Source of the DNA: Caldicoprobacterales bacterium
Lineage (GTDB): Bacteria > Bacillota > Clostridia > Caldicoprobacterales > UBA3941
Direction: 5' to 3'
NCBI GenBank assembly: GCA_050949255.1
Contig: JBMNFJ010000016.1
Span: 524,665-588,664, forward strand
Length of the DNA: 64,000 nucleotides
Position 1 is the stretch's first letter; every line of letters begins with the position of its first letter. The notes beneath the pieces are model-generated. The model had not been told where the DNA came from. It did not search any database and saw only the letters and a program-made list of their open reading frames with translations. Positions 1 to 64,000 of the stretch are shown here, piece by piece. Both the position numbers and the translations under genes were made by a program.

Positions 1-369
1 GTTGGACACAGCGAATATATATGGTATTACTATAGGGCTTTTGATATTTTCGTGCTCCCATCCTTATCCGAGGGGTTGGGTATTGCCCTTTTGGAAGCTA
101 TGGCCATGGGCAAGCCGGTAATTGCTTCGGATATCGGTGGAATAAGGGAAATAGTTAAGCATAATAGGAATGGGTATCTGGTTTCACCGGGGAATAGCAG
201 AGAACTAGCTAATGCAATTTTGTTCTATCTGGAAAACCCATATCAGGCTGATGAATACGCCAGTATAGGGAGGACGGAAATAATGGAGAAGTTTCCCTTG
301 GAGACCATGATCAATGAAACATCCCGAGTCATACTTGAAGTTATAGACAAACAATACTCCGGCTGCTGA
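1..369 (+). CDS. Glycosyltransferase family 1 (GT-B fold), C-terminal fragment; the 5' end lies outside the window
   Basis: Frame 1 is open from base 1 (VGHSEYIWYYYRAFDIFVLPSLSEGLGIALLEAMAMGKPVIASDIGG...NGYLV). This is the classic GT1/GT4 C-terminal signature. Stop TGA at 367-369. Confidence 0.8.
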   Translation, partial: VGHSEYIWYYYRAFDIFVLPSLSEGLGIALLEAMAMGKPVIASDIGGIREIVKHNRNGYLVSPGNSRELANAILFYLENPYQADEYASIGRTEIMEKFPLETMINETSRVILEVIDKQYSGC

Positions 370-397
370 CCATAGGGATGATAAAAAGGTGGGGGTT

Positions 398-682
398 ATG
401 AATCTTAAATTATTCTTCTTATCATTTTGGCTGTTATTTATTGCAGAGTTGGGAGACAAGACCCAACTGGCGGTCTTTACCCTTGTGACCCAACATAAGC
501 AACCATGGCCTATTTTCTGGGGGGCCTCCCTGGGATTAACGGCAGTAACTCTATTGGGCACCTTTATGGGTGGATTTGTCTGTAAATACATACCAGCTGC
601 CATTTTAAAGCTGGCAGCTGGAATTATGTTCTTAACAATGGGTTTTTTTATACTCAAAGAGTGCTTGGGGGAATTACTTTAA
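398..682 (+). CDS. UPF0016 (GDT1/TMEM165) family membrane protein, single-repeat half-size form
   Basis: 94 aa and hydrophobic, with the family motif ELGDKTQL near the N-terminus. ATG 398 is preceded by AAAAAGGTGGGGG; the GTG at 389 in the ORF track lies inside that RBS. Confidence 0.7.
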   Translation: MNLKLFFLSFWLLFIAELGDKTQLAVFTLVTQHKQPWPIFWGASLGLTAVTLLGTFMGGFVCKYIPAAILKLAAGIMFLTMGFFILKECLGELL

Positions 683-693
683 GTATTCATTGG

Positions 694-1485
694 TTACAGG
701 AGACCCATGGCATGAAAGCCGGCATCAACATGAATGTTTTCCCCCGTTATCCCGCGGGACATATGACTTAAAAGGAAGACAGCAGTGTCTCCCACTTCTC
801 TCTGGGTAACGGCTCTACGGAGGGGAACCTTTTCTTCATATACCTTTAGAATAGATCCAAAACCCTTAACGCCTTGAGCAGCCAAGGTTTTTATGGGACC
901 CGCTGATATGGAATTTACCCTAATGTTCTCCGGGCCCAGATCTGCTGCCAGATATCGTACAGATGATTCCAGTGCTGATTTGGCTACTCCCATGACATTG
1001 TAATTTTGGACGGCTCTTTCCGCTCCTATATAGGTTAGGGTGAGGATACTGCCTCCGTCCTTCATAAGAGGCCTGGCATGTCTGCTGACAGCAACCAAGG
1101 AATAGGCGCTGATGTCCTGAGCCAGATGATACCCTTCCCGGGAGGTGTTATAATAAGCACCCTCCAGTTCTTCCTTCTTTGCGAAGGCTATACTATGTAC
1201 TATACCATGGATAGTCCCATAATCGTTGCCGATGTTATGGAACAGATCTATAATATCCTGGTCCTCCGTTACGTCGCACTTATACAATGAAATATTGGGA
1301 AGATCCGCTGTTAGCTTTTGGAGGTTTGATAGATTTCTTTCTCCCTGGTAAGTGAAGATCAAATTGGCTCCCGCATCAAGACAAGCTTCCGCGATACCCC
1401 ATGCGATACTCCACTTATTGGCTACACCCATGATGAGAATTGTCTTACCCTTTAATAAAGTATTCAATGGTGCCATTCCTTTCAT
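694..1485 (-). CDS. fabI: Enoyl-[acyl-carrier-protein] reductase (NADH), FabI type
   Basis: 263 aa SDR. N-terminal GVANKWSIAWGIA nucleotide-binding region and the Y-x6-K catalytic pair in YNVMGVAKSALE are typical of FabI. The start (1485 or 1476) is uncertain because no clear SD is present. Confidence 0.9.
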   Translation of the reverse strand: MKGMAPLNTLLKGKTILIMGVANKWSIAWGIAEACLDAGANLIFTYQGERNLSNLQKLTADLPNISLYKCDVTEDQDIIDLFHNIGNDYGTIHGIVHSIAFAKKEELEGAYYNTSREGYHLAQDISAYSLVAVSRHARPLMKDGGSILTLTYIGAERAVQNYNVMGVAKSALESSVRYLAADLGPENIRVNSISAGPIKTLAAQGVKGFGSILKVYEEKVPLRRAVTQREVGDTAVFLLSHMSRGITGENIHVDAGFHAMGLL

Positions 1486-1685
1486 CTAAAATTGGTTATC
1501 ACCCAGTCAAAGTTTCGATACTGTTATTTTATCAGCTGAGTGGTTATATAGATTATAGAGGAACTGATTAGGTGTTGTCAAAAGAATATTTAGTAAATTC
1601 CCCTATAATAATGTTGGACAACCTTGAACGATGTGTTATAATATTAAAGATTATAAGGTATATACGAACTAAGGAGGACTTTTTG

Positions 1686-3020
1686 GTGAAAGCGAATATA
1701 GAAAAACTCGAAAATAGTAAAGTAAAACTAGAGATAGAGGTAGATGCAAAACAATTTGACGAGGCAATGCATAAGGCATATCTTAAGAATAGGGGCCGAA
1801 TTATTATTCCCGGATTTAGAAAGGGTAAAGCACCTCGCCAGATAATTGAACGTTATTATGGTGAAGGTATTTTTTATGAAGACGCTTTGGCAGAGACCCT
1901 GCCTGCTAAGTATGATGAAGCCGTAAAGGAGTACGGGCTGTTTCCCGTAGATCAGCCTGACTTCGATGTTGTTCAGATCGGGAATGGCCAGGATCTTATA
2001 TTTACCGCAGAAGTAACCGTAAAACCAGATGTTGTTTTAGGCCAGTATAAGGGAATAGAAATAAACAAGGTTGAGTATAATGTTACAGACCAAGACGTAG
2101 ACGATCAGCTAGAAAGAGTCCGTGAACAGAATGCTAGGTGGATAACCGTTGAAGATAGACCTGTTAAAGATGGTGATCGTTTAACCCTTGATTATAAAGG
2201 TTATGTAGATGGAGAGGCTTTCGAGGGAGGAACCGCCGAAAACCAAACTCTGGTGATTGGCTCGGGACAGTTTATACCTGGGTTTGAAGAGCAGCTAATA
2301 GGTATGAATATTGGTGATGAACGTGAGATCAAGGTCACCTTCCCCGAAGAATACCATGCCGAGGAGTTAAAAGGCAAGGATGCTATTTTCGAGGTTAAAG
2401 TCCATGAAATAAAAGAAAAAGAGCTGCCTGAATTGGATGATGAGTTTATCAAAGATATCAGCGAATTTGATACTGTAGAGGAATACAGGGCAGATTTAAA
2501 AAAGCGTATGGAGGAAGACGCAGCTCGCAGGGGAAAGGCCGAAATGGAAAATCTCCTTCTTAGGAAGGTAGTCGATAATATGGAAGTAGATGTTCCTGAG
2601 GTTATGATAGAGAGGGAAATAGATTCATCAATCAGGGATATGGATATGAGGATGAGGTATCAGGGCTTTGATCTAAATAGCTATCTTGCTATGATGGGTT
2701 CCTCTATGGAGGACTTTAGATCTGAAATGAGAGATGAAGCAAGCTATAGGGTTAAGCTTCAGCTGGCCTTGGAACAGATAATTAAGGATGAGGCAATTGA
2801 AGTAACACAAGAGGATTTGGATAAGGAATACAACAGCATTGCCGAAGAATTTAAGATGGACCTGGATGAAGTAAAGAAAAGATATGAAGGCCAGGAGGAT
2901 GGGCTGAAGAATAGTCTGTCTATACAAAAAACCATAGATTTTCTAATGAAAGAAGCGGTGATTGTTGAAGCCGAGGAAGAAGATAAAGAGTCCGAGGAAC
3001 AGGAGACGCAAGAAGATTAG
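1686..3020 (+). CDS. tig: Trigger factor (ribosome-associated PPIase chaperone)
   Basis: VKANIEKLENSKVKLEIEVD... N-terminus, FKBP-like GFRKGKAP and PGFEEQLIG motifs, acidic C-terminus. GTG 1686 follows AAGGAGGA (1671-1678); the upstream 38 codons of the ORF track look non-coding. Confidence 0.92.
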   Translation: MKANIEKLENSKVKLEIEVDAKQFDEAMHKAYLKNRGRIIIPGFRKGKAPRQIIERYYGEGIFYEDALAETLPAKYDEAVKEYGLFPVDQPDFDVVQIGNGQDLIFTAEVTVKPDVVLGQYKGIEINKVEYNVTDQDVDDQLERVREQNARWITVEDRPVKDGDRLTLDYKGYVDGEAFEGGTAENQTLVIGSGQFIPGFEEQLIGMNIGDEREIKVTFPEEYHAEELKGKDAIFEVKVHEIKEKELPELDDEFIKDISEFDTVEEYRADLKKRMEEDAARRGKAEMENLLLRKVVDNMEVDVPEVMIEREIDSSIRDMDMRMRYQGFDLNSYLAMMGSSMEDFRSEMRDEASYRVKLQLALEQIIKDEAIEVTQEDLDKEYNSIAEEFKMDLDEVKKRYEGQEDGLKNSLSIQKTIDFLMKEAVIVEAEEEDKESEEQETQED

Positions 3021-3068
3021 GTATGTAATACCTAACTTATCGAGATAAATATAAGGAGGGATTAGCAA

Positions 3069-3653
3069 ATGAATTTGGTACCTATAGTTGTTGAACAAAC
3101 CAGTCGTGGTGAAAGGTCATATGACATATATTCTAGACTGCTTGAGGATCGAATTATATTTTTAGGGGGTCCAATAAGTGACTTAACAGCTAATTTAGTT
3201 GTAGCCCAACTGCTATTTTTGGAGGCAAAGGATCCCGATAAGGATGTGCTCGTCTATATAAACAGCCCTGGAGGTTCTGTGACAGCAGGGATGGCGATAT
3301 ATGATACAATGCAATATCTAAAGTGTGATGTATCCACTATTTGTGTTGGGATGGCTGCTTCTATGGGAGCTTTCCTATTGGCAGCGGGAACCAAGGGCAA
3401 ACGCCTGGCATTACCCAATAGTGAGATTATGATCCATCAGCCCTTGGGTGGAACACAGGGGCAAGCCTCTGATATCGCCATTCACGCCGAGCAGATTCTC
3501 AAGCTTAAGAAAAAGATAAATGAAATTCTGGCCGAGAGGACAGGTAATCCATTGGAAAAAATTGAAAGAGATACGGATCGTGACTTTTTCATGTCCGCTG
3601 AGGAAGCTAAGAAGTATGGGATTATAGATGATGTAATTACTTCCCGCAAATAA
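3069..3653 (+). CDS. clpP: ATP-dependent Clp protease proteolytic subunit
   Basis: 194 aa. SYDIYSRLL, catalytic Ser in [11 protein letters not shown] and His in [20 protein letters not shown] lies upstream. Confidence 0.97.
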
Positions 3654-3751
3654 AATGCGTGGAATTGACCCATAATTGTTTAATATGATAACATGATTAT
3701 TGTGACTATAGAATAGATTAAATTTACTATATACTAGATAGATAGAAGTGA

Positions 3752-3770
3752 GGGCGGCCTTAGGCCGCCC
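3752..3770 (+). terminator. GC-rich perfect hairpin in the clpP-clpX spacer (no U-tract); possible attenuator or processing signal
   Basis: GGGCGGCC-TTA-GGCCGCCC gives an 8-bp G/C stem in an otherwise AT-rich 232-nt spacer. It is followed by GCATACAC, so it is not a canonical intrinsic terminator. Confidence 0.3.
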
Positions 3771-3885
3771 GCATACACGCATTATAGACACAGGACACTC
3801 TATTAAGGAACGGTATGGTTCGCAATAGGGAAATAATGTGACACAATATTTAATGCGAACATATAGTTAAAGAAGAGGTGAAAGT

Positions 3886-5172
3886 ATGGCTAGATATGAT
3901 GACAAAAAGCAGCTCAAGTGTTCATTTTGCAGTAAAACCCAAGAGCAAGTCAGGCGTTTGGTAGCCGGGCCAGGGGTCTATATATGCGATGAGTGTATTG
4001 AGTTATGCCAAGAGATTATTGAGGAAGAATTTGATGACGCCTCTGATCTGGATATTAGGGACATTCCAAAACCCGCGGAGATTATGGAAATCCTTGATCA
4101 ATATGTAATTGACCAGGAAGAAGCCAAAAAGACTCTGTCGGTGGCGGTATATAATCACTATAAACGGATAAATAGTGACGTATCAAAGGATGATGTTGAG
4201 CTTTACAAGAGCAATATTGTAATGCTTGGTCCTACCGGTTCCGGTAAAACTCTCCTGGCCCAGACCTTGGCCAGAATTTTAAATGTACCCTTTGCCGTTG
4301 CAGATGCGACCTCCCTTACAGAGGCGGGATACGTCGGTGAAGATGTTGAGAATATCTTATTAAAGCTTATACAGGCAGCAGACTACGATGTAGAAAGAGC
4401 CGAAAAGGGCATTATATATATAGACGAGATTGATAAGGTAGCCAGAAAATCTGAAAATCCTTCTATTACAAGGGATGTTTCCGGAGAAGGTGTCCAACAG
4501 GCTCTGCTAAAGATCCTGGAAGGAACTGTTGCCAGTGTACCCCCCCAAGGTGGGAGAAAACACCCCCATCAGGAGTTTATTCAGATTGATACAACAAATA
4601 TTCTCTTTATCTGTGGTGGCGCCTTTGATGGGATAGATAAGATCATACAGAACAGAATTGGCAAAAAGACCATGGGTTTCGGAGCTGATATACGCAGCAA
4701 TAAAAACTATGATGTAGGCGAGATCTTAGCCAAGATTCAGCCCGAAGACCTACTTCGATATGGGTTGATACCGGAATTTGTAGGTCGGGTTCCAGTAGTC
4801 GTAACCTTAAATCCTTTGGATGAAGATGCATTGGTTCAAATCCTAAAGGAGCCCAAAAATGCATTAGTAAAGCAATATCAGAAATTGTTAGAGATGGATG
4901 GAGTAACTCTGGAGTTTGAAGAAGAGGCTCTAAGGTACATCGCAAAACGTGCCATCGAAAGGAAGACCGGCGCAAGAGGCTTAAGGGCAATTTTGGAAAA
5001 GATCATGCTAAATGTCATGTTCGATATTCCTTCCAGAGACGATGTGGAAAAATGCATAATTACCAAAGAGACTGTTATTAACAACAGCGATCCTATACTA
5101 ATTCTTTCCGAAGGTCAAAGAGGTCGTAAAACCATAAAAAAGACAAAGGACAAGAGAGAATCAGTATCCTAA
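3886..5172 (+). CDS. clpX: ATP-dependent Clp protease ATP-binding subunit ClpX
   Basis: N-terminal zinc-binding CSFC...CDEC, Walker [17 protein letters not shown] Walker B, GARGLR sensor motif; 428 aa. Confidence 0.97.
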
Positions 5173-5173
5173 T

Positions 5174-5197
5174 GGAGCCTGGCAAGGCTCCTTTTTT
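5174..5197 (+). terminator. Intrinsic terminator of clpX
   Basis: GGAGCCT-GGCA-AGGCTCC followed by TTTTTT, beginning 2 nt after the clpX stop. Confidence 0.85.
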
Positions 5198-5412
5198 ATG
5201 TGGATTTCTTTCGAATATTAAACAGGATAAAAACCACTTAATTACAGCATAATATAAACGATACCAATGTATAAAGGTTTTCCTTATGCGGTAAAATAGA
5301 GCCATTGTGTCGGGCTCACCACCGTAGCTATAACAGGGATCGATATGTAATGATACCTGAGTTAAAGTTCTTTCTTATAGAAGGATTGGCATTTGGTTAA
5401 GGAGGCAATGTT

Positions 5413-7101
5413 TTGCTGGGAAATATATTAGCTGTAATAAACCTGTTCTTTGCTATAGTAATAGGACTGTACTTTTTTAACCTGTTAAAGGGTCAACAGG
5501 GAAACAGGACCGCTGTGGAGAAAGAGTCGAGAAAAGAGCTGGAGAAGCTTCAAAGGCTAAGGGAGATATCCCTCAGTGAACCCCTATCTGAAAAGACAAG
5601 ACCCAACTCCTTTAAAGATATAATTGGGCAGGAGGATGGCATTAAAGCCTTAAAGGCAGCCCTTTGTGGACCTAACCCCCAGCACGTATTGATATATGGA
5701 CCGCCTGGGATTGGTAAAACATGCGCTGCGCGTATTGTCCTTGATGAGGCAAAGAAAAACCCCATGTCACCATTCCGAAAAGATGCTAAGTTCATAGAGA
5801 TGGATGCTACTTCAGTCCGGTTTGATGAACGCAGTATAGCAGATCCGCTAATTGGATCGGTTCACGATCCAATCTACCAAGGGGCAGGCCCGATGGGAGT
5901 GGCAGGAATACCGCAGCCAAAGCCCGGGGCTGTTACAAAAGCCCATGGCGGTATATTATTTCTTGATGAAATAGGAGAACTGCATCCGATACAGATGAAC
6001 AAGCTCCTTAAGGTGTTGGAAGATCGGAAGGTTTTTTTGGAAAGCGCATATTATAACTCGGAGGACAGAAACATCCCAAGGCATATACACGAGATCTTTA
6101 GGAATGGATTGCCGGCAGATTTCAGGCTGGTTGGGGCTACCACCAGAAGTCCTGAGGAGATACCCCTGGCTATAAGGTCCAGATGTCTGGAGATTTATTT
6201 TAGGGGTTTAACCCAGGAAGAGATTATGATTATAGCCCGTAATGCCGCTATTAAGGCTGGTTTATATATGGGAGAAGATAGTGTTCAAATAATAGGTAAG
6301 TATGCGTCCAATGGACGTGATGCTGTAAATATTGTTCAGTTGGCTGTAGGTTTGGCCTTATCGGAGAATCGGGATCATATTCTGGCCAAGGACATTGAAT
6401 GGGTTATAAACAGTGGACATTATTCGCCCCGTCCAGAAAAAAAGGTGTTGGATTCTCCCCAGGTAGGGTATGTAAATGGTCTGGCGGTATATGGGGCCAA
6501 TTTAGGTACCATAATTGAGGTGGAGGCATCGGCCCTACCCAGTGTTAAGGGCGGTGGTATTGTTACTATAACCGGAATCGTAGATGAAGAGGAAATCGGC
6601 TCCGGAGGTAAGAAAAGCAGGCGGAAAAGCACCGCGAAGAGTTCAGTGGATAACGTAATGACGGTATTGAGGAAGTTTTTGGATGTCGATCCAAGGGATT
6701 ATGATATACATTTGAATTTTCCTGGAGGTATCCCCATTGACGGGCCGTCAGCGGGAATAAGTATGGTAACAGCGATTTATTCGGCTATAACGGGTCTACC
6801 CATCGACAACCACACTGCAATGACCGGCGAAATATCCATACGGGGTGAAATAAAACCGGTGGGTGGTATCAATGCAAAATTGAATGCTGCGGTAGAGGCA
6901 GGTGTCAAGAAGGCAATAATCCCTAAAGAAAATTGGAATGAACAGTACTTAACATATGATATAGAGATAATTCCGGTAACAAGGATAGAAGAGGTCATAG
7001 ATCAGGTGGTGTGCAAGAGACTGGAGGGACAAAACCTGGAACCTCTTGTACAAAACGCAAGCCTCCTTAGCGCTTCCGGAAGAAGGCATTATACAAGTTA
7101 A
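5413..7101 (+). CDS. lonB: LonB-type (sporulation-associated) membrane-anchored Lon protease
   Basis: N-terminal TM helix (ILAVINLFFAIVIGLYFF), AAA+ Walker A GPPGIGKT, and a C-terminal Lon protease domain with DGPSAGISMVTA. It sits between clpX and lon, as in Bacillus. TTG start follows GGAGG. Confidence 0.85.
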   Translation: MLGNILAVINLFFAIVIGLYFFNLLKGQQGNRTAVEKESRKELEKLQRLREISLSEPLSEKTRPNSFKDIIGQEDGIKALKAALCGPNPQHVLIYGPPGIGKTCAARIVLDEAKKNPMSPFRKDAKFIEMDATSVRFDERSIADPLIGSVHDPIYQGAGPMGVAGIPQPKPGAVTKAHGGILFLDEIGELHPIQMNKLLKVLEDRKVFLESAYYNSEDRNIPRHIHEIFRNGLPADFRLVGATTRSPEEIPLAIRSRCLEIYFRGLTQEEIMIIARNAAIKAGLYMGEDSVQIIGKYASNGRDAVNIVQLAVGLALSENRDHILAKDIEWVINSGHYSPRPEKKVLDSPQVGYVNGLAVYGANLGTIIEVEASALPSVKGGGIVTITGIVDEEEIGSGGKKSRRKSTAKSSVDNVMTVLRKFLDVDPRDYDIHLNFPGGIPIDGPSAGISMVTAIYSAITGLPIDNHTAMTGEISIRGEIKPVGGINAKLNAAVEAGVKKAIIPKENWNEQYLTYDIEIIPVTRIEEVIDQVVCKRLEGQNLEPLVQNASLLSASGRRHYTS

Positions 7102-7124
7102 TCTGGATCACGAAATGGACATCG

Positions 7125-7153
7125 AATGCCGGTCATATTGCCGGCATTTTTTT
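7125..7153 (+). terminator. Intrinsic terminator of lonB
   Basis: AATGCCGG-TCATATTG-CCGGCATT running into TTTTTTT. Confidence 0.8.
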
Positions 7154-7301
7154 CCTTGCACCGTTTTATTCTTGAGTATATAATTACTTCGATGGAGTTT
7201 TCAGGTTTTTTACCATAAGATTTTTATTCATACTTCAAGATGACAACTTCGATCCTTGATGATATAATTGTAGGCTGCTATTGAGAAAGGAGCAACTAAG
7301 G

Positions 7302-9654
7302 ATGTCAAAGAAAAATATAAGGACCAGACAAATGCCCTTATTACCACTTAGGGGGTTAACGGTTTTTCCATATATGGTCCTACATTTTGATGTAGGCAGA
7401 CAAAAGTCCATTGCGGCATTGGAAGATGCAATGGTAAATGATCAAGATATATTCTTGGTAACCCAAAAGGAACCGGAGATTGAAGAGCCTGATAAGGACA
7501 GTTTGTTTAAGGTAGGAACGGTTTCTAAGATAAAACAGCTGCTAAAGCTCCCGGGGGATACCATTAGGGTATTGGTTGAGGGTATCAATAGGGGAAGAAT
7601 TATTGAGTTTCTGGAGAACGATAAGTTTTTTGAAGTGTTGATAGAGGAACAAGTAGATCAAGGGGAAAGCGACCCACTAGAGGAAGAAGCATTGATGAGA
7701 ACCGTCATGGATTCTTTTGAAGAGTATATCAAGCTAAGCAATAAGATCTCTCCAGATACCTTGGTGTCTGTTAATACAGTAGACGATATAGGCCAATTTG
7801 CAGATATCCTGGCTGCCAACGTACTTGTAAAAAACAGTCATAAACAAGAGGTCCTGGAAGCTTTTCAGCCAATAGAGAGGCTTCAAATACTGCATGAATT
7901 TTTGGAAAATGAAATCCAGATACTGAGGATTGAAAAAAAGATAAATCTCAGAGTAAAAAAACAAATTGATAAGGTTCAAAGGGAGTATTACCTCAGGGAG
8001 CAGATGAAAGCTATACAGAAAGAATTGGGGGAAAGCGACAGTATATCCGCCGACGTTGAAGAATACAACGAAAGGATTGAAAAGGCTGCACTCCCAAAGG
8101 AAGTCCACGAAAAGGCTATGAAGGAACTGGACCGTTTTTCCAGGACACCTGCATCCTCGCCGGAGAGCTCCATCATCCGCACTTACCTGGATTGGATATT
8201 GGATTTACCATGGAATTATGAAACCAAGGATAACCATAACCTGAAAACAGCGGCCCGTATCCTGGATCAAGATCATTATGGATTGGACGAGGTTAAGGAA
8301 AGGGTAATGGAATATTTAGCGGTTCTCCAACTCACCCAAAATATGAAAGGCCCTATCCTGTGCTTTGTTGGGCCGCCTGGGGTGGGCAAGACCTCTATTG
8401 CAAAATCCATTGCCAGGGCATTGGGAAGAAATTTTGTCCGCATGTCCCTGGGTGGTGTACGAGACGAAGCCGAGATTAGAGGGTCATAGGCGTACCTATG
8501 TAGGCTCCATACCGGGTACTATAATATCCTCCATGAAACAAGCGGGGTCAAAAAACCCAGTCTTTTTGTTAGATGAGATCGACAAGATGAGTAGTGATTT
8601 TAGAGGAGATCCCGCATCTGCCATGCTGGAAGTATTAGACCCTGAACAAAACCATACCTTCAGGGACCATTATCTGGAACTGCCTTACGACTTATCCAAG
8701 GTTATGTTTTTAACCACTGCTAATACATTGGATACAATACCCCGTCCCTTGCTGGATAGGATGGAGGTTATACGTATAGCAGGCTATACAGAGGAGGAAA
8801 AAACAAATATCGCATTGAAATATCTTATTCCAAAACAGCTGGAGGCCCACGGGTTAAAGAGAGGAAACATTATATTTACTGAGCAGAGTGTTCGGAGCAT
8901 TATCAACCTCTATACCAGGGAAGCCGGAGTAAGGGGCTTGGAAAGGCAGATAGCCGCTATCTGCAGAAAGGGAGTAAGATTCTTATTGGAGACCGGTAGA
9001 AAAAGGATCCGGATAACGCCGAATAATCTTCATGAATATCTGGGGGTACCACGGTTTAGCGTTAATAAGGCAAATCAGAAAGACGAGATTGGTATGGTTA
9101 CGGGACTTGCATGGACGGCTGTGGGTGGAGATACCCTTTATATAGAGGTAACCCCTATGATGGGGACAGGTAAGTTGGTTTTAACGGGACAATTAGGAGA
9201 TGTAATGAAGGAGTCTGCTAGGGCAGGGCTTAGCTATATTAGATCCAAAGCTAAAGAATTTGGTATTGATCCGGAATTTTATAGCAATACGGATATTCAT
9301 ATCCATATACCTGAGGGTGCTATACCGAAGGACGGCCCGTCAGCGGGTATCACCATAGCAACTGCTATTATTTCAGCTTTAACCAAAACACCGGTTAGGC
9401 GTGATGTAGCAATGACAGGTGAGATTACCTTAAGAGGCAGGGTGTTACCTATAGGAGGATTAAAAGAAAAGATTCTGGCTGCACACAGGGCAGGCATTAC
9501 CAAAGTTATAATTCCTGATGAAAATACCAAGGATCTAGAGGAGATACCGGAAAACATAAGAGAAGAAATAGAAATTGTAGCGGTTCAGCATATGGAAGAA
9601 GTCTTGGAACATGCGCTATCTGGGGGGGAAGTGGATAAATATGGAGGTAGTTAG
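7302..9654 (+). pseudogene. lon: Lon protease (LonA) interrupted by a single-base frameshift in a GGG run at 8481-8483 (pseudogene or assembly error)
   Basis: ORF 7281-8489 ends ...[15 protein letters not shown] 8365-9654 in the +1 frame continues [12 protein letters not shown]..., which is the conserved Lon junction EIRGHRRTY. Deleting one G restores one ~783-aa Lon (LON N-domain, [20 protein letters not shown]). Confidence 0.85.
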
Positions 9655-10249
9655 GGCTGAATTTATTACCAGTGCAGTAGAATCCAACCAATATCCGGCA
9701 GACCATCTGCCCTATGTGGCGCTGGTAGGCAAATCCAATGTGGGCAAATCTTCTATGATTAACACCGTAACAAACCGATCCAAGCTGGCCAAGACCAGTG
9801 GGCAGCCGGGGAAAACCCGGCTGGTAAATTTCTATAGGATCAATAATGCTTTCTATCTGGTTGATCTTCCTGGATATGGGTTTGCCAGGGTGTCCCAAAA
9901 AGAAAAGGAAAGATGGGGGTATATGATTGAAACCTTTCTTTCTTCTTCCCCTAATCTATTAGGGATAATCCAGTTGATAGATATAAGGCATAATCCAACC
10001 GCAGATGATATGACTATGCTCAATTGGATCGAACATTATGAAATGCCTTTAATTATACTGGCCACAAAGGCCGATAAGCTAGGAAAAACCAGGATAAAAC
10101 CCCAGATTGACAAGATTCGGAGGAAACTTGAGATATCATTGGATATTCCCATTATTCCATTTTCATCCAAAACCGGTCAGGGGAAAGAGGCCTTACTTAA
10201 GGCCTTGGACTCCCTTCTTAAAAATCCTCCTGATTTTCAGGGTTTATAA
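9641..10249 (+). CDS. engB: Ribosome biogenesis GTP-binding protein YsxC/EngB
   Basis: [13 protein letters not shown]... with G1 [19 protein letters not shown] and ATKADK motifs. ATG 9641 overlaps the lon 3' end by 14 nt. The lon-engB synteny is conserved in Firmicutes. Confidence 0.9.
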
Positions 10250-11933
10250 GTATTGTAGTATTGCCTAAGGTGATCCTTTCGATTTCCCTGTCGCTGTTAT
10301 TACCCTGGCTGTTATTGATTTCGGGGGAATCTTCATCCTGGATACCGGAATCACCTGCAAATTGGGTGTCCTCTTCCCTTGGAACATCTCCATTCGCGGC
10401 TGGTTGATTTTCCGATGATTCCACTGCCCCACCGCCTTCACTCAATCCTAGGTCATCTACTGCTGATCTTGAATCATTATCTGGATCGGTATCAATCTGG
10501 GGAAGAGAATTCTCTACTTGGATCTTACCGTCCTGATCTAAGGTAATAGGTAAAGGTTTATACCGTTTTTCATTAGCATCATATACCCTGGTACTAACCT
10601 GCCGCGACCTTAGCTGAAGCTGTTTTATTTGGAAATCCAATTGTTTAAGCTGCGCATGAATATTGAAGAGGGAACGATCGTTTATTTGCATTTGCTCTTG
10701 AAGAGTATATACCAAAGAATTTAAACGATCAACCTGAGCCGATAGCTCCTTAATACTTTCCCCAAGGCTGTTGTTTTTCCTCCTTATGGAAGTAATTGCT
10801 CTTTTTATATCAGTCAACGCCAATGGATCCTTTCGCTCCGGTTCAGGACCCCATGGGGATAATTGGGCTTTAGGTGCGTCTTGGGCTTGTGTCTTGCCCG
10901 GTAAAAACTCATCTTTAATACCCATCAGTTTTAATTCGGGATATCCTTGCCCCCACAGGCTGAGAGATTTTGGTGCTCCATTGTCCAAATAGGTAAAATT
11001 AAGCAAAGTTGCATCACAGTTCATACTTTCTCTAATCGATTGGGGAGGTGACCAGGTTTTACCCAAATCAGTTGAAATTCTTCTATATATTAGTCTATCC
11101 TCTTTCCAAAAACAAGACAGCCCATCATCAGCCTCCGTCATCACCGGGGTCTCTATACTATGGGGAGTCTCATGGATCAATAGTTTCTGCCATGGATTGG
11201 AATTATCCTGAACCGATTCCGGTCTTAGCAGATGGTGTATCCGGTATTCTTCTGCTCCTTCTGAAAGCCAAAGGATGTGTAAATCATCCGCAGAACCTGC
11301 AAAAATTCTGTAACTATGGGCTGATAATGAGGAATGAATATGAACCGGATCCATCCAGGATAAAGAGGCATGGTCATAGATACAGTGGTATAGATGGTCT
11401 TTATTTCTCCATCTTTGGGTAAACAGCAGTTGAAGGTTGTTATTATTATCGATACAAGGAGTATGTATTACAGTCATTTGATCAGATACGAATTTCCAAA
11501 CCCTTCCACCATTCCATTTTCCTCCTTGTAAGTAATAATGGGCCATAGTTTCTCCACTTCTACTGAGGGAATGATTTATGTAATAGAGAATATGAACTCC
11601 CAAGGCCGAGGAAAGAATAAAATAGTAGGGGATATCCTGGTATCTGGAATATATCCGATCTACTACTTGGCTGTTCCATTTACCTTCCAGGAATTCGTAG
11701 TATACTAATTGGCGTGTTGTGGTATAGGCAATAAGGCGGATAATCCCTTTACTGTCCAGAGTAACAGAATATCCCTTTATAGGTTGGGAATCAATGTATT
11801 TATGGGTAGACCAATCACCCTGAATGTTGGTGGCATACCCAATCCTTTGGTTTTCTGATAGGTAAAAGAACCATAGAGTGCCCTCCTGATCCAGCAGATA
11901 ATGAGTACATTCAAATTTGGTAAGCCCATTCAT
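10218..11933 (-). CDS. Hypothetical protein with a beta-propeller-like N-terminal region (one Asp-box), a central coiled coil and an acidic tail
   Basis: ATG 11933 follows AAGGGGG. There are about six spaced G-x-W segments (QGDWS, EGKWN, GGKWN, LSWMD, NPWQK, GKTWS) and one S-x-D-x-G-x-T-W Asp-box (STDLGKTW). A heptad-like stretch (SIKELSAQVDRLNSLVYTLQEQMQ...) precedes a D/E/S-rich tail. No signal peptide. Confidence 0.5.
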   Translation of the reverse strand: MNGLTKFECTHYLLDQEGTLWFFYLSENQRIGYATNIQGDWSTHKYIDSQPIKGYSVTLDSKGIIRLIAYTTTRQLVYYEFLEGKWNSQVVDRIYSRYQDIPYYFILSSALGVHILYYINHSLSRSGETMAHYYLQGGKWNGGRVWKFVSDQMTVIHTPCIDNNNNLQLLFTQRWRNKDHLYHCIYDHASLSWMDPVHIHSSLSAHSYRIFAGSADDLHILWLSEGAEEYRIHHLLRPESVQDNSNPWQKLLIHETPHSIETPVMTEADDGLSCFWKEDRLIYRRISTDLGKTWSPPQSIRESMNCDATLLNFTYLDNGAPKSLSLWGQGYPELKLMGIKDEFLPGKTQAQDAPKAQLSPWGPEPERKDPLALTDIKRAITSIRRKNNSLGESIKELSAQVDRLNSLVYTLQEQMQINDRSLFNIHAQLKQLDFQIKQLQLRSRQVSTRVYDANEKRYKPLPITLDQDGKIQVENSLPQIDTDPDNDSRSAVDDLGLSEGGGAVESSENQPAANGDVPREEDTQFAGDSGIQDEDSPEINNSQGNNSDREIERITLGNTTILINPENQEDF

Positions 11934-12138
11934 AACGGTAACCCCCTTAGAATTCCAGCACGAGTCGGAACTGACCTTCATTTAATATCAAGGTCCATAC
12001 ACTCAATGCGTCTTGGTATTATCAAAGCATTATTTTTGAAACTTCCCTATTCACAAAAGTTGCCCTCCTTACATACTATGCAATATAAGGAGCGCACATG
12101 CTCTAATATATGAGACCACTTATTGAGGGGGTTATAAG

Positions 12139-12861
12139 ATGTCTTTTTATTCTCAGCAAAATCAAGGGAATGAACGCTGTCCTTCGCTAATTGGTTTCGA
12201 TGGGTTAAAGAGGATAAAAGAACGGGTTTGTATTCAAGTCAATAAAGTTTACGATGCTTGCCTGCAACAGGAAGTTTTGGAGAATGTCAGGGTCAATCTT
12301 ACCCATGTAAAAGGATCTGGGTTTGAGCCACCCCTAACCTTAGTTAGCTGCAGAAGTACTTCAGTCACGGGTAAGCTGGTAGGAACTATAATTCAAAGGC
12401 TAGAAGATAGACCAAACTTTGCCAGGGTAAGAACCAAAGTCGAGATACCCATCGAAGTTGTGTTTGAGGATGCCAGGAGAAAACAGGGGGTCGGAAAGGC
12501 CGTTATAACTATACCTAAAGATGTAATAATGTTTGTGCCGGATGAATCCGTCATACCTTTCCAGCTGGAAAGTGTTGTAAATGCGATATGCGTTTCAGGA
12601 ATGTTTATACCTGGCGATGCATTTAGATTCGATCTAGATGTATGTATAACCATCATACTCAAGATTATCGCAAAGGTCGAACTATTAATACCTGCATTCG
12701 GTTTCTGTGAGATACCTCCCTGTGAAGAATTTGCTGCCAATGTATGCGATGAGTTCTTCAGGCTGCCTCTATTCCCGCCACAAATAGAGGATATGCCACT
12801 CGATCCTAGGCCATCTCCCAGACCCAGGTTGCTTGGACAGGAAGATGAGGTAGAAGAATAA
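12139..12861 (+). CDS. Hypothetical protein (240 aa); no family recognised
   Basis: ATG follows GAGGGGG at 7 nt. The long ORF has normal composition, a Cys-containing N-terminus (VCIQVNKVYDACLQ) and a P-rich C-terminus. It is followed by a strong terminator. Confidence 0.55.
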   Translation: MSFYSQQNQGNERCPSLIGFDGLKRIKERVCIQVNKVYDACLQQEVLENVRVNLTHVKGSGFEPPLTLVSCRSTSVTGKLVGTIIQRLEDRPNFARVRTKVEIPIEVVFEDARRKQGVGKAVITIPKDVIMFVPDESVIPFQLESVVNAICVSGMFIPGDAFRFDLDVCITIILKIIAKVELLIPAFGFCEIPPCEEFAANVCDEFFRLPLFPPQIEDMPLDPRPSPRPRLLGQEDEVEE

Positions 12862-12873
12862 AACCAAGTAAGG

Positions 12874-12915
12874 AAAAATCCTATAAGCTCATTGAGCCTA
12901 TAGGATTTTTATTTT
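12874..12915. terminator. Bidirectional intrinsic terminator shared by the 240-aa ORF (+) and tRNA-Leu (-)
   Basis: AAAAATCCTATA...TATAGGATTTTT arms with an inner GCTC/GAGC extension. An A-tract on one side and a T-tract on the other allow it to function on both strands. Confidence 0.8.
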
Positions 12916-13001
12916 GGTGCCCAAGGTCGGATTCGAACCGACACGGTATTGCTACCACGGGATTTTGAGTCCCGCACGTCTGCCAATTCCATCACTCGGG
13001 C
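12915..13001 (-). tRNA. tRNA-Leu (anticodon CAA), type II with long variable arm, CCA encoded
   Basis: The reverse complement reads GCCCGAGTGATGGAATTGGCAGACG...CGGGA-CTCAAAA-TCCCG...GGTTCGAATCC...CTTGGGCACCA. It has a 7-bp acceptor stem (one G-U), a T-loop GTTCGAATC, and a 7-nt anticodon loop with CAA. Confidence 0.92.
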
Positions 13002-13030
13002 AAGTATTTATCTCATAAGACTGTAAAAAT

Positions 13031-13059
13031 ATATTAGCATAATTGATGAAGAAATGCAA
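13031..13059 (-). promoter_or_regulatory. SigA-type promoter for tRNA-Leu(CAA)
   Basis: On the minus strand: TTGCAT, 17 nt, TAATAT with an upstream TGC (extended -10). The -10 ends about 30 nt before the mature tRNA 5' end. Confidence 0.6.
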
Positions 13060-13120
13060 CTATTTATTTAGGACAACAATATAACACTGTCATGTTAATC
13101 ATTTTACAGAAACTAATGTA

Positions 13121-13150
13121 TTGCTTGTGCCTACAAATCCATGTTATAAT
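13121..13150 (+). promoter_or_regulatory. SigA-type promoter for the DUF457 gene
   Basis: TTGCTT, 18 nt, TATAAT with an upstream TGT (extended -10), 48 nt upstream of ATG 13198. Confidence 0.5.
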
Positions 13151-13197
13151 CTTGCTATGTCTGTTAAGATATTTTATGTAAACTAGAAGGTGATTAC

Positions 13198-14142
13198 ATG
13201 GATTTGATTACACATGGGGTTGTTGGTTTAGCCCTTGGTAGTTTAACCGGGGCACCTGGTATAATAGATAACCCATTGGCTATAGGCAGTATTATAGGTT
13301 CTATAATACCCGACGGTGATATAATCTATCAACTAAAGGGGGACTATACCTATTTAAAGCATCATAGGGGTCCATCCCATTCAATAACTGTGGGAACAAT
13401 AATATCTTTGATTATTTCCGGAGTTCTTCGGGTACTATTTCATGATTTTTCATTTTGGAGTATCTTTATCTGGACCTTTGGTGCCTATATGTTGCATATA
13501 GGCTTAGATATATTCAACTCCTATGGAGCAAAAATTTTATGGCCTTTTAGCCGTAAAAAAATTGAATCAGGATTGCTATTGATTTTTGATCCTGCTCTGC
13601 TTATTTCGGCCGGCGTGATTTCTTTTTCCGGAGGAGCTAATAGGGGACGGATAGCGGCTAGTATAGTATTCTTCGCGCTGTATCTTTTATTTAGGTGGGT
13701 GCTGAAGAGAAGTGTATATAAGAACTTGGTTTACTATTTTGGGAGAGAAGCAGGGCAGGAGATAGCTGTCATGCCCTCTATGCTACGACTTTTCAAATGG
13801 GACTTCATCCTGTACAGGAATGAAGAGATCATAACTGGGCGTGTAAATATCTTAAGAAGCGATATAGAGATAAGAGATCGCTTAAAACGTAGCAGCGCGG
13901 GACTGGAAAATCTGGTGATGGATACCAAAATAGGTAGATTTTTTAAAGAGTTCTCCCCTCATTATCATATAGATTGGATTAGTGATGGAAAGAACCACAA
14001 GGCTATTATCACAGATCTAAGGTATTATGTAAAGGGGAGCTATCTCCACCATGCTACCGCATTATTTAACTCACAATTAGAACTCATCTATTCTGCATTT
14101 CAGCCCTACAGCAAACAAAGAGAAATAAAAATTCCTGTCTGA
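13198..14142 (+). CDS. Membrane-bound metal-dependent hydrolase, YdjM/DUF457 family, with extra C-terminal domain
   Basis: MDLITHGVVGLALG... and multiple TM helices with conserved His/Asp (PDGD, HRGPSHS) match the DUF457 pattern. About 130 extra soluble residues sit at the C-terminus. Confidence 0.65.
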   Translation: MDLITHGVVGLALGSLTGAPGIIDNPLAIGSIIGSIIPDGDIIYQLKGDYTYLKHHRGPSHSITVGTIISLIISGVLRVLFHDFSFWSIFIWTFGAYMLHIGLDIFNSYGAKILWPFSRKKIESGLLLIFDPALLISAGVISFSGGANRGRIAASIVFFALYLLFRWVLKRSVYKNLVYYFGREAGQEIAVMPSMLRLFKWDFILYRNEEIITGRVNILRSDIEIRDRLKRSSAGLENLVMDTKIGRFFKEFSPHYHIDWISDGKNHKAIITDLRYYVKGSYLHHATALFNSQLELIYSAFQPYSKQREIKIPV

Positions 14143-14159
14143 GCCAGACAGGTTTTTTT
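14134..14159 (+). terminator. Intrinsic terminator of the DUF457 gene
   Basis: CCTGTCTG-AGC-CAGACAGG followed by TTTTTTT. The stop codon TGA lies in the stem/loop. Confidence 0.88.
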
Positions 14160-14221
14160 GCAACTTTTTATCACTAATCGCGTCAGTATGTATAGAAATG
14201 AAATACAAGGAGGGACTAGGG

Positions 14222-15505
14222 ATGGGCTGTAGTAGAATAAGATATAAGATATCATTGTATATTGACCACCAACTGGACGAACGGGATATGAAAAAAGTAA
14301 AGGCCCATCTAAACCGGTGTCCTACTTGCAGAGATTACTATAGGGACATAGTGGAAATTAGAGACCATTGCAGTGAATTAGGTACTGAAAGGGTACCAGT
14401 GAGTTTTTATGATGGTTTACGAAGAAAGCTGTATGGCGAGGGGGAGTTGAAATTGTCAGGAAGGAAGCGCAGGATATCAGTATTCATAGGATTGGCTTCA
14501 GTATTGGTGATCGCAATAGTAGGTATAAGTATGATAAATGCTCTGGGATTAGGAAGTATGAAGTCTCAAAGCCCGGCTTATGATCAGACACAGAGCAGTG
14601 TTGGAGTAGAGCCGGCCGCTCCAAGTGCAGACAGATATACTGATAGCCGGGAAGAGTATATGGAAATGCCCAGCATGGAGGTGGGCGAAGTTGAGCCGGA
14701 GGGTAATGCGGGATGGAGTAGCGGTGATGGCGATATAGCCTATGATACGGGTAAAGAATTTGCAGATAATACCCAAGGAATGATCATCAAATCGGCTTAC
14801 CTGGGCGTTGAAACCCTGGAATTTGATGTCTTTATCAGAAATCTGGAGGGAAAAGTAAAAGTTTTGGGCGGGTATATTGAATCCTCCAATATACAGGGAG
14901 TATCCAGAGAATCAAAGGGCAGTTTCACCCCAAGGCGAGCCAATTATGAGATTAGAATTCCCAGCAATAAGTTTGAGCAGTTTAATAATGAAGTAGGAGA
15001 ACTGGGAAACCTAATAACCAAGGAGATTCACGGAGAAAACGTTACGGGACAGTATCTTGACACCCAGGCCAGGGTAAAATCCCTTAAAATCCAAGAAGAG
15101 AGGCTTCTCAGTATACTTGAGAAGGCAGAAAGATTACAGGATATTATAGAATTGGAGAGTGAGCTATCCAGGGTCAGGTATGAAATTGAGAACTATACGG
15201 GTACGTTGAAAAGGCTGGAGCAAATGGTCAATTTCTCGCGGATCCATGTGGATGTATATGAGGTTAAGGAGATAAAGGTTACGGAACCGGACCCTGATAC
15301 TTTAGGTGAACGGATAGTCCGGGCATTTAAAAATTCCCTAACCGGCATTGGAATGTTTTTAGAGAATCTAATCATTTTCCTAGTGGGAGCCTTACCATAT
15401 CTGATTTTGCTGATTCCCATCGGTTGGGTAATATGGTTACTTGGAGTAAAACTTGTTGCTAGGCGGGCCAAAAAAGGAACGGAGGATCATGATGATGGAC
15501 AATAG
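14222..15505 (+). CDS. Putative zf-HC2 anti-sigma factor with TM segment and DUF4349-like extracytoplasmic domain
   Basis: ATG 14222 follows AAGGAGGG. H-x3-C-x2-C motif (HLNRCPTC), one TM helix (VFIGLASVLVIAIVGISMI), then a coiled YLDTQARVKSLKIQEERLL...SELSRVRYEIE region and C-terminal TM helices. Confidence 0.6.
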   Translation: MGCSRIRYKISLYIDHQLDERDMKKVKAHLNRCPTCRDYYRDIVEIRDHCSELGTERVPVSFYDGLRRKLYGEGELKLSGRKRRISVFIGLASVLVIAIVGISMINALGLGSMKSQSPAYDQTQSSVGVEPAAPSADRYTDSREEYMEMPSMEVGEVEPEGNAGWSSGDGDIAYDTGKEFADNTQGMIIKSAYLGVETLEFDVFIRNLEGKVKVLGGYIESSNIQGVSRESKGSFTPRRANYEIRIPSNKFEQFNNEVGELGNLITKEIHGENVTGQYLDTQARVKSLKIQEERLLSILEKAERLQDIIELESELSRVRYEIENYTGTLKRLEQMVNFSRIHVDVYEVKEIKVTEPDPDTLGERIVRAFKNSLTGIGMFLENLIIFLVGALPYLILLIPIGWVIWLLGVKLVARRAKKGTEDHDDGQ

Positions 15506-16271
15506 GAAGTTAATCTACATGCTGGTAGGGGTATTCCTTGTGATTAGTGCAGTTGCCATTACAGGTATAATAGCTGCCAGGGGGGCTATAGGTTCCGATG
15601 CCAATCTAAATATTGAAAGGGCTGGCGATAAGGTGAGAAACAATACCTTGACAGTAACGGGAACAGGAAAGATTAGCGTAAAGCCTGATGTTGCTTATCT
15701 GGAGGTGGGGGTCAGGACGCTAGATAAGGACGCTAAGAAGGCCCAGGATGAGAACAAGGCCATAATGAATACAATCATGACAAAACTAAGTTCCTTAAAT
15801 ATCGAAGAAAAGGATATCCAAACATCGACTTATAGCATTTGGCCAAGATATCACTATAGTAATAACAGGGAGAATTTGGAGGGTTATGAAGTTGAGAATA
15901 TGCTTAGGATTACCGTTCGCAGAATTGATTCAGTAGGCGATGTATTGGATGCAATCTCTAAAGAGGGGGCCAACAGGTCCTATGGAATAAACTTTGGTAT
16001 ATTGAATACCGATGCCATCTACGAACAAGCGCTGGAAAAAGCAATTGATGAGGCGAAGAGCAAAGCCGAAGTAATGGCAAATAAAGCGGGTGTGACCATT
16101 CATAAACCTTTGGCTATCTATGAGGGCAATCCTCCCAGGGAGATATATCCTAGCAGTATGGATGGCAGGTACTCAGTAGAATATGAGATGGACGGCGACG
16201 GGAGAGTACCCATAGCCGCAGGTCAACTGGAAATTGAAGCTCATGTAACCATAGTATATGGGGTAAGATAG
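15489..16271 (+). CDS. SIMPL/DUF541 (BP26-like) domain protein, membrane anchored
   Basis: N-terminal TM helix, then TLTVTGTGKISVKPDVAYLEVGV...AQDENKAIMNTI and the C-terminal PIAAGQLEIEAHVTIVY pattern typical of SIMPL. Three consecutive ATGs (15489-15497) follow GGAGGA. It overlaps the upstream gene by 17 nt. Confidence 0.7.
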   Translation: MMMDNRKLIYMLVGVFLVISAVAITGIIAARGAIGSDANLNIERAGDKVRNNTLTVTGTGKISVKPDVAYLEVGVRTLDKDAKKAQDENKAIMNTIMTKLSSLNIEEKDIQTSTYSIWPRYHYSNNRENLEGYEVENMLRITVRRIDSVGDVLDAISKEGANRSYGINFGILNTDAIYEQALEKAIDEAKSKAEVMANKAGVTIHKPLAIYEGNPPREIYPSSMDGRYSVEYEMDGDGRVPIAAGQLEIEAHVTIVYGVR

Positions 16272-16343
16272 TGAAAAGGTTTATGGGTACAAAAGGTTGG
16301 ATTAAGTTGCGCTGCTTATTGGATTTAAGTGCAAGAAAACGCA

Positions 16344-16374
16344 AATGGCGATGATAAGGAGAATCATCGCCATT
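16344..16374. terminator. Hairpin between convergent SIMPL and CAP-domain genes
   Basis: AATGGCGATGAT-AAGGAGA-ATCATCGCCATT is a 12-bp perfect stem. Only the minus-strand side has a modest T-rich tail (TTGCGTTTTCTTG). Confidence 0.55.
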
Positions 16375-16431
16375 AATATAGAATTTATTATTTACATGTG
16401 AAATTGTCTTATATTTATTGGCTTGGACTAA

Positions 16432-17289
16432 TTATTTACCTATGAACATCTGGACATATATATATCCATATCTGGTGCTCTTTTCGACCCCGATTCCCAT
16501 ATGTGTAAAGTTGGGATTTAGAATATTTTTTCTGTGCCCTTCAGAGTTCATAAGGCCAACGTGGGCCCTTTCTACACTGCTGGATCCTGCCAGGTTTTCC
16601 CCTGCAGCCCTGTAGGAGATGCCAAACTTTTTCATCATTTCAAAGGGGCTGCCATAGGTGGGCGAGTTATGATCGAAATAGTTGTTGTCACTCATATCTT
16701 TGGCTTTAACCTGGGCCACATTGGCCAGGTCGGCATCCCATGTCAGGGGTTTTAGACCCGCCTTTATCCTCTCCTGATTGACCATATCAAGCATCTGACC
16801 TTGTTGACCTCCTATACCCTGTGGTACTGGAGTGGGATCCGGTTTCTGCTCCGGAGCAGGTTTCTCGGGCTTAACTTCAGGTTGTGGTGATGGAGCGGGT
16901 AGTTCAGGCTTTTCAACAGGTTTTGGTTCATTTTCAGGCGTAGGAGCTGGTTGCTCCGGCTTTGTTTCAGGTTGGGGAGCAGGCACTTCGGGTTTTGTTT
17001 CAGGTTGAGGTGCCGGTGTATTCACTTCAGGTTTGGGCTGATACGCCTTATTAGAAAGGTTAGCATACCAGTTAGGGAAGTTAGAATACCAATTGTTAAA
17101 CTTAAGCAGAATTTCGCTAATATCCCTATGGGATACTGAAATCACCCTATGCCTAATTCCTGTATGAATGTAATTTTTCGTATTATTGCCTTGGTTCCAA
17201 TCATCGCCGTAAAATGCCATAGCGGGTGCTGATAGTACACCTAGAATTAGTGTTAAGGTTAGTATAAAGGCTACTAAGGACTTTTTCAT
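16432..17289 (-). CDS. Secreted CAP/SCP (YkwD-like) domain protein with proline-rich linker
   Basis: Signal peptide MKKSLVAFILTLTLILGVLSAPAMA, a PxxPE(T)KPE repeats linker, and a C-terminal CAP domain (NQERIKAGLKPL...YFDHNSP...GENLA...HRKNILNPNFTHMGIG). Confidence 0.8.
   Translation of the reverse strand: MKKSLVAFILTLTLILGVLSAPAMAFYGDDWNQGNNTKNYIHTGIRHRVISVSHRDISEILLKFNNWYSNFPNWYANLSNKAYQPKPEVNTPAPQPETKPEVPAPQPETKPEQPAPTPENEPKPVEKPELPAPSPQPEVKPEKPAPEQKPDPTPVPQGIGGQQGQMLDMVNQERIKAGLKPLTWDADLANVAQVKAKDMSDNNYFDHNSPTYGSPFEMMKKFGISYRAAGENLAGSSSVERAHVGLMNSEGHRKNILNPNFTHMGIGVEKSTRYGYIYVQMFIGK
16822..17040 (-). repeat. Coding proline-rich tandem repeat (about 11-aa PAPQPETKPEx units) within the CAP-domain gene
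   Basis: The protein reads PAPQPETKPEV PAPQPETKPEQ PAPTPENEPKP VEKPELPAPSPQPEVKPEKPAPEQKPDP. At DNA level TTTGTTTCAGGTTG(G/A)GG(A/T)GC recurs with a 33-nt period around 16959-17030. Confidence 0.8.
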
Positions 17290-17661
17290 GATTTAACCCC
17301 CTGATAAAAATTTGTTAAAATATTATGAAGTAATTACAGTACACAAGTTTCAACGAGATGTGTTAATATTACCCGAAGTCTATTGCTGCCTAATAGGAAC
17401 TTATCACTTATTAAAGAGAGGAACATCTTACCATCTCGTCACAAACCTGTATATCATTTGTAATATATCTTAACACATTTGTAACAAAGATGCACTGCTC
17501 AAATTTTGGTAAAATACTGTGATTGGAAAGAAAAGCGTGGTATGATAGAATCAAAGTGTAAACAGTATGGTATCTAACCTGGGGCATTTTCTGTAAGGAA
17601 GTCATACGGAAGGGCCATAGGTATATTATGGAAAATGATTATGGTGAGAGGGATTTGATCG

Positions 17662-20250
17662 GTGGATAAGAAGAAAGTGATTATTATAGACGGTAATAGT
17701 TTGATGTATAGGGCCTTTTATGGTATTCGAGTTTTAACCACCAGTAAAGGCGTCTATACCAATGCGGTATTTGGCTTTACCAATATGTTATTTAATTTAG
17801 TAGATCAATATCAGCCGGATTATATAGGGGTAGCTTTTGACTTAAAAGGGCCTACCTTTAGACACGAAATATACGCTGACTACAAGGCCAACCGGCAAAA
17901 AACCCCCGAAGAGTTGTTACCACAATTTCAATTATTGAAGTCTTTGTTAAGGGCCATGAATATAGCCATTTATGAAATGGAAGGCTATGAGGCGGATGAT
18001 ATTTTGGGTACTTTCTCCAACTTGGCAAAGAATCACGATTTTCATGCATTATTGGTTACCGGAGACAGGGATGCGCTGCAGTTGGTATCCCAAGACGTTA
18101 CTGTCTTACTAAACCGTCGGGGCACCACGGATATGCAGATTTTTGATCCCGAGGAAGTGGAAAAGGTCTATGGATTAAGACCTGATCAGATTATAGATCT
18201 TAAGGCTCTTATGGGAGATAGCTCGGACAATATTCCTGGGGTTCCCGGGGTAGGAGAAAAAACTGCTTTGAAGCTTTTAAGCCAATATTCTACTTTGGAG
18301 CATGTTTACGATAACATTGATCAAATTTCCGGAAAAAGATTAAGAGAAAATTTAAACTTATATAGGGAGCAAGCTTTCCTTAGTAGGGAATTAGCTACCA
18401 TTATAAAGGATGTGCCTATTGATTTTAATTTAAAAGACTGTAGTTACAAAATCCCCAAATCTCCGGAGTTGAGAGATATATTAGAGGAGCTGGAATTCAA
18501 AAGCATCATAAGTAAGTTGGATTTTGACGATGATGGTCGCTCATCAAAGATCTTGGAGAGATCAAAGGAAACCATAGAAGTAAAAGGCTTAGATCAGCTT
18601 TCTAACTATGTAAAACAAGGTTTAGTGAAGGAAAGAATCGGCCTGATCTTTGACGATAGTGCCATAACCTTCTCCTGGGATAAGAACCAGGTTTATCACA
18701 TCAAATTATTCCGGGACATGTTAGATGACGGGTTGGACTATTACGATGTGCTAAAAGGTTTAGAGCCCATTTTAAAGGCTCAAGGGGTTGGAAAAATTGT
18801 TCATGATGGCAAGAAACTATTGCTAGAGGCTTCTAAACTGGGAATAGAGATAAGCAATCTTTTATTTGATACCTATATAGCGGCATATCTATTGGATCCC
18901 ACCCATACCAGGTATGATATTAGGTATTTACTTTATGAGTATCTGGGTATAGAAGTGGACATTGTGGACGCCGCAGATCTACTCTTGTTGGCTGATGACT
19001 TTAAGGAAAGGCTAAGAGAAACAGGTATGGAAAAGCTCTATAAGGAAGTAGAACACCCATTGATTCAGGTGCTGGCCGATATGGAGATAACGGGTTTCAA
19101 GGTAAACGAGGCAATCTTAAGGGAGTTGGATGTGGAGTTTACCGCCATCTTGGAAGACCTGACCAAAGAAATATATGAAATAGCAGGCCAAGAGTTTAAT
19201 ATAAATTCACCTAAGCAATTAGGTGAGATACTATTTGAGAAGCTGGGATTGCCCGTAGTCAGAAGGACAAAAACCGGTTATTCCACCAATATTGAGGTCT
19301 TGGAACAGTTAAGGGATCAGCATGTAATTATTGAGAAAATAATTGAATACCGGCAAGTAATGAAGTTAAAATCTACCTATATAGATGGACTTTTAAGCGT
19401 GATTGATCCCCGGGACGGAAGAATTCATTCAAGCTTCAATCAAACAATAACTGCTACAGGTAGGATTAGCAGTACTGAACCGAACCTTCAAAATATTCCT
19501 GTACGTATGGAGATGGGTAGAAGGATAAGAAAGGTCTTTGTAGCCAGCGATGAAGACCATGTTCTATTGGATGCAGACTATTCACAGATAGAGCTGCGAG
19601 TATTAGCCCATATATCGAAGGATCCTACTTTCATCCATGCATTTGAAAACAACCAGGATATACATCGTAGAACAGCTTCTGAAGTACTGGGCATACCCTT
19701 GGAGGAGGTAACGCCGGAACAGCGTAATGACGCAAAGGCAGTGAATTTTGGTATAATCTATGGAATAAGTGACTTTGGCCTGGCCAGAAATTTAGGAATA
19801 CCAAGAAATAAAGCTCGCTTGTATATAGAGAATTATCTAAAAAGGCATCCTGGCATAAAGGAGTACATGGATAGGGTAGTTGAAGAAGGGAAGGAACAGG
19901 GTTATATTAAAACCCTCATGGGAAGAAGGCGGAATCTTCCGGAATTGTCATCGAGAAACTTCAACACTCGTTCCTTTGGTGAAAGGGTTGCCATGAATAC
20001 ACCTATCCAAGGGACGGCGGCGGATATTATCAAAAAAGCCATGAATGATGTTTATTATGAACTAAAAACCCGAGGCCTTAGATCTAAGCTGGTACTCCAG
20101 GTGCATGATGAATTGATTGTTGATACTTATAAGCCTGAATTGGATGAGGTAAAGGAAATACTTCGGGACAAAATGGAAAACGCTATGAAGTTATCCGTAC
20201 CCTTGGTTGTGGATATTGGGGTAGGATCCAATTGGTATGACGCAAAATAA
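17662..20250 (+). CDS. polA: DNA polymerase I
   Basis: 862 aa. 5' nuclease domain (GDSSDNIPGVPGVGEKTA) and polymerase motifs DYSQIELRVLAH and QVHDELIV. The central domain lacks an obvious DxE ExoI motif, so proofreading is likely inactive, as in Bacillus. GTG start. Confidence 0.95.
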   Translation: MDKKKVIIIDGNSLMYRAFYGIRVLTTSKGVYTNAVFGFTNMLFNLVDQYQPDYIGVAFDLKGPTFRHEIYADYKANRQKTPEELLPQFQLLKSLLRAMNIAIYEMEGYEADDILGTFSNLAKNHDFHALLVTGDRDALQLVSQDVTVLLNRRGTTDMQIFDPEEVEKVYGLRPDQIIDLKALMGDSSDNIPGVPGVGEKTALKLLSQYSTLEHVYDNIDQISGKRLRENLNLYREQAFLSRELATIIKDVPIDFNLKDCSYKIPKSPELRDILEELEFKSIISKLDFDDDGRSSKILERSKETIEVKGLDQLSNYVKQGLVKERIGLIFDDSAITFSWDKNQVYHIKLFRDMLDDGLDYYDVLKGLEPILKAQGVGKIVHDGKKLLLEASKLGIEISNLLFDTYIAAYLLDPTHTRYDIRYLLYEYLGIEVDIVDAADLLLLADDFKERLRETGMEKLYKEVEHPLIQVLADMEITGFKVNEAILRELDVEFTAILEDLTKEIYEIAGQEFNINSPKQLGEILFEKLGLPVVRRTKTGYSTNIEVLEQLRDQHVIIEKIIEYRQVMKLKSTYIDGLLSVIDPRDGRIHSSFNQTITATGRISSTEPNLQNIPVRMEMGRRIRKVFVASDEDHVLLDADYSQIELRVLAHISKDPTFIHAFENNQDIHRRTASEVLGIPLEEVTPEQRNDAKAVNFGIIYGISDFGLARNLGIPRNKARLYIENYLKRHPGIKEYMDRVVEEGKEQGYIKTLMGRRRNLPELSSRNFNTRSFGERVAMNTPIQGTAADIIKKAMNDVYYELKTRGLRSKLVLQVHDELIVDTYKPELDEVKEILRDKMENAMKLSVPLVVDIGVGSNWYDAK

Positions 20251-20332
20251 CCCTGGACCTTCTGAGATTGTTAATACCAAAGATACAAGTATCAACCGGG
20301 ATTCACATAAGACAGCTTAATTGGAGGATACA

Positions 20333-20944
20333 ATGAGGATTATCGGTTTAACAGGTGGTATTGCTGCTGGAAAGTCCCAGGTTTCGAGAATTTTGTCCGA
20401 ACTTGGGGCAATAATCATTGATGCAGACGTTATAGCCAGAGAAATAGTAGAAAAGGGTACTTCGACTTGGGAAGAGATAAGAGATGAATTCGGTGAAGAA
20501 TATTTTCTGGCTGATGGGAGTCTGAATCGTAAAAAGCTGGGAAAATTAGTGTTTTCCGATAAACATGCCCTACGAAAGTTGAATGATATCACCCATCCAG
20601 CCATAAGAAATAGTATAATTTCTAGGCTAGATGAGCTGAAAACCCAGGATTATAAAGGGGTTGTTGTAGTAGATGCGGCTTTATTGCTTGAAGTGGGATG
20701 GGATGATTTGGTTGATGAAGTATGGGTGGTTGATGCGCCCTTGGAAATTAGGATAACCAGGCTTATGGATCGGGACGGTTTATCCAGGGAAGAGGCTTTA
20801 AATCGCATTAACAGCCAAATGACACAAGAGGAAAAAAACGAAAAAGCAGATAAAATTATTAAAAATGAATCCAATATGGACAATCTTGAAAAACAGGTGG
20901 AACGGGCTTTGGAACATACCTTGAAGGGAATATATATGCGGTGA
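20333..20944 (+). CDS. coaE: Dephospho-CoA kinase
   Basis: MRIIGLTGGIAAGKS P-loop. ATG 20333 follows GGAGGA. The polA-coaE synteny is common in Firmicutes. Confidence 0.9.
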   Translation: MRIIGLTGGIAAGKSQVSRILSELGAIIIDADVIAREIVEKGTSTWEEIRDEFGEEYFLADGSLNRKKLGKLVFSDKHALRKLNDITHPAIRNSIISRLDELKTQDYKGVVVVDAALLLEVGWDDLVDEVWVVDAPLEIRITRLMDRDGLSREEALNRINSQMTQEEKNEKADKIIKNESNMDNLEKQVERALEHTLKGIYMR

Positions 20945-20963
20945 AGGGATAGCAGGACAGGTC

Positions 20964-21524
20964 ATGAGAAAAATTATTATTTGGGTAATATTGTTAATTT
21001 TTATAGGTATTATTTTTTTGTACTGGTTTTTAAAATCTCCAATAATACAAAAAAAAATCTATCCTCTAAAGCATAAAGAGGAGATACTTAAATTTTCACG
21101 GCAATATGATCTGGATCCTCATCTAATCATGGGTATCATATGGGTTGAGAGCAAGTTTATACCCGAGGCTACATCCAGTAAGAATGCCAAAGGACTGATG
21201 CAAATTGTTCCCGATACTGGTAAGTGGATTGCAGATCAAATAGGCGTCGAAGGATACAAGGAAGAAAGTCTCTATGATCCTGAGATCAATATCAGATTCG
21301 GTTGTTGGTATTTTGCTTATTTGCTTGAATTTTTCGGTGGAGATGTAGATTTGGCTTTAGCTTCATATAATGGCGGGATGGGCAACGTGATGAAATGGCT
21401 TAAGGACAGTAGGTACAGCGATGATGGAAAGCATCTTAAGAGAATACCTTTTAAGGAAACCAGTGATTATCTGGAAAAGGTGGAAGATGCTTATAAACAA
21501 TACAAAAAACTATATGAAATTTAA
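20964..21524 (+). CDS. Membrane-anchored lytic transglycosylase (SLT domain)
   Basis: N-terminal TM helix, catalytic E-S (IIWVESKF), GLMQIVPDTG and ASYNGGMGNV motifs. Confidence 0.85.
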   Translation: MRKIIIWVILLIFIGIIFLYWFLKSPIIQKKIYPLKHKEEILKFSRQYDLDPHLIMGIIWVESKFIPEATSSKNAKGLMQIVPDTGKWIADQIGVEGYKEESLYDPEINIRFGCWYFAYLLEFFGGDVDLALASYNGGMGNVMKWLKDSRYSDDGKHLKRIPFKETSDYLEKVEDAYKQYKKLYEI

Positions 21525-21543
21525 TTTGGAAGGAAATGCCCCT

Positions 21544-23241
21544 ATGATACGTAAAATTTTATACAGCTTGGTAATCTTTTTCTTGATATTTGCTACAATG
21601 GGGTGCAGCATTTCAAAAATTCTACCTATACAGCAGGATGAAACTCAAGAGGATACCAGAGAAGAAACAGGGCTGCTCCCAGAACTCACCTTACCTACTA
21701 TGGGAGGACAATTAAGGATACCTATTTCACAGCCTGATAGTATAGATCCACTTCTTACTAAGTCCAGGGATTTTATTAATTTCTCGGGGCTTATTTATGA
21801 AGGCTTATTTTCCTATGATAAGGACCTTAACATAGTTCCTATGTTAGCTGAATCCTGGGAGGTAACCGATGGGGGGAAATTATGGCGATTTTACCTTCGA
21901 AAGGGAGTCAGTTGGCACCATGGAGGTGAATTCACTGCCAAAGATGTAAAACATACCTTTGATATATTGTTAAATCAGGCGCAAGGTCTTGAGAAGGAAG
22001 AGGTTGGATCAATCCACGCAAAGAGACTTTTTGACGGTAGGAATATCGCACGTATGGAGTTTGTCATCAATAATCCTTACGCAGTTGATTTGATTTTAAA
22101 TGAGCCAACAGGAATTGGGCTATTGGAAGCTATGACTTTTCCTATACTGCCTGCCGGCGAAGAAGAGCATGATTTTGGTCTAATGGATATAGAATCCCTC
22201 AACGGAACGGGTCCATACAAAGTGGAAGCAGGGAGCATAGAAGCAGGCGGGGAAGTTAGATTGGTAAGAAACGATGAATGGTGGGGTTCACCAAAACCTT
22301 ATATTGACAGTATAGTAGCCAAGGTGTATGAGGACAATGTACAATCTGTAGAGGCTTTTAAAGGCGGCCAGGTAGACCTGGTGGATACCCATGTGATATA
22401 TGGGAAAACCCATGGTATGGGAGGTCAGGTACAATCATATCCCTATTTGACTCAGTACTTCAACTATATCGGTATCAATCATAATTATCCAGGTATACTG
22501 AGGAATGTAACAACTAGACAAGCCATAGCTTATGCTATAGACAGGAAGGATATTCTACCCAGGGTTTATTCTGGCAATGCTCAAGCGGTTGATGTACCTA
22601 TACCTCCAGATGCCTGGTATTATAATTCGGATTTGAGGGTGTATGATTATCAGCCACAAAAGGCGCTTCAGTTACTCAGCCAGGTTGGATTGATGGATAC
22701 TGATGATATTGATATACCAGATGTAGATGTTGAAGATGAGGAGGAAACTCAACGTCCTACATTCACCATCAATGTCCATATGGACAATATCCTGCATAAA
22801 GAGGCTGTAAATCTTATTGTAAAACAATTAGGGGAAGTTGGCATCGATGTTAAAATAAGGCTTCTACCTTGGGATGAGTATATTACTGCCCTTGAGGAAG
22901 GAGACTTCGAGGCTGTTTTCGTAGAATACTATTCCGATATAGCCACCGATCTAAAACCTTTCTTTTATTCAAGGGAGCTTCCCCAGGGCTTTAACAATTA
23001 TGCAGGATACAGTAACGAAGAATTGGATGGCTTGCTGGATAGAATTGATCAAATAAATGATCCATCAGAATTTAAGGATATATACAAGAGAATTCAGGAA
23101 ATTTTGGTTGATGAGCTACCGATTATCAGCTTATACTATAGGACCTCATCTATTATAACCAATGAAAGGGTACATGGAATAAGAGCACCTAGAGAGCTTA
23201 TGATTTTTAGGGATATAAATGAATGGTATTTATCTAAATGA
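21544..23241 (+). CDS. ABC transporter substrate-binding lipoprotein, family 5 (peptide/nickel type)
   Basis: ATG 21544 gives MIRKILYSLVIFFLIFATMGCS (lipobox). At about 565 aa, its length and composition are typical of OppA/DppA-like SBPs. The ORF-track extension from 21421 overlaps the SLT gene and is not credited. Confidence 0.75.
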   Translation: MIRKILYSLVIFFLIFATMGCSISKILPIQQDETQEDTREETGLLPELTLPTMGGQLRIPISQPDSIDPLLTKSRDFINFSGLIYEGLFSYDKDLNIVPMLAESWEVTDGGKLWRFYLRKGVSWHHGGEFTAKDVKHTFDILLNQAQGLEKEEVGSIHAKRLFDGRNIARMEFVINNPYAVDLILNEPTGIGLLEAMTFPILPAGEEEHDFGLMDIESLNGTGPYKVEAGSIEAGGEVRLVRNDEWWGSPKPYIDSIVAKVYEDNVQSVEAFKGGQVDLVDTHVIYGKTHGMGGQVQSYPYLTQYFNYIGINHNYPGILRNVTTRQAIAYAIDRKDILPRVYSGNAQAVDVPIPPDAWYYNSDLRVYDYQPQKALQLLSQVGLMDTDDIDIPDVDVEDEEETQRPTFTINVHMDNILHKEAVNLIVKQLGEVGIDVKIRLLPWDEYITALEEGDFEAVFVEYYSDIATDLKPFFYSRELPQGFNNYAGYSNEELDGLLDRIDQINDPSEFKDIYKRIQEILVDELPIISLYYRTSSIITNERVHGIRAPRELMIFRDINEWYLSK

Positions 23242-23319
23242 TCACAGATTTATATACAAGCAACAACGAATTAATATCGACCTTCTGTTTTATACTATAT
23301 ATACTATAATTTTTCATCC

Positions 23320-23348
23320 TTGACAGGAGTATAACTAGATATTATAAT
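23320..23348 (+). promoter_or_regulatory. Consensus SigA promoter for tRNA-Leu(GAG)
   Basis: TTGACA, exactly 17 nt, TATAAT. The -10 ends 36 nt upstream of the tRNA 5' end. Confidence 0.8.
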
Positions 23349-23384
23349 AATATTTGTTACTCCAATTTGGTGTAATAAATAATT

Positions 23385-23471
23385 GCGGATGTGGCGGAAC
23401 TGGCAGACGCGTACGGTTGAGGGCCGTATGATAATTGCATCGTGTGGGTTCGAGTCCCACCATCCGCACCA
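23385..23471 (+). tRNA. tRNA-Leu (anticodon GAG), type II, CCA encoded
   Basis: GCGGATGTGGCGGAACTGGCAGACGC...TACGG-TTGAGGG-CCGTA...long variable arm...GGTTCGAGTCC...CATCCGCACCA. The ORF-track entry 23383-23565 is an artefact of this RNA gene. Confidence 0.92.
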
Positions 23472-23480
23472 TAGATTATG

Positions 23481-23508
23481 GAGAGGTTATTGTCACCTCT
23501 CTTTTTTA
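23481..23508 (+). terminator. Intrinsic terminator of tRNA-Leu(GAG)
   Basis: GAGAGGT-TATTGTC-ACCTCTC followed by TTTTTT. Confidence 0.85.
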
Positions 23509-23775
23509 TTTAACCCGGGCTATACACTGGCATTTTTAATACCGGGTAGGATACCAGGTGAATGATATCTTTCCTTGTAATAAAATTAACATTAAAGTAA
23601 GCTTTGGATTTAACTTTGCCAGGTTATCGAGTGATAGTTATATAACAAATAATCTATATCAGAAACAGTAAAAGGAAAAATATATTTGCACCAGATTAGA
23701 ATATCTCCTATAGGATAAGCTATAGTAGACATTCTATTATGAAAAGGTGATGGTATTCTGGACAAAGGCAGACTT

Positions 23776-24117
23776 TTGAAAATCGGTATTATCGGTGCTG
23801 TGGCTGGCTTGTGCAATGGACTGTTTGGATCAGGGGGAGGGATAATAGTAGTGCCCTCAATGATTTATCTGTTAAAAGTGGAAGAACATGATGCTCATGC
23901 TACAGCTATCGCTGTAATTTTGCCCCTATCCCTTGCAAGTATCCTTATATACTTTACGAACAACTATTTCGATTGGAATATTGTATGGAAAGTATGTGCA
24001 GGGAGCGTACTTGGAGCCGGTTTAGGAGCCAGGCTATTGCCCAAAATACCTGTGGGCATATTGAGCAGGATATTTGCCGTTTTTATGATAATGGCGGGAT
24101 TAAGGATGCTTTTTTAG
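23776..24117 (+). CDS. TSUP (TauE/SafE, DUF81) family transporter, N-terminal 4-TM half
   Basis: 113 aa, hydrophobic, with the GLFGSGGGIIVVP motif. It ends at TAG 24115-24117, directly abutting the next ATG in the same frame. TTG start with a weak RBS. Confidence 0.7.
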   Translation: MKIGIIGAVAGLCNGLFGSGGGIIVVPSMIYLLKVEEHDAHATAIAVILPLSLASILIYFTNNYFDWNIVWKVCAGSVLGAGLGARLLPKIPVGILSRIFAVFMIMAGLRMLF

Positions 24118-24483
24118 ATGATATTGTTTCTGATAGGCTTGGCCTCCGGGATAGTGAGCGGAATGGGAATGGGAGGGGGCACCATCCTAATTCCAGCCTT
24201 GATATTCTTGGCTGGAGTACCGCAACATTTGGCACAAAGTGTAAACCTCAGTGTCTTCTTTCCTGCTTCCATTTGTGCATTATGGATCCATACTAAAAAT
24301 AAACACGTTAGATACAAGCTAGCCCTGAAGATAATTGTGGTTGGTGTGGTTGGATCCCTTATTGGGTCAGTTATTGCAGTATCCATGTCTACCCAAATCC
24401 TTCGTAAACTGTTTGGAGTGTTTATTCTGGCTATGGGAGTATACGAGCTGTTCAGAAAAACCAATGATAAAGATAAGAAATAG
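24118..24483 (+). CDS. TSUP (TauE/SafE, DUF81) family transporter, C-terminal 4-TM half
   Basis: 121 aa, hydrophobic, with the second-repeat motif GMGMGGGTILIPA. ATG 24118 immediately follows the TAG of the first half. Confidence 0.7.
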   Translation: MILFLIGLASGIVSGMGMGGGTILIPALIFLAGVPQHLAQSVNLSVFFPASICALWIHTKNKHVRYKLALKIIVVGVVGSLIGSVIAVSMSTQILRKLFGVFILAMGVYELFRKTNDKDKK

Positions 24484-24599
24484 AACATATTAAGGGAATC
24501 TATCTCACTTGTTCATAGATGGGAGTACTCGTTGTCTAGTGCTAAAGATAACAGATTTAGATTATTTGTGTGCTTTTATGTAAGAATATAAAAAAATCA

Positions 24600-24628
24600 T
24601 TACATTTTACAACAATTTATGTTATAAT
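24600..24628 (+). promoter_or_regulatory. Near-consensus SigA-type promoter upstream of the rnf leader
   Basis: TTACAT, 17 nt, TATAAT preceded by TGT (extended -10). Confidence 0.5.
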
Positions 24629-24645
24629 ACATTTGTGTTAAAAAT

Positions 24646-24684
24646 CCGGCGGGGATTCGTTGTGAATCCCTAGTCGGCTTTTTT
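24646..24684 (+). terminator. Strong intrinsic terminator about 10 nt downstream of the predicted start site, 216 nt upstream of rnfC
   Basis: CCGGC.GGGATTC-GTTGT-GAATCCC..GTCGG forms 12 bp in total with a small internal bulge, then C + TTTTTT. Confidence 0.75.
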
Positions 24685-24900
24685 CATGTTGGGGAAGTGT
24701 TATTTATTTAACGAAAATCCCACAAAAATAGATATTTATGGTAAAATATTATTACCATGGTTTTACAGGTACCAATGTCAAGTTTACATTGAGATAATCA
24801 ACAATCCACAAATACAGCCGGGTTTATTCATAAGATGGAGGCATAGACTGGGCTGGTTATAAAATTGACGAAAGGGTTAGGTAAAGGAAGGTGTTTGTTA

Positions 24901-26232
24901 ATGGGGTTTGAATTATTTTCATTTTTTAAGGGGGGAGTCCATCCTCCTGGCAATAAGCATTTCACTGAGGACAAACCTATTGAGAAAGCAAAAGTGCCCG
25001 CTTTAGTTTATATACCCCTTCAGCAGCATATCGGCGCCCCTTGTGAGCCTACAGTAAAGCCTGGTGATCAAGTTAAGATGGGTCAGGTGATTGGTCAGCA
25101 AAAGGGTCATGTTTGCGCCCCAATCCACTCCAGTGTCTCAGGCAAGGTCAAATCCATTATCCCATTTGCAACGGCACATGGTAGCAAGGTACAGACTATT
25201 GTAATTGAAAACGATGGATTGGATACCCCTGCAGAGTCTATAATAGGACGGAATGTAGATGAGGTTTCAGCTCAAGAGATTTTGGACACCGTTTTAAATG
25301 CAGGGATTGTTGGTTTAGGCAATGCTACATTTCCTACCCATGTAAAGCTATCCCCGCCTGCGGATAAGGTTATAGAGGCCGTTATCCTTAACGGTGCTGA
25401 ATGTGAGCCCTATTTAACGGCAGACCATCGTCTAATGGTAGAGGAACCGGATGCGGTTGTTGGGGGATTAAGACTCATAATGAGGGTATTAGATGTAGAG
25501 ACAGGATATATAGGGATCGAAGACAATAAGCCGGACGCCATAGCTGCTATAGAAAAAGCAATAGGGGATTATCCTAATATTACCATCAAGACTTTGAAAA
25601 CTAAGTATCCTCAAGGTTGTGAACGGAATTTAATAGAAACCATAACAGGTAGGCAGGTACCATCGGGCGGATTGCCAATGGATGTGGGTATCATAGTAAA
25701 CAATGTTACTACAGCGGCACAGATATATAAGTCAGTCAGTACCGGAATGCCACTGATAGAAAGAACAGTTACCATTACAGGTAGAGGGATAAACAATCCT
25801 AGGAATCTTCTAGTGAGGTTTGGTACCCTTGTTAGTGATGTAATAGAAGAATGTGGCGGATTATCCTGCGAGCCAGGCAAAATAATAATAGGCGGACCTA
25901 TGATGGGAGTGGCACAACACACCGTGGATATACCGATTACAAAGGGTGTTTCCGGAATTGTTTTTATGCCACGTGATGAGGTTAAGGAAGAGGAGATACT
26001 GCCGTGTATCCGATGTGCAAAATGTATCCAGGTCTGTCCTATCCGCCTGATGCCGTTAAGCATAAGCGCACATTCCCTGAGGGGTGAATATGACACCTGC
26101 GAGACTCTTCACGCTTTGGATTGCGTTGAATGTGGTTCCTGCTCATATATCTGTCCCTCTAAAAGACCACTGCAGGAGTCCATCAAGCTGGCTAAGCAAG
26201 TGATCATCGACAGAAGAAGAAATGAGAATTGA
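24901..26232 (+). CDS. rnfC: Rnf complex subunit C (NADH-binding, 2x[4Fe-4S])
   Basis: MGFELFSFFKGGVHPPGNKHFTEDKPIE N-terminus, typical of RnfC. C-terminal CIRCAKCIQVCP and CVECGSCSYICP. ATG 24901 follows GGAAGGTG. Confidence 0.93.
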   Translation: MGFELFSFFKGGVHPPGNKHFTEDKPIEKAKVPALVYIPLQQHIGAPCEPTVKPGDQVKMGQVIGQQKGHVCAPIHSSVSGKVKSIIPFATAHGSKVQTIVIENDGLDTPAESIIGRNVDEVSAQEILDTVLNAGIVGLGNATFPTHVKLSPPADKVIEAVILNGAECEPYLTADHRLMVEEPDAVVGGLRLIMRVLDVETGYIGIEDNKPDAIAAIEKAIGDYPNITIKTLKTKYPQGCERNLIETITGRQVPSGGLPMDVGIIVNNVTTAAQIYKSVSTGMPLIERTVTITGRGINNPRNLLVRFGTLVSDVIEECGGLSCEPGKIIIGGPMMGVAQHTVDIPITKGVSGIVFMPRDEVKEEEILPCIRCAKCIQVCPIRLMPLSISAHSLRGEYDTCETLHALDCVECGSCSYICPSKRPLQESIKLAKQVIIDRRRNEN

Positions 26233-26422
26233 CAGGATACACTGGTTTCTTTATAAGATGAGACATTACAATTTCTTCGTATGTTAATAGATTCAAGAAG
26301 CTTCAAAGAGTAAGATATCAAACAGGTTAGAATAGGTACTAATAATTCAATTCCAAGAATTTAACTGGCTGGTTGTTTTACAGCGGTGCTTTATAATTAG
26401 TGAGAGGTTTGGAGGGAAAGGA

Positions 26423-27388
26423 ATGGATAATACATTAATAGTTTCTGCTTCTCCCCATATTAGATCCAAGGAATCGGTATCGCGTATAATGTTGGACGTA
26501 ATACTGGCGTTGATTCCGGCGGCGATTGCTGCGGTGATCATTTTTGGGTGGAGGGTATTATTAGTCATTGTAGTTTCCGTCTTGGGCGCGGTAATTACTG
26601 AGGCTATAATACAAAAGCTGATGAAAAAACCCGTAACTATAAAAGATCTAAGCGCAGTAGTGACAGGTATTCTATTGGCATACAATATGCCACCTACTAT
26701 TCCGCTATGGATAGTTTTGATCGGTTCAATAATAGCAATTGCTCTTGTTAAGCAGGCTTTTGGTGGGTTGGGTCAGAATTTTATGAATCCTGCCTTGGCA
26801 GCCCGGGCTATCTTATTTGCTGCTTGGCCGGTAGAGATGACAAATTGGCAAAGACCGTTAATCGACGCTTTTAGTAATGCAACCAGCAGCGCAACCCCCC
26901 TACCCATACTAAAGGATGGGGAGACATGGGCAAAGTTACCGCCTCTATGGGATGTTTTCGTCGGTAAAATTGGAGGAAGCATTGGCGAGATATCGGCTTT
27001 GGCTCTATTGTTGGGGGCAGCTTATTTGCTTATCAGGGGAGTTATAAACTGGCGGATCCCCTTAACCTATATCGGTACCGTTGGATTGTTGACATGGATA
27101 TTCGGAACAGATGGTTTTTTCACAGGTCGGGGTTTATACCATATTTTTTCAGGTGGACTTATTTTAGGTGCATTTTTTATGGCAACTGACTATCCTACAT
27201 CGCCGGTAACACCTATTGGTCAGATTATTATGGGTATAGGTTGTGGTATTATAACATCTGTAATCCGTTTGGTGGGTGGATATCCGGGTGGTGTATCTTA
27301 TTCTATTCTTATCATGAACGTGGCAACACCTCTTATAGAAAGGTATACAAGGCCTCGAATATATGGGGAGGTGAAAAACAATGTCTGA
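26423..27388 (+). CDS. rnfD: Rnf complex subunit D (membrane, FMN)
   Basis: SASPHIRSKESVSRIMLDVILALIPA N-terminus and a polytopic membrane profile typical of RnfD/NqrB. Confidence 0.93.
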   Translation: MDNTLIVSASPHIRSKESVSRIMLDVILALIPAAIAAVIIFGWRVLLVIVVSVLGAVITEAIIQKLMKKPVTIKDLSAVVTGILLAYNMPPTIPLWIVLIGSIIAIALVKQAFGGLGQNFMNPALAARAILFAAWPVEMTNWQRPLIDAFSNATSSATPLPILKDGETWAKLPPLWDVFVGKIGGSIGEISALALLLGAAYLLIRGVINWRIPLTYIGTVGLLTWIFGTDGFFTGRGLYHIFSGGLILGAFFMATDYPTSPVTPIGQIIMGIGCGIITSVIRLVGGYPGGVSYSILIMNVATPLIERYTRPRIYGEVKNNV

Positions 27389-28208
27389 TATTATGAAAAT
27401 AGGATTCAGACTCTTTATAATTACGGTAATCGCTGCAATAGTTATGGGAATTACCAATATCGCTACAGAAGAACCTATAAGACTTCAACGGATTAAGGCC
27501 GAGAATAAGGCGAGGCAAGTTGCGCTTCCCCAGGCGGAGGATTTTAGGCAATTGGATATAGAAGGAGGATCCTGGGGGAACGGGGGAGCCGAAATAGTAG
27601 AAATATATACCGGCTTATCGGGTGATAATGTTGTCGGTTACGTCTTTAGAGTGAAGGCGATGGGTTATGTGGGAGATATAGATATCATCTTGGGTATAAA
27701 TACAAATGATGAAATTGAGGCTGTTGAAATAGGCGAACATAGTGAAACTCCTGGTCTGGGCGCAAAAGTTAAGGATAAGGCCTTCCTGGAACAATTTCAT
27801 GGAAAAGGTACAGGGGCCCAGCTTGCCGCTGTCAAGTCTCTAAGTGAAGATGGGAGTGTAGACGCCAGCAGCAGTTCCACTGTAGATGCAGAAAGTAGCG
27901 CAACTACCGAAACGGAAAGTAGTGCTACGGTAGATGCAGAGGGCAGCGCAACTACCGAGTCAGACGACAGTGCAATTACTGATACAGAGGGAAGTGCAAC
28001 GACCGATACAGAAGGAAGTGCCACACCGGATGCGAGTGGCAGTGCAACTGTGGATGGCAGCAGCAGCGCTACAGGGGGAGCTACAGGAAGCGTACAGGAG
28101 ATACAGGCAATATCAGGTGCTACCGTAACCTCGGGTGCTGTTACCAGGGCGATTAATCTGGCTATTCAGTATTACAACCAAATTATACTAAGTGGGGGTG
28201 GGTACTAA
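27381..28208 (+). CDS. rnfG: Rnf complex subunit G (FMN-binding) with a 78-aa low-complexity insertion
   Basis: N-terminal TM anchor, ETPGLGAKV motif and FMN attachment motif ISGATVTSGAV. It overlaps rnfD by 8 nt and rnfE by 1 nt (TAATG). Confidence 0.9.
   Translation: MSDIMKIGFRLFIITVIAAIVMGITNIATEEPIRLQRIKAENKARQVALPQAEDFRQLDIEGGSWGNGGAEIVEIYTGLSGDNVVGYVFRVKAMGYVGDIDIILGINTNDEIEAVEIGEHSETPGLGAKVKDKAFLEQFHGKGTGAQLAAVKSLSEDGSVDASSSSTVDAESSATTETESSATVDAEGSATTESDDSAITDTEGSATTDTEGSATPDASGSATVDGSSSATGGATGSVQEIQAISGATVTSGAVTRAINLAIQYYNQIILSGGGY
27858..28091 (+). repeat. Coding imperfect 24-nt (8-aa) tandem repeat, about 8.5 copies, inside rnfG
   Basis: The protein reads TVDAESSA TTETESSA TVDAEGSA TTESDDSA ITDTEGSA TTDTEGSA TPDASGSA TVDGSSSA TGGATGS, i.e. 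unit T-x-(D/E)-x-(E/S)-(G/S)-S-A. Confidence 0.85.
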
Positions 28209-28801
28209 TGAAGGCATCAAAGGCCATAATTAACGGAATAATAACCGAAAATCCAACATTTAGATTGGTACTGGGAATGTGCCCTACCTTGGCTGTAACT
28301 ACAGCAGCCATAAACGGAATAGGCATGGGACTTGCCACTGCCTTTGTCCTAATAGCTTCTAACCTAGTAATATCCCTTTTGAAGGACTTCATACCATCCC
28401 AGGTAAGAATTCCAGCATATATAGTTGTGGCAGCAACTTTTGTTACTGTTACCGGGATGCTTATGGAGGCCTTTGTGCCGGCCTTATACGAGAGTTTGGG
28501 GATTTTTATTCCGCTAATCGTTGTTAATTGTATTATCCTTGGCAGGGCTGAGGCTTTCGCCTCAAAGAATTCACCTCTAGTGGCTATAGCAGACGGTATA
28601 GGGATGGGGCTCGGATTCACCCTTTCCTTGACCCTCTTAGGGATAATAAGGGAGATTTTAGGTGCGGGAACCCTATTTGGTATGCAGATTATGCCACAGG
28701 CCTATAATCCGGCGGTTATTATGATCTTGCCGCCTGGAGCCTTTGTGACCTTAGGGTTGCTGCTTGGGTTATTAAACAAACTAACAGCTAAAACCAGATA
28801 G
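28208..28801 (+). CDS. rnfE: Rnf complex subunit E
   Basis: NGIITENPTFRLVLGMCPTLAVTT... and a 6-TM profile typical of RnfE/NqrD. Confidence 0.93.
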   Translation: MKASKAIINGIITENPTFRLVLGMCPTLAVTTAAINGIGMGLATAFVLIASNLVISLLKDFIPSQVRIPAYIVVAATFVTVTGMLMEAFVPALYESLGIFIPLIVVNCIILGRAEAFASKNSPLVAIADGIGMGLGFTLSLTLLGIIREILGAGTLFGMQIMPQAYNPAVIMILPPGAFVTLGLLLGLLNKLTAKTR

Positions 28802-28816
28802 GGGGGAGGATTGGAC

Positions 28817-29404
28817 ATGGATTATGCAGGAAAATTGTTTTTAATATTGTTGAGTACAGTATTGGTAAATAATTTCGTATTGTCCAGATTCTTGGGTATA
28901 TGTCCATTTCTTGGAGTGTCAAAAAAGGTATCGACGGCCATGGGCATGGGGGCGGCAGTAATATTTGTAATGACTTTGGCGTCACTATTTACCTATATAA
29001 TACAATATGCAATATTGGAGCCGCTGAATCTGGAATATCTACAGACCATTGCTTTTATATTGGTTATTGCTGCGCTAGTTCAATTTGTAGAGATGGTTAT
29101 TCAAAAGATGAGTCCAACCCTGTATCAGGCTCTCGGCGTTTACCTTCCCCTTATAACCACCAATTGCGCGGTTTTAGGGGTAGCTATAATAAATATCCGC
29201 GAGAATTATGATTTGCTTCAAACATTGGTTAATGGAGCCGGTGCGGCACTGGGCTTTACCTTAGCCTTGGTCCTAATGGCTGGGATAAGGGAAAGATTGG
29301 AGCTTTCGGATATACCCGAGCCTTTGAAGGGCTTTCCCATTACCTTGATAACCGCTGGACTAATGTCAGTGGCATTCTTAGGATTTCAAGGGCTTATAAA
29401 TTAG
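28817..29404 (+). CDS. rnfA: Rnf complex subunit A
   Basis: [27 protein letters not shown] is typical of RnfA/NqrE. ATG 28817 lies 7 nt after GGGGGGAGGA; the TTG 28811 in the ORF track is too close to the RBS. Confidence 0.92.
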
Positions 29405-29414
29405 GGGGGATATT

Positions 29415-30245
29415 ATGCTAATTGATATATTGATGCCTGTTCTCAGCCTGGGCGGTATGAGCTTGTTATTTGGGGCGGGGCTGGCCTTTGCATCCCAAAA
29501 GTTCGCTATTGGAACTGATCCAAAAGAGGAGCAGATACGGCAAGTTTTACCAGGGGTCAATTGCGGTGCATGCGGTTATCCCGGTTGTGACGGATTTGCT
29601 GCAGCTGTTGCAGCAGGTCAGGCTCCCATAACCGGTTGTACGGTAGGTGGATCTAGTGTTGCCCAGGATATAGGATTGATTATGGGTTTGGAGGCAGAAG
29701 AAACTCAACGGAAGGTTGCCAAGGTTTTATGCGCCGGGGATTGCGATAAGGCGACCAATAAATACCATTACGATGGCATAGAGGACTGTGTTGCAGCATC
29801 TATGTTGGCGGATGGACCAAAGGAGTGCAGCTTTGGATGTTTGGGACTTGGAACATGTGTTAGGGCATGTCCTTTCGATGCCATATATATCGACAAGGGG
29901 ATTGCCGTTGTGGATGAAGAAAAATGCACCGGCTGTGAGATATGTGTAGCAGTCTGTCCCAAAAATATAATTGAGATGATCCCCGTTTCCAGTCAGGTTC
30001 AGGTGATGTGTAAATCGGAGGACAAGGGCAGGGATGTAAGAAAATATTGTACGGTAGGATGTATAGCTTGTAAGATCTGTGAAAGGGCATGCGAATATGA
30101 TGCTATTAAGGTGGAGAATAATGTAGCACGGATTGATTATGACAAATGTGTCAACTGCATGGTATGCGCAGAAAAGTGTCCTACAAAATCAATTTACGCC
30201 GACTTTGAGAACAGGCGGCCAGAATTTGTAGGGATGAGTAATTGA
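29415..30245 (+). CDS. rnfB: Rnf complex subunit B (polyferredoxin)
   Basis: N-terminal TM helix, CGACGYPGC Fe-S motif, then several ferredoxin motifs (CTGCEICVAVCP, CIACKICERACE, CVNCMVCAEKCP). Confidence 0.93.
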   Translation: MLIDILMPVLSLGGMSLLFGAGLAFASQKFAIGTDPKEEQIRQVLPGVNCGACGYPGCDGFAAAVAAGQAPITGCTVGGSSVAQDIGLIMGLEAEETQRKVAKVLCAGDCDKATNKYHYDGIEDCVAASMLADGPKECSFGCLGLGTCVRACPFDAIYIDKGIAVVDEEKCTGCEICVAVCPKNIIEMIPVSSQVQVMCKSEDKGRDVRKYCTVGCIACKICERACEYDAIKVENNVARIDYDKCVNCMVCAEKCPTKSIYADFENRRPEFVGMSN

Positions 30246-31561
30246 TTACCCTTGATAAGTATCCTATTGGGGAATATCACTATGCGAAGAACGAAGCCTC
30301 AGGGTCCTTGGATGGACCCTGGGGTACATTCTATTGGGCAGATGTTTTGGATGGCATGTCAGGCATAGTTGAAAGGTACGAAGGGAAAATACAGTTGATC
30401 TATTTGGATCCCCCCTTTATGACGGGTTGTATATACAGGTATCGTCAAAAAATAGGGGAAAAGGGTTATCTGGAGCATATCGCATATAGCGATAGATGGG
30501 TTGAGGGTAAAAAACATTACTTGGATTTTATGACAGAGGTATTCGAGCATGTATATAGCCTTCTCAACCCGGAGGGTTCTTTTTTTCTTCATGTTGATTA
30601 TAGGACATGTGCCTACTTAAGGATCATATTAGATAAGATTTTTGGAGAAAAGAACTTCCTCAATGAAATAATCTGGCATTATCAAAGTGGGGGTAGAGCC
30701 AAAAGACATTTCAGCCGAAAACATGATAACATCCTTTTCTACCGAAAATCCCCGAAACATTATTTTAATATGGAAGCTTTGGGAAAAGAGCGGGGCACTA
30801 AGAAGCGCAACAATATGAAAATGCAGGTAGACGATAATGGAAGGGTGTCTTGGACTATTAAATCAGGAGGAAGGATATATAGATATTATGAGGATTCCAA
30901 GATATATCCCAGCGATGTTTGGACGGATATATCCCACCTACATCAACGGGATCCGGAGCGGATAGGGTATGATACCCAAAAGCCCGAGGCCTTACTTGAA
31001 AGAATAATATTATCTTCCTCCAGGCCAGGGGATGTGGTTGCAGATTTTTTTGCAGGTTCTGGGACTACTCTGTCTGTTGCCACAATGCTAAGTCGAAAAT
31101 GGATAGGAATGGATTCTAGTCCACATGCTATGAATGTCTGTAGAAAAAGGTTGTTGGGTTTAGGTGCTAGAAACGATTTTGCTATTTATTACAAGGGAAA
31201 GAGCAGGCCTATAGGTAAATCAGAGCTGATTGTGGAGAAGCAGGTAGACCAATATCCAGATGATGGAGAAAATTCAAAAAGGATACACACCATAAGGATA
31301 GTGGATTACAAACCTGCAAGCGATACCAGGATTCATGTCCTGGAAAACGTGGATCAGGATATAAAGGGTATGGAATATATAGATTACTGGGCAGTTGGAC
31401 ATATTAAAGGGGATTTATTTTATCCAATTAAATGTGTGTGGAGAATGGATGGTCAATCTGTAATAAACGATACTATTACATTGAACGGTTCTATGAATCA
31501 AGATCTGGTGGTCCACCTGGTGGATATTCTGGGGGATCAGCATTTCTACAAGTTTATATAG
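30242..31561 (+). CDS. Orphan beta-class N6-adenine/N4-cytosine DNA methyltransferase with uncharacterised C-terminal domain
   Basis: Motif IV DPPF (LIYLDPPF, aa 56-59) precedes DTQKPEALLERII and motif I FFAGSGTT (aa 269-276). An extra ~135 aa follows. TTG 30242 overlaps the rnfB stop TGA (30243-30245). Confidence 0.8.
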   Translation: MITLDKYPIGEYHYAKNEASGSLDGPWGTFYWADVLDGMSGIVERYEGKIQLIYLDPPFMTGCIYRYRQKIGEKGYLEHIAYSDRWVEGKKHYLDFMTEVFEHVYSLLNPEGSFFLHVDYRTCAYLRIILDKIFGEKNFLNEIIWHYQSGGRAKRHFSRKHDNILFYRKSPKHYFNMEALGKERGTKKRNNMKMQVDDNGRVSWTIKSGGRIYRYYEDSKIYPSDVWTDISHLHQRDPERIGYDTQKPEALLERIILSSSRPGDVVADFFAGSGTTLSVATMLSRKWIGMDSSPHAMNVCRKRLLGLGARNDFAIYYKGKSRPIGKSELIVEKQVDQYPDDGENSKRIHTIRIVDYKPASDTRIHVLENVDQDIKGMEYIDYWAVGHIKGDLFYPIKCVWRMDGQSVINDTITLNGSMNQDLVVHLVDILGDQHFYKFI

Positions 31562-31625
31562 CTCCTTGCATTAGCCTTAATAGGCACTATAGAGCGTTTT
31601 AAGTGTGATGGAAGCTAAAACATGG

Positions 31626-31659
31626 GAAGAGGGCTATCGGATTAGACGTAGCCCTCTTC
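31626..31659. terminator. Hairpin terminator between the convergent methyltransferase and aldo/keto reductase genes
   Basis: GAAGAGGGCT-14 nt-AGCCCTCTTC is a 10-bp perfect stem. It has TTATTTA downstream on the plus strand and TGTTTTAG on the minus strand. Confidence 0.65.
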
Positions 31660-31674
31660 TTATTTATGACGATA

Positions 31675-32592
31675 TTATGGTAGTTCATTTCCGGCAGCTC
31701 TGTATATGGTGTACCATTCCTCCCTGGTAAGGTTAACTCCTGATGCTTTACAAATATCCTTGAGCCGATTCGGATTGGTAGTACCTACGATGGGCTGCAT
31801 TTTGGCAGGATGTCTTAGAAGCCATGCTATTGCAATAGCTGTATTGGTTACTCCCTTGATTTGTGCTATTTCATCAATTTTGGCATTTAACTCAGGAAAT
31901 TTATCGTTGTCCAGGAATACGCCTTCAAAAAATCCATATTGAAAGGGAGACCAAGGTTGGATGGTGATATCATTTAGGCGGCAATAATCCAATATGCTAC
32001 CATCCCTGTTTATTGCTGGGTCAATATTCATGTTGACATTTAGACCAGCATCTATCATGCTCGTATGGGTGATGCTTAGCTGTAGCTGGTTAATAATAAT
32101 CTTGTGATTTAGGTATTTCTTAAGGAGCTCAATCTGCATAGGATTTTGATTGCTGACACCAAAGTATTTAACCTTGCCACTGTTATACAATGCTGTAAAG
32201 GCTTCGGCTACTTCTTCCGGCTCGACCAAGGCATCTGGGCGATGGAGTAAAAGGACGTCGATATAATCAGTCTGCAAGCGTTTGAGACTGCCATCTACCG
32301 CGGACAGAATGTGTTCCTTGGAAAAATCATAAAATCCCTTTCTAATTCCACATTTGGTCTGGATAAAAAATTGCTCGCGTATTCTCGGATTCATGCCGAC
32401 GGCCTGGGCGAAGACTTCCTCACACTTACCTCCACCATATATATCTGCATGATCGAAAAAATCGATTCCCTCTTCCAACGCGGTGTTGATTAGGTGTGCC
32501 GCCTCTTTCAGGGGGAGACTTGAAATTCTCATGCATCCCAAAGAAATCTCTGATGCCAGGATTGCACCATTACCGATGTTGATTTTTTTCAT
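31675..32592 (-). CDS. Aldo/keto reductase family oxidoreductase
   Basis: 305 aa. GCMRIS, DHADIYGGG, YIDVLLLHRPD and GVSNQNP motifs of the AKR fold. Confidence 0.88.
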   Translation of the reverse strand: MKKINIGNGAILASEISLGCMRISSLPLKEAAHLINTALEEGIDFFDHADIYGGGKCEEVFAQAVGMNPRIREQFFIQTKCGIRKGFYDFSKEHILSAVDGSLKRLQTDYIDVLLLHRPDALVEPEEVAEAFTALYNSGKVKYFGVSNQNPMQIELLKKYLNHKIIINQLQLSITHTSMIDAGLNVNMNIDPAINRDGSILDYCRLNDITIQPWSPFQYGFFEGVFLDNDKFPELNAKIDEIAQIKGVTNTAIAIAWLLRHPAKMQPIVGTTNPNRLKDICKASGVNLTREEWYTIYRAAGNELP

Positions 32593-32713
32593 AGGTTACA
32601 CCACTTTCTTTTTTATTTACACTCCAAAAGGAGTATAGGAGACCCTTATTAATACCTATCAAATACTCAAAATTTGAACTAAAGAAAGGATGAAATACAA
32701 TAGTGGAACAGTA

Positions 32714-33208
32714 TTAAGCCGCTTGTATAGAAGATAGCCATTCCTTCATCGAACCTTTTGGGCTCAAGAAATGATACTCCACTATTTTATTACCATCATC
32801 TACCGTTATCTTAGACCAAATTATCCAATCCGATTTTTCATAATAATAAAAATCGAAAACTTGTCCGTTATCATATATAACCTGAATTAGATGGCTACTA
32901 TCAGTAACAGGACTAAATCTCTCTTTATCGTCAATGGTGAATCCCTTTGCTTTTACGATAAGATTATATAGCTCTTGTATGTTAGCCTGTTCCTTCTCAT
33001 TTTCATTGGTCAATGAGATCGTAGAATTATCTAAGCGATTATCGGGATTATAATAGGTAACTTCTATTTTGATAATATCCTGATTTTTTACATTATCGCC
33101 TGACAGGATCTCAGAACCGTTTATTTCGTTGGAACAGCCAACCAGACTGGTCAATAATGCCCAGACAATAATCACTGCAATGATTTTAAAATTGTATCTG
33201 TTTTTCAA
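32714..33208 (-). CDS. Putative lipoprotein (164 aa), function unknown
   Basis: Signal peptide with lipobox (IIVWALLTSLVGCSNE). No further family recognised. Confidence 0.55.
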   Translation of the reverse strand: MKNRYNFKIIAVIIVWALLTSLVGCSNEINGSEILSGDNVKNQDIIKIEVTYYNPDNRLDNSTISLTNENEKEQANIQELYNLIVKAKGFTIDDKERFSPVTDSSHLIQVIYDNGQVFDFYYYEKSDWIIWSKITVDDGNKIVEYHFLSPKGSMKEWLSSIQAA

Positions 33209-33431
33209 TAAAATTCACTCCTTACTCTCCTATTTTACCACATGGATAAAAATATTCAAAATATCACAAAAATAGCTTTACATCAAGTACAGTATTATTT
33301 GTAATCATACTTGAGAAGTCATAAGAATTGGATAAAAACTTTATTCATAAGAATACTAGATTAGAAGGATTTTTACCATGAAAGGAAGAAATAGATATGG
33401 ACGTGTTGTATTTAAAGGAGGCAAGTGAAAA

Positions 33432-34712
33432 TTGAAGGATATTATTATAAAGAACTTAAATAAAAACATAAACTTATATGTCATTCCAGACAAGAAATTT
33501 AAAACCGTTTACATAAGCTATTGTTTCCACAGGGATTTAGATGAAGATTACACCTATAATGCCCTGGTACCCGCCATCCTAAAGCGAGGATCTGAGGGAT
33601 ATGAGAACCAAAAAGAAATAGGCATATATCTGGAAGAGCAGTATGGGGCCCTGTTCGATGTGGGAGTCCAGAAGAGGGGAGAGCGCCAGGTATTAAGATT
33701 TACTATGGATTTAGTCAACGAAGAATTTGTGGGGAAGGATGGTTTATTGGCCCAGGCCTTTTACTTTCTAAACAGGATCATCACCAAACCAGTATTGGAA
33801 GGATCTATGTTCAAAAGTGATTATGTAAATCAAGAGAAGGAGAATTTAAAAAACAGGATCCTGGCTATGATAAATGACAAGATGCAGTACAGTATGGAGC
33901 GCTGTATTCAGGAGATGTGCCGGGGAGAGAAATACGCCAGGTATGTCTTGGGTAATATTGATGACCTTAATTCTTTGGATCCGGAAAAATTGTATGAAGT
34001 TTATAAGGATATAATAAGGAGTAGTCCTCTGGATATCTTTGTTGTTGGCGATGTGGATCCTGAAAAGGTTGCAATCCTTATAAATAACAGCCTGGATCTT
34101 GAAAGATCGCAAATTAAACTCATTCCGGAAACTATAATAAAGAAGATTGGGGTAAAGCAAAGGGAAGTAGTAGAAAGAATGGATATATCTCAGGCTAAAC
34201 TAAACATCGGCTTTAGGACCAATGTTGCGGTTAATCAGAATGAATACTTTCCCTTGGTGCTTTATGCCGGCATTTTGGGAGGAGGCCCCCATTCGAAGCT
34301 GTTTATAAATGTTCGTGAGAAGAGCAGCCTCGCCTATTACGCCTTTGCAAGGCTGGAAAAGTATAAAGGCCTAATGCTCATAGGTTCAGGTATAGATCAA
34401 ATGAACTATAAGCAAACCTTAGATATAATTATGGAACAGGTAGAGGATATAAAACGTGGCAGGATAAGCGATGCGGAATTTACTGCTTCTGTGAACGCGA
34501 TAACCACTTCCTTAAAGGCTGCAAAGGATGATCAGGGACAATTGGTGGATTATTATCTGGGCAACGCAGTTACCGGAGCTCAATATACTTTGGAGGATTT
34601 CATTAGTGAGATACAAAAAGTGAAACCGGAAGACGTTGTTGAAGTTTCTAAAAAGATAAAGGTTGATACAGTCTATCTGTTAAGTCCGGAGGAAGGAGAT
34701 GCTGGAAGATGA
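33432..34712 (+). CDS. M16 (pitrilysin/insulinase) family protein lacking the HxxEH zinc motif (non-catalytic partner, YmfF-like)
   Basis: 426 aa with M16-like length and fold pattern, but the N-terminal region (ALVPAILKRGSEGY) has no HxxEH. TTG start 10 nt after AAGGAGG. ATGA overlap with the next gene. Confidence 0.7.
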   Translation: MKDIIIKNLNKNINLYVIPDKKFKTVYISYCFHRDLDEDYTYNALVPAILKRGSEGYENQKEIGIYLEEQYGALFDVGVQKRGERQVLRFTMDLVNEEFVGKDGLLAQAFYFLNRIITKPVLEGSMFKSDYVNQEKENLKNRILAMINDKMQYSMERCIQEMCRGEKYARYVLGNIDDLNSLDPEKLYEVYKDIIRSSPLDIFVVGDVDPEKVAILINNSLDLERSQIKLIPETIIKKIGVKQREVVERMDISQAKLNIGFRTNVAVNQNEYFPLVLYAGILGGGPHSKLFINVREKSSLAYYAFARLEKYKGLMLIGSGIDQMNYKQTLDIIMEQVEDIKRGRISDAEFTASVNAITTSLKAAKDDQGQLVDYYLGNAVTGAQYTLEDFISEIQKVKPEDVVEVSKKIKVDTVYLLSPEEGDAGR

Positions 34713-35998
34713 AAAAGGTTATAGAAAATAAACTATTAAATGAGAAATTGATATATAACAGGCTAAGTTCTGGACTTGATGTGTATATATTGCTTAAACC
34801 TGGATACAGTCGTCAATTTGCCATTTATGCAACCCGCTATGGTTCTAATGACAGTCAATTTGTCCCATTAGGACAGCGGGAACCCATTACAGTCCCAGAC
34901 GGAATTGCACATTTTTTAGAGCATAAGTTGTTTGAAGAAGAGAAGGGTAACGTGTTTGAGGAATATTCCAGGTTGGGAGCACAGCCCAATGCTTTCACGA
35001 ATTTCAATATGACTGCTTATCATTTTACTTCCACAGGCAACTTCTATGAATGTCTGGACGTGCTTTTAGGTTTTGTGGGAAGACCCTACTTTACTGACGA
35101 GAACGTTGAAAAGGAAAAGGGGATAATTGCCCAGGAAATACGAATGTATGAAGACAATCCTTATTGGAGGGTATATTTTAATCTACTAAGGGGCTTGTAT
35201 CATGAGTTTCCGGTCAGGAAGGATATCGCGGGTACTGTGGAATCAATATATAAAATTGACAAGGAAACCCTATATGAGTGCTATAGGACCTTCTATCACC
35301 CATCCAATATGGCTCTATTTATTGCTGGAGATGTAGACCCCGATAGGGTTTTCGATCAGGCTGAAAAAATGGTAGTTAAGAGATCTGGCAAGAATGAAGC
35401 AAGGGATATAAAGAGAATATTCCCGAAAGAAGCCAAGGGAGTTAACAAGGACAGGATAGAGGAGCGGTTGGCAGTTGCCAGACCTATCTTTGCCTTGGGC
35501 TTTAAGGATGAGGATACAGTTAGAGATGGGGACAGGTTATTAGATAAAATAATTGCCAATGATATTATTCTGGACATGCTTATAGGTACCAGTACAGATA
35601 TTTATGACAAACTGTATGAAGAAGGTTTGATTGATTCTTCATTTGGCAATTATTACACGGGCGAGAGATATTATGGATACGCTATTATGACAGGACAAAC
35701 CCAGGATCCGGAAAGGGTAGCTGATTCCATATTCAATGAGATAGTAAAGCGGAGATCACAACCCTGGGAACAGGAACATTTTAATAGAATCAAAAAGAAA
35801 AAAATTGGGGAGTTTATCAGGCTGTTTAATTCTCTGGATTCCACTTGCATACAGTTCGTATCCATGCTGTTTAGGGATATTCAGCTATTGGATTATCTTG
35901 AAAGATTGGAAAGTATAACCTATAATGAAGTAAAAAAGGAATTTAATGAGATTTATAGAAAAGAAAATAGCTGCCTTTCCTCGATTGTACCATTATAA
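34709..35998 (+). CDS. M16 family zinc peptidase (catalytic partner, YmfH-like)
   Basis: The HFLEH zinc-binding motif (GIAHFLEHKLFEE) and a downstream E (GIIAQEIRMYEDNP) are typical of M16B. Confidence 0.8.
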   Translation: MKKVIENKLLNEKLIYNRLSSGLDVYILLKPGYSRQFAIYATRYGSNDSQFVPLGQREPITVPDGIAHFLEHKLFEEEKGNVFEEYSRLGAQPNAFTNFNMTAYHFTSTGNFYECLDVLLGFVGRPYFTDENVEKEKGIIAQEIRMYEDNPYWRVYFNLLRGLYHEFPVRKDIAGTVESIYKIDKETLYECYRTFYHPSNMALFIAGDVDPDRVFDQAEKMVVKRSGKNEARDIKRIFPKEAKGVNKDRIEERLAVARPIFALGFKDEDTVRDGDRLLDKIIANDIILDMLIGTSTDIYDKLYEEGLIDSSFGNYYTGERYYGYAIMTGQTQDPERVADSIFNEIVKRRSQPWEQEHFNRIKKKKIGEFIRLFNSLDSTCIQFVSMLFRDIQLLDYLERLESITYNEVKKEFNEIYRKENSCLSSIVPL

Positions 35999-36029
35999 AG
36001 TTATTAGCTTTCCAATAGGGGGGATATAA

Positions 36030-36815
36030 ATGAGTGGTGTTGCGTTTTATATATTTGGAAAACCGATTTACTGGTATGGTATCATCATAGCTCTGGGGGT
36101 AATGATAGGAATCTATTTAGCCATGAGATATGCAAAGGCTTTAGGGTATGACCAGGAAATGATAATAGATTTCTGTTTGTTGGCAATACCCATGGGGATT
36201 GTAGGTGCTCGCTTGTATTATGTGATATTTTCATGGGAGTATTATAGTAAAAATCTCATAGATGCCTTTAAAATCTGGGAAGGAGGCTTGGCAATCTATG
36301 GTGTTGTTATTGGGGGATTAATTAGCGCCTATATCTTTGCACGAAGAAGGAAAATAGATTTCTGGGACCTTTGTGATATAGTTGCTCCCAGCCTGATCTT
36401 GGGACAGGCCTTAGGTCGATGGGGCAATTTCTTTAACCAAGAAGCTTATGGATATCCCATAACCAATCCTGCCTGGCAATGGTTCCCTGCTGCAGTATTT
36501 ATTAACGATACTGGTCAGTGGCATATGGCAACTTTTTTCTATGAGTCCATGTGGAATTTCATGGTTTTCTTTTTTCTTTTATTTTACAAGAGAAAAAGGA
36601 AGAATCCCGGGGAAATGATATTACTGTACCTGATATTGTATTCTTTAGGCCGATTCTTTATTGAAGGACTAAGAACTGATAGTTTGTATTGGGGACAGTT
36701 TAGGGTATCACAGGTTTTAAGTGGTCTACTAATTATATCAGGCATTGTGATGTTCGTTATAAGGAGAAAAAAAGCACTCAGCAGTGAGAAAGAAAACCTA
36801 AAAGAAGAGGGTTAA
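36030..36815 (+). CDS. lgt: Prolipoprotein diacylglyceryl transferase
   Basis: IYWYGIIIALGV, GARLYYV, WEGGLAIYGVVIGG and GRWGNFFNQEAYG signature motifs. Confidence 0.93.
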   Translation: MSGVAFYIFGKPIYWYGIIIALGVMIGIYLAMRYAKALGYDQEMIIDFCLLAIPMGIVGARLYYVIFSWEYYSKNLIDAFKIWEGGLAIYGVVIGGLISAYIFARRRKIDFWDLCDIVAPSLILGQALGRWGNFFNQEAYGYPITNPAWQWFPAAVFINDTGQWHMATFFYESMWNFMVFFFLLFYKRKRKNPGEMILLYLILYSLGRFFIEGLRTDSLYWGQFRVSQVLSGLLIISGIVMFVIRRKKALSSEKENLKEEG

Positions 36816-36835
36816 CCCCTCTTCTTTTAGGTTTT
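36801..36835 (+). terminator. Intrinsic terminator of lgt
   Basis: AAAGAAGAGGG-TTAAC-CCCTCTTCTTT followed by TAGGTTTT. The lgt stop codon lies in the loop. Confidence 0.8.
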
Positions 36836-37073
36836 AGCTAAATTTAATTAAAAAATTCATTAAAAGATTATATTTGGGAAAAATAAAATTGGCAGGTATA
36901 CCATATTGCATATGGAATTTAGCCGTGGATTTTTATAAGGCAATAATGAATATGCACTTGTAACAAATTCCATTAATTAAATTCCCGGTTTTGGTTCAAT
37001 ATATGGGTATACCGATTATAGTGATACTGGTATATCTGAAGGAAACGCGACAAGAAGGAAAGGAGCATATAAA

Positions 37074-37460
37074 ATGGCTGATGACAATGTACGTAGGGAC
37101 GATGATCGCCAGCAAGAAGGTAGAGGCAGGGGTTGGATGGGTATAATAATTCGATTCATAGTGGCCTCCATAGTGCTTATGGTAACTGCGGCTGTTACTC
37201 CGGGATTTAGATCAATGGGGTTCGGAACGGCATTACTGGCCGCATTGATAATAGCAGCAATGGATTATGTAATTCAAAAACTTTTCAAAATAGACGCATC
37301 GCCCTTTGGCAGGGGCATATCAGGATTTATCCTATCAGCGGTAATAATATATTTAACCCAGTTTTTTGTCCCTGGTATGGAAATAAACCTTTTGGGTGCT
37401 GCTATAGCTGCCTTGATTATCGGGGTAGTTGACGCTATAATTCCTGCCCATGTATTATGA
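37074..37460 (+). CDS. DUF360 / phage-holin-4_2 superfamily small membrane protein (YvlD-like)
   Basis: 128 aa. A charged N-terminus is followed by two repeated hydrophobic units (VTPGFRSMGFGTALLAALIIA and FVPGMEINLLGAAIAALIIGVV), as in the YvlD family. RBS GGAAAGGAG. Confidence 0.55.
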   Translation: MADDNVRRDDDRQQEGRGRGWMGIIIRFIVASIVLMVTAAVTPGFRSMGFGTALLAALIIAAMDYVIQKLFKIDASPFGRGISGFILSAVIIYLTQFFVPGMEINLLGAAIAALIIGVVDAIIPAHVL

Positions 37461-37618
37461 CTTATCCTACCCACCAGGATGAAGCGTCCTCCCGACTAAT
37501 TCTGATAGTTGATGTATGATCATAAGTCTTAGGCGTGTTTTTAAGGGAACTTTATAGGTCCTCCTTATAGCACGCCCTTTGTTTTGCTCACTATCATTAT
37601 CTGAGGTTTTCAGGTTGC

Positions 37619-37647
37619 TTGAAAAAAAGCTGATGATACTGTATAAT
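37619..37647 (+). promoter_or_regulatory. SigA-type promoter for the DUF1836 gene
   Basis: TTGAAA, exactly 17 nt, TATAAT. ATG 37689 lies 42 nt downstream, with RBS GAAGAGGTG. Confidence 0.65.
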
Positions 37648-37688
37648 GGGGTTGACAAGACCCTATTGTATGATGAAGAGGTGCAACC

Positions 37689-38300
37689 ATGACCATTGAA
37701 TCATTTATGGTTAGAGATGACATCCAGGAATTTATCAAGGAAATAAAAGCATATGACAGCATTCGCCTGGACGAAATCCCTGAATATCGTTTATTTATTT
37801 CCCAAATTGAGGAATTCTTTGATAAAAAACTGGGTAAGAACACAGATGATGATGAAGATCGAAAAACTATCTCTAAAACCATGATCCAGAACTATATTAA
37901 GGATGGGCTTATTATGCCTCCGGAAGGTAAATCATATAATCGAAACCATATAATATTGTTGGCGTTAATATATAATTTAAAACCCATACTTACAATTAGG
38001 GATATAAAGAAACTCCTGTTGCCAATCTTGGAAATGGCTGATGATGATAGCCAAACAAATAAAATAGAGAGTATGTATAGTACATATTTTGCCCTGAAGG
38101 AATCCTATTTAGACGAATTTATTAATTTAATAGAGCATGACTTAAAAATTATGGATGAAAAACTGAATGAGGAATATAACGGAGAATGGCAAAAGATACC
38201 TAAAATATTGCTGGTTTTAATGTTAATAACCCAGGCAAATATACGGAAAAGATTAGCCGAGCGTATAATAGAATTGTACTTTAACACTGAGGAGAGTTAG
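37689..38300 (+). CDS. DUF1836 family protein
   Basis: ISKTMIQNYIKDGLIMPPEGKSYNRNHIILLALIYNLKPILTIRDIKKLL matches the conserved DUF1836 core as I remember it. Confidence 0.6.
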   Translation: MTIESFMVRDDIQEFIKEIKAYDSIRLDEIPEYRLFISQIEEFFDKKLGKNTDDDEDRKTISKTMIQNYIKDGLIMPPEGKSYNRNHIILLALIYNLKPILTIRDIKKLLLPILEMADDDSQTNKIESMYSTYFALKESYLDEFINLIEHDLKIMDEKLNEEYNGEWQKIPKILLVLMLITQANIRKRLAERIIELYFNTEES

Positions 38301-38498
38301 TCTCAAACCAGATTGCCTAATTTTATTATTGTTAGCTAATATGATGATTTATAAGGAAGCAAAGGGGGCTGTTTAGCCCTCTTTGTAGTATCGGTATTTG
38401 GGTTGGACCGAAACATTTCCTTATTGGGGAAAGATTACAAAATACAGCAGTCATCCTTGTAAAAACCGTTGAGTTCCAAATATAAAGTTTTATAAGCG

Positions 38499-38527
38499 TT
38501 GAAAAACGGTTATAAATACTATATAAT
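38499..38527 (+). promoter_or_regulatory. Consensus SigA-type promoter for the small basic protein gene
   Basis: TTGAAA, exactly 17 nt, TATAAT, 70 nt upstream of ATG 38597. Confidence 0.65.
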
Positions 38528-38596
38528 AGAGTTAATATATCAGTGTGTCACGTGTATAAAAACTCTCAACAGGGATAAGTGCAAGGGGGAGGCTGG

Positions 38597-38923
38597 ATGA
38601 AAAAAAGGAGTATAAGACCAAGAGGAGATGGTAGGCAAAGAACTAAACAACATAAGAGAAATTTTCTACACGGGAATTACATATATGTAACTGATCATGC
38701 GATAACCAGATACCGGCAACGGATAAAGAGGATCAGCTATCAAAACGCTAAATATTCCATTATCGAGAACGTAAAGAGAAGCAGGCTTATAGCCTTGACG
38801 AAGTATGGGGGACGGGAGATACGGGAAAACCGCGGTGTGATTTATGTGTGTGAGCTTCAGGGTAATTGCCTGTATGTAATAACAATACTGAACGGTGAAG
38901 TTGACATTAGATTTGTAGTTTAA
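38597..38923 (+). CDS. Small basic hypothetical protein (108 aa)
   Basis: ATG 38597 follows GGGGGAGG. The N-terminus is Arg/Lys-rich (KKRSIRPRGDGRQRTKQHKR), followed by VTDHAITRYRQR and a beta-rich C-terminus. No family firmly recognised. Confidence 0.5.
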   Translation: MKKRSIRPRGDGRQRTKQHKRNFLHGNYIYVTDHAITRYRQRIKRISYQNAKYSIIENVKRSRLIALTKYGGREIRENRGVIYVCELQGNCLYVITILNGEVDIRFVV

Positions 38924-39070
38924 TAAGTAAAATGGTATAGGGACAATACAAGGTATTAACCTTATTTGTCTCTATTTAATATTGTCGTTTTATGAAAATC
39001 TATGGCATTATCTTAGATTAGGTAGTATAATATTAACAATACAGAAATAATTTTTCTAGAGGCGATAAAT

Positions 39071-40507
39071 GTGAGAAACTTAACAATGTTGACAGACCTT
39101 TATCAGTTGACCATGATGTATGGCTATGATATAGCAGGGAAATCCGATGAAGTCGTGGTTTTTGATTTATTTTTCAGGAGAAATTCAGGAGATAGCGCCT
39201 ATGCTGTTGCTGCTGGATTGGAACAAGCTATAGAATATATAGAAAACCTGCATTTCTCTGAAGATGATATAGAATATCTCCGAGATTTGGGGTTGTTCAA
39301 TGAGGACTTTCTGAAAAGACTAGAGAATATTAGGTTTACAGGTGATATCGATGCCATTCCAGAAGGTACTGTTGTATTCCCAAACGAGCCCCTTATCCGT
39401 GTTAAGGCGCCAATATTTGAAGCACAGCTAATAGAGACAGCTCTGCTCAATATTGTAAACCATCAGACTTTGATTGCTACAAAGGCTAGTCGAGTAGTTC
39501 AGGCTGCACAAGGCGACAGCGTATTGGAATTTGGATTAAGGCGGGCGCAGGGACCGGATGCGGGGATATATGGGGCTAGGGCCGCCATAATCGGAGGTTG
39601 TGATGCTACTTCCAATGTATTAGCGGGTAAGAAGTTCGGTATCCCTGTTCAAGGCACCCATGCCCATAGCTGGATAATGAGCTTCCCTACTGAACTGGAT
39701 GCCTTTAGGGCATATGCCGATGCTTTTCCCAATAGCTGTTTGCTACTGGTGGATACCTATGATACCTTGAGAAGCGGTGTTCCTAACGCCATAACGGTGT
39801 TCAAAGAAATGCGAGAAAAAGGCCTCGAACCAGTAGGTATTCGTCTGGATTCAGGGGATCTGGCTTATTTAAGCAAGGAAGCAAGAAAGATGCTCAATGA
39901 AGCGGGTTTTCCTAATGCAAAGATAGTAGCCTCAAGCGATTTGGATGAAGATGTTATTTGGGATCTAAAAGCCCAAGGGGCAGCGATTGATGTTTGGGGT
40001 GTGGGAACTGCCATGATAACGAGCAAAAATTGTCCTGCCCTAGGTGGCGTGTACAAGCTAGTGGCAGAAGAAGTAAATGGTGAATTGGTTCCCAAAATAA
40101 AAATCTCCGAGAATGCATTTAAGATAACCAACCCGGGATATAAAAAGGTTTTTCGCCTTTATGATAAAGAAACCCATAAGGCAATTGCTGACTTAATAAC
40201 GCTGGATCATGAAACCATAGATGAAACCAAGCCCCTAACTATCTTCGATCCTGTTGATACATGGAAACGGATGACCTTAACGAATTTTAAGGCCAGGCAG
40301 TTATTAGTGCCGATATACAGAAAAGGGAAGCGGGTTTATGAGTTGCCATCCCTTATGGACATTCAGAAGTATGCAAAAAAAGAGATGAGCACGTTATGGG
40401 CAGAATACAAACGATTGACAAAACCCCATGTATACAAAGTAGACCTGTCCGTTGAGCTATATAACTTGAAGAATCGACTTTTGGAAGAATATTCTTTTGA
40501 AAAATAG
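39071..40507 (+). CDS. pncB: Nicotinate phosphoribosyltransferase
   Basis: LTMLTDLYQLTMMYGY N-terminus, GLRRAQGPD, GTHAHSW and IRLDSGDL motifs. GTG start. Confidence 0.93.
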   Translation: MRNLTMLTDLYQLTMMYGYDIAGKSDEVVVFDLFFRRNSGDSAYAVAAGLEQAIEYIENLHFSEDDIEYLRDLGLFNEDFLKRLENIRFTGDIDAIPEGTVVFPNEPLIRVKAPIFEAQLIETALLNIVNHQTLIATKASRVVQAAQGDSVLEFGLRRAQGPDAGIYGARAAIIGGCDATSNVLAGKKFGIPVQGTHAHSWIMSFPTELDAFRAYADAFPNSCLLLVDTYDTLRSGVPNAITVFKEMREKGLEPVGIRLDSGDLAYLSKEARKMLNEAGFPNAKIVASSDLDEDVIWDLKAQGAAIDVWGVGTAMITSKNCPALGGVYKLVAEEVNGELVPKIKISENAFKITNPGYKKVFRLYDKETHKAIADLITLDHETIDETKPLTIFDPVDTWKRMTLTNFKARQLLVPIYRKGKRVYELPSLMDIQKYAKKEMSTLWAEYKRLTKPHVYKVDLSVELYNLKNRLLEEYSFEK

Positions 40508-40514
40508 AGGATCT

Positions 40515-40557
40515 AGGACCTCCCCACAGTGTTGATAGTGGGGAGGTCCTTTTATTA
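40515..40557 (+). terminator. Intrinsic terminator of pncB
   Basis: AGGACCTCCCCA-12 nt-TGGGGAGGTCCT is a 12-bp perfect stem followed by TTTTATT. Confidence 0.88.
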
Positions 40558-40635
40558 TCACCTATTAGCAGTATAGCACATATTATATATAAATATTTCC
40601 TATCGCTATGTTGTAAGAAATTGGATGGTGGTAAT

Positions 40636-41523
40636 ATGAGATTTGGACTGGCTTTATCGGGTGGTGGTATAAGAGGGGTTGCACACATAGGGGTTTTAAA
40701 GGCCTTAGAAGAAGAAGGTATGGTGCCCTCTTGGATAGCCGGTACCAGCGCTGGTAGTATAGTTGCAGGTCTCTACGCTTATGGTTACTCAACCCAGGAA
40801 TTGGTGGAAATAGCCGTTGATCTCCAGCCTAAATATATAGATCCAAATTTTTCAGGAATGGCTCTGGGATTTGGACAATGGATTATGGGTATGGAGCCCT
40901 GTGTTGATGGTTTAGTAAAGGGTAAGGCTATAGAAAAGTATCTGAAAAAAATAACAGGCGGTATTAAGATGAGTGATATAAAAATGCCGCTGGCTATAAC
41001 GGCTGTTGATATAAATAAAGCTGATTCTGTTATTTTCCTCAACAGGCGGATAGATATTCCGGCTGACGATGATACCGTATATATATACGATATGGATCTC
41101 TATAAAGCAATCAGGGCTAGTATTGCTATTCCCGTAGTTTTTAAGCCCATTATTATAGACGGAAAACGCCTGGTGGATGGTGGGGTAACCAATAATCTTC
41201 CTATCGATGTCCTTAGAAAGATGGGGGCAAGAAGGATAGTTGGTGTGGATTTAGGGTATAATGGACAACTTAGGAGTGATGTTGATAATATAATTGAAAT
41301 TGGCAGTCAGGCCTTGGATATCATGGCATACCAGATAACCTCTTTTAAGAGCTATGGCGCTGATTATATACTAAGACCTGGAATCTACGATGTTGCAATC
41401 AGAGATTCACGAAAACTAATGGAGTGCATTGATAGGGGCTATAATAGCGCCAAAGAGAATATTAAAATGATAAGAAAGGCAATTTTTAGTAGCCCTTCGA
41501 CATCGCTATTCTACAGAATTTAG
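40636..41523 (+). CDS. Patatin-like phospholipase
   Basis: GGGIRG oxyanion motif, GTSAG nucleophile elbow (G-x-S-x-G) and DGG catalytic Asp motif (LVDGGVTNN). Confidence 0.88.
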   Translation: MRFGLALSGGGIRGVAHIGVLKALEEEGMVPSWIAGTSAGSIVAGLYAYGYSTQELVEIAVDLQPKYIDPNFSGMALGFGQWIMGMEPCVDGLVKGKAIEKYLKKITGGIKMSDIKMPLAITAVDINKADSVIFLNRRIDIPADDDTVYIYDMDLYKAIRASIAIPVVFKPIIIDGKRLVDGGVTNNLPIDVLRKMGARRIVGVDLGYNGQLRSDVDNIIEIGSQALDIMAYQITSFKSYGADYILRPGIYDVAIRDSRKLMECIDRGYNSAKENIKMIRKAIFSSPSTSLFYRI

Positions 41524-41760
41524 ACCTGTATGGATGATATATTATATATGGGAGAATAATTACATGGTTAACTCCCCTAGAGCATACAGAAAGAAACCCA
41601 TACAAAATATTGTATCATACTACTGGATAGCTAAAAACTGCATTTATTATGGTAAGAGTACAATTATAGTACTTTCCGGGGAACCATTATACAGGCTATG
41701 ATGCAGGTCAAATATGGGGATAAACTCAGATAACGAATTCCAGGAGGTGCTGGCTTACCA

Positions 41761-42255
41761 ATGAAGAAGTTTAGGATATCCTTATTTGGATATTGCAAAA
41801 AACAGGTAAATGCATATGTTCTGAGCCTAAGGAAGGATTATGAAAAAGAGCTTTCCAAAGGGAAGGATAGATTATGGGAAGTAAATGCAGAAAATAGAGA
41901 ATTGAAGGCTAAACTATTGGAGTATCAGGAAAGGTTATCGAAGTATGGTGAACAGGAATTATATATTTCAAAGGCTTTGGTGAAAGCCGAAGAAAGTGCC
42001 CAGGCTATATTAAGAGAAAGTTATCAAAAAATAGAGATCGAAAGGTTAAAAATAAACCAGGAGAAAGAGAAATGGAAGACTAGGGAAAAGGAAATCATGA
42101 AACAGCTCCTGGATTTTCAAAATAAGGCCTATGAGCTGATGGAATCCTTCCAATCGGAGATTAACTATCTTACATCCAAAGAATTGATGTTGGCTGATGG
42201 TGAAGATAATGACAGTCGGACAGAGATAAGCAAGGATTTATTAAGTATTAGTTAA
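41761..42255 (+). CDS. DivIVA-domain coiled-coil protein
   Basis: The N-terminal FRISLFGYCKKQVNAYVLSL resembles the DivIVA F-x3-GY-x3-V-x2-(F/Y)L motif. The rest is heptad-rich K/E coiled coil. Confidence 0.55.
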   Translation: MKKFRISLFGYCKKQVNAYVLSLRKDYEKELSKGKDRLWEVNAENRELKAKLLEYQERLSKYGEQELYISKALVKAEESAQAILRESYQKIEIERLKINQEKEKWKTREKEIMKQLLDFQNKAYELMESFQSEINYLTSKELMLADGEDNDSRTEISKDLLSIS

Positions 42256-42272
42256 GCAAAAATAATAAGCTG

Positions 42273-42309
42273 GAGCCTTGATAGAGAATATCAGGGCTCT
42301 ACTTTTTTA
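42273..42309 (+). terminator. Intrinsic terminator of the DivIVA-like gene
   Basis: GAGCCTTGATA-GAGAA-TATCAGGGCTC (one G-U pair) followed by TACTTTTTT. Confidence 0.8.
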
Positions 42310-42544
42310 CTTGATAGTTACTCTTTTGGTGGTAATAACCGCCTCTAATGACTTTGCCAGGAACTTGGATTTTACACCCTCCTTGCAAATTAGACAAAAA
42401 GTGATACAATACTAAACATGAATTAACCTTTAGTACCAGGTCAATAGCCATTATTGCTAGCTATGAGTTGATTTGATACGTTTGATGCTATAAGCAGAAG
42501 GAATATAAGACAATATCATACCATTACGGTGAGTTTAGATTTAA

Positions 42545-43168
42545 ATGATGGAAACTTGGAGGAAAATCATATTGTACAAAAAAAACAATACTAAACTGCT
42601 GTTTGATATATTCATAACATTCTTCAAGATAGGTTCCGTTACCTTTGGTGGGGGGTATGCAATGATACCTCTAATAGAAAGGGAGGTAATATCCAATAAA
42701 GGTTGGATTAAAAATGATGAAGAAATTATAGACGTGTTCGCAGTTTCGGAATCCATACCGGGAGCCATTGCAATAAACTCATCCACCTTTGTGGGGTATA
42801 AGATAGCGGGGAGAAATGGTGCAATAGCGGCTATGATGGGCGTAGTGCTACCTTCATTCATTATCATCACCCTTATTGCGACTTTCTTTTCTAAATTTCA
42901 AGACAACGAGATCGTTAAAGCGGCATTTATGGGTATTCGGTCCGCTGTAGTGGCTCTGATTCTAATGGCTGCTATAAAGGTAGGAAAAAAGGCGATAAGG
43001 GATAAGCTTGCAACTGTCATTACCATAGCAACCGTAGTACTGATACTTATACTAGACATACACGCTATATTTACTATAATAGGCGGGGCACTAGTAGGGC
43101 TGATTGTCTACTTTACCTTACCCCATAAATTAAAGGATATCCATGGGGAAGGGGGAAATGTTAATTGA
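42545..43168 (+). CDS. Chromate transporter (CHR) family, short-chain half 1
   Basis: FKIGSVTFGGGYAMIPLIEREV motif, about 200 aa, hydrophobic. Paired with the next gene by a TTGA overlap. Confidence 0.82.
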   Translation: MMETWRKIILYKKNNTKLLFDIFITFFKIGSVTFGGGYAMIPLIEREVISNKGWIKNDEEIIDVFAVSESIPGAIAINSSTFVGYKIAGRNGAIAAMMGVVLPSFIIITLIATFFSKFQDNEIVKAAFMGIRSAVVALILMAAIKVGKKAIRDKLATVITIATVVLILILDIHAIFTIIGGALVGLIVYFTLPHKLKDIHGEGGNVN

Positions 43169-43749
43169 TATATATAAAACTCCTCCTTACCTTTATGAAG
43201 ATTGGATTATTTAGCTTTGGTGGAGGCTATGCCATGATTCCGATGATAGAAAAGGAAATAGAAGGTCATGGCTGGCTGAGTGCTACTGAGTTTTTTGATA
43301 TAGTGGCTATAGCTGAGATGACCCCCGGTCCTATAGCTGTAAATTCAGCGACCTTTGTAGGTTATAGGACCGCAGGATATTTTGGGGGACTTATTGCTAC
43401 TATAGGGGTAGCCATACCATCCCTGGTTCTCATACTAATAATATCCAGGTATTTTTTTAAGTTTCAAAAACACCCGTTAAATACCGCAGTCTTCTATGGG
43501 GTACGACCTGTTATAGCCGGGCTTATTGCAACAGCGGCTGTTTTTGTTTCAGAGACTGCAATTTTTAAAGAAAAGCTTACTACCAACCTTATCTTACAGC
43601 TGTTTTGCAATCCACTGAATGTTTTGAATATAGGTAGTATATTTATTTTTATTGTTTCCTTTATCATCCTAAGGAGAACAAAGTTCCACCCCATGCTAGT
43701 AATTGCCTTATCAGGGACTTTGGGGATACTACTGTTTTATGTATTTTAA
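43165..43749 (+). CDS. Chromate transporter (CHR) family, short-chain half 2
   Basis: MKIGLFSFGGGYAMIPMIEKEI motif. TTG 43165 overlaps the stop of half 1. Confidence 0.82.
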   Translation: MIYIKLLLTFMKIGLFSFGGGYAMIPMIEKEIEGHGWLSATEFFDIVAIAEMTPGPIAVNSATFVGYRTAGYFGGLIATIGVAIPSLVLILIISRYFFKFQKHPLNTAVFYGVRPVIAGLIATAAVFVSETAIFKEKLTTNLILQLFCNPLNVLNIGSIFIFIVSFIILRRTKFHPMLVIALSGTLGILLFYVF

Positions 43750-43837
43750 GGCTACAAAAGTAGCCAAATGGAAAGTAAAAGTTGCCATGCATGGGATTAT
43801 AAGGAAATAACCAAGAACAATGTAAAGGCGGGATATA

Positions 43838-44956
43838 ATGCCACCGGTGAGCCTTCTAATAAAACCTGCATCCAGTAATTGCAATATGAGATGTAAGTAT
43901 TGTTTTTATCATTCTTTAGCCGAAAACAGGAATGTAAGATCCTATGGGATTATGGATATTGAGACCCTGGAAATTTTGGTCGAAAAAACTTTGAATTTTT
44001 CAGATGTTACTTGCACTTTTGCATTTCAGGGTGGGGAACCTACCCTGGCGGGACTGTACTTTTTTGAAAAACTGATAGAATTTCAAAGAAAGTATAATAA
44101 AAAGGGCATAAAGATCAATAACACTATACAGACCAACGGTATGGTCATCGATGAAGAGTGGGCAAAATACCTTTCCGATAACGACTTTCTAGTAGGCTTG
44201 TCATTAGATGGAACCAAGGATATACATGACATGAGCAGAGTAGACTCCAGGAATAAGGGCACCTTTAACAGAGTTATGAAAACCGTTGATCTGTTCAACA
44301 AACATAAGGTGGAATACAACATTCTATTTGTGGTCAATTCAGGAGTAGCCAGACGCATAACCAAGATATACAATTTTTTCAAGAGAAACGGTTTCAGATT
44401 TATACAGTTTATACCCTGCCTGGATCCTCTGGGCGAACAGCCGGGAAGGTTTCCTTATTCTTTAACACCTGAAAGGTTTGCTGGTTTTTTAAAGACCTTA
44501 TTTGACGCCTGGTATACTGATATTAAAAAAGGCAATATGATAAGTATAAGATATTTTGATAACTTGGTTGGAATGATAATGGGATATCCACCAGAAAATT
44601 GTGGTATGTCCGGAATATGTCAAGTTCAATTTGTGGTGGAGGCTGACGGTGGAGTCTATCCCTGTGATTTTTATGTTCTTGATGAATGGTGTATGGGAAA
44701 CCTTAAGACACAGGAACTGGATGAGCTGCGGGAATCTCAAGCCGCAAGAGACTTTGTGGAAGTCTCAAGATATATTGATCCTAAATGCAGGCAATGTAAA
44801 TGGGTAAATTTGTGCAGAGGTGGGTGTAGGAGAAATAGAGAGCCTTTTATAGATGATAAGCCTGTCCTGAATTACTTTTGCTCCTCCTATATGGACTTTT
44901 TTGAATATGCCGCTCCAAGACTATACGAATTGGCTATGTTATTTAGCGATAGATAA
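43838..44956 (+). CDS. Radical SAM / SPASM maturase of the anaerobic sulfatase-maturating enzyme (anSME) type
   Basis: CNMRCKYCFY (CxxxCxxC) at the N-terminus, GGEPTL, and C-terminal SPASM cysteines (CGMSGIC...YPCDFY...CRQCKWVNLCRGGC). Confidence 0.82.
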   Translation: MPPVSLLIKPASSNCNMRCKYCFYHSLAENRNVRSYGIMDIETLEILVEKTLNFSDVTCTFAFQGGEPTLAGLYFFEKLIEFQRKYNKKGIKINNTIQTNGMVIDEEWAKYLSDNDFLVGLSLDGTKDIHDMSRVDSRNKGTFNRVMKTVDLFNKHKVEYNILFVVNSGVARRITKIYNFFKRNGFRFIQFIPCLDPLGEQPGRFPYSLTPERFAGFLKTLFDAWYTDIKKGNMISIRYFDNLVGMIMGYPPENCGMSGICQVQFVVEADGGVYPCDFYVLDEWCMGNLKTQELDELRESQAARDFVEVSRYIDPKCRQCKWVNLCRGGCRRNREPFIDDKPVLNYFCSSYMDFFEYAAPRLYELAMLFSDR

Positions 44957-44980
44957 TATTGGGATAAGGCAGTGGACAGA

Positions 44981-45130
44981 ATGGCTCAAGTAATCAAGAA
45001 AATAGGTCGGATAGTATTAAACTACATCAAACTGTTCCTAATTCCCTTTGTGTTTGTATTTATTATATTGGCCTTGTTGGTGAAAGGTATAAAAATCCTT
45101 GTTAAGAAACTAATCCAAAATAGGGAATAG
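44981..45130 (+). CDS. Possible 49-aa single-TM small protein (not in the ORF track; below 60 aa)
   Basis: MAQVIKKIGRIVLNYIKLFLIPFVFVFIILALLVKGIKILVKKLIQNRE. It starts 24 nt after the anSME-like stop, has only a weak SD (GTGGA), and is followed by a hairpin plus T-run. Confidence 0.3.
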   Translation: MAQVIKKIGRIVLNYIKLFLIPFVFVFIILALLVKGIKILVKKLIQNRE

Positions 45131-45137
45131 GGAGCCA

Positions 45138-45163
45138 GGACAGACGATATCGTTTGCCTTTTT
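45138..45163 (+). terminator. Probable intrinsic terminator ending the anSME-like / small-ORF transcript
   Basis: GG(A)CAGACG-ATAT-CGTTTG.CC stem (one G-U, one bulge) followed by TTTTT. Confidence 0.5.
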
Positions 45164-45181
45164 ATGCATAATACATAAATT

Positions 45182-45222
45182 AAAAAGAGAAGAGGGGTTG
45201 TTATTCTACCTACTCTTCTCTC
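45182..45222 (-). terminator. Intrinsic terminator of groEL
   Basis: The minus strand reads GAGAAGAG-18 nt-CTCTTCTC followed by TTTTTAATTT, about 55 nt past the groEL stop. Confidence 0.65.
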
Positions 45223-45277
45223 AAAAAATACAGTTATTAGTCTTCTTATATTGACCTTTGGTTATGGGCTTATTTTA

Positions 45278-47217
<1,940 letters not shown>

Positions 47218-47256
47218 TTATTACCCTCCTCTTTATGTAATTTAGCTTAAAGATTG

Positions 47257-47283
47257 TTAGCACTCTTCAAGGGTGAGTGCTAA
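47257..47283 (-). promoter_or_regulatory. CIRCE operator (HrcA binding site) of the groESL operon
   Basis: TTAGCACTC-N9-GAGTGCTAA is a perfect match to the CIRCE consensus, 43 nt upstream of the groES ATG. Confidence 0.95.
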
Positions 47284-47293
47284 TTCAATTTAT

Positions 47294-47322
47294 AGTTTAT
47301 AGAAAAGCACTTATGTTGGCAA
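47294..47322 (-). promoter_or_regulatory. Probable SigA-type promoter of groESL
   Basis: The minus strand reads TTGCCA, 17 nt, TAAACT (alternatively TATAAA with a 15-nt spacer). This places the start just upstream of CIRCE, as in other Firmicutes. Confidence 0.4.
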
Positions 47323-47457
47323 ATGCTGTATTTGGGGTATAATCATGGTATATAACTAAAATGGGAAAGTTTATTAAAATATCTCTCAAATACTCTGTAA
47401 ACCTTTAGAATACAACATGGCTTAAATCATCGAGATATTCAGGTTCAAAGTACGCTG

Positions 47458-47486
47458 TTGACAAGGTTTCCAGATCCTGTTAGAAT
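47458..47486 (+). promoter_or_regulatory. Consensus-like SigA promoter for the transglutaminase-like gene
   Basis: TTGACA, exactly 17 nt, TAGAAT preceded by TGT (extended -10), divergent from groESL. Confidence 0.65.
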
Positions 47487-47602
47487 AATTGTCGCATAAA
47501 AAAATAAATCATCAATTGTTGGCCAGTATCAGAGGTACAATTCAATGTTGTGGGCCTTTAGTAATACCATAAAGCCAACATGGAACTTAAAGAGGTAATT
47601 GC

Positions 47603-49258
47603 ATGCATAAAGCAATATGGAATATAGGAAATAAGAAGGATAAGATAGTCATAATCTTTTTGCCCTTGGCTATTTTGGTGCTATTGGCTGCAGCATTCCC
47701 TTTAAATAAGGTACATAGAACCATTACTTTAGAAGCAGGGTCGGATACTCCAGAGTTTTCCCGTTTTATAAAAGATGAGGCAACCAAGGGGGAGATTATT
47801 ACAGATTTATCGAAAATTAACATGTCTGAGCCGGGAGATTACAGAATTAAAATAAAAATTGGAGCGCTGGCATACCATTCCAAATTAAAGATACGGGATA
47901 CTATCCCCCCAACAGCCAATATATCAGACCTGGAGATACCATTGGGCAAGAGAGTGGAAGCAAAGGATTTCGTTTCAGATATAACAGATGTTACGCAAGT
48001 AACAGTTTCATTTTTGGAAGAGCCGGATTTTGATTCTATAGGCGAACAGGATGTAGGTATAGTTTTGGAGGACGCCGGCAGGAACAGAACCGTATATACT
48101 GCCAAACTTTATATAGGTAAGGTATATAGATCGGTAGCTATTGAGCTGGGTACAGAGAGATTGGATATAAGTGACTTCCTGATGGATGATGTCTTTAAGG
48201 GCAGTTTTATAACAGATATCTCTAATATCAATTTGAAAGAACCCGGAACCCACAATATCTCTTTAGAAGTAGATGGAGATATATATTCATCACAATTAGA
48301 AATTATTGATACCACCCCACCAAAAGCAAATGTGATAAATCAAGTAATATGGGTCAATGATAAGATATCTCCCGATGTTTTTGTAAAGAATATATTCGAT
48401 TATAGTGATGTAAAAGTTTTTTTTGGAGAAGAACCCGATTTTAGCCTAGCAGGAATGCATAAGGTATCCATAATATTGGAAGATACGAGCAAAAACAGAA
48501 CTGAGATGGCCGCATACCTGACAATAAGGGAGGATACTGAACCGCCTGTTATAGAAGGCGTTGAGGATATTACCGTTTATGTGGATGAAAGAGTTTCCTA
48601 CAGAAGGAATGTACGGGTTACGGATAATAGAGATGCCGAGGTTGAATTAATTGTTGATAGTAGTAAAGTGAATTTAAAAAAGGAAGGGAAATATGAGGTA
48701 ACCTATATTGCTACTGATACTTCCGGTAATACCGCTACCGAAACGATTACAATTACCGTATTGAAAAAGCCATGGGATTACGTAGATCCGGAGGAATTAG
48801 ATAAACTGGCCGACAGTGTTTTGGATATGATTATTAAGGACGGAATGTCAGATAAGGAAAAGCTCAAAGCCATTTTTCAATGGACCAAGAAGCGAATTTC
48901 ATATACTGGCAGTACTTATAAGAAAAATTGGATGTGGGCTGCCGTTCAGGGTATAAAAAAAGGGTCTGGGGATTGTTTTACCTACTATGGGACTGCCAGG
49001 GCTTTATTAACCAGGGCTGGGTTTGAGAATTTATGTGTTACACGAATTGACAATACCCATTACTGGAACTTAGTAAAATATAACGGTAATTGGTATCATT
49101 TTGACACATGTCCCCATAGTAGCAAATACCCATTTGATGGGTTCCTGCGAACAGACGCGGAAGTAGCGGAATACTCTAAAAAAAGAAAAGATAAGAGAAA
49201 CTATTATACCTTTGATAAGAGTCTATATCCTGCTACGCCGGATGAACCGTTAGAATAG
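47603..49258 (+). CDS. Membrane-anchored multi-Ig-like-domain protein with C-terminal transglutaminase-like cysteine protease core
   Basis: N-terminal TM helix; two paralogous ~75-aa modules (IRDTIPPTANI... and IIDTTPPKANV...); a DUF5011/HYR-like module (EPPVIEGVEDITVYV...TDTSGNTATETITITV). The C-terminal Cys-His-Asp core is GSGDCFTYYGTA, HYWNLV, WYHFD. Confidence 0.7.
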   Translation: MHKAIWNIGNKKDKIVIIFLPLAILVLLAAAFPLNKVHRTITLEAGSDTPEFSRFIKDEATKGEIITDLSKINMSEPGDYRIKIKIGALAYHSKLKIRDTIPPTANISDLEIPLGKRVEAKDFVSDITDVTQVTVSFLEEPDFDSIGEQDVGIVLEDAGRNRTVYTAKLYIGKVYRSVAIELGTERLDISDFLMDDVFKGSFITDISNINLKEPGTHNISLEVDGDIYSSQLEIIDTTPPKANVINQVIWVNDKISPDVFVKNIFDYSDVKVFFGEEPDFSLAGMHKVSIILEDTSKNRTEMAAYLTIREDTEPPVIEGVEDITVYVDERVSYRRNVRVTDNRDAEVELIVDSSKVNLKKEGKYEVTYIATDTSGNTATETITITVLKKPWDYVDPEELDKLADSVLDMIIKDGMSDKEKLKAIFQWTKKRISYTGSTYKKNWMWAAVQGIKKGSGDCFTYYGTARALLTRAGFENLCVTRIDNTHYWNLVKYNGNWYHFDTCPHSSKYPFDGFLRTDAEVAEYSKKRKDKRNYYTFDKSLYPATPDEPLE

Positions 49259-49388
49259 TTATGATCAAAGACGTAATTGGTAGCTGAAGTTTCATGGTAT
49301 ATGAATCATAAAAATTTGGCCTTACCATTGAGCAGTGTATGTAAAACTTCCTTAAAGGAGTTTAATTTAGAATAATGGGGGACTTATT

Positions 49389-49838
49389 TTGGATAAGTGG
49401 GACAAGAGATTTATGGAAATGGTAAAGGTAATCGCTGGGTGGTCCAGCTGTTATCAACATAATAGAAAGATTGGCGCCATCATAGTGAAAAACAAAAGAA
49501 TATTAACTACCGGATATAACGGTGCACCTTCGGGCTATCCCAGCTGTGTAGAACGGCAGGAATGCATAAGAAGAATTAGAGAGATCCCCTCAGGAACCAA
49601 ACATGAATACTGTTATGCCATCCATGCTGAGCAAAATGCTATCGTGCAGGCCGCAAGATTGGGGGTATCTATAGAGGGAGCTACCCTGTATTGTACCCAT
49701 CAACCCTGTGTCATTTGTGCAAAATTAATAGTAAACAGTGGCATTATCCGGGTGGTATATGGAGAACCATACCCCGATAGCCTGGCTACGGAAATACTGG
49801 AGACTGTCGGGGTTAGCCTGGAAAGATATATTGAATAA
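49389..49838 (+). CDS. comEB: dCMP deaminase (ComEB-type cytidine/deoxycytidylate deaminase)
   Basis: HAEQNAI and PCVICAKL zinc-binding motifs. 149 aa. TTG start after GGGGGA. Confidence 0.85.
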   Translation: MDKWDKRFMEMVKVIAGWSSCYQHNRKIGAIIVKNKRILTTGYNGAPSGYPSCVERQECIRRIREIPSGTKHEYCYAIHAEQNAIVQAARLGVSIEGATLYCTHQPCVICAKLIVNSGIIRVVYGEPYPDSLATEILETVGVSLERYIE

Positions 49839-49856
49839 ACAGGGCAGGTTATGCTC

Positions 49857-50639
49857 CTATTCGTCGTCATTGGAAGAAGCAGGCGGTTCCATGTATTTAC
49901 CTGATAACGTTTGAAGAGTTCTGGGTAGCGCATCCCTGGAATTACCCCATGGCTTGTCCTGGTTTCGATAATCGAATTTTTGTGTATACCATAATAAATC
50001 AGCTTCTAATTGATCAAAGGTTTTTGTTTGGATTGGTAGAATAAAATCGATCCATCTATTAAAGTGTTTAGCGGATAGGGTTTCATCCGCTATTTTCATA
50101 ATCAATGCAAAATGATGGAGGCAAAATCCTTTTGAGTTTTTCAAGGTCTCGATAAAATTGTTGTCCTTTTGCCAAAGATAAATAATTGTATATGCATATC
50201 TTTTTAATAGATTTTCCAACCTATCGCATATCATGCAGCTATGATGATGTTCGTCCAGCCATTCTAATAGATTACTTAGAGGACTATCTGACCCTCTACC
50301 TTTTCCTGTCAGTTTAGAGCTAAAGCGTGAAATTAGTCCTTTTTTACCTCTTTTTAAGTCTTTGGTAAGCTTTGCAAACTCACCAATTGTTTCTTTTAAA
50401 TGTGTGTGAGTTATTAAAGCAAGACCAAGGCGATTTTTCTCACCATAGAGCTGTCTAAAATGATCACCGCAAAAACCTATCCTATTTACATCAATTCTGG
50501 TGCTGGGCTCCATTACCGACCCACCAAGGAAAAAATCCACGTATTTTTTTTCAGAATTATACTCTAATACACATAGTGGACATTGGTCTTTTTGGTCATA
50601 GGCATCCCATACAGGAATGGTATCTATATGGTATTTCAT
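49857..50639 (-). CDS. Cys-rich hypothetical protein (possibly DUF6062-like)
   Basis: 260 aa. MKYHIDTIPVWDAYDQKDQCPLCVLE, GFCGDHF, HHSCMICDRL and GFCLHHF suggest two CxxC/His-containing metal sites. The family name is recalled from memory only. Confidence 0.45.
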   Translation of the reverse strand: MKYHIDTIPVWDAYDQKDQCPLCVLEYNSEKKYVDFFLGGSVMEPSTRIDVNRIGFCGDHFRQLYGEKNRLGLALITHTHLKETIGEFAKLTKDLKRGKKGLISRFSSKLTGKGRGSDSPLSNLLEWLDEHHHSCMICDRLENLLKRYAYTIIYLWQKDNNFIETLKNSKGFCLHHFALIMKIADETLSAKHFNRWIDFILPIQTKTFDQLEADLLWYTQKFDYRNQDKPWGNSRDALPRTLQTLSGKYMEPPASSNDDE

Positions 50640-50762
50640 TGTTATCCTCCCTGATTATATACTAAACGCATTGTATCATAAATCAAAAGATACCGCCATA
50701 AATATTAAACAGGTAGCCAAGGTATATATAAACAAAGATATTTATAAGGGGAGGATTTGGAC

Positions 50763-51680
50763 ATGCGATATTCGAGGATAAGAAGGGCAAGAAATCAAAA
50801 GCGCTATGCTATAGTTCTTTTGATTGTATTCCTAATACTGGGAGGTGTTTATTTTCTCATGGCTGGTACCATAGGTAAGGCTATCAGCAATATCATAACC
50901 CCTATCTTAAAAACCAAAGTGGGTACTGAACAGGATGGACAAGATGAGCATATTACAGATGAGATTGGTTCGGAAGGAGAGGACACAGAGTTGACTCTCC
51001 CAAAGGAAGAAAATGAGGATAATCAGGGTCCCCGTATAACCGAGTTAATAAAGATAGAAGCAAAGAGTTTTTTTGGGATACAGTTGGGTGCCTTCAATAA
51101 TAAGGAGAATGCTCTATTCATTGCCAATGAGCTAAAGAAAAAGGGAGCAGCAGGATATGTACTGGAAGATCAATTTTCCAGGGTCTTAGCTATTATATTT
51201 CAGTCACAGGATGATACTAGGGCGGTCATAGAACAACTTAAAGCCCAATCGGTAGATTCTCAGATATATGAACTCAAGTGCCCCGGAGTAGATATGGAGA
51301 TAACAGCTTCAAGTGAAAAGGTGGAGGGTATTAAATCCTCATACGCAATGGTTATGGATAATTTTGGATTAATGGAATCTATTATCAAGGACTTGGATAA
51401 GGATAAAATTACTAAAGAAATAGCTTTGGAAAAAATCAGGAATATAATCGATAATATAAAGGAAAAAACAGATCAGCTACAAGCATATTCGACTGATGAA
51501 GAAGGTAGACTGGTGTTATCAGGTTTGAAGGACTTTCTTTCTGCACAGATTGATAATTTAGAAGATATATTACTGGGAAACACATCGGATAGAGTAGAAA
51601 TTTCCTCCAAGATAAAGTATACTTATATAGACATGGCAGTTAAGTATAAAAAATATATGGAACAAATTGCTAACGGATAG
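50763..51680 (+). CDS. Membrane-anchored SPOR-domain protein
   Basis: ATG 50763 follows AAGGGGAGGA. TM helix (AIVLLIVFLILGGVYFLMAG), acidic linker, and a SPOR-like FFGIQLGAFNNKENALFIANELKKKGAAGYV. Confidence 0.65.
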   Translation: MRYSRIRRARNQKRYAIVLLIVFLILGGVYFLMAGTIGKAISNIITPILKTKVGTEQDGQDEHITDEIGSEGEDTELTLPKEENEDNQGPRITELIKIEAKSFFGIQLGAFNNKENALFIANELKKKGAAGYVLEDQFSRVLAIIFQSQDDTRAVIEQLKAQSVDSQIYELKCPGVDMEITASSEKVEGIKSSYAMVMDNFGLMESIIKDLDKDKITKEIALEKIRNIIDNIKEKTDQLQAYSTDEEGRLVLSGLKDFLSAQIDNLEDILLGNTSDRVEISSKIKYTYIDMAVKYKKYMEQIANG

Positions 51681-51693
51681 GGAGAGATAGCAT

Positions 51694-52041
51694 TTGAAGA
51701 TATCAACTATAAAGGACCTGTTGGAGGCAGAATTAATTGTTGGTGAGGAATTTCTGGACCACGAAGTAGTATCTGCATGCGGGTCTGATTTGATGAGCGA
51801 TGTATTGACCTTTGTAAAAGAACAAACAGTGTTGCTAACCGGACTCAATAACCCCCAGGTGATCCGCACAGCTGAGATGTTGGATGTTTCCTGCATCGTA
51901 TTTGTGAGAGGAAAAAAACCTACTCAAGACATTATAAATATGGCACTGGAGCGTGATATAGTGTTATTGTCCACTGATAACACATTATTTGAGGCGTGCG
52001 GCAAACTTTATGAAGGCGGACTTAGGGGAGACATGAGATGA
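51694..52041 (+). CDS. DRTGG domain protein (copy 1)
   Basis: 115 aa. ...ACGSDLMSDVLTFVKEQTVLLTGLNNPQVIRTAEMLDVSCIVFVRGKKP... matches the DRTGG-domain pattern. TTG start 13 nt after the SPOR gene. ATGA overlap with the next gene. Confidence 0.7.
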   Translation: MKISTIKDLLEAELIVGEEFLDHEVVSACGSDLMSDVLTFVKEQTVLLTGLNNPQVIRTAEMLDVSCIVFVRGKKPTQDIINMALERDIVLLSTDNTLFEACGKLYEGGLRGDMR

Positions 52042-52478
52042 CGGTGGAATCTAATGAATATATCGGCATGATCCACAGCTATGAAATAGAAGCGGGTAAT
52101 TTTACCAAGGCCGGTGAAGCGGCTAGTAGTATTAAGAGACTTTTAAGGCAATTAGGTGTTGATGCCAATGTTATTAGAAGGGTGTCCATAGCTGCTTATG
52201 AAGCAGAAATGAACATGGTTATCCACTCAATAGGTGGGAATATTCAAATAGAAATAAGTCCGAAAGCCATAGTGTTCAAGGCCGTAGACGAAGGGCCGGG
52301 TATAGAGGATGTTAACTTAGCTATGGAAGAGGGATTCTCCACAGCCAAAGAATGGGCTAGAGAATTGGGTTTTGGGGCCGGTATGGGATTGCCCAATATA
52401 AAAAGATGTTCTGATGAATTTCATATCCAATCTGAAGTGGGGCAAGGCACCTATTTAGAAGCAAAATTCATATTATAG
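52038..52478 (+). CDS. SpoIIAB/RsbW-like GHKL ATPase (anti-sigma-factor-type serine kinase fold)
   Basis: 146 aa. N-box EAEMNMVIHS, G1 DEGPGI and G2 GAGMGLPNI. There is no HisKA or DHp domain. Confidence 0.75.
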   Translation: MTVESNEYIGMIHSYEIEAGNFTKAGEAASSIKRLLRQLGVDANVIRRVSIAAYEAEMNMVIHSIGGNIQIEISPKAIVFKAVDEGPGIEDVNLAMEEGFSTAKEWARELGFGAGMGLPNIKRCSDEFHIQSEVGQGTYLEAKFIL

Positions 52479-52603
52479 ATATACTAATCATTGGCTATAG
52501 TTACATAGTAAGAATACCGAAATTGGTTTCGGAAAATATTGGGACAACAAGCAGCCAATTGTACATATAATGACCTATCTATGTAAAAAGGAAGGTGAGC
52601 TAT

Positions 52604-53956
52604 ATGCAGGGGTACTACCATTCCGTAACCTTGGATGCAGACAAATGCATGGGGTGTACCAATTGCATTAAGAGATGCCCCACAGAGGCCATTCGAGTCC
52701 GGGATGGCAAGGCATATATAATAGCTGAACGCTGTATAGATTGCGGGGAATGTATCCGAGTATGCCCTTATCATGCCAAAATTGCCGTTACCGATCCCTT
52801 AGATGCTATATATGATTATAAGTATAAGATAGCACTTCCTGCACCCACTTTATATGGCCAGTTTAAAGACCTAACCAGCATAGACAGTGTTTTACATGGC
52901 CTCAAGCTCTTAGGATTTGATGATGTTTTTGAAGTAGCCAGAGGCGCCGATTTTGCTACCGAATTTACAAAGTACCAGATCAAGCATACTAATCCCAAGC
53001 GGCCTATTATTTCTTCATCTTGTCCAGCTGTGGTTAGATTGGTGCAAGTTAGGTTTCCTGAACTGATATCCAATCTTGCCGATGTTCAATCTCCCATGGA
53101 GATTGCTGCCCAGATTGCCAAGGATAATTTTAGCAGAGAACACGGGGTGGATATAGAAGAAATAGGCGCTTTTTTTATAACTCCTTGTGCGGCGAAAGCT
53201 ACCAGTATTAGGAATCCATTGGGTACAGAAAGATCCAGTGTCGATGGGTCTATATCAATCCTGGATATATATGGTCCTCTATCATTGGTAATGAACAAGG
53301 CTGATAATTCATGTGTTACTACCAGTCTTCGAAAATCTACCCTAAAGGGTGTAGGCTGGGCAAACTCAGGTGGCGAAGGATCTTCCTTAGACATAGATAG
53401 TTATTTGTCAGTGGACGGTATTCCCAACGTCATCAAGGTTTTGGAGGAAATTGAGAATGGTAAGCTATCGGATCTGGATTTTTTCGAAGGTCTGGCCTGT
53501 GTAGGTGGATGTGTCGGTGGTCCGCTGGTTTTTGAGAATAACTTTGTTGCACAAAATAGGTTGAGGAAGCTTATTAGTAAGATTGAAGACTCCGAACCTA
53601 TCGCCCATGAAGAATTTAAAATGGCTTTGGAGAAGTACGACTGGAAGTTTAATAAGGAGATATTACCAAAGCCAATAATGAGATTGGATGATGATATTTC
53701 ATCTGCTATAAAGAAGATGGAGGAATTGGAGCGGATTTATGCCGATCTTCCCGGTTTGGACTGCGGATCTTGCGGTTCTCCCAGCTGTAGAGCCTTGGCT
53801 GAGGATATAGTAAGGGGATATACTACCGAATTTGATTGTATCATTAAGCTTAGGGAGAAGATAAGAAACCTAGCGAGAGAATTTGGGGAGTTATCGGATA
53901 ATCTGCCTACAGGAATAGATAGAAGCGATACAGGAGGATTAAAACATGAGGATTAA
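52604..53956 (+). CDS. HydS-like (putative sensory) [FeFe]-hydrogenase homologue with C-terminal RnfB-type Fe-S motif
   Basis: Two ferredoxin motifs (CMGCTNCIKRCP, CIDCGECIRVCP). Degenerate H-cluster motifs SSSCP, TPCAAK and ACVGGCVGGP. C-terminal LPGLDCGSCGSPSCRALAEDIV. ATG 52604 follows AAGGAAGGTG. Confidence 0.75.
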   Translation: MQGYYHSVTLDADKCMGCTNCIKRCPTEAIRVRDGKAYIIAERCIDCGECIRVCPYHAKIAVTDPLDAIYDYKYKIALPAPTLYGQFKDLTSIDSVLHGLKLLGFDDVFEVARGADFATEFTKYQIKHTNPKRPIISSSCPAVVRLVQVRFPELISNLADVQSPMEIAAQIAKDNFSREHGVDIEEIGAFFITPCAAKATSIRNPLGTERSSVDGSISILDIYGPLSLVMNKADNSCVTTSLRKSTLKGVGWANSGGEGSSLDIDSYLSVDGIPNVIKVLEEIENGKLSDLDFFEGLACVGGCVGGPLVFENNFVAQNRLRKLISKIEDSEPIAHEEFKMALEKYDWKFNKEILPKPIMRLDDDISSAIKKMEELERIYADLPGLDCGSCGSPSCRALAEDIVRGYTTEFDCIIKLREKIRNLAREFGELSDNLPTGIDRSDTGGLKHED

Positions 53957-54290
53957 TGATTTAATTAAGAAGATACCACATACCATATTAGCAGGAGAAG
54001 AATTTTTGAATAGGGAGATAAAATCCGGATATTGTTGTGATCTATTGAGCCGGGTAATGGCCCATGGTCCGAGGAACGGTATATGGATAACCGTCCAAAC
54101 CCACGTTAATATTATTGCTATTGCAACCTTACTTGATATTTCATGTATTATCATCCCTGAGGATATCAGTGTAGACCCAAATACCATAGCAAAGGCCAAT
54201 GAAGAGGAAGTTGTAGTCATATCTTCACCTTTAACAGCTTTTGAATTAGCAGGACGATTATATGAAATGGGAGTAGGCAATCAGAAATGA
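53946..54290 (+). CDS. DRTGG domain protein (copy 2)
   Basis: 114 aa, paralogous to 51694-52041 (GYCCDLLSRVMAHGPRNGIWITVQTHVNIIAIATLLDISCIIIPEDISV). It overlaps the upstream gene by 11 nt and the downstream gene by ATGA. Confidence 0.7.
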   Translation: MRINDLIKKIPHTILAGEEFLNREIKSGYCCDLLSRVMAHGPRNGIWITVQTHVNIIAIATLLDISCIIIPEDISVDPNTIAKANEEEVVVISSPLTAFELAGRLYEMGVGNQK

Positions 54291-54988
54291 GAATAGCCGT
54301 CGATCTACATATACATTCAGCCCTCTCGCCCTGCGCTGATGATGATATGACCCCTAATAACATAGTAAATATGGCAATGCTAAAGAAGCTGGATGCAATA
54401 TCCATTACAGACCACAACAGCTGTGACAATGTAGAGGCAGTCATCAAAGCAGCGGGTTCCAAATTGATGGTTGTGCCCGGTATGGAAGTACAAACCAGGG
54501 AGGAGGTCCATCTTTTATGCTATTTTAATTGTTTGGACAAGCTGATGGACTTTGGGGAAGTAATAAAAAATGAATTACCAAAGATATCAAACGTTCCCAA
54601 GATATTTGGCAACCAATTAATAATAGACGATGAGGATAGGGTAGTTGATGAAAGGAAAGAGATGCTGATATCGTCGACGGATTTATCAATAGATCAAATC
54701 ATAGAGGAAGCTATTAGCAGGGATGGGGTGGCGATCCCTGCCCATGTGGATAAACCATCTTACAGTATCATTTCTCAGTTGGGTTTTATACCCAAAAATT
54801 TGGAGGGTGGAATGGTAGAGATAAGTGGTTATAGTAATGAGCTTCTTACCAAGTTTCCCTCCCATAAGCTTTTATATTCCTCAGATGCCCATGAATTAGG
54901 GCAAATACTAGAGCGAGTTAATTTTATAACCGTATGCGATTTATCTGTTTCAGGCATTCTCAACGCCTTAAGAAGCCCGTCTAAATAA
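54287..54988 (+). CDS. PHP-domain metal-dependent phosphoesterase
   Basis: The N-terminal DLHIHSALSPCADD and ITDHNS His/Asp motifs, plus the later AHVD and SDAH, are typical of the PHP superfamily. Confidence 0.75.
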   Translation: MRIAVDLHIHSALSPCADDDMTPNNIVNMAMLKKLDAISITDHNSCDNVEAVIKAAGSKLMVVPGMEVQTREEVHLLCYFNCLDKLMDFGEVIKNELPKISNVPKIFGNQLIIDDEDRVVDERKEMLISSTDLSIDQIIEEAISRDGVAIPAHVDKPSYSIISQLGFIPKNLEGGMVEISGYSNELLTKFPSHKLLYSSDAHELGQILERVNFITVCDLSVSGILNALRSPSK

Positions 54989-55199
54989 AGCATGTGTGGA
55001 TCATTATTGATAATCCCATCTCTGTATCGGAAATACGAAATTGACAATTAAATAACAAAAAGATTCTGAATATTTTATCGTTTTGTATCTCTGACTTGTA
55101 CTTAATTAATTTATTAAGGCAAAAAAATGCATGCATATAGTTTATTTTGTCGAATTGCACAGGACAACAAAAATAACTTAAAAATATTTCGTTAAATAT

Positions 55200-55228
55200 A
55201 TGACAAATATAAAAAAATGTGTTAGAAT
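55200..55228 (+). promoter_or_regulatory. SigA-type promoter of the hydrogenase structural operon
   Basis: ATGACA, exactly 17 nt, TAGAAT preceded by TGT (extended -10), 126 nt upstream of ATG 55354 in a 365-nt AT-rich spacer. Confidence 0.6.
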
Positions 55229-55353
55229 GTCCTTGTATTTTGATTTGTATAGAAAAATACGGCAAGTCATACAAGCTACCTCTATTAGGGATAGTTTTTA
55301 AGCTTTGCCGACAATAACAATTTTATAGCTATTATTTTGGAGGAGGGGACAAA

Positions 55354-55839
55354 ATGTCAGCCATAGATTTAGAAAATCAGGAGAAATTTCAGCAGCTTCA
55401 AAAGGTCATTGACGAGTGGAAGGATAAAGAAGGTCCGCTTATGCCAGTCCTTCATAGCGCTCAGGAGATTTTCGGATGCCTATCCCTTGATGTACAAAAG
55501 TATATATCCAAGGAATTAGATATCCCTGTTAGTGATATTTATGGGGTTGCGACTTTTTACTCCCAGTTTACTTTAAAGCCTAAGGGCAAATATAGAATTG
55601 GGGTATGTATGGGTACAGCCTGCTATGTAAAGGGTGCTCAGGCTATATTAGATGAACTTAAAAAGGTATTAGATTTAGAAGTGGGGGAGACCTCCGATGA
55701 TGGACTATTCACCTTGGATGCTACCAGGTGTTTAGGAGCATGTGGTCTAGCTCCCATCATGATGATCAATGATGACGTATATGGCAGGTTAAAACCCGAA
55801 GATGTTAAAGGAATAATTGACAAATACAGGGATAAATAA
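55354..55839 (+). CDS. hydC: [FeFe]-hydrogenase gamma subunit, NuoE-like [2Fe-2S] protein
   Basis: 161 aa. CMGTACYVKG and CLGACGLAPIMMIND cysteine motifs of NuoE/HydC. RBS GGAGGAGGGG. Confidence 0.88.
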   Translation: MSAIDLENQEKFQQLQKVIDEWKDKEGPLMPVLHSAQEIFGCLSLDVQKYISKELDIPVSDIYGVATFYSQFTLKPKGKYRIGVCMGTACYVKGAQAILDELKKVLDLEVGETSDDGLFTLDATRCLGACGLAPIMMINDDVYGRLKPEDVKGIIDKYRDK

Positions 55840-55841
55840 CC

Positions 55842-56393
55842 ATGCAGGATTTATCGCTGCACATTTTGGATCTTATACAAAATTCTATAGCGGCTGGCGC
55901 TAGCCTAATTAAACTGACAATATACGAGGATAAGGAAAAGAATTGGCTTACCATAGATATAGAGGATAATGGTAAAGGAATGGATAAAATAGCTATGAGG
56001 AGAGCAGCCGATCCATTTTACACTACCCGATCTACCCGTAAAGTAGGGTTGGGGTTGCCACTCTTTGTAGCAATGGCGCAAAGGTGTGGGGGAGATGTAG
56101 TCCTCAAATCCACTAAGGGTAAAGGAACCAGCATAAAATCCGGATTCCAACTAAACCACATAGACCGACCGCCTTTTGGAAAGTTGGAGGATACCATTAC
56201 AACCTTGATTCTATGTAATCCAGATATAGATTTTGTATATATCCATAAGGTTAATGACGATGAATTTAAGCTAGACACTAGGGATATCCGGCAAATCATA
56301 GGAGATATTCCCATCGAACATCCTGAAATAATTAATTGGATTCAATCTTATATGAAGGATGGACTCAATGAAATAAATGGAGGTGTCCAATAG
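55842..56393 (+). CDS. Stand-alone GHKL (histidine-kinase-like) ATPase embedded in the hydrogenase operon
   Basis: 183 aa. N-box LDLIQNSIAAGA, G1 DNGKGM and G2 GLGLPLF. No sensor, DHp or receiver domain. It begins 2 nt after hydC and ends overlapping the next GTG. Confidence 0.75.
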   Translation: MQDLSLHILDLIQNSIAAGASLIKLTIYEDKEKNWLTIDIEDNGKGMDKIAMRRAADPFYTTRSTRKVGLGLPLFVAMAQRCGGDVVLKSTKGKGTSIKSGFQLNHIDRPPFGKLEDTITTLILCNPDIDFVYIHKVNDDEFKLDTRDIRQIIGDIPIEHPEIINWIQSYMKDGLNEINGGVQ

Positions 56394-56767
56394 TGAAGAC
56401 CTTAAAAGAGTTGGAAGAGATAAGACAAAGAACGCTAGAATCTGTAAACTTAAGAAAGGACAGAACAGGCGCCAGAGTGGTAGTTGGTATGGCAACCTGC
56501 GGTATAGCGGCTGGCGCTAGACCCATACTAATGGCTTTTCTTGAAGAGATTAAAAATAGAAGCCTCAAGGATATAACCGTTACTCAGACCGGGTGCATTG
56601 GTGTTTGTCGTTTAGAGCCAATGGTTGAAGTCTATTTGCCTGGTAAGGATAAAGTAACATATGTCAAGATGACACCTGAAAAGGTTAAGAGGGTAGTAGC
56701 TGAGCATTTAGTGAATAATCAAGTAGTTCAAGAATTTACAATAGGGGCAGCAGAAAAGAATGATTAA
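56393..56767 (+). CDS. Thioredoxin-like [2Fe-2S] ferredoxin
   Basis: 124 aa. MATCGIAAGA ... TGCIGVCRLEPMV cysteine pattern. GTG start overlaps the upstream TAG (TAGTG). Confidence 0.8.
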   Translation: MKTLKELEEIRQRTLESVNLRKDRTGARVVVGMATCGIAAGARPILMAFLEEIKNRSLKDITVTQTGCIGVCRLEPMVEVYLPGKDKVTYVKMTPEKVKRVVAEHLVNNQVVQEFTIGAAEKND

Positions 56768-56788
56768 TCGGTAAGGAGGCTTAATAAT

Positions 56789-58585
56789 ATGGAACTTTAT
56801 CGTTCTCATGTTTTGGTCTGTGGGGGAACAGGGTGTCATTCATCAGGCTCAGCAGACCTAATAGAACATTTTAATAGGGATTTAAAGAAATACGGAATAG
56901 AGAAAGAAGTAAAAGTTGTTCAGACCGGTTGTTTTGGGTTGTGTGAGGTAGGACCGGTTGTTATAGTCTATCCTGAGGGTGCATTCTATAGCAGGGTCAA
57001 GGATGAAGATGTAACCGAGATTGTCTCGGAACACCTTGTTAAAGGGCGGATAGTTAAGCATCTACTATACCATGACAGTGTGGACGGAGATCATGAAATC
57101 AAATCTCTGGATGAAGTACCCTTCTATCAAAAACAGATGAGAGTAGCCCTGCGAAACTGTGGCGTTATAAACCCAGAAAATATCGACGAATATATTGCCT
57201 TTGATGGATATATGGCCCTGGGAAAGGTCTTAACGGAAATGACCCCGGAAGACGTTATAGATATCTTAAAAGAATCGGGACTTAGGGGTCGAGGCGGTGC
57301 AGGATTCCCTGCGGGATTAAAGTGGGAATTTACCTACAAAGCACAGGGGGATAAAAAGTTTGTGGCCTGTAACGCTGACGAAGGTGATCCCGGAGCATTT
57401 ATGGACCGCAGTATTTTAGAGGGTGATCCTCATTCGGTAATAGAGGCTATGACCATTGCCGGATATACTGTAGGTGCCGATCAAGGATATATCTATGTCA
57501 GAGCTGAGTATCCAATTGCCGTGGAGAGACTTACCAAAGCTATAGCACAAGCGCGAGAGTACGGCCTCTTGGGTAAAAATATCCTGGGCACTGATTTCAG
57601 CTTTGATCTGGAATTAAGACTTGGTGCAGGGGCATTTGTTTGTGGTGAAGAGACTGCTCTTATGGCTTCCATCGAGGGTGATCGTGGAGAACCAAGACCA
57701 AGACCGCCTTTTCCTGCGGTAAAGGGGTTGTTTGGTAAGCCCACCCTGTTAAATAATGTTGAAACATATGCAAACATACCTCAAATTATTCTAAAAGGTC
57801 CCAAATGGTTCCAGGGCATTGGTACCGAGAGGAGTAAGGGTACAAAGGTTTTTGCATTGGGTGGAAAAATAAATAATACAGGATTAGTTGAGGTACCAAT
57901 GGGGACAACACTCAGGGAGATCATATATGAGATCGGGGGAGGAATTCCCGAAGGAAAGACCTTTAAAGCTGCACAAACCGGCGGTCCCTCAGGGGGATGC
58001 ATTCCTGCGGAGCACTTGGATACCCCCATCGATTATGATTCTCTTACTGCTATAGGCTCTATGATGGGCTCGGGCGGTTTGATTGTAATGGACGAAGATA
58101 ATTGTATGGTGGATATCGCCCGTTTCTTCCTGGAGTTTACTGTTGAGGAATCCTGCGGAAAATGTCCTCCTTGTCGTATAGGGACAAAGAGGATGCTGGA
58201 CCTTTTAAATAAAATCGCGGAAGGCAAAGGTGAAGAAGGGGATCTGGAAAAGCTTGAGGAATTAGGCGAAGGTATAAAAATAGCTTCACTATGCGGTCTC
58301 GGACAATCCGCGCCCAACCCCGTACTGAGCACAATTAAGTACTTCAGGGAAGAATACGAGGAACATATAAGGGATAAGAAATGCAGGGCAGGAGTATGTC
58401 AGGCACTGCTTCAATATATCATTATTGAGGACAAATGCAGAAGCTGCGGTCTGTGCGCAAGGGTCTGTCCCGTCAACGCCATTTCCGGACAGAAGAAGCA
58501 ACCCTATGTTATAGACCAGGATTCCTGCATTAAATGTGGGGCTTGCATGGAAAGATGTCCTTTTGATGCCATTGTTAAAAGGTAA
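56789..58585 (+). CDS. hydB: [FeFe]-hydrogenase beta subunit, NuoF-like NADH/FMN-binding protein
   Basis: N-terminal thioredoxin-like 2Fe-2S (CGGTGCHSSG...GCFGLCEVGP), GRGGAGFPAGLKW FMN/NADH site, ESCGKCPPCR cluster, and two C-terminal ferredoxin motifs (CRSCGLCARVCP, CIKCGACMERCP). Confidence 0.92.
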   Translation: MELYRSHVLVCGGTGCHSSGSADLIEHFNRDLKKYGIEKEVKVVQTGCFGLCEVGPVVIVYPEGAFYSRVKDEDVTEIVSEHLVKGRIVKHLLYHDSVDGDHEIKSLDEVPFYQKQMRVALRNCGVINPENIDEYIAFDGYMALGKVLTEMTPEDVIDILKESGLRGRGGAGFPAGLKWEFTYKAQGDKKFVACNADEGDPGAFMDRSILEGDPHSVIEAMTIAGYTVGADQGYIYVRAEYPIAVERLTKAIAQAREYGLLGKNILGTDFSFDLELRLGAGAFVCGEETALMASIEGDRGEPRPRPPFPAVKGLFGKPTLLNNVETYANIPQIILKGPKWFQGIGTERSKGTKVFALGGKINNTGLVEVPMGTTLREIIYEIGGGIPEGKTFKAAQTGGPSGGCIPAEHLDTPIDYDSLTAIGSMMGSGGLIVMDEDNCMVDIARFFLEFTVEESCGKCPPCRIGTKRMLDLLNKIAEGKGEEGDLEKLEELGEGIKIASLCGLGQSAPNPVLSTIKYFREEYEEHIRDKKCRAGVCQALLQYIIIEDKCRSCGLCARVCPVNAISGQKKQPYVIDQDSCIKCGACMERCPFDAIVKR

Positions 58586-58610
58586 CCTGGAACTATAAAG
58601 GAGTGAAGAT

Positions 58611-60350
58611 ATGGATATGATTAAGGTAAAAATAGATGGCATAGAAGTGGAAGTACCTGCAGGTACTACAGCCTTGGAAGCTGCTAGGAAAGCGAATATT
58701 GATATACCCACTTTATGTTATCTTAAGGATATAAATGAAATCGGTGCATGTCGCATGTGTTTGGTAGAAGTAGAAGGGGCTAGAAACCTTCAGGCCTCTT
58801 GTGTATTCCCTGTTGCAGACGGGATGAGCATCAAGACCAATACTCCCAAGGTCAGGGCTGCCAGGAAGCTCAGCCTTGAACTTATACTGTCAAATCATGA
58901 CAGGAAATGCCTGACCTGTGTAAGAAGTCAGGATTGCGAATTACAGGATTTATCGAAAAGGCTGGGGGTTGATGATATCCGCTTCGATGGAGAAAGGCAT
59001 GACAAGCCGGTGGATTCATTCTCGCCCTCTATCGTCAGAGATCCAAATAAATGCATTTTATGCAGACGTTGTGTATCCGTATGCAGGAACGTACAGGGGA
59101 TTGGTGTAATTGGTGCCACTGAGAGGGGCTTTGCTACAATGGTTGAGCCGGTTTTCAACATGAGTATAAATGACGTTCCCTGTATAAACTGTGGACAGTG
59201 TATTATAGCATGCCCGGTAGGTGCCCTAAGGGAAAAAGATGATATCGAAAAGGTATGGGATGCTCTGAACAATTCAAACCTGCATGTGGTTGTACAAACA
59301 GCACCTGCTGTTCGTGTAGCTCTGGGAGAAGAGTTTGGCATGGAAATGGGTACCAGGGTAACGGGTAAGATGGCTGCTGCCCTTAGACGTTTGGGATTTG
59401 ACCGGGTTTTTGATACCGATTTTGCTGCGGATCTAACCATAATGGAGGAAGGTCACGAGCTGTTGGGTAGGCTCCAAGGAGGAGGCAAGCTACCTATGAT
59501 TACCTCTTGCAGCCCCGGTTGGATAAAGTACTGTGAGCATTATTATCCTGAATTTTTGGATAATTTGTCAACATGCAAATCTCCTCATGAGATGATGGGG
59601 GCTATAATTAAGTCCTATTATGCAGAGAAGAACGGTTGGGATCCTGCCAATGTTTTTGTAGTATCCATAATGCCTTGTACCGCAAAGAAATTTGAGGCAC
59701 AACGTCCAGAACTAAGTGCTGTAGGTCATCCCGATGTTGATGTGGTGCTTACCACCAGAGAGCTGGCAAGGATGATCAAGGAAGCGGGTATGGATCTGGC
59801 AACGCTGCCGGATGAGGAGTTTGATCCTGCCCTAGGAGATTCTACAGGAGCAGGTGTCATCTTTGGTGCAACCGGTGGTGTTATGGAGGCCGCCCTTCGT
59901 ACCGTGCATGAGATTGTCACAGGGGAACCCATGGAAAACTTAGAAGTTCATGCAGTACGTGGAATCGAAGGAGTAAAGGAAGCTGAGATTCAGTTAGGGG
60001 ACCTGACCTTAAGAGCGGCTATAGCCCATGGTACTGCTAATGCCAAAGCCTTATTGGAGCAGGTTAAATCAGGTGAAAAGGAATACCATTTCATTGAAAT
60101 AATGGGTTGCCCGGGCGGATGTGTAACAGGTGGTGGTCAGCCCATAGTGAAGGCAAAAACCTACATGGAAATGGATCCAAAGGTAGTGAGGGCTAAAGCG
60201 ATTTATGATGAGGACAGGGATCTGCCCATCAGAAAATCCCATGAGAATCCATCGGTTATAAAATTATACGATGAGTATTTGGGTGAGCCCAATAGTGAGA
60301 AGGCACACGACCTACTTCATACTCATTATACCAGAAGAAGTGTATACTAA
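58611..60350 (+). CDS. hydA: [FeFe]-hydrogenase catalytic (alpha) subunit, group A multimeric/bifurcating type
   Basis: N-terminal 2Fe-2S (CYLKDINEIGACRMC), accessory clusters, and H-domain motifs MITSCSPGW (variant of TSCCP), MPCTAKKFE and EIMGCPGGCVTGGGQP. Confidence 0.92.
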   Translation: MDMIKVKIDGIEVEVPAGTTALEAARKANIDIPTLCYLKDINEIGACRMCLVEVEGARNLQASCVFPVADGMSIKTNTPKVRAARKLSLELILSNHDRKCLTCVRSQDCELQDLSKRLGVDDIRFDGERHDKPVDSFSPSIVRDPNKCILCRRCVSVCRNVQGIGVIGATERGFATMVEPVFNMSINDVPCINCGQCIIACPVGALREKDDIEKVWDALNNSNLHVVVQTAPAVRVALGEEFGMEMGTRVTGKMAAALRRLGFDRVFDTDFAADLTIMEEGHELLGRLQGGGKLPMITSCSPGWIKYCEHYYPEFLDNLSTCKSPHEMMGAIIKSYYAEKNGWDPANVFVVSIMPCTAKKFEAQRPELSAVGHPDVDVVLTTRELARMIKEAGMDLATLPDEEFDPALGDSTGAGVIFGATGGVMEAALRTVHEIVTGEPMENLEVHAVRGIEGVKEAEIQLGDLTLRAAIAHGTANAKALLEQVKSGEKEYHFIEIMGCPGGCVTGGGQPIVKAKTYMEMDPKVVRAKAIYDEDRDLPIRKSHENPSVIKLYDEYLGEPNSEKAHDLLHTHYTRRSVY

Positions 60351-60431
60351 TTAATCTATCATGGAAGATAAGGCTATAATGAGTATTTATTTGGTACTAT
60401 TAGCCGAATTATATAAAGGATATAAGCACAG

Positions 60432-60466
60432 AAAAAAAGAATCCTATTTAAAGGATTCTTTTTTTC
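60432..60466 (+). terminator. Intrinsic terminator of the hydrogenase operon
   Basis: AAAAAAAGAATCCT-ATTTAA-AGGATTCTTTTTTT, with A- and T-tracts flanking an 8-bp stem. Confidence 0.88.
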
Positions 60467-60514
60467 TTCCTTTAGGTGGGAGATCAGGAAAAGCCCGAGC
60501 CTTTGCATATTTGG

Positions 60515-60543
60515 TTGACTTTAACAGGTGATGAACTTATAAT
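60515..60543 (+). promoter_or_regulatory. Consensus SigA promoter of the topoisomerase genes
   Basis: TTGACT, exactly 17 nt, TATAAT, 52 nt upstream of ATG 60595. Confidence 0.7.
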
Positions 60544-60594
60544 GAAAATGGAGACAAAAAGGAACATACGTTCATAATGCTTGGAGGTTTACTG

Positions 60595-62559
60595 ATGGAG
60601 AAAGCTTACGGTGCTAATGATATAGAGGTATTGAAGGGTTTGGATGCGGTTAGGATGCGTCCCGGAATGTATATAGGTACTACCGGACCTAGAGGACTTC
60701 ATCACCTTTTATGGGAGATAGTCGATAACGGTATAGACGAAGCTGCTAACGGCTATGCGACTAGGATAGAAGTAACCTTATTTGAAGACGGCAGTGTAAT
60801 GGTAGAGGACAATGGGCGGGGGATACCCGTGGATATTAACGAAACCCTTAAACTCCCAGGTGTTGAGGTTGTCTTTACTCAACTCCATGCGGGAGGGAAG
60901 TTTAACAATGAAAACTATAGCTACTCGGGAGGGCTTCATGGGGTAGGAGCTGCCGTGGTAAATGCGCTGTCCAGATGGCTGGAGGTGGAGATAAGAAGGG
61001 ATGGTAAGATCTACAGACAACGCTTTGAGAGTCTATACGACAAAGAAGCGGATAAGGTAGTAGCCGGGGTCGTAACTATGGCACTAGCAGAAGTAGGGAC
61101 CACTGACAGAACCGGAACCCGGGTACGGTTTATGCCGGATGACAGAATTTTTGATGATATCAGGTTTAATGCTGAAACCATAGCTAAACGTCTCCGCGAA
61201 TTGGCCTTCCTAAATAGAGGGCTGGAAATAGTATTAGTTGATCAAAGACAAAATGATGATAACAATATAATTCCCAGGAGAGTTTTTTTATATAGCGGTG
61301 GATTAACTGATTTTGTCGAATATATAAACGAGAATAAAACTGTCCTGCACCCAGAAATAATATTCTTGGAAGGAGAAAAAGATGGTATATATGCACAAAT
61401 TGCCATTCAATATACCGACTCCTATACAGAGAGCATCTTTTCCTATGTAAATAACATACCTACCAGCGAGGGTGGGACCCATGAAACTGGGTTTAAAACA
61501 GCTATAACAAAGGTTTTTAACGATTATGCCCGTAAATTCAATTACTTGAAGGAAAGGGATAACAACCTAAATGGTGAGGATTTTCGCGAGGGGATGACCG
61601 CATTAATTTCTGTAAAAATGCGAAATATCCAATTTGAAGGACAGACCAAAACAAAGCTTGGAAATTCCGAAGCTCGAACTGCATTGGAGGCCATTACCAC
61701 GGAGCAGTTGATACATTTTATTGAAAATACCACACATGAACATATTATTAGGCTAATCATAGAAAAGGCTATCAAGGCTGCGAAGGTAAGGGAGGCAGCC
61801 CGAAAGGCGCGTGAGATCACACGGAAGAAAAATAGCTTGGAAGGGGCACCACTTGTGGGTAAGTTAGCCAGCTGTACGGGCAGGGATGTCACCATAAACG
61901 AACTGTTCATAGTAGAAGGAGATTCCGCAGGGGGGTCTGCAAAACAAGGCAGGGATAGGCGATTTCAGGCTATTTTGCCATTACGGGGCAAGCCCTTGAA
62001 TGTGGAGAAAAAGCGTTTGGATCAAGTGTTGGCCAATGAAGAGTTCCGTACAATTATTTCCGCCCTGGGTACGGGGATAGATGAGGATTTTAACATTAAT
62101 AATCTTAAGTACCACAAGATCATTATTCTATCAGATGCAGATCAGGATGGTGCCCATATTCGTGCTATACTTCTTACTTTCTTCTTTAGATATATGAAGG
62201 AGTTGATTACCGAAGGACATGTGTATATCGGACTTTCCCCTCTTTACAAGATAACTAAGGGAAAAACCGTGGAATATGCCTATAACGATACGGAACTAAA
62301 GGAAAAGATTAAAAAGATAGGCAAGGGATATACAGTTCAAAGATACAAGGGTCTGGGAGAGATGAACCCGGATCAGCTGTGGGAAACTACCATGAATCCC
62401 CGGAATAGATCAATTATTCAGGTAAGTATTGATGATGCAGCCCAGGCGGACAAACTGGTTACGATTCTTATGGGGGATAAGGTAGATCCAAGGCGGCAGT
62501 ATATAAGTACTTATGCTAACTTCAACAAAACAGATATTTTTCAGGAGATGGGGGTATAA
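60595..62559 (+). CDS. parE: Type IIA topoisomerase subunit B (ParE-like; GyrB paralogue)
   Basis: MEKAYGANDIEVLKGLDAVRMRPGMYIG, EIVDNGIDEA, EGDSAGGSAKQGRDR and PLRGK motifs. ATG 60595 follows GGAGG. The ParE assignment rests on the partner subunit and on the absence of dnaA/dnaN/recF context. Confidence 0.6.
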   Translation: MEKAYGANDIEVLKGLDAVRMRPGMYIGTTGPRGLHHLLWEIVDNGIDEAANGYATRIEVTLFEDGSVMVEDNGRGIPVDINETLKLPGVEVVFTQLHAGGKFNNENYSYSGGLHGVGAAVVNALSRWLEVEIRRDGKIYRQRFESLYDKEADKVVAGVVTMALAEVGTTDRTGTRVRFMPDDRIFDDIRFNAETIAKRLRELAFLNRGLEIVLVDQRQNDDNNIIPRRVFLYSGGLTDFVEYINENKTVLHPEIIFLEGEKDGIYAQIAIQYTDSYTESIFSYVNNIPTSEGGTHETGFKTAITKVFNDYARKFNYLKERDNNLNGEDFREGMTALISVKMRNIQFEGQTKTKLGNSEARTALEAITTEQLIHFIENTTHEHIIRLIIEKAIKAAKVREAARKAREITRKKNSLEGAPLVGKLASCTGRDVTINELFIVEGDSAGGSAKQGRDRRFQAILPLRGKPLNVEKKRLDQVLANEEFRTIISALGTGIDEDFNINNLKYHKIIILSDADQDGAHIRAILLTFFFRYMKELITEGHVYIGLSPLYKITKGKTVEYAYNDTELKEKIKKIGKGYTVQRYKGLGEMNPDQLWETTMNPRNRSIIQVSIDDAAQADKLVTILMGDKVDPRRQYISTYANFNKTDIFQEMGV

Positions 62560-62562
62560 ACC

Positions 62563-64000
62563 GTGGCTAAGAATAAAAAAACAATGAATGAATTCGTACA
62601 AAACAAGGATCTCGTAATACAAAAGCCTTTGGAAGAGGTTATGCATGAATCTATGATGCCTTACGCGGAATACATTATCTTGGAAAGAGCGCTTCCAAGG
62701 GTAGAGGACGGGCTAAAACCTGTACAGAGAAGGATCCTGTATACCATGCACGAATTAGGTGTAACCCCGGAAAAACCCCATAGAAAATCTGCCAGAATTG
62801 TAGGAGATGCCCTTGGAAAGTATCATCCCCACGGTGACACCTCGGTGTATGATGCTATGGTAAGAATGGCTCAAGATTTTGTTATGAGGGCTCCCCTAAT
62901 CGATGGGCATGGCAACTTTGGTTCCATGGACGGGGATTCGGCAGCAGCCATGCGTTATACCGAAGTGCGGATGACCCCTTTGGCCACGGAACTATTAAAG
63001 GATATAGGCAAGGATACAATCAATTTTAGTTTGAATTTTGACGATACCTTAAAAGAACCCGATGTATTGCCTGGGCGATTTCCTAATCTACTGGTCAACG
63101 GGGCATCCGGTATTGCCATCGGCCTCGCTACAAACATTCCTCCCCATAACCTGGCTGAGGTTATTGACGGTGTTATCCTTCAAATGGAAAAACCTGATGT
63201 TACTTTGGATGAACTAATGCGTGTTATCAAGGGACCGGATTTTCCTACAGGCGGGATTATAATAGGACAGGAAGAGATTATAAATGCCTATGAGACCGGC
63301 AGGGGAAAGATAATAGTAAGGGCAAAGGTGGATATCGAGAACGCACCCGGTGGGAAGAAGTTATTGGTAATTAAGGAGCTTCCATATCAGGTAAATAAGG
63401 CTACCTTACTGGAGAAGATTCTTAGGCTCAGCGAAGAAAGAAAAGGGGTCCTAACCGGAATAGCGGATATCAGGGATGAATCGGATCGTAACGGTGTACG
63501 CGCTGTTATTGAAGTAAAAAAAGATGGGGATGCAGAAAAAATACTGAACTACCTATACAAATATTCAGATCTGCAGGTCACCTTTGGCGTCAATATGGTT
63601 GCAATAGCCAATGGTAGGCCTCAACAACTAGGACTAAAGGAGATTCTGGATCATTATATCCAACACCAAAAAGATGTGGTTACCAGAAGAACCAAGTATG
63701 ATTTAGATAGGGCCAAGGCCAGGGAACATATTCTGGAAGGATTAATAATAGCCATTCATAATATTGACAGGGTAATTGCTATTATAAGGGGCTCGAAAAC
63801 TCCTATCGCTGCAAGAAAAAACCTAATGGCAGAGTTTGAGTTAACGGAGATCCAGGCCCAGGCTATTCTTGATATGCGCCTTCAAAGGCTTACCAACTTG
63901 GAGATGATTTCTCTCGAAAGGGAGTATAAGGAAATTAAAAGGACTATTAAAAGGCTTGAATCTATATTGGCATCAGAGAAGTTACTTATTGGCTTAATAA
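62563..64000 (+). CDS. parC: Type IIA topoisomerase subunit A (ParC-like), N-terminal part; the 3' end lies outside the window
   Basis: Open frame from GTG 62563 to the window end. [24 protein letters not shown] (Gln as in ParC, where GyrA has PVHRR), YHPHGD, and the active-site AAAMRYTE. Confidence 0.6.

Follow-up and report, generated by a model that had tools for sequence, protein, structure and literature searches.

All work on group D (M2e) [FeFe] hydrogenases concerns the isolated enzyme TamHydS, which catalyses slow but reversible H+/H2 interconversion and whose low turnover, high H2 affinity and CO tolerance resemble those of regulatory hydrogenases. The literature still calls groups C and D putatively sensory. 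The general idea that an M2e sensor and an adjoining kinase regulate a bifurcating hydrogenase has been published (PMC3561251, PMC8163306), and papers from 2010-2012 onwards place HydS-type genes upstream of a trimeric bifurcating HydABC and close to a kinase-like gene. No description of the cassette partner proteins of the sensor hydrogenase was found in the literature searched.

The window analysed here is a stretch of 64,000 nucleotides from a Caldicoprobacterales bacterium. Its ORF list contains five genes on one strand, in the order DRTGG1, GHKL1, HydS, DRTGG2 and PHP (Table 1). ATGA overlaps join DRTGG1 to GHKL1 (52038-52041) and DRTGG2 to PHP (54287-54290), while HydS and DRTGG2 overlap by 11 nt (53946-53956), with an AGGAGG site 8 nt 5' of ATG 53946. 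An earlier note on this DNA had described five same-strand ORFs upstream of the hyd operon with these overlaps and a single 125-nt spacer, and the sequence agrees. The two DRTGG paralogs and PHP complete a translationally coupled five-gene unit with GHKL1 and HydS. ATG 52604, served by the ribosome-binding site GGAAGGTG, is a likelier HydS start than GTG 52595. The hairpin in the spacer before HydS was predicted only on the minus strand, as a terminator-like site; the spacer matches no Rfam family, and its length is not conserved among relatives (from an overlap to ~760 nt).

Table 1. Features of the cassette and the downstream hyd operon (positions in the window)
Feature	Position	Strand	Description
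DRTGG1	51694..52041	+	115 aa, stand-alone DRTGG-domain protein, TTG start, GHKL1 partner
GHKL1	52038..52478	+	146 aa, SpoIIAB/RsbW-type ATPase or Ser-kinase-like protein
GHKL1-HydS spacer	52479..52603		125 nt, 6-bp hairpin at 52517-52532
HydS-like protein	52604..53956	+	450 aa, group D (M2e) putative sensory [FeFe] hydrogenase
DRTGG2	53946..54290	+	114 aa, DRTGG1 paralog, PHP partner
PHP	54287..54988	+	233 aa, PHP-domain metal phosphoesterase, Endonuclease-Q-like PHP core
PHP-hydC gap	54989..55353		365 nt, AT-rich, sigma-70-like site 55200-55228
HydC	55354..55839	+	NuoE/HoxE-like 2Fe-2S subunit; 2Fe-2S_thioredx 4.7e-53, HoxE/NuoE models
GHKL2	55842..56393	+	183 aa, histidine-kinase-type ATP-binding domain; HATPase_c 3e-14
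HydD-like ferredoxin	56393..56767	+	small 2Fe-2S; 2Fe-2S_thioredx 8.6e-6, fdxn_Clost 4.9e-11
HydB	56789..58585	+	NuoF-like flavoprotein; Complex1_51K 6.5e-45, NADH_4Fe-4S 2.5e-34, nuoF_fam 4.8e-151
HydA	58611..60350	+	catalytic [FeFe] hydrogenase, bifurcating/NADH-dependent type

[quoted passage not shown] It matches Fe_hyd_lg_C (E = 2.2e-35), FeS (PF04060; E = 2.2e-11) and two Fer4 motifs in Pfam, and the same search found no PAS domain. This domain set and the motifs match the features described for TamHydS, and each residue highlighted in the TamHydS papers recurs at a consistent offset. The degenerate H-cluster motifs pointed out previously (SSSCP, TPCAAK and ACVGGCVGGP) are all found in the translation, and the Cys ligands of the H-cluster are kept (C140, C195, C299 and C303): S139 replaces the relay Cys, T193 replaces M353 and L297 replaces M497. 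A C-terminal Cys set (C387x2C390x4C395x16C412) and the Glu pair E258/E295 are also present. The protein retains two N-terminal [4Fe-4S] sites and an extra C-terminal [4Fe-4S] site but not the catalytic proton relay. The earlier label "HydS-type" is right for a sensor-type hydrogenase, but the protein belongs to group D/M2e rather than to the PAS-bearing HydS type.

The cassette is followed by hydC (nuoE), GHKL2, a 2Fe-2S ferredoxin, hydB (nuoF) and hydA. Against NF040763, which models the NADH-dependent group A6, HydA reaches 942 bits (cut-off 765), and its best match among solved structures is 7q4v_A (named 'Iron hydrogenase HydA1', E = 3.5e-250), which we take to be the A. woodii enzyme. The gap before hydC, usually ~90-700 nt among the loci, carries a predicted sigma-70-like site (ATGACA-17-TAGAAT, extended TG, 10/12 matches); within 54989-55353 there is no Rex-like box at <=2 mismatches and no Rfam match. 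Rex-like boxes occur in 18 of 42 related PHP-hydC spacers, and hyd transcription may therefore be controlled independently of the cassette. GHKL2 consists of a lone catalytic domain with an extension of ~80 aa, and in the PDB it best matches the CA domains of KinB and YycG; the PDB sequence comparison revealed no DHp or phospho-accepting His domain. It lies within the hyd operon in 38/40 loci and directly after PHP in loci L081-L084, and a GHKL2-like ORF follows PHP in L077, where hydCBA is absent. GHKL2, proposed earlier as a possible route of output, does travel with the cassette, but its reading as a kinase output is unsupported.

The five genes recur across 80 species-level genomes, with presence scored over assessable loci; because these genomes are related by descent, the counts are not independent of one another. 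GHKL1 lies directly upstream of HydS in every assessable locus (76/76), and DRTGG1 (71/73), DRTGG2 (67/76) and PHP (61/69) accompany them in constant order and strand. Since this order repeats in ~80 species-level genomes, the arrangement is far beyond chance. hydCBA is directly downstream in 42/62 loci, a strong association of the kind that the earlier note had proposed to look for beside nuoE/nuoF-type hydrogenase operons. Roughly one genome in three has the cassette away from hydCBA, and there the flanking genes are unrelated to each other, indicating that the five genes are a self-contained module. DRTGG2 and PHP are lost jointly (8/8 cases), and none of these eight loci has hydCBA downstream, versus 42/62 with PHP (Fisher p = 3e-4). 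Neither flank shows a conserved HTH, sigma factor or receiver gene across the 80 genomes, which extends what had been seen in this window.

GHKL1 is SpoIIAB/RsbW-like in both sequence and fold, as supposed before. It matches HATPase_c_2 in Pfam (E = 6.5e-10) and the NCBIfam spIIAB model (E = 1.7e-13, under the equivalog cut-off), and its best PDB sequence match is SpoIIAB. In a Foldseek search with a fused DRTGG1-GHKL1 ortholog, SpoIIAB came first (TM 0.80-0.84, E = 4e-10) and RsbW next. The N, G1 and G2 boxes are intact and invariant (E55/E57/N59, D84xGPG88 and G111FGAGMG117), indicating an intact ATP site.

DRTGG1 matches the Pfam DRTGG family (E = 1.3e-6; 28.6 bits, cut-off 25.2) and weakly Hpr_kinase_N, and its best PDB sequence match is AF1212 (2ioj). 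DRTGG2 falls slightly under the cut-off (E = 1.5e-4, 22.0 bits), but is a clear paralog of DRTGG1 (cross-matches at E = 1e-12). Invariant residues are C29, D32, M34, S35, D36, V37, T49-G50, R58-T59 and R72-G73-K74-x-P76 in DRTGG1, and D32-L-L-S35-x-V37, W47 and T49 in DRTGG2. The site D-L-[LM]-S-x-V is invariant in both paralogs, where D32, S35, V37 and T49 are >=95% conserved (n = 73 and 59), and its Ser is also kept in distant loci and fusion proteins. An AF2 model of the DRTGG1-GHKL1 fusion (pTM 0.72, even with 19 disordered linker residues) places Ser35 in the opening turn of a short helix that follows a strand, within the least confident DRTGG region. The invariant Ser fits a phospho-acceptor; the conserved site, accompanied in DRTGG1 by R58, R72 and K74, could just as well be a pocket for phosphate or a nucleotide, or an interface.

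Natural DRTGG1-GHKL1 fusions form at least 120 protein clusters, including every one of the best 120 matches (256-279 aa, 96-100% coverage). Loci with a fused kinase ~45% identical to the query fusion have the gapless order fused kinase-HydS-DRTGG2-PHP-GHKL2-hydCBA. Moreover, DRTGG2 is fused to PHP in two cases (P0270 and P0288) and a DRTGG domain to HydS in one (P0488). A related domain lies N-terminal to HPr Ser-kinase, and in CBS-pyrophosphatase DRTGG takes part in dimer formation. Because of these fusions and the joint loss of DRTGG2 and PHP, tethering or regulation seems a better description of DRTGG than the role of a free STAS-like substrate, though DRTGG is possibly phosphorylated too; the substrate role proposed earlier keeps the invariant Ser on its side. 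DRTGG cannot be the sole partner or substrate of the kinase, since L063 and L071 have GHKL1 and HydS without any DRTGG.

PHP matches its Pfam family (E = 7.4e-7), with the N-terminal PHP domain of TrlF as best NCBIfam match (4.5e-18); Ppl and, by sequence, RNase AM (7ug9) are matched too, and source names of relatives include 'PHP family Zn ribbon phosphoesterase'. The metal-ligand set is complete and invariant (H8, H10, D42-H43, E67, H75, H153, D200 and H202). The AF2 model (pLDDT 95.2) is closest to EndoQ (5zb8/7k30; TM 0.73-0.74, E = 1.5e-11), followed by RNase AM, and further neighbours are BAD_1165, the AMP-bound PHP-family protein 2yb1 (Cv1693), presumably a pAp phosphatase, and the Pol III PHP domain. 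EndoQ has a Zn-finger and C-terminal DNA-binding domains; PHP probably lacks these, since it is far shorter (233 versus ~400 aa) and consists of the PHP core only. The PHP superfamily includes phosphomonoesterases, and CpsB and YwqE are PHP-family protein-Tyr phosphatases, but neither these nor any protein phosphatase is among the 50 Foldseek matches listed. With these nearest folds, the proposal that PHP replaces PP2C as a phosphatase is weakly supported.

These features can be read in several ways. Strict partner switching would make DRTGG1 and DRTGG2 free STAS-like antagonists that GHKL1 phosphorylates and PHP the dedicated phospho-Ser phosphatase in place of PP2C, with GHKL1 sequestering a sigma factor or other regulator encoded elsewhere. 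The fold and ATP site of GHKL1, the small alpha/beta DRTGG paralogs with their Ser at a helix N-terminus, the coupling of kinase-like and phosphoesterase genes in one unit and the phosphatases of the PHP superfamily all suit this scheme. However, Pfam assigns neither a STAS nor a PP2C domain to any cassette protein, the neighbourhood has no conserved gene for a sigma factor or another target, PHP and DRTGG2 are both missing from eight genomes, and the nearest folds to PHP are EndoQ and RNase AM. Entire lineages carry DRTGG covalently joined to the kinase as a rule, and such fusions, like those to PHP and HydS, are unlike a diffusible antagonist; we regard this scheme as unlikely. PHP might instead be the effector, an EndoQ/RNase AM-like phosphodiesterase that acts on a nucleotide messenger or on RNA such as the long hydC leader, with DRTGG2 as its regulatory subunit, DRTGG1-GHKL1 as an ATP-dependent switch other than a protein kinase, and HydS as the gate. 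This would account for the fold neighbours, sequence matches and complete metal site of PHP, its fusions and joint loss with DRTGG2, its correlation with hydCBA directly downstream and the usual gap before hydC; nucleotide-regulated enzymes also contain DRTGG domains. But PHP is a core much shorter than EndoQ, the leader shows neither a conserved RNA structure nor a match to an Rfam family, PHP in L081-L084 abuts the next gene almost leaderless, and the kinase-type features of GHKL1 are left without a role. Being inferential throughout, this route seems improbable to us as well.

Least probable, in our view, is a non-regulatory role, in which the five proteins serve HydABC as accessory, assembly, repair or alternative low-activity hydrogenase parts, such as an ATP-dependent chaperone or cluster-repair unit or a slow H2-cycling enzyme. 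The slow catalysis of TamHydS, the operon linkage to hydrogenase structural genes, the chaperones among GHKL-type ATPases and the putative status of the sensory groups would allow it. On the other hand, the GHKL1 fold is of the SpoIIAB/RsbW and not the Hsp90 or MutL type, about a third of cassettes lie away from hydCBA, and the properties of TamHydS resemble those of a regulatory enzyme. The known [FeFe] hydrogenase maturases are HydE, HydF and HydG, which we assume to be unrelated to the cassette proteins.

The reading that we favour, with a probability of roughly 0.4, is a hydrogen or redox signalling complex around HydS that most likely controls HydABC. A HydS-centred kinase complex is likely; this much of the partner-switching idea in the earlier note survives, with DRTGG appearing more as a tether and PHP nearest to nucleases. 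DRTGG domains would serve as coupling modules in place of the missing PAS domain, DRTGG1 tethering the kinase-like ATPase and DRTGG2 tethering PHP, with HydS and/or each other as anchor. With the C-terminal cluster as reporter, the redox state of HydS would tip the system towards ATP-dependent phosphorylation or towards phosphoester hydrolysis, and Ser35 would be the likeliest phospho-acceptor. The output would not be a DNA-binding protein encoded in cis; it may be a partner encoded elsewhere that is bound and released by GHKL1, or direct control of HydABC, possibly through the cassette-associated GHKL2. The downstream HydABC is the cell's main hydrogen-producing enzyme, and the cassette proteins suggest a testable route for hydrogen sensing in these bacteria. 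In such a complex the DRTGG proteins would resemble RsbR and RsbS of the stressosome, which are both scaffolds and substrates of the RsbT kinase.

The central protein of the cassette, HydS, is a putative sensory [FeFe] hydrogenase of group D (M2e), the class of the Thermoanaerobacter mathranii enzyme TamHydS, because the features of its translated sequence match those described in the TamHydS papers. There, the relay residue C299 is lost, usually to Ala (as in TamHydS itself), and position 353 carries a hydroxyl residue; TamHydS moreover has Leu at 497, a C-terminal Cx2Cx4Cx16C motif, no PAS domain, and E252/E289 as an alternative proton path (PMC8163306). The degenerate motifs SSSCP, TPCAAK and ACVGGCVGGP, which the earlier note had pointed out, are all found in the HydS translation (numbered from ATG 52604): Ser139 stands at the position of the catalytic proton-relay Cys (CpI C299), Thr193 replaces CpI Met353 directly before P-C195, Leu297 replaces Met497, and the H-cluster cysteines C140, C195, C299 and C303 are retained. 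Two Fer4 stretches are recognised by Pfam (residues 12-34 and 40-61), and among relatives the cysteines C15/C18/C21/C25 and C44/C47/C50/C54 vary little or not at all. The Glu pair E258/E295 is invariant and spaced by 37 residues as in TamHydS, and the TamHydS-paper residues R30, R32, K35, K58, D378-C379 and D403-C404 all recur at consistent offsets. HydS ends 38 residues past the last Cys of its C-terminal Fe-S motif (C387x2C390x4C395x16C412), and Pfam and NCBIfam scans detected no PAS domain in it. Among 80 relatives the C-terminal motif is kept in 78, and the relay position is occupied by Ala in 54 and by Ser, as in the window, in seven. An H-cluster, low turnover and high H2 affinity have been reported for TamHydS, and for this enzyme only (PMC8163306). 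The family is large (at least 8000 protein clusters at E 1e-20), with a HydS relative encoded in at least 587 species-level genomes; the closest of these is 68% identical, the closest named genus is Caldicoprobacter (~65%), and the window itself comes from an uncultured lineage.

The five same-strand ORFs proposed earlier were recovered in the ORF list, and every domain call made for them agrees with Pfam (see the table). Direct reading of the DNA likewise confirmed the ATGA overlaps at 52038-52041 and 54287-54290 and the 125-nt spacer ahead of ATG 52604, while the 11-nt overlap at 53946-53956 also stands, with AGGAGG placed 8 nt before the downstream ATG. As the HydS start, ATG 52604 is preferred over GTG 52595 for its better ribosome-binding site. 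DRTGG2 is a paralog of DRTGG1 (E 1e-12). The spacer between GHKL1, the SpoIIAB-like ATPase, and HydS contains a perfect 6-bp hairpin (CCGAAA TTGG TTTCGG) with no T-run after it on the coding strand, and its length is not kept among relatives. We also considered a riboswitch or structured RNA in this spacer or in the 365-nt hydC leader, but no Rfam family scored at threshold in any part of the region.

Features of the cassette and its surroundings in the window, with their occurrence in assessable related loci
Feature	Position	Pfam match	Assessable loci	Remark
dCMP-deaminase-like protein	49389-49838			
260-aa Cys-rich protein	49857-50639			minus strand
307-aa SPOR-like protein	50757-51680			counterpart in related locus L001 is SPOR-like; cluster P0374 joins SPOR and DRTGG
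DRTGG1	51694-52041	DRTGG, E 1.3e-6, 28.6 bits (above gathering score 25.2)	71/73	
GHKL1	52038-52478	HATPase_c_2, E 6.5e-10	76/76	directly upstream of HydS
Hairpin	52517-52532			in GHKL1-HydS spacer
HydS	52595/52604-53956	Fe_hyd_lg_C, E 2.2e-35; FeS PF04060, E 2.2e-11; two Fer4 motifs		
DRTGG2	53946-54290	DRTGG, E 1.5e-4, 22.0 bits (just under cut-off 25.2)	67/76	
PHP	54287-54988	PHP, E 7.4e-7	61/69	
Sigma-70-like site	55200-55228			plus strand
hydC (nuoE)			42/62	first gene of hyd operon; count is for hydC...hydA directly after PHP
GHKL2	55842-56393		38/40	second gene; count is for presence within hyd operon
Small 2Fe-2S ferredoxin				third gene
hydB (nuoF)				fourth gene
hydA	58611-60350			fifth gene

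Conservation was assessed in the best 80 species-level loci of the at least 587 genomes (HydS 50-68% identical), the ORFs of which were searched with ten window proteins. The order and strand of the cassette are constant across loci, and the gap between PHP and hydC ranges from 91 to 719 nt with a single exception of 2855 nt. Where hydCBA does not follow the cassette, the downstream genes share no kinship with one another, and the genes upstream are common to close relatives only. The conserved module ends at PHP. When the 4-5 genes nearest the cassette on either flank were clustered in the 80 loci, no recurrent sigma factor, HTH/transcription factor or receiver gene appeared, nor, with families read by eye, any recurrent family beyond lineage synteny and the hyd genes; the view that the cassette has no visible output domain hence extends to the whole family. 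A target bound by the kinase may lie at another place in the genome. DRTGG2 and PHP are absent together in 8/8 cases, and none of these eight loci has hydCBA downstream, against 42 of the 62 with PHP (Fisher p = 3e-4), an association that is indicative only, since the genomes are phylogenetically non-independent. GHKL1 and HydS are the only cassette genes left in two loci, L063 and L071. In L071, a CheW-like ORF (9062-9529) overlaps the GHKL1 start in the usual DRTGG1 slot, and in L063 an OmpR-type response regulator (8678-9397) lies upstream, after a 925-aa ORF; both were assigned by eye.

The cassette extends past the sampled lineages, with one distant cluster of a fused kinase labelled Aminicenantales and four distant metagenome contigs (L081-L084) in which the fused kinase is ~45% identical to the query fusion. 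These four contigs share a gapless order of Hdr-like genes, fused DRTGG-GHKL1, HydS, DRTGG2, PHP, GHKL2, hydC, hydB and hydA. The upstream heterodisulfide-reductase-like genes (L081 5678-7999, L083 5685-8004) encode Fer4, CCG-domain and FAD proteins, and an FlpD/MvhD-like gene lies downstream (L081 16363-16819, L083 16260-16831), joined in L083 by a [NiFe] small-subunit-like gene; these neighbours hint at a larger electron-bifurcating assembly around the cassette-hyd unit. In four other loci the cassette is preceded by a second hydC-hydB-hydA set (L016 1854-7517, L025 1457-6923, L039 330-6071, L054 2037-7634), in which HydB is unusually long (ORFs of ~1050-1100 aa) and neither GHKL2 nor the small ferredoxin is present. 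The three window genes upstream of the cassette (49389-51680) are syntenic in ~10-13 related loci and represent lineage synteny outside the cassette.

The downstream HydA scores above the NCBI curated model for the NADH-dependent group A6 [FeFe] hydrogenase (942 bits vs a cut-off of 765), and its closest solved relative is 7q4v, 'Iron hydrogenase HydA1' (E 3.5e-250), which we take to be the Acetobacterium woodii enzyme. One stretch of HydA, PMITSCSPGW, reads TSCSPGW where the textbook motif is TSCCPGW, so that by position a Ser stands where a [4Fe-4S]-ligand Cys (CpI C300) is expected. The Ser is common to 37/37 HydA orthologs in related loci and to 7q4v and is therefore a clade feature rather than an error; no discussion of it was found in the literature. 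Beyond the five genes, GHKL2, the second GHKL ATPase, alone travels with the cassette. It comes directly after PHP in L081-L084, and in L077 a GHKL2-like ORF follows PHP with no hydCBA. An N-terminal motif had suggested a MutL-like clamp, but its best matches are the catalytic domains of histidine kinases; it resembles those of KinB and YycG and is without a His-phosphotransfer domain.

As for transcription, the best plus-strand sigma-70-like site of the cassette-hyd region (ATGACA-17-TAGAAT, extended TG) falls within the 365-nt gap before hydC, and hydCBA may be transcribed from a promoter of its own, independently of the cassette. Rex-like boxes (TTGTTAA-N4-TTAACAA, at most 2 mismatches) occur in 18/42 PHP-hydC spacers of relatives and upstream of DRTGG1 in 8/70 related loci, against a background of 0.048 per kb, a strong enrichment in the case of the hydC leaders; loci with a box in either place include L003, L009, L011, L012, L039, L047 and L054. 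Rex control of the window locus itself was rejected, as no box with up to 2 mismatches is present in its PHP-hydC and upstream-of-DRTGG1 regions. These motifs suggest that hydCBA, and sometimes the cassette, may be under NADH/NAD+ control in many relatives, but perhaps not in the window organism.

GHKL1 belongs to the ~140-aa HATPase_c_2 type and has all of the N, G1 and G2 boxes, which are invariant in 77 sequences (N: E55, E57, N59; G1: D84xGPG88; G2: G111FGAGMG117). Against the anti-sigma F factor equivalog TIGR01925 it scores 50.6 bits, under the cut-off of 135, and is hence a relative rather than an ortholog of that factor. DRTGG1 and GHKL1 form a single polypeptide in L076 and L080, and when the fused protein was used as query the best 120 matches were all fusions (256-279 aa, 96-100% coverage), from Tepidanaerobacter, Thermosediminibacter, Caldanaerovirga, Thermovenabulum and a second group ~45% identical. 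An AF2 model of the fusion (98 sequences; pLDDT 87.2, and pTM 0.72 despite a disordered 19-residue linker) may point to a defined arrangement of the two domains. In Foldseek, the best matches of its modelled ATPase half are SpoIIAB (1til/1tid; TM 0.80-0.84, E 4e-10, rmsd 2.2-2.7 A), followed by RsbW (6m36/6m37; TM 0.78-0.86), and the DRTGG half matches AF1212 (2ioj; TM 0.79) and the DRTGG domain of CBS-pyrophosphatase. Lower in the list, HPr kinase/phosphorylase is a weak match (1ko7; TM 0.31-0.33), and the Pfam Hpr_kinase_N matches of the small cassette proteins are also weak (E 1.2e-3 and 7.2e-3).

DRTGG domains are found fused to other members of the cassette as well. A HMMER search with DRTGG1 returned 730 clusters (50% identity) at E <=1e-10, nearly all of them stand-alone proteins of ~115 aa. 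The concatenated DRTGG2-PHP pair revealed two independent fusions (P0270 and P0288), and a direct DRTGG-HydS fusion of 556 aa (P0488) is known from one case on a single 2.4-kb contig. GHKL1, PHP and HydS, the three larger proteins, thus each occur in covalent fusion with DRTGG. Three further candidates were left uncounted, as they resemble read-through or chimeric gene calls: P0374 (SPOR plus DRTGG), and P0484 and P0449 (truncated DRTGG with peptidase M3 or ArgJ). Both paralogs keep D32-L-[LM]-S35-x-V37 and T49 in at least 95% of sequences (73 and 59, respectively), DRTGG1 alone additionally conserving R58-T59 and R72-G73-K74-x-P76, and Ser35 is retained in distant loci and fusion proteins too. 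The fusion model places Ser35 at the start of a short helix (residues 34-39, first turn) that follows strand 27-30, within the least confident part of the DRTGG domain; at this predicted helix N-terminus it would be a credible phospho-acceptor.

The PHP protein appears more likely to be a nuclease-type enzyme than the phosphatase it had been taken for. Its metal-ligand residues (H8, H10, D42-H43, E67, H75, H153, D200 and H202) are all invariant, and its model is highly confident (pLDDT 95.2, pTM 0.92). Foldseek placed it with Endonuclease Q (5zb8/7k30; TM 0.73-0.74, E 1.5e-11), and further neighbours in fold are RNase AM, BAD_1165, the AMP-bound Cv1693 (2yb1), presumably a pAp phosphatase, and the PHP domains of Pol III. 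By sequence it is related to RNase AM and to the N-terminal PHP of TrlF and Ppl. At 233 aa it covers just the PHP part of the 395-400-aa EndoQ targets (target-normalised TM 0.45). CpsB and YwqE, which we take to be PHP-family protein phosphatases, were considered as models and dropped; none is among the 50 Foldseek matches listed, and neither was matched in a PDB sequence search at E up to 1.

Together, the data support a signalling complex centred on HydS, in which a SpoIIAB-type ATPase is the obligatory partner; a non-regulatory, accessory role of the cassette appears very improbable. To this extent the partner-switching interpretation of the earlier note, with HydS as putative sensor of H2 or redox state and GHKL1 as putative kinase, is supported. 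Its remaining part, STAS-like DRTGG substrates and PHP in the place of PP2C, is less likely, given that there is no STAS and no PP2C and that PHP is nearest to EndoQ and RNase AM. The conserved Ser35 and the SpoIIAB-like ATPase speak for a strict partner switch with free DRTGG substrates and PHP as phospho-Ser phosphatase, and the PHP-domain protein is the only hydrolase in the cassette; we nevertheless consider such a switch unlikely, because the small proteins match DRTGG and Hpr_kinase_N rather than STAS in Pfam and no PP2C (SpoIIE/RsbU/RsbX) is present.

We favour instead, with a probability of about 0.4, a reading in which DRTGG acts as a coupler combined with phosphorylation at Ser35. 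The coupler role is suggested by the fusions, by the joint loss of DRTGG2 and PHP, by the part that DRTGG takes in dimer formation of CBS-pyrophosphatase and by the parallel with HPr kinase. As tethers, the DRTGG domains would link the ATPase and the PHP enzyme with HydS or with one another, and would so fill the role held by the PAS domain in group C sensors. They might also be phosphorylated, with Ser35 as acceptor, combining coupler and substrate in one protein; in the stressosome, RsbR and RsbS likewise serve both as scaffold and as targets of the kinase RsbT. The nuclease-like affinities of PHP fit a route through nucleotides or nucleic acids in which the EndoQ-like protein is the effector, an option that we regard as rather improbable. 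It also seems doubtful that group D sensor hydrogenases signal through a new kind of complex in which DRTGG domains, in place of PAS or STAS, are universal couplers between the Fe-S/H-cluster sensor, the SpoIIAB-type ATPase and the EndoQ-like PHP. Its output would be the cutting of an RNA or nucleotide signal by PHP, or an ATP-dependent modification of HydABC; if true, this would be H2-dependent post-transcriptional or post-translational control without a transcription factor.

The coupler-and-substrate reading concerns a type of locus that has been described in part. Carere et al. 2012, after Calusinska et al. 2010, listed Cthe_0335, Csac_1857, Athe_1292 and Teth39_1463 as M2e 'group D' (PMC3561251), and Land et al. 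[quoted passage not shown] Hence the core, a sensor-type hydrogenase and a kinase before HydABC, is not new. TamHydS is the only characterised group D enzyme, and its native partners are given as unknown (PMC8163306). In the literature searched, which was without Calusinska et al. 2010, we found no link of DRTGG, PHP or partner switching to group D loci, and the DRTGG genes, the PHP gene, the fusions and the conserved Ser are unnamed there. What is new relative to that literature is the make-up of the cassette, the pattern of fusions, the invariant Ser and a PHP of nuclease-like character; these points make signalling by a PAS-less sensory hydrogenase directly testable: candidate HydS partners are named (GHKL1 invariable; DRTGG1, DRTGG2 and PHP near-invariable), the natural fusions point to possible contacts among the cassette proteins, and Ser35 is one residue singled out for mutation. 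In fermenting Clostridia, bifurcating HydABC hydrogenases set the H2/ethanol/acetate balance, which matters for rumen and gut, anaerobic digesters and biofuel strains alike. Deletion of a group C sensor raises the ethanol yield (PMC5707799), and the cassette is therefore a plausible engineering target.

Compared with known systems, the group C (M2f) proteins HydS of Thermotoga maritima and Ruminococcus albus and HfsB of Thermoanaerobacterium (hfsABCD) share with the window HydS the sensor-type [FeFe] hydrogenase without relay Cys and the same C-terminal Fe-S site, but carry a fused C-terminal PAS that the window protein lacks. The partner in group C systems is a PP2C-type phosphatase, in place of which the window has DRTGG proteins and a PHP enzyme. 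For hfsB there is genetic evidence of a regulatory role (PMC5707799). In Ralstonia eutropha, the low-activity [NiFe] hydrogenase HoxBC senses H2, complexes the kinase HoxJ and, with HoxA, controls the hydrogenase genes (PMC5707799). The likeness lies in a low-activity hydrogenase serving as H2 sensor with a kinase, as is proposed for the window system; however, the metal centre and protein family of HoxBC are unrelated to the window HydS, and HoxJ is a genuine histidine kinase that works with a response regulator, whereas the window has no His-phosphotransfer, receiver or DNA-binding output.

HPr kinase/phosphorylase has a DRTGG-related N-terminal domain before its Ser-kinase domain, which parallels the DRTGG1-GHKL1 fusions, albeit with weak matches; its catalytic domain is a P-loop kinase unrelated to GHKL. 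The Endonuclease Q/RNase AM branch contains the best structural and sequence neighbours of PHP, with the full metal-ligand set. EndoQ has Zn-finger and C-terminal helical DNA-binding domains, for which the window protein, a 233-aa core compared with ~400 aa in EndoQ, leaves no room. Relative to the partner-switching modules (SpoIIAB-SpoIIAA-SpoIIE, RsbW-RsbV and RsbR-RsbS-RsbT-RsbX), the cassette has no STAS, PP2C or sigma factor, and its DRTGG partners are often fused to the kinase; yet GHKL1 shares the size, motifs and fold of SpoIIAB/RsbW, and here too a hydrolase gene accompanies a pair of small alpha/beta paralogs that share an invariant Ser at a helix N-terminus.

The window HydS shares its architecture with the group D proteins TamHydS, Cthe_0335, Csac_1857, Athe_1292 and Teth39_1463, which have two [4Fe-4S] sites, an H-domain without relay Cys, the C-terminal Cx2Cx4Cx16C and no PAS. 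In those organisms too, the sensor gene precedes the genes of a trimeric bifurcating hydrogenase and has a kinase-like gene near it (PMC3561251; PMC8163306), and the locus tags (for example Cthe_0335, then Cthe_0338-0342) fit two genes between HydS and hydC there. The window locus is another group D sensor in front of HydABC, from a new lineage with a best species-level relative 68% identical, and it has Ser at the relay position in place of the usual Ala.
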